Of a DNA stretch of 12,478 bases, positions 1 through 12,478 are shown piece by piece. Numbering within the stretch: position 1 is the first letter of the stretch; each line of letters starts with the position of its first letter. The notes below the pieces were generated by a model that saw only the letters and a program-made list of their open reading frames with translations, had not been told where the DNA came from and did no database searches. Made by a program: the position numbers and the translations under genes. The DNA is from an uncultured archaeon (lineage in GTDB: Archaea > Asgardarchaeota > Heimdallarchaeia > Heimdallarchaeales > Heimdallarchaeaceae), in the NCBI GenBank assembly GCA_964549075.1, contig CAZJUB010000076.1, forward strand, positions 1 through 12,478. The letters run 5' to 3'.

Positions 1-2
1 TT

Positions 3-350
3 GATGCTTTGAAGAAAAAGAAATGGTGGCAAAAAGGAGATATCGATATGGATAGGGTTTTCCATAATGCTGAGTGGGTGAATATGGTTGAAGAAAATGA
101 AGCTTACCACAAAGCTAAAACTGATTCAAGGATTTCTATGATTCTTTCAATTCTCAGCATAGCTATTCCAATCTTTTTCGCATTTTCTCTAATAACACTT
201 CCAATGTCCATTAAAGCAAGAAAGAGAGAAGAAGCTAATAGAAAAAACACAATTGCTTTGGTGTTTTCAATAATTGGTACAGTAATAACAGTTACATTCT
301 TCGTTTTTGCCTTTGCTTTTACTCCTACTGGTTTAGGGTTTGCTCTTTAA
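3..350 (+). CDS. Hypothetical small membrane protein, probably 5'-truncated by the window edge
   Basis: Frame is open from position 3 (GAT GCT TTG...), so the TTG at 9 may not be the real start. Two hydrophobic helices (ISMILSILSIAIPIFFAFSLITL; TIALVFSIIGTVITVTFFVFAFAF) are separated by a basic loop (KARKREEANRK). Stop TAA at 348-350 is followed by a T-tract. Confidence 0.7.
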   Translation, partial: DALKKKKWWQKGDIDMDRVFHNAEWVNMVEENEAYHKAKTDSRISMILSILSIAIPIFFAFSLITLPMSIKARKREEANRKNTIALVFSIIGTVITVTFFVFAFAFTPTGLGFAL

Positions 351-362
351 TACAGCACCTAA

Positions 363-389
363 TTTTTTCCTTTTTTTAGAAAAAGAAAA
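363..389. terminator. Probable bidirectional archaeal T-tract terminator between the first CDS and convergent tRNA-Val
   Basis: TTTTTTCCTTTTTTT on + just after the stop, followed by an A-run (AAAAAGAAAA) that reads as a T-tract on the - strand downstream of tRNA-Val. Confidence 0.4.
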
Positions 390-449
390 TCAATAGTTTA
401 GCATTTCACATGTGATTCAAGAAAACATAAAATTGCTATAAGAAGTATG

Positions 450-558
450 TGGTGGGGCAGGGCGGACTTTCAGTTGTTTACTCGCAAGTAAACAAAATTT
501 GAACCGCCGACTTCCTCCACGTCAAGGAGGTATCATAGCCAGGCTAGATCACTGCCCC
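450..558 (-). tRNA. tRNA-Val(GAC) with a 31-nt intron at 59/60 in the T-loop; CCA encoded
   Basis: Minus strand: GGGGCAG-TG-ATCTAGCCTGGCTATGAT-A-CCTCC-TT GAC GT-GGAGG-AAGTC-GGCGG-TTCAAA[31 nt]T-CCGCC-CTGCCCC-A-CCA. Acceptor, anticodon and T stems pair perfectly. Confidence 0.95.
467..497 (-). other. Non-canonical tRNA intron (position 59/60)
   Basis: Intron TTTTGTTTACTTGCGAGTAAACAACTGAAAG. It has a 4-bp central helix TTCA/TGAA with 3-nt bulges AAT and AGT, plus a 9-bp internal hairpin TTGTTTACT/AGTAAACAA. Removal restores the T-loop TTCAAAT. Confidence 0.88.
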
Positions 559-814
559 TTTTACCGATAGGCTATATGCCATCTTTTTCTTTAATGATTT
601 CTTTAAATATTTTTTGTTATCATGCTATTATTTTATTCCATTTGATTTAACTTCAAGATTCAACAATTGGTTTTTCATTCCAATTATTAAGATAGATGCT
701 ATTTGTCTCTGTAGAGTTCTGTTAGACCTCTTTTCGTTTAGAATCTGTTAAAACATTCGAAAATTTCCGACTCAAACATAGATTCTTTGTTGTATTTTAA
801 TAATAAATATCACT

Positions 815-832
815 AGACAACATTTATAAAAA
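815..832 (+). promoter_or_regulatory. Putative TATA box (with BRE-like purines upstream) for the dpp operon
   Basis: AGACAACA-TTTATAAAAA, with TTTATAAA at 823-830, about 55-65 nt upstream of the candidate starts GTG884 and ATG893. Confidence 0.45.
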
Positions 833-883
833 CTTCAACTGTCTTTCTATCAAAGAATAGATTATACTATTCATTCCACTCGA

Positions 884-3505
884 GTGATAATTATGGATAA
901 AAGTGTAGCAATTTCTCTTAAAATTGTTGGATTTCTCCTAATCTTTATCGCAGCTTTTGTACCTTTGTATGGTCTTGATTTTAATTCAACATCAGCAGAA
1001 CCAGAACCTATTGTATTAGTGGACACACAAGTTATAGCTTATGATTTAACTGCAGTCTATTATGATAGTGGCTATGCCTATGTTTTGACAGCTGATGCTG
1101 GGATGATAGTAATAAACGCAACCGACCCGATGGCATTAGATTCAATAGGTATCTACAGTATAACTGGGAGTGCTAATGGTATATTCGTGGATAATGATGT
1201 TGCTTATATTGCAGACACCGATACAGGGTTAGAAACTGTAAATGTATCAGATCCAACGACACCAACAAGTTTAGGAGCTTATAGCATCGCAGGCGGTGCA
1301 AATAATGTATATGTTGCAAATAATTATGCATATCTTGTAGATTCAACAGTAGGATTACAAATTATAAACGTAAGCACACCAGCAACACCAACATTTGAAG
1401 GAGAGTATAGTATCTCTGGTGAGGTTAATAGTGTGGTGGTTAAGGATAATGTTGCTTATGTAGTAGACTCTACAGTTGGGTTATACATTCTAAATGTAAC
1501 TGATCCAACAGATCCAACTTTAATTGGAACATATGAAGCTGGTAATTCAGTCTATGATGTCGATGTCAGAGGTAACTACGCCTACATTGTAGGAGAGAAT
1601 ATTGGCTTACAATCCATCAATATGACTAATCCAAGTACTCCTTTGCTAGCAGGTAATTATCAATTATCTGGAATAGTGAATGGGGTCGATATAGATGATA
1701 AATATGCTTATATTGTCGATTCCAGTTATGGAATGCATATTATTTCAATTATTGATCCAACAAACCTTTTTCAAGTAGGATCTTTTGAAACTCCAACAGA
1801 ATCAGTAGCTCTTTTCATTAAAGATGGATATGCATATGTTGTTGAAAATGGAACCGGTTTGGAAGTTTATAGTGTAAGACCTCGTCTTTACAAAAGCAGT
1901 TTTGGAAATCTTGTTGAAATATACAGTTTCAGTCTTGATTATAAACTCATAACTTATGATAATGTCAACAATATCACATTATCACGTTATCAACAAGCAG
2001 AAACCCCAAGCGCTGTAATAATATTAGCCGCAGCAATTTGGTTCTCGATTCTCTTCGCCCTTATGGCTATAGTGCTAGGACAAGTTTTCCAGAGTGGGGA
2101 TTTGAAATCAAGAGGTATAATTGCTGATATCTCAGGTGGTGTGCTTTTGCTAGTATCTCTAATAGCTGCTGTATTAGCCATGAACCGGGCAATGATAATT
2201 GCGGCTCAAAGATATTCAGCAACAATCACGGGACAGACTGCTCTTACGCTAAACCCTATAACATTCAATCCAAATGATTCTCATCCGGCTTATTTCGATA
2301 TAGCATTATCTGGAAGTATTGAACCTGGTTTCTACTTATTTGTAATTGGTATCTTTCTGATGCTTACAGGTATTTTCTTACCAGTCGATTGGCAAAAGCC
2401 AACAGGATCTAAAATGAGTAGGAGAATGGGACAGACAGGAGTAATTAAATGGATCAAGAATGTAGCTTCGTTAAGATTAACGACATATGTTACAAGAAGA
2501 CTATTGACTCTTATTCCGCTATTCATAGCAATATGTATTATGACGTTTGTAATGGTAAGTGGAATGGGTGACCCAGTAGCCCTTCTTCTATTAGGAAAAC
2601 AAAGAGTAACAGAACAGGACAGAATAAACCTTACGCGTAAATTGGGATTAGATCAACCGATCTATGTTCAGTTTGTAGTTTGGTTCTATAATTTACTTCA
2701 TGGTGATATGGGTACCAGTTTCCAATCAGGTCAATCTATCAACGATTTGATTGGTGGACTAGTTTGGGAAACTTTGAAGTTACAACTAGCATCATTTGTT
2801 TTTGCTTTATTAATAGCAATTCCATTAGGAGTTTTAGCCGCTAAAAATCAAAACACATGGATTGATTCAGCTGCTAGTGCATTTGCACTGTTAGGCCTTT
2901 CAATGCCAATATTTGTTTTTGGATTACTGTTAATATACATATTCAGCGGTTACGGATTAGGATGGTTCCCAGCTGCAAAAGCTCATAGAGTACCGACCCC
3001 CACCCCAGTATTTAGTAATACGAACTGGAGCTTATTCTGGGGAGGTAACTTTTCAACGTGGTGGGCAAATATATCTGATAGGTTATTGGATTCAATCATG
3101 CACATGGTTTTGCCAACTATTGCACTAACCTTTGCATCTATCGCTCTCTATACTAGGTTAGTGAGATCAACCATGCTAGAAGTACTTAGACAAGATTATA
3201 TCCTATCAGCCAGAGCTAATGGTCTTTCAGAAAGAGCTATTACTTGGAGGCATGCTTTCAGGAATGTTCTCATACCTGTAGTTACCTATGTTGGACTATT
3301 TTTAGCTTCAGCTCTTGCAGGAGCTCCAATTACAGAAACACTCTTCTCTTGGCCTGGACTTGGATTTAAATATGTGAGTGCAGTAAATCTACTCGACTTT
3401 CCGATGATATTGGGGACGACGGCATTGTTAACGATACTGATATTATTAGGTAATTTAATAACAGATATAGCTTATGTTGCTGTTGACCCTCGAATAGAAC
3501 TATAA
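884..3505 (+). CDS. dppB: Peptide/nickel ABC transporter permease DppB/OppB fused to an N-terminal 4-TM module containing a LVIVD-repeat beta-propeller
   Basis: Residues ~533-873 are typical DppB (YVTRRLLTLIP, GDPV, LGLDQPIYVQF, GDMGTS, EAA loop QDYILSARANGLSERAITWRHAFRN, ETLFSWPGLG, DPRI). Residues 55-331 are seven 42-aa LVIVD-type repeats. Extra TM helices lie at ~10-28, 377-400, 411-433 and 482-499. One uninterrupted ORF; start is GTG884 or ATG893. Confidence 0.93.
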   Translation: MIIMDKSVAISLKIVGFLLIFIAAFVPLYGLDFNSTSAEPEPIVLVDTQVIAYDLTAVYYDSGYAYVLTADAGMIVINATDPMALDSIGIYSITGSANGIFVDNDVAYIADTDTGLETVNVSDPTTPTSLGAYSIAGGANNVYVANNYAYLVDSTVGLQIINVSTPATPTFEGEYSISGEVNSVVVKDNVAYVVDSTVGLYILNVTDPTDPTLIGTYEAGNSVYDVDVRGNYAYIVGENIGLQSINMTNPSTPLLAGNYQLSGIVNGVDIDDKYAYIVDSSYGMHIISIIDPTNLFQVGSFETPTESVALFIKDGYAYVVENGTGLEVYSVRPRLYKSSFGNLVEIYSFSLDYKLITYDNVNNITLSRYQQAETPSAVIILAAAIWFSILFALMAIVLGQVFQSGDLKSRGIIADISGGVLLLVSLIAAVLAMNRAMIIAAQRYSATITGQTALTLNPITFNPNDSHPAYFDIALSGSIEPGFYLFVIGIFLMLTGIFLPVDWQKPTGSKMSRRMGQTGVIKWIKNVASLRLTTYVTRRLLTLIPLFIAICIMTFVMVSGMGDPVALLLLGKQRVTEQDRINLTRKLGLDQPIYVQFVVWFYNLLHGDMGTSFQSGQSINDLIGGLVWETLKLQLASFVFALLIAIPLGVLAAKNQNTWIDSAASAFALLGLSMPIFVFGLLLIYIFSGYGLGWFPAAKAHRVPTPTPVFSNTNWSLFWGGNFSTWWANISDRLLDSIMHMVLPTIALTFASIALYTRLVRSTMLEVLRQDYILSARANGLSERAITWRHAFRNVLIPVVTYVGLFLASALAGAPITETLFSWPGLGFKYVSAVNLLDFPMILGTTALLTILILLGNLITDIAYVAVDPRIEL
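1046..1879 (+). repeat. Seven tandem 126-nt (42-aa) LVIVD-like coding repeats, predicted 7-bladed beta-propeller
   Basis: Consensus VxxVxVxxxYAYxVDxxxGLxIxNVxDPxxPxxxGxY recurs with exact 42-aa spacing. VDSTVGL is encoded at both 1337 and 1463. Confidence 0.9.
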
Positions 3506-3520
3506 CATGGAGAATGAAAA

Positions 3521-4780
3521 ATGCAAAAAGTACAAGATACAGTAAAAATTACTTTCGCACAGAGACTAGATGAATATTTAGTAGAACATAGATTGCCTAA
3601 ATCAATGTCTTGGGCCGGAACACTAGCAATATTATGGAAACATTATTACCTAAATTTTGCTGTAGAATTCCTAGTAATAGTGATTGGTCTTGGTGTTATA
3701 GTACCAGCTTTTGGTGTTTCTGTTCAAAACGTAGGATTTGGTTCATTTACAGGTTTGGGAGTCTATATCCTATTTGTAGTGGTGTTAGCACTGATTTGGG
3801 TAGGGGTTAAATTTGCTTGGAGCTATTACCGGAAATCAACAGCAAAGAAAGAAGTCATTATAGCAAAAGATGGAACTTTGAGAGAGAGAAGCCCTTCTCA
3901 ATGGTCATTAGTTTGGAGAAGATATAAGAAAAACAAAGTAGCAACACTTTCTGGTATATTAGTCATTGCTATCACAATTCTAGCTATCGCTTATCCAATT
4001 CTGATGCCTTTCAGTCCAGTGATGACTGAACCACTTTTTGATGCATGGAATGGTGGAGGTTCGCTCTCTAATCCTAATCTGAAATATCCAGGAGGTACTG
4101 ATATACTAGGAAGAGATGAATTCTCAAGGCTTTTAGCAGGAAGTGAAGTTTCCTTGACAGTCGGAGTTTTTTCATCTGTATTATCGGTTCTTATTGGAGT
4201 GACACTTGGTGCTCTCGCTGGATATTATAGAGGTTGGACAGAAGAGATAATTATGAGATTAACTGATATGTTTCTAGCTTTACCATTTCTTGTTATTGCA
4301 ATCCTTGCTGTTTCCTTCATTAGAAGAGGAAGATTAGTCTTTCTTAGACAGATACCACAATCCATAGTTATCATTGTAGTTCTTGGTGTTTTTGGCTGGG
4401 CAGGTCTATGCAGATTAGTGAGTGCTAACACGCGGCAAATTTACAATTTAGACTATGTAAATGCTGCAAGAGTGTTAGGTGCAAGCAATAAACGTATCAT
4501 TATGGTACACATTCTGCCAAACATTTTAGCTCCAATTATCGTTATTGCAACAATCTCTGTAGCTGGAGGAATTCTTTCAGAAGCAGGTTTAACGTTTCTT
4601 GGTTTAGGTAGTCCAACTACAATTTCTTGGGGACAAATGGTTAACGATGCACAAACGGTGCTAAAAACGAATCCCGAATTAGCATTACTCCCAGGTTTTG
4701 CTATATTCTTTGTGGTATTGGCCTTTAACTTACTAGGTGACGCACTAAGAGATGCATTAGATCCAAGATTAAGAGAGTGA
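3521..4780 (+). CDS. dppC: Peptide/nickel ABC transporter permease DppC/OppC with a ~120-aa N-terminal extension (two extra TM helices)
   Basis: OppC N-terminal motif SQWSLVWRRYKKNKVA, GTDILGRD, GALAGYYRG, EAA loop DYVNAARVLGAS...HILPN, EAGLTFLGLG, SWGQM, GDALRDALDPR. GGAG at 3509-3512 precedes the ATG. Confidence 0.95.
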   Translation: MQKVQDTVKITFAQRLDEYLVEHRLPKSMSWAGTLAILWKHYYLNFAVEFLVIVIGLGVIVPAFGVSVQNVGFGSFTGLGVYILFVVVLALIWVGVKFAWSYYRKSTAKKEVIIAKDGTLRERSPSQWSLVWRRYKKNKVATLSGILVIAITILAIAYPILMPFSPVMTEPLFDAWNGGGSLSNPNLKYPGGTDILGRDEFSRLLAGSEVSLTVGVFSSVLSVLIGVTLGALAGYYRGWTEEIIMRLTDMFLALPFLVIAILAVSFIRRGRLVFLRQIPQSIVIIVVLGVFGWAGLCRLVSANTRQIYNLDYVNAARVLGASNKRIIMVHILPNILAPIIVIATISVAGGILSEAGLTFLGLGSPTTISWGQMVNDAQTVLKTNPELALLPGFAIFFVVLAFNLLGDALRDALDPRLRE

Positions 4781-4786
4781 TATAAA

Positions 4787-5818
4787 ATGACTGAAAAACC
4801 ACTATTACAACTAAACGACGTATATACCTATTTCTATACAGAATCAGGAATAGTTGAAGCTTTAGATGGAGTTACCTTTAATGTAATGAAGGGAGAACCT
4901 GTAGGAATTGTCGGTGAATCAGGATGTGGAAAGACTGTAACCGCACATTCAACTTTAAGGATTCTACCTAAGAATGGAAAAACAGTTTCCGGAGAGATAA
5001 TTTACAAAGGAGTTAACTTGCTTGATTTACCAGATTTACAAATGCGAAAAATCAGAGGTCAAGAAATTGCTATGATTTTCCAAGATCCAATGACAAGTCT
5101 TAATCCTATTTTTAGAGTCTCTGAACAGATGACTGAAGTAATCTCACTTCACAGAAAATGTAGTAAGAAAGAGGCATTAGAATTAGCTATTGAATCTCTT
5201 AATCAAGTAGGTATTCCTGAAGCTGAAACACGTATAACAGATTATCCACATCAATTTAGTGGAGGTATGAGACAAAGGATACTTATTGCAAGGGCGTTAG
5301 CTCTGCAACCAAGTCTACTTATCGCTGATGAGCCAACAACTGCATTGGATGTAACTATTCAAGCACAGGTTCTTGAAATCATCAAAGATATGCAACAAAA
5401 ACTAGGTTTAGGAATGATGCTTATCACACATAATCTTGGTGTAGTAGCCGAAATTACTAAAAGAGTACACATATTCTATGGTGGTCGTGTTGTTGAATCA
5501 GGATACACTGAAGACATATTTGTTAATCCAAAACACCCTTATACTTTTGCTCTTTTTGAAAGTATTCCAAGCTTAGAAAAAGATAAAACTCGTTTAGAAA
5601 CTATTCCTGGGAATGTGCCTAGACTTATCAATCCTCCAAAGGGATGCCGTTTCCATCCAAGATGTAAATATGCAACAGAAGTTTGTTCTCGTATTCGTCC
5701 TCCCGAACACACATTTGGAAGAGGACGTAGAGTAGCATGCCATCACTTTGAAGAATTAGATTTGCATATAGGTGAAGAAGCTTTACGAGAACGTACAATT
5801 GTACAGGAGGAAACCTAA
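4787..5818 (+). CDS. dppD: Oligopeptide/dipeptide ABC transporter ATP-binding protein DppD/OppD
   Basis: Walker A GESGCGKT, Q-loop IFQDP, signature FSGGMRQR, Walker B LLIADEPT, H-loop ITHNL, and a C-terminal HPYT plus Cys motif GCRFHPRC...C...ACH. Confidence 0.96.
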   Translation: MTEKPLLQLNDVYTYFYTESGIVEALDGVTFNVMKGEPVGIVGESGCGKTVTAHSTLRILPKNGKTVSGEIIYKGVNLLDLPDLQMRKIRGQEIAMIFQDPMTSLNPIFRVSEQMTEVISLHRKCSKKEALELAIESLNQVGIPEAETRITDYPHQFSGGMRQRILIARALALQPSLLIADEPTTALDVTIQAQVLEIIKDMQQKLGLGMMLITHNLGVVAEITKRVHIFYGGRVVESGYTEDIFVNPKHPYTFALFESIPSLEKDKTRLETIPGNVPRLINPPKGCRFHPRCKYATEVCSRIRPPEHTFGRGRRVACHHFEELDLHIGEEALRERTIVQEET

Positions 5819-5819
5819 G

Positions 5820-6860
5820 ATGTCATCAACATTCGAAGAATATGAAAGAGTTGATTTATTCTCTAAATGGGATGCAAAAACTCAACCAATTATTACCATT
5901 AACAACATGAAAAAATGGTTCCCAGTTAGTCAACAATCTATACTTTTCTCTCGAGTTGTTGCTCATATCAAGGCTGTAGATGGTGTAAATCTTTTTTTGA
6001 ATAAAGGTGAAACACTAGGTCTTGTAGGAGAATCAGGCTGTGGTAAGAGTACAACTGCAAAAGTGACTGTAAAACTTGAAGAACCAACTGAAGGTTCTGT
6101 TTATTTCAAAGGGATAGATATCTTCCAACCTATGAATAGAGAAGAAGAACTTGCAGTTAAGAGACAACTCCAGATGGTATTCCAAGATCCTTACTCCAGT
6201 TTGAATCCAAGAAGAATGGTTCTTGATTTAATCAAAGAACCTTTTGACATACACTTTCCAGATATGCTATATGAAGAGAAAGAAGCAAGAGTTCTAGAAA
6301 TTCTCGCTAAGGTAGGATTAGAAGATTATCACGCTCTGAGATATCCTCATGAGTTTAGTGGAGGACAAAGGCAAAGATTAGGAATTGCCAGAGCATTAGC
6401 TATTCATCCAGAAGTTATTCTGTTAGATGAGCCTGTATCTGCTTTAGATGTTTCTGTTCAGGCTCAAATCTTAAACCTGCTACATGATTTACAGAAAGAC
6501 TTCAATTTAACATACATGTTTATAGCACATGATTTGAGTGTTATCAAACATGTCTCAGATAGAGTAGCTGTGATGTATCTCGGAAAAATTATGGAAATGT
6601 CCCCAACGGGGAAGCTGTTCAGAAAGACAGCGCATCCTTATTCAGTATCATTACTTTCTGCAATTCCTCGTCCCGATCCTCGAATAAAAATGGATCGTAT
6701 CATTCTGGAAGGAGATGTTCCGAGTCCAATTAATCCACCTTCAGGTTGTCCATTCCATCCAAGGTGTTATAAAGCACAAGAGATTTGCTCCAAAGTTACT
6801 CCTGATCTTGAGGAGATAGAGTCAAATCACTACTCTGCTTGCCATTTTCCAGAGATTTAA
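5820..6860 (+). CDS. dppF: Oligopeptide/dipeptide ABC transporter ATP-binding protein DppF/OppF
   Basis: GESGCGKST, VFQDPYSSLNPR, FSGGQRQR, LLDEPVSALDVS, IAHDL, HPYS, GCPFHPRC...C...ACH. Start placed at ATG5820 (1-nt gap after the dppD stop, AGGAGG at 5805-5810) rather than GTG5772. Confidence 0.95.
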   Translation: MSSTFEEYERVDLFSKWDAKTQPIITINNMKKWFPVSQQSILFSRVVAHIKAVDGVNLFLNKGETLGLVGESGCGKSTTAKVTVKLEEPTEGSVYFKGIDIFQPMNREEELAVKRQLQMVFQDPYSSLNPRRMVLDLIKEPFDIHFPDMLYEEKEARVLEILAKVGLEDYHALRYPHEFSGGQRQRLGIARALAIHPEVILLDEPVSALDVSVQAQILNLLHDLQKDFNLTYMFIAHDLSVIKHVSDRVAVMYLGKIMEMSPTGKLFRKTAHPYSVSLLSAIPRPDPRIKMDRIILEGDVPSPINPPSGCPFHPRCYKAQEICSKVTPDLEEIESNHYSACHFPEI

Positions 6861-6899
6861 TTTTTTTCTCTCTTTTCTTTCTTATTTTCTTTATTTCTT
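6861..6899 (+). terminator. T-rich terminator of the dpp operon
   Basis: TTTTTTTCTCTCTTTTCTTTCTTATTTTCTTTATTTCTT begins immediately after the dppF stop. Confidence 0.6.
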
Positions 6900-6942
6900 G
6901 ATAAATGCAGATGTTTTTATTTTAGAAATTTAAGATTGCCTT

Positions 6943-7539
6943 ATGCATGGTTCTAAATACTTCAAGAAACGCTCATACACTTTCAGAGCTTTTCTTAGAG
7001 ATAATCTTCAGATGTTTAAGAACAGATCAGAAATTAAACAAATGAAGAAAGCTGGTAGAGTAAACCCTCAATTTGAAAAGAGGATAATGCTAGCAGTTAC
7101 TGCTGTTAATGGTTGTCGATATTGTGAATGGGGGCACACTCAATCAGCTCTTAATCTTGGTTGTAGTGAAGAAGAAATTAAACATATTATGATACATGAT
7201 TTTGGTTCATGTGATCCAGATGAAGTTATAGGATTGGCTTATGCACAACATTATGCAGAAACAGGGGGGAATCCTTCCTCAGAAAATTGGGAAAGATTAA
7301 TGGAATATTATGGAGAAGAAAAAGCCAAAGATATCCAACTTGTTATAGAAATGATCACGATGGGTAATCTACTGGGTAACACTCTAGATGCCTTTGAGAG
7401 CAGATTAAAAGGAGTTCCTCCTGAAAAAGGATCTTTTCTTTTTGAATTATTTATTTACAGTCTTGCACTTCCTTTTGTGTTAATTTTCAATAAAAAATAC
7501 ACTAAATGGAAGATGTCTAGTAACCCTCATCCAAGTTAA
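6943..7539 (+). CDS. Carboxymuconolactone decarboxylase / AhpD-like protein with a C-terminal hydrophobic segment
   Basis: IMLAVTAVNGCRYCEWGH (CxxCxxxH AhpD core) followed by GCSEEEI; C-terminal helix SFLFELFIYSLALPFVLIF. Confidence 0.88.
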   Translation: MHGSKYFKKRSYTFRAFLRDNLQMFKNRSEIKQMKKAGRVNPQFEKRIMLAVTAVNGCRYCEWGHTQSALNLGCSEEEIKHIMIHDFGSCDPDEVIGLAYAQHYAETGGNPSSENWERLMEYYGEEKAKDIQLVIEMITMGNLLGNTLDAFESRLKGVPPEKGSFLFELFIYSLALPFVLIFNKKYTKWKMSSNPHPS

Positions 7540-8542
7540 CAATATTGATGAAATCTTTTCTACCTTCAGCAAATCTGATTATATTTTCTATCTGTTCATC
7601 CCATCGCTTTAAATCATTCATGGGTGATGCTCCTCTGTGAGGAGAGAGAACTACATTATCTAATTCATGAAAAGGGTACATTGAAGGAAATCTTCTACCT
7701 TGTTCATCTTCTTCAGGTTGATAATTATACCAAACATCGATGGCAGCACCTTTAATTCTATTTTCTTTTAAAGCCAGATACAAACTCCTTTCATCAATTA
7801 TAGGACCTCTGCCAATATTAACAAGCAAACCTTCTTTTCCAAGTAATTGCAATTCTTTGTCTTTGATTAAACCTTCAGTTTTAGATGTCAAGGGGACAGC
7901 AACAATCAAAATATCAATTTCCGTGAGAAATTCGTGGAGTTCTTCGATGGTGTATTTTGTAACAGAAGTTGGAAAAGAATTGGGTTCTTTACTCCAATCT
8001 CTCTTTAAAATCGAGAATTCAACATCAAAACCAGACAAGAATTTGTGTACAAGATGATTTACAGCTCCATAACCCAGAAAACCTACCTTTTGTCCTCTTA
8101 AAGGAATAGATTGGGCAAAGGAATCACCTCTTCTCCAATAGCCTTGAACCATCCAATTGTGATGAGGTATGACTTTATTCATTAATGCGAGAAGAATTGC
8201 TACAACATGTTGTGCAGTAAAGTAGGAATTTCCATGACCATTAACTAAGATTAATTCTCTATCTTCTGCTAACTCGTTGAATATAGGTATCAGATGTTGT
8301 ACTCCAGCACCTGGATTGATGAAAAGTTTAGTGTTCTTAGCTGTTTCAAGTAATTCTTTTGTTGGTCTCCAACCCATAATAATATCTGCTTCAGGAGCTA
8401 ATCTCATCAGAGTTTCTTGTTCGAGATCTGGTGGAATGATCAAGGTGATTTGAGGATAGTCTAACAAACCTTTTTCTAAATAGTTCTGGAGTCTCTCATT
8501 TGGTTTCCATATACAAAGAACATTGACATCTTTATTATTCAT
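7517..8542 (-). CDS. D-isomer-specific 2-hydroxyacid dehydrogenase family protein
   Basis: GAGVQH, Rossmann motif VGFLGYGAV, VPLTSKTEGLI, LVNIGRGPIIDE (catalytic Arg), GAAIDVW, NVVLSPHRG (catalytic His). Confidence 0.92.
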   Translation of the reverse strand: MNNKDVNVLCIWKPNERLQNYLEKGLLDYPQITLIIPPDLEQETLMRLAPEADIIMGWRPTKELLETAKNTKLFINPGAGVQHLIPIFNELAEDRELILVNGHGNSYFTAQHVVAILLALMNKVIPHHNWMVQGYWRRGDSFAQSIPLRGQKVGFLGYGAVNHLVHKFLSGFDVEFSILKRDWSKEPNSFPTSVTKYTIEELHEFLTEIDILIVAVPLTSKTEGLIKDKELQLLGKEGLLVNIGRGPIIDERSLYLALKENRIKGAAIDVWYNYQPEEDEQGRRFPSMYPFHELDNVVLSPHRGASPMNDLKRWDEQIENIIRFAEGRKDFINIVNLDEGY

Positions 8543-8633
8543 TAATTAGAAGAAAATGCAGGAAATAATAATCTTTACTCTTATAACTGTTTTTGTGAAT
8601 TATCTGATGTTAAACAAAAAATGAGGTAGTAAA

Positions 8634-8945
8634 ATGTCAAAAATAAAAATAACTGTTATTAAAAAATATAGTCCCAAGGATATTTTAGGACATGAATTTA
8701 TACGACCAGACGGTAAATCGATACCTATTTGTTCGTTTGATATAGGAGAAGAATTTATTGTTGATGAAACAGGAGATATGCCAGAAGGATTTTGTCATCA
8801 TGCTTGGTTTGGATTGTACAAAAATGTCCAAGTGTTGAAATATGGGGGAGGATTTCCTGATTGGACAGGAGAAGATAACATCTATAATGCATGTCCAGAT
8901 GGATTAAGACCTGTTATCTTCAAGCTAGAAAGAATAACAGAATGA
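8634..8945 (+). CDS. TIGR04076 family protein (small Cys-containing protein of unknown function)
   Basis: KIKITVIKK start, C...GEEFIV, MPEGFCHHAW, ACPDGLRPVIFKLERI. GAGGT at 8623-8627 upstream. Confidence 0.85.
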   Translation: MSKIKITVIKKYSPKDILGHEFIRPDGKSIPICSFDIGEEFIVDETGDMPEGFCHHAWFGLYKNVQVLKYGGGFPDWTGEDNIYNACPDGLRPVIFKLERITE

Positions 8946-9038
8946 AACCAACAAAATACAATATACAAGAAATAGACCAGTTATTTTCGTTATTAACGTA
9001 AGAAACTTTTAAACCTACTAAGAATCAAAACCTAATTG

Positions 9039-10319
9039 ATGATGTTTAATAAAGATTTAATTGAGCAGATTAGAGCTGCTTTTCCACGAGCTGAAACAGA
9101 TTTCAAAGGAAGAAAACGTGCGTTTTTTGACAATGGAACCGCAACTCTTGTTGTGGATAAAGCTGCGGAAGCAGAAGCAAAGGCACGAATTGACTGTAGT
9201 GCAAATGTTGGAGCTATTTTCGATGAATCTAAACAAGCTGAAACTGTTATTCAAAAAGGAAGACAAGCTGTAGCTGATTTTCTAAACGCTTCATCTCCTT
9301 CAACAATTGTTACAGGCGAATCTGCAACATCTTTAATGTTTAACTTAAGCTATGCTATTGGCAAGGATCTATCTGGCAAGGAAAATGTTGTAACTACTGA
9401 TTATGAGCACTATACTAACGTCAGCCCTTGGGTTGAATTAGAAAAAAGAGGGAAAATAACAAACCTTCGACATACTCGTTTGAATATGAATGAAGGTACT
9501 CTTGATCTTGATCATTTACAAGAATTGATTGATTCTAAAACAAAAGTTGTAACTATAACAGCCGCTTCTAACATGCTTGGAACAAAAGCGCCATTAAAGG
9601 AAATTGGAAAATTAACAAAAGAAGTTGGAGCATATTTTGTAGTTGATGCTGTGCACCATATTGCACACGGTCCTACAGATGTACAAACTATAGATTGTGA
9701 TTTTCTAGTCTTTTCAGGATACAAACTCTTCAGTTCTCATGGGAGTTATCTTTATGGAAAACAAGAACATCTTGAAGATCTCAAACCTTTCAAAGTTAAA
9801 CCAGCAACTAATATTCCTCCAGGAAAATTTGAGTGGGGAACAAGAAACCAAGCTACATTTGCAGCAATTAGTGGGGTAATGGAACATTTTCATTGGCTTT
9901 CCAAGAAAATTAATCCTGGCAATAGTAAAATGGATAAAAAGAATTCCCTTAAAATTGCAATGGAAGCTATAGAGGAATATGAAAAAGGTTTCTCAAAAGC
10001 CATATTAGAGGGAATAGATGATATTCCAGGTTTACTTGAGATGCCTGCTGTAACAATTTTTGGTTTGAAAGATGTAAATCGTATAGATGAAAGAGATCCT
10101 ACATTCTCTATTGAAGTGGATAATGTTTCTGGTGAAGAATTGGCTAAACGATTGTGGAAAGAAGCAGGTATAGCAGCTCGTGCAGGTCACTTCTATTCTT
10201 ATGCACAAGATGTGTATGAAAAACCTAAAGTCTATAGAATCAGTTTAGTTCATTATAATACACAAAAGGAAATCAAAACATTCCTTAAAGCATTGAATGA
10301 TATTGTTACAAAGAAATAA
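9039..10319 (+). CDS. Aminotransferase class V PLP enzyme, cysteine desulfurase-like (VC1184/TIGR01976-type)
   Basis: IRAAFP, FFDNGTAT, GESAT, DYEHYTNVSPW, ASNMLGT, VVDAVH, FSGYKLF (PLP lysine), KFEWGT, RAGHFY, RISLVHYNT. Start could be TTG9036, ATG9039 or ATG9042. Confidence 0.9.
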   Translation: MMFNKDLIEQIRAAFPRAETDFKGRKRAFFDNGTATLVVDKAAEAEAKARIDCSANVGAIFDESKQAETVIQKGRQAVADFLNASSPSTIVTGESATSLMFNLSYAIGKDLSGKENVVTTDYEHYTNVSPWVELEKRGKITNLRHTRLNMNEGTLDLDHLQELIDSKTKVVTITAASNMLGTKAPLKEIGKLTKEVGAYFVVDAVHHIAHGPTDVQTIDCDFLVFSGYKLFSSHGSYLYGKQEHLEDLKPFKVKPATNIPPGKFEWGTRNQATFAAISGVMEHFHWLSKKINPGNSKMDKKNSLKIAMEAIEEYEKGFSKAILEGIDDIPGLLEMPAVTIFGLKDVNRIDERDPTFSIEVDNVSGEELAKRLWKEAGIAARAGHFYSYAQDVYEKPKVYRISLVHYNTQKEIKTFLKALNDIVTKK

Positions 10320-10326
10320 AAAGAAA

Positions 10327-10433
10327 TGGCGCCACTCGTAGGACTCGAACCTACGACCTATCGGTTTTTGCAACCAATAGAAGCTCTAAAGGCCTTAACA
10401 GCCGATTGCTCTACCGAACTAAGCTAGAGTGGC
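10327..10433 (-). tRNA. tRNA-Asn(GTT) with a 30-nt canonical 37/38 intron; CCA encoded
   Basis: Minus strand: GCCACTC-TA-GCTT-AGTTCGGTA-GAGC-A-ATCGG-CT GTT A[30 nt]A-CCGAT-AGGTC-GTAGG-TTCGAGT-CCTAC-GAGTGGC-G-CCA. Confidence 0.95.
10366..10395 (-). other. tRNA intron at 37/38
   Basis: AGGCCTTTAGAGCTTCTATTGGTTGCAAAA. Internal GGCC/GGTT and TAGA/TCTA stems; central helix CTGT/GCAA has one C-A mismatch. Confidence 0.85.
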
Positions 10434-10467
10434 ATAACATTAACTGCAGTGCTTTTTCTTTCTTTTT

Positions 10468-10486
10468 CTTTTTAAACCTTTTTTTC
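10468..10486 (-). promoter_or_regulatory. Putative BRE/TATA promoter of tRNA-Asn
   Basis: Minus strand reads GAAAAAAAGG-TTTAAAAAG about 35-50 nt upstream of the mature tRNA 5' end. Confidence 0.4.
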
Positions 10487-10817
10487 TATTCTCTTATTTG
10501 ATAGGATTTTTTTTAACTGAAGAAGCATAATAAAACTAATAACCACAATTCAATCTTTTAATAAAGGATAGGATAGGATTTTATCTCTTTTAGGCCTTTT
10601 ACTGCTCAATTTGCAAGAACTTCCACCAGAGAACCCTTTAACTTATTGAGACAGAGCATAGTAAATAGGCCCGGGGTCTATAATATTTTTTTTTATTTGT
10701 TAATAATATCTCTATTTCCAAAATTTTGTTGAATCCCTAATTTTTTAAGAAAGCTCACATTAAGTTCTAGTTGAAAAATAACTGTAATCATACAGTATTA
10801 ATTTGAAGTGATCATGA

Positions 10818-11570
10818 ATGAAAGAAGTAGATGGCAAAGTTGCACTTGTGACTGGTGCAGCATTAGGAATCGGCAAAGAAATAGCATTAACTTTAGCTGA
10901 ATCTGGTGCCAAAATTATTATTGCTGATATTAAAAAGAATGATCTTGAACAAACTTTAACTGAGATTGAAAAACTTGGTGCAGAAGGTTTAGCTGTAATC
11001 TGTGATGTTTCCAAAACAGAAGATATAGATAAACTTGTAGAAAAAGCTTTGAACAAGTATGAAAGAATTGATATTCTTGTAAATAATGCTGGCATTTACC
11101 CCTATAACGCTTTTGTCGATATGTCAGTTGAAGACTGGAATAAAGTCATAGATATTAATCTTAGAGGCGTTTATTATTTGACCAAGTCCATAGTTCCCAC
11201 AATGATAAAGCAGAAATATGGAAAAATCGTAAATATAGCCTCTATTGCTGGAACAACAGTTGGATATGAACAACTAGTTCATTACTCTGCTAGTAAAGCT
11301 GGAATAGGTGGTTTCACTAAAGCTCTAGCTATGGAGATGGCTAAATACAAAATTAATGTTAATGCTATTTCTCCTGGAGCAATTAAAACACATGGAACAA
11401 GTGGTGTGACTAAAGAGCAAGAAGAGCAGGTTAAAATGATAATACCATTGAATAGATGGGGAGAACCTAAAGATATAGCTAATGCTGTACTATTCTTAGC
11501 AAGTGATAAATCAAGTTTCATAACAGGACAAAATATCGTAGTAGATGGAGGACAAACAACTCGCCCTTGA
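10818..11570 (+). CDS. Classical short-chain dehydrogenase/reductase (FabG-like fold, probably NAD-preferring)
   Basis: TGAALGIG, acidic residue after beta-2 (IIIADI), CDVS, LVNNAG, catalytic S and YSASK, NAISPG, ITGQNIVVDGG. Confidence 0.93.
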   Translation: MKEVDGKVALVTGAALGIGKEIALTLAESGAKIIIADIKKNDLEQTLTEIEKLGAEGLAVICDVSKTEDIDKLVEKALNKYERIDILVNNAGIYPYNAFVDMSVEDWNKVIDINLRGVYYLTKSIVPTMIKQKYGKIVNIASIAGTTVGYEQLVHYSASKAGIGGFTKALAMEMAKYKINVNAISPGAIKTHGTSGVTKEQEEQVKMIIPLNRWGEPKDIANAVLFLASDKSSFITGQNIVVDGGQTTRP

Positions 11571-11719
11571 TAACACCAAAAATCAAATTATTTTCATTTT
11601 TTTTACAAATACTTGAACTAAAATATAACTAGCTTATCATTAATCTAGCTGAAATATTAAAGTAGTTACAATCAAAATACTTTTTATTGGAATATGCTCA
11701 AAACTCCTTACTGAATATC

Positions 11720-11794
11720 GCCTCGGTAACTCAGTGGTAGAGTGATTGACTTGTAATCAATTAGTCGGGGGTTCAATTCCCCTCCGAGGCTCCA
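11720..11794 (+). tRNA. tRNA-Thr(TGT), intronless; CCA encoded
   Basis: GCCTCGG-TA-ACTC-AGTGGTA-GAGT-G-ATTGA-CT TGT AA-TCAAT-TAGTC-GGGGG-TTCAATT-CCCCT-CCGAGGC-T-CCA. Confidence 0.96.
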
Positions 11795-11853
11795 TTGTTT
11801 TTATTTATTTGTTCTTCAAGAAAGAATAAGAAGGTGTTTTTCAAAGAAAACTT

Positions 11854-12390
11854 ATGAGTAAAAAACAACCGGAAATTTTCAAACTAGAGAAATCAACTGA
11901 GCTCTCCCCTCAGGTTGCTACTTGGTATGGAATTATGGTGAAGGCAAGAGAATATTTGATAGAGATTGTTGAAGGTCTAGAAAAAGAAGCTTTAGATTTT
12001 ACTCCTCATGATAGGAAAATAGAAACAATTGGAACGCTTTTAATGCATATTGCTGCAGTTGAATGGAGCTGGATTTTCGAGGATATTGATGGGAAAGAGA
12101 TGGACTTTGAAAGATTCAAATATGGTTTTTCACTTAGACCAAGTCTCAATATTCCACAGATCAAAGACAAATCCAAACAATTCTACTTAGATGAGCTCAA
12201 AGATGTAAGAGAACATGTGTATAAGAGATTGTGTCAGTTAAAAGATGAAGAGCTTGAAACTATAGTCGGTACTGAAGAGGAGAAATATACTATTGAATGG
12301 ATTCTGTTCCATATTGCTGAGCATGAAATGATGCATATTGGACAGATATTACTTCTTAGGAGAATGTTCAGGCCACATTCTCAAAGTTAA
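11854..12390 (+). CDS. DinB/YfiT superfamily protein (DUF664-like)
   Basis: TIGTLLMHIAAVEWSW and WILFHIAEHEMMHIGQI provide the His metal-ligand pattern of DinB four-helix bundles. Confidence 0.88.
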   Translation: MSKKQPEIFKLEKSTELSPQVATWYGIMVKAREYLIEIVEGLEKEALDFTPHDRKIETIGTLLMHIAAVEWSWIFEDIDGKEMDFERFKYGFSLRPSLNIPQIKDKSKQFYLDELKDVREHVYKRLCQLKDEELETIVGTEEEKYTIEWILFHIAEHEMMHIGQILLLRRMFRPHSQS

Positions 12391-12423
12391 ATTTTTAATA
12401 ATGTAACTCAAAACAAAACTATC

Positions 12424-12478
12424 ATGATTTCTTTTGATGATTTTGAAAGAGTTGACATAAGAGTGGGTAAAATTGTTA
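12424..12478 (+). CDS. csaA: 5' fragment of a CsaA / Trbp111-like OB-fold tRNA-binding or chaperone protein (runs off the window)
   Basis: ATG12424 gives MISFDDFERVDIRVGKIV, matching the IxFDDFxKxDIRVGxI start of the CsaA/Trbp111/MetRS C-terminal domain. Only 18 codons are visible. Confidence 0.72.
   Translation, partial: MISFDDFERVDIRVGKIV

What the first reader, a model, noticed from the sequence alone, without database searches (positions are those of the whole stretch)
884..6860. Peptide-type ABC importer operon with no binding-protein gene but a beta-propeller built into its permease
Seen: the operon is dppB-dppC-dppD-dppF, bounded upstream by a divergent tRNA-Val and downstream by a T-tract and an unrelated AhpD gene, so no DppA/OppA is encoded here. 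DppB is 873 aa and carries a ~530-aa N-terminal addition with seven LVIVD repeats. Established: Opp/Dpp/Nik importers need a family 5 solute-binding protein, usually co-encoded, and DppB is normally about 300-350 aa. Inference: the tethered extracellular propeller could capture substrate or concentrate polymers or particles at the transporter, act as a docking platform for a binding protein or protease, or serve as an adhesin linking surface attachment to uptake. I know of no described transporter with this architecture. Caveat: the DppB domain keeps the normal outer loop (GDPV...LGLDQP...GDMGTS) that contacts binding proteins, so one may be supplied in trans.
Basis: partly seen in the sequence, partly recalled or inferred. 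Interest (0 to 1): 0.88.

Follow-up and report, generated by a model that had tools for sequence, protein, structure and literature searches.

The report
Optional surface propeller on archaeal peptide-importer permease
A Heimdall (Asgard) archaeon carries an otherwise ordinary peptide-type ABC importer whose membrane subunit has a seven-bladed outward-facing propeller spliced into it; the fusion is real and undescribed, but it is an optional add-on and probably not a replacement for the usual binding protein.

Summary
ORF 884-3505 (likely start ATG 893) encodes TM1, seven 42-residue LVIVD repeats, a four-helix membrane module and a full-length DppB core, followed by dppC, dppD and dppF. No binding-protein gene lies in the window. 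The fusion is not an assembly artefact: it recurs in many independent assemblies, contigs of two other DNA runs bridge every junction, and RNA-library contigs cover it.

The idea that the propeller replaces a binding protein is not supported:
- Single-copy orthologues that lack exactly the propeller occur in 5 of 18 same-genus genomes and 11 of 16 fetched loci. They have no nearby binding-protein gene either.
- The genome holds 14 family-5 binding-protein genes, 13 away from any Opp-type permease; 12 show a C-terminal membrane anchor.
- The DppB loop that enters the binding protein is nearly invariant.
- A second, unrelated ABC permease in this genome (contig C53) also carries an LVIVD propeller and sits beside its own binding-protein gene.

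The propeller is constrained (dN/dS about 0.3) but evolves far faster than the core. It was gained or lost at least four times.

Best reading: a binding-protein-dependent importer with an accessory surface module whose partner is unknown. It is a new variant of a known kind, of moderate interest.

The parts
454..558 (-). tRNA-Val(GAC) with a roughly 30-nt non-canonical intron in the T-arm. It marks the upstream boundary of the operon.
   Evidence: Missed by ARAGORN and Rfam. Called tRNA-Val(gac) after in-script excision of 29-33 nt. Coordinates are approximate.
823..830 (+). TTTATAAA, a candidate archaeal TATA box about 63 nt upstream of ATG 893.
   Evidence: Read from the sequence. Inference only; no transcript start was mapped.
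884..3505 (+). Fused permease gene (ORF from GTG 884; likely start ATG 893, giving 870 aa). Order of parts: TM1, propeller, four-helix module, DppB core.
   Evidence: Orthologues of 850-884 aa with the same Pfam set appear. Contigs of runs X6 and X7 bridge all junctions with no indels.
923..979 (+). TM1 (aa 14-32), running from inside to outside. It may act as a signal anchor.
   Evidence: Hydropathy and charge counts. Predicted helix at aa 5-23.
1013..1888 (+). Seven-bladed LVIVD beta-propeller (aa 44-335). It is acidic and sequon-rich, and predicted to be extracellular.
   Evidence: Pfam LVIVD. 7 x 42-aa register; the outer loop that holds it (aa 33-377) has 40 D+E against 9 K+R and 8 N-x-S/T sites, 6 of them within aa 44-335. 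pLDDT about 90 with 28 strands. Foldseek finds only generic propellers.
1889..2479 (+). Stalk plus family-specific membrane module (aa 336-532). It holds TM2-TM4, two short outer segments and a basic cytoplasmic linker.
   Evidence: Many invariant columns. Only 27 homologues, all fused to DppB, and none among shorter proteins. No Pfam hit. Atlas scores at or below 0.82.
2480..3505 (+). Full-length DppB core (aa 533-873), including the scoop motif and BPD_transp_1.
   Evidence: E 3.8e-61 to E. coli DppB 8z1v_A, end to end. NCBIfam best hits are Opp/Nik/DppB models, all below their curated cut-offs.
3521..4780 (+). dppC-like permease with a roughly 125-aa N-terminal extension holding two extra predicted helices.
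   Evidence: Pfam OppC_N from aa 126, plus BPD_transp_1. Hydropathy. Orthologues of 366-450 aa.
4787..5818 (+). dppD ATPase with the oligo_HPY domain and four C-terminal cysteines.
   Evidence: Cys 287/293/300/318 have the same spacing as the E. coli DppD [4Fe-4S] ligands C284/290/297/315 (PMC12136057).
5820..6860 (+). dppF ATPase. The ORF opens at GTG 5772; the likely start is ATG 5820.
   Evidence: Cys 326/332/339/357.
6861..6900 (+). T-rich tract after the dppF stop, a likely archaeal terminator.
   Evidence: Sequence. Inference only.

Best explanation
This is a binding-protein-dependent Opp/Dpp-family ABC importer (DppB, DppC, DppD, DppF) of a Heimdall-group archaeon.

Its DppB carries a lineage-specific N-terminal membrane module of four helices. 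In part of the lineage, a seven-bladed LVIVD beta-propeller of about 290 aa is inserted into the first outward-facing loop of that module.

Substrate is most likely delivered by one or more of the many family-5 binding proteins encoded elsewhere in the genome. Most of these appear tethered to the membrane by a C-terminal helix. They would dock on DppB/DppC in the usual way, via the conserved scoop motif.

The propeller is an optional, surface-exposed accessory module. It most plausibly holds some partner close to the mouth of the transporter, such as an anchored binding protein, an extracellular hydrolase, a polymeric substrate or the cell envelope. It does not replace the binding protein.

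Shown: the architecture, its conservation, its optional nature, and the pool of orphan binding proteins.
Inferred: outward topology, use of binding proteins in trans, and any partner of the propeller.
For: The fusion is real.
- 14 protein clusters of 850-871 aa with PF19300 + PF00528 + PF08309 were found.
- 11 of 18 same-genus genomes have an 870-884 aa open frame matching query positions 1-3 through 873.
- DNA contigs of runs X6 and X7 bridge all three junctions with 0-1 differences and no indels.
- RNA-library contigs match: X17 pieces within the propeller and dppF are identical, and X15 pieces are about 95% identical.

The core is canonical.
- It matches E. coli DppB end to end.
- The scoop-loop position 'GKQR' is invariant or nearly so in 25 sequences.
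- In E. coli the translocator alone has no ATPase activity and needs DppA, and the scoop motif enters DppA's cleft (PMC12136057, passages read).
- The cysteine ligands of the ATPases are kept.

The propeller is optional.
- Orthologues of 565-601 aa lack exactly the propeller: 11 of 16 Heimdall-type loci and 5 of 18 same-genus genomes.
- Among the 17 genus genomes with a match (own included), there is one match per genome.
- A tree of 45 rows on non-propeller columns needs at least 4 gains or losses.

The missing binding-protein gene is not linked to the propeller.
- A family-5 profile found 0 hits (E up to 10) in the ORFs of all 17 loci with up to 10 kb of flank.
- The own genome has 14 SBP_bac_5 genes, and only the one on C10 adjoins Opp-type permeases.
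- 12 of the 14 show a C-terminal hydrophobic anchor at the threshold used.
- Five relatives have 10-22 family-5 matches each.

There is a natural control.
- A second LVIVD + BPD_transp_1 permease lies on C53.
- It is conserved at full length in 15 of 18 same-genus genomes, with a truncated match in a sixteenth.
- In 7 of 7 loci it lies next to a binding-protein gene.
- That neighbour passes the curated cut-offs in the full-length orthologue scanned in detail (SBP_bac_8 63 bits, SBP_bac_6 55.6 bits). At E up to 0.01, 8 of 8 members match SBP_bac_6 and 7 of 8 match SBP_bac_8.

The propeller is functional but less constrained.
- dN/dS is 0.23-0.32 in 9 of 10 pairs, against 0.06-0.11 for the core.
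- Between-clade identity is 36-54% for the propeller against 80-85% for the core.

Topology fits an outward-facing propeller.
- The basic linker before DppB TM1 has 8 K+R in 37 residues.
- The acidic outer loop has 40 D+E against 9 K+R and 8 sequons.
Against: - No cognate binding protein has been identified. None of the 13 orphans is tied to this operon by synteny, co-expression or modelling.
- Nothing here shows what the propeller binds, or that it binds anything. No column inside the propeller is invariant in the 25-row alignment, but 11 of those rows lack the propeller, so this says little. Foldseek gives only generic propellers at 8-18% identity.
- The extra membrane module is strongly conserved and unexplained. 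It may matter more to the mechanism than the propeller.
- The membrane part of the model is unreliable (pLDDT below 50 over most of aa 336-873). The position of the propeller relative to the docking surface is therefore unknown.
- The scoop-loop residues differ from E. coli (K-Q in place of E41-R42), so docking chemistry cannot be carried over.
- Contigs in an RNA library do not prove transcription.
- The own-genome copy of the C53 binding-protein gene scores below Pfam's cut-off and lacks an internal segment.
Confidence: 0.6

Rival explanations
1. The propeller is itself the substrate receptor. It captures ligand and hands it to the permease, so this importer needs no classical binding protein.
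For: No binding-protein gene lies in the window or within up to 10 kb in any of 17 loci. The propeller is tethered outside, next to the translocator. Covalently tethered receptors exist in other ABC importers such as GlnPQ (abstract openings).
Against: Single-copy orthologues without the propeller also lack a nearby binding-protein gene. The scoop motif, which acts inside a binding protein's cleft in E. coli, is nearly invariant. There are 13 orphan family-5 binding-protein genes. The C53 propeller-permease has its own adjacent binding-protein gene in 7 of 7 loci. The propeller diverges fast and shows no invariant column in the 25-row alignment, of which 11 rows lack it. I know of no propeller acting as the receptor of an ABC importer (recalled, not tested).
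Confidence: 0.07
2. The propeller has no part in transport chemistry. It is a surface module doing envelope work, such as adhesion to particles or partner cells, spacing or anchoring relative to the surface layer, or a variable shield of an exposed membrane complex against viruses. It merely uses the permease as a membrane anchor.
For: 10 of the 12 LVIVD ORFs in this genome are ordinary surface-type proteins with a terminal membrane anchor. LVIVD was defined in archaeal cell-surface proteins (PMC2447325, abstract). The propeller diverges fast and has been gained or lost repeatedly. In one pair the propeller has dS 0.010 while the core has 0.235, which suggests exchange by recombination. The same kind of domain sits on two unrelated importers.
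Against: It has been grafted into the first outer loop of importer permeases twice, rather than onto arbitrary membrane proteins. That points to a link with uptake. Purifying selection (dN/dS about 0.3) fits either view.
Confidence: 0.25
3. The fusion is an assembly or gene-calling artefact: a chimera of a surface-protein gene and dppB.
For: The window is a whole 12.5-kb contig of a metagenome-assembled genome at 89.7% completeness and 3.4% contamination.
Against: The same open frame occurs in many independent assemblies from several sources. Contigs from two runs not flagged as the source bridge positions 618-1170, 1377-1989, 2006-2593 and 2342-3950 with 0-1 differences and no indels. The junction sequences are conserved across four clades.
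Confidence: 0.01

Closest known systems
E. coli DppABCDF and the Opp/Dpp/Nik ABC importers in general (solved: 8z1v-8z1z, PMC12136057)
   Same: DppB-type and DppC-type permeases and two ATPases with oligo_HPY tails and four-cysteine clusters. The DppB core aligns end to end, and a scoop motif is present.
   Different: No binding-protein gene in the operon. DppB has about 530 extra N-terminal residues (four helices plus a propeller). DppC has about 125 extra residues with two predicted helices. The scoop-loop residues differ (K-Q in place of E-R).
Dpp/Opp translocators served by several dispersed binding proteins (P. aeruginosa DppBCDF with DppA1-A5, PMC4206461; Borrelia Opp, PMC7822543)
   Same: One translocator, with binding proteins not all co-encoded. 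This is the precedent for supply in trans (listing and abstract openings only).
   Different: Those permeases are of normal size. Here nearly all family-5 binding-protein genes (13 of 14) are orphans, and most have a C-terminal membrane anchor.
ABC importers with covalently fused substrate-binding domains (GlnPQ, OpuA)
   Same: An extracytoplasmic domain is tethered to the membrane subunit of a type I importer (abstract openings).
   Different: The fused domains there are true bilobed binding domains that deliver the substrate. Here the domain is a beta-propeller, is optional, and in the C53 system coexists with a separate binding protein.
MalF of the maltose importer, with extra N-terminal helices and the large periplasmic P2 loop that contacts the maltose-binding protein (recalled; no call)
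   Same: A type I importer permease with additional N-terminal helices and a large folded outer loop. This is the best functional analogy for a docking role.
   Different: No sequence relationship. The P2 loop is not a propeller, lies at another position in the helix order, and is not an optional cassette, as far as I recall.
LVIVD-repeat cell-surface proteins of archaea and bacteria (PF08309; PMC2447325)
   Same: 42-residue repeats and an extracellular location. This genome has 10 ordinary anchored LVIVD proteins.
   Different: Here a single seven-blade unit is embedded inside a polytopic transporter subunit instead of a secreted or anchored surface protein.

Membership tests
Opp/Dpp/Nik-type ABC importer | DppB/OppB-type permease (BPD_transp_1_N plus BPD_transp_1) | tested here: met
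   Pfam at 32.9 and 131.6 bits, both over their cut-offs. E 3.8e-61 to solved E. coli DppB over its whole length.
Opp/Dpp/Nik-type ABC importer | DppC/OppC-type permease (OppC_N plus BPD_transp_1) | tested here: met
   Pfam at 46.1 and 114.1 bits. NCBIfam best hit is Opp4C, below its equivalog cut-off.
Opp/Dpp/Nik-type ABC importer | Two ATPases with the oligo_HPY C-terminal region and cysteine ligands for an iron-sulfur cluster | tested here: met
   ABC_tran plus oligo_HPY in both. Four cysteines with E. coli-like spacing in each. The cluster itself was not tested.
Opp/Dpp/Nik-type ABC importer | Scoop motif in DppB that engages the binding protein | tested here: met
   Aligned without gaps at the loop to E. 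coli DppB. Nearly invariant in 25 family members. The residues differ from E41/R42.
Opp/Dpp/Nik-type ABC importer | A cognate family-5 (cluster C) solute-binding protein | tested here: inconclusive
   None in the window or near 17 related loci. There are 14 in the genome, 13 of them orphans. Which one, if any, serves this translocator is unknown.
Opp/Dpp/Nik-type ABC importer | Binding-protein-dependent ATPase activity and uptake of peptides, nickel or oligosaccharides | not testable with these tools
   Needs reconstitution. The substrate class is not established: NCBIfam hits to nickel, peptide and glutathione models are all below their cut-offs.
LVIVD beta-propeller (PF08309) | Tandem 42-residue LVIVD repeats over the Pfam threshold | tested here: met
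   92.1 bits against a cut-off of 20.2. Seven repeats in register.
LVIVD beta-propeller (PF08309) | Closed propeller fold | tested here: met
   AlphaFold2 pLDDT about 90 over aa 40-335, with 28 strands. Foldseek hits are all propellers, at E down to 4e-12. This is a prediction, not a structure.
LVIVD beta-propeller (PF08309) | Extracellular location | tested here: inconclusive
   Helix count and the positive-inside rule fit an outside location. No experimental data.
ABC importers with fused substrate-binding domains (GlnPQ/OpuA type) | The fused domain has the bilobed binding-protein fold | tested here: not met
   The fused domain is a propeller. There is no solute-binding Pfam hit in ORF1.
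MalF-type permeases with a P2 loop | Homology to MalF and its P2 domain | tested here: not met
   No MalF model among the NCBIfam hits of ORF1. The resemblance is architectural only and is recalled.

The most novel reading that the evidence does not exclude
Archaea of this Heimdall genus treat single LVIVD propellers as portable surface cassettes. They splice them into the first outer loop of different ABC importer permeases, at least twice independently: an Opp/Dpp-type permease and a PhnU2/ModB-like double permease. They also exchange or discard them by recombination. The cassette would form a new class of tethered capture or docking domain, distinct from classical binding domains. It would couple what the cell surface holds (anchored binding proteins, hydrolases, polymers, particles or partner cells) directly to uptake.
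Probability: 0.25. Interest if true: 0.8.

Novelty: new variant of a known kind. Interest (0 to 1): 0.55.

Why it matters
Type I ABC importers are textbook machines. Their known extracellular additions are true binding domains (GlnPQ, OpuA) or the MalF P2 loop.

A beta-propeller spliced into importer permeases appears to be undescribed. Here it occurs twice, in unrelated systems of one Asgard genus, and it is optional between close relatives. I found no paper on it. Public records name the protein only 'ABC transporter permease subunit'.

If the propeller docks binding proteins or hydrolases, it would show a new way of organising nutrient capture at the surface of archaea that lack a closed periplasm.

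The natural pairs of orthologues with and without the propeller are ready-made deletion controls for experiments. The finding also shows that a missing binding-protein gene in an operon is weak evidence in genomes where such genes are scattered.

Tried and rejected
- **Complex prediction.** I tested the C53-type propeller (aa 60-436 of the L030 permease) with its adjacent binding protein. The result was 'no answer' (scores 0.17 and 0.02, mark 0.32). It is not evidence either way.
- **AlphaFold2 of the C53-adjacent binding protein.** Built from an 8-row alignment, it gave mean pLDDT 33. It was unusable and was not sent to fold search. Its identity was settled by Pfam on the orthologues instead.
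- **AlphaFold2 of the whole fused permease.** Only the propeller is confident. The membrane part is below pLDDT 50, so nothing can be said about where the propeller sits relative to the channel.
- **Foldseek against PDB.** It returned generic propellers only (a phosphotriesterase, WD40 proteins, BamB) and gave no functional lead.
- **ESM Atlas on the four-helix module.** Scores were at or below 0.82, the chance range.
- **Local searches of the module and the DppC extension.** Searches against the own genome and against the C10 permease extensions found nothing.
- **Search for stand-alone or split forms of the module among proteins under 480 aa.** None found.
- **Pfam scan of upstream neighbours in related loci.** It found NosD/beta-helix, a PALP enzyme, an acyltransferase, a Cas12f-like protein and formate-dehydrogenase-like genes. 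A divergent Peptidase_S9 lies in one lineage. No binding protein and no consistent functional partner emerged.
- **Propellers from independent sources?** Considered and set aside. Permease propellers group together against 7 outgroup LVIVD segments, but support is only 90 and unstarred, and 21 of 28 candidate outgroups failed the coverage filter. A single origin is favoured by the shared junction motifs but is not proven.
- **Read coverage.** Parts of the window without cover in the RNA-library contigs are not interpreted.
- **Supplementary files** of papers were not consulted.

Full report
**What is in the window**

The window is a whole 12,478-base contig (C76) of a 3.23-Mb, 217-contig metagenome-assembled genome, 89.7% complete. 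Sources name the closest proteins Candidatus Heimdallarchaeaceae or Heimdallarchaeota.

Five plus-strand ORFs follow one another: 884-3505, 3521-4780, 4787-5818, 5772-6860 and 6943-7539. Pfam reads them as follows:
- ORF1: LVIVD + BPD_transp_1_N + BPD_transp_1.
- ORF2: OppC_N + BPD_transp_1.
- ORF3 and ORF4: ABC_tran + oligo_HPY, twice.
- ORF5: a CMD (AhpD-like) protein.

None of the 10 window ORFs scanned matches a solute-binding family.

Upstream, on the minus strand at about 454-558, lies a tRNA-Val(GAC). ARAGORN and Rfam miss it. ARAGORN calls it only once about 30 nt in the T-arm are removed.

A T-rich tract follows the dppF stop.

Two small corrections apply. The likely start of ORF1 is ATG 893, giving 870 aa as in the orthologues. 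dppF most likely starts at ATG 5820.

**Anatomy of the fused permease**

The 873-aa ORF has four parts:
1. A short basic N-terminus and TM1 (aa 14-32).
2. Seven 42-residue LVIVD repeats in exact register (aa 44-335). AlphaFold2 models them as 28 strands, i.e. seven blades, at pLDDT about 90.
3. A stalk and three more predicted helices (aa 336-532) with two short outer segments.
4. A complete DppB (aa 533-873). It aligns end to end with solved E. coli DppB (8z1v_A, E 3.8e-61).

Four extra helices, a strongly basic linker before DppB TM1 (8 K+R in 37 residues) and an acidic, sequon-rich propeller loop (40 D+E against 9 K+R; 8 N-x-S/T) place the propeller outside the cell. This placement is inferred.

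DppC also has about 125 extra N-terminal residues with two predicted helices. DppD and DppF keep four C-terminal cysteines. Their spacing matches the E. coli [4Fe-4S] ligands (PMC12136057, passages).

**The fusion is real**

- A search with residues 1-530 found 14 clusters of 850-871 aa with the same three Pfam families. They come from several sources at 45-92% identity.
- In the same genus, 11 of 18 genomes have an 870-884 aa open frame matching query positions 1-3 through 873.
- Contigs of two salt-marsh DNA runs not flagged as the possible source cover 618-1170, 1377-1989, 2006-2593 and 2342-3950. They show 0-1 differences and no indels, so all three junctions are bridged.
- Contigs from two RNA libraries also match. 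X17 pieces are identical at 1014-1164, 1253-1403, 1854-2029 and in dppF. X15 pieces are about 95% identical across dppB, dppC and dppD. This suggests expression but does not prove it.

**The addition is two separate things**

The propeller-less proteins found in the same searches (565-590 aa) are the same protein with exactly the propeller missing. TM1, the stalk, the three further helices and the DppB core are all there. A 15-residue linker stands where the propeller would be.

The four-helix module is very conserved, with many invariant columns such as LGQVFQSG and TFNPND. It has no detectable relative outside this family:
- Only 27 homologues were found, all fused to DppB.
- None was found among shorter proteins.
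- Nothing was found in the own genome.
- Atlas scores stayed in the chance range.

The propeller is thus an insertion into the first outer loop of an already extended permease.

**The propeller is optional**

- Of 16 Heimdall-type loci from species-representative genomes, 5 carry the propeller and 11 do not. The 11 include two complete Candidatus Heimdallarchaeum chromosomes.
- Within the window's own genus, 11 of 18 genomes have it, 5 of 18 have the short form, and 2 of 18 gave no match (86% and 89% complete). Every genus genome with a match has exactly one.
- A tree of 45 proteins built without the propeller columns needs at least four gains or losses, and these are forced by well-supported branches. 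The propeller forms fall in four clades, and the midpoint-basal lineages lack it.
- The junction motifs (…EPEP… and …VRPR…) are shared by all four clades.
- The propellers group together against 7 outgroup LVIVD segments, with the same AB|CD split as the core, but support is only 90.

I therefore favour one insertion followed by repeated loss or exchange, without proof.

Between clades the propeller is 36-54% identical, the module 55-63% and the core 80-85%. Within one clade, dN/dS is 0.23-0.32 for the propeller in 9 of 10 pairs. The tenth pair gives 0.77 on almost no differences. The core gives 0.06-0.11. In that tenth pair the propeller has dS 0.010 while the core has 0.235, which hints at recombination.

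The propeller is therefore kept by selection where present, is dispensable across the family, and evolves like a surface-exposed interaction domain.

**Does the propeller stand in for a binding protein?**

The evidence says no, on four counts.

1. Nearby binding-protein genes are missing with or without the propeller. A profile built from the genome's 14 family-5 proteins found nothing (E up to 10) in ORFs of all 17 fetched loci with up to 10 kb of flank. Upstream neighbours are unrelated enzymes.
2. Binding-protein genes are scattered in these genomes.
   - The own genome has 14 SBP_bac_5 genes over Pfam's cut-off. Only the one on C10 adjoins Opp-type permease genes.
   - 12 of the 14 show a C-terminal hydrophobic segment at the threshold used, and most also end in a basic tail. 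They would be tethered in the membrane and free to reach any translocator.
   - Five relatives, with and without the propeller, have 10-22 family-5 matches each. In the complete genome, none of these lies near the operon.
   - Sharing of one Dpp/Opp translocator by several dispersed binding proteins is known in bacteria (PMC4206461 and PMC7822543; listing and abstract openings).
3. The DppB scoop motif is intact. In E. coli it enters the binding protein's cleft. There the translocator alone has no ATPase activity (PMC12136057, passages). The motif is nearly invariant here, although the two key residues are K-Q instead of E-R.
4. The genome supplies a natural control: a second propeller-bearing permease with its own binding-protein gene, described next.

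**A second propeller-bearing permease**

Contig C53 (15851-18420, cut by the contig end) encodes an unrelated ABC permease. It has LVIVD repeats (E 4e-23) between its first helix and a PhnU2/ModB-like double membrane domain.

The full-length fusion (open frames of 958-1106 aa) is present in 15 of 18 same-genus genomes, and a truncated match in a sixteenth. In other families of the order the orthologue is 623-654 aa and matches only the membrane domains.

In 7 of 7 loci, a binding-protein gene lies directly upstream. The full-length orthologue scanned in detail passes the curated cut-offs (SBP_bac_8 63 bits, SBP_bac_6 55.6 bits). At E up to 0.01, 8 of 8 members match SBP_bac_6 and 7 of 8 match SBP_bac_8. 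The own-genome copy lacks an internal segment and scores just under the cut-off.

Here propeller and binding protein clearly coexist. Again the propeller diverges much faster than the membrane domains (43-58% against 83-88% identity).

Of the 12 LVIVD ORFs in the genome, the other 10 look like ordinary anchored surface proteins.

**How it most likely works**

- Shown: a canonical Opp/Dpp translocator with an added membrane module and an optional outward-facing propeller.
- Inferred: substrate arrives through membrane-anchored family-5 binding proteins encoded elsewhere.
- Inferred: the propeller is an accessory module that keeps some partner near the transporter's mouth. The partner could be a binding protein, a hydrolase, polymeric substrate or the envelope.

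I put about 0.8 on binding-protein dependence and about 0.85 on the propeller being accessory. No single partner gets more than about 0.35. The substrate class (peptide, nickel, oligosaccharide) is not established, because all NCBIfam hits are below their equivalog cut-offs.

**Comparison with what is known**

It is a member of the Opp/Dpp/Nik family by its four core subunits. The one defining feature left open is the cognate binding protein.

It is not a member of the fused-binding-domain importers (GlnPQ, OpuA), because the fused domain is not a binding-protein fold.

Its best analogy is MalF with its extra helices and P2 loop. That comparison is recalled, not tested.

I found no paper describing a propeller in an ABC importer permease:
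- 'LVIVD' with 'ABC transporter': 1 irrelevant paper.
- 'LVIVD' alone: 29 papers, none on transporters among the 25 listed.
- A five-term search on propeller, permease, fusion, extracellular domain and archaea: none relevant among the 10 listed of 27.

Subscription journals and supplementary files were not searched.

**Verdict**

This is a new variant of a known kind, with interest 0.55.

The strongest open points are the role of the conserved four-helix module, the partner of the propeller, and whether the propeller cassette moves by recombination.

Noticed in passing
G000:C53:15851-18420 (= L026:7852-10419), plus L030-L036: A second, unrelated ABC permease (PhnU2/ModB-like double membrane domain) carries an LVIVD propeller after its first helix. 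It lies directly downstream of a binding-protein gene. The full-length fusion is found in 15 of 18 same-genus genomes, with a truncated match in a sixteenth. Propeller-less orthologues occur in other families of the order.
   Followed up: yes
L026:6406-7710 (G000:C53:14405-15712): The own-genome copy of that binding-protein gene lacks about 65 internal residues present in all 7 orthologues, and it scores under Pfam's cut-off. It may be a deletion or a frameshifted gene.
   Followed up: partly
L027:1889-5086 (G000:C11): A 1065-aa fused double permease lies between an SBP_bac_1 gene and an ATPase gene. It has an N-terminal helix followed by an outward segment of about 165 aa that looks fibronectin-III-like by eye. 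A long polytopic stretch separates the two membrane domains. There is no Pfam hit for either extra part.
   Followed up: partly
L028:2339-6390 (G000:C10): The one Opp-type operon that does have an adjacent family-5 binding-protein gene has oversized permeases (DppB 518 aa, DppC 828 aa). Their long, many-helix N-terminal extensions have no Pfam family and no similarity to the C76 module.
   Followed up: partly
window 454-558 (-): tRNA-Val(GAC) with an intron of about 30 nt in the T-arm. It is invisible to ARAGORN and to Rfam's tRNA model.
   Followed up: yes
window 10330-10433 (-): A 104-nt tRNA found by Rfam (58.2 bits) but not by ARAGORN. It presumably contains an intron.
   Followed up: no
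L011 and L013, dppB orthologues: Synonymous divergence is 0.010 in the propeller but 0.198 in the module and 0.235 in the core. This mosaic suggests recent exchange of the propeller segment between lineages.
   Followed up: partly
L024:7291-9114 (-) and L021: In one propeller-less lineage, a Peptidase_S9 (prolyl-oligopeptidase family) gene lies divergently next to the operon. This is the only neighbour that hints at peptides as substrate.
   Followed up: no
G000 contigs C109, C12, C67: Three LVIVD proteins of about 365 aa consist of an N-terminal helix, a single propeller and a C-terminal helix. They are possible relatives of the unit that was spliced into the permeases.
   Followed up: no
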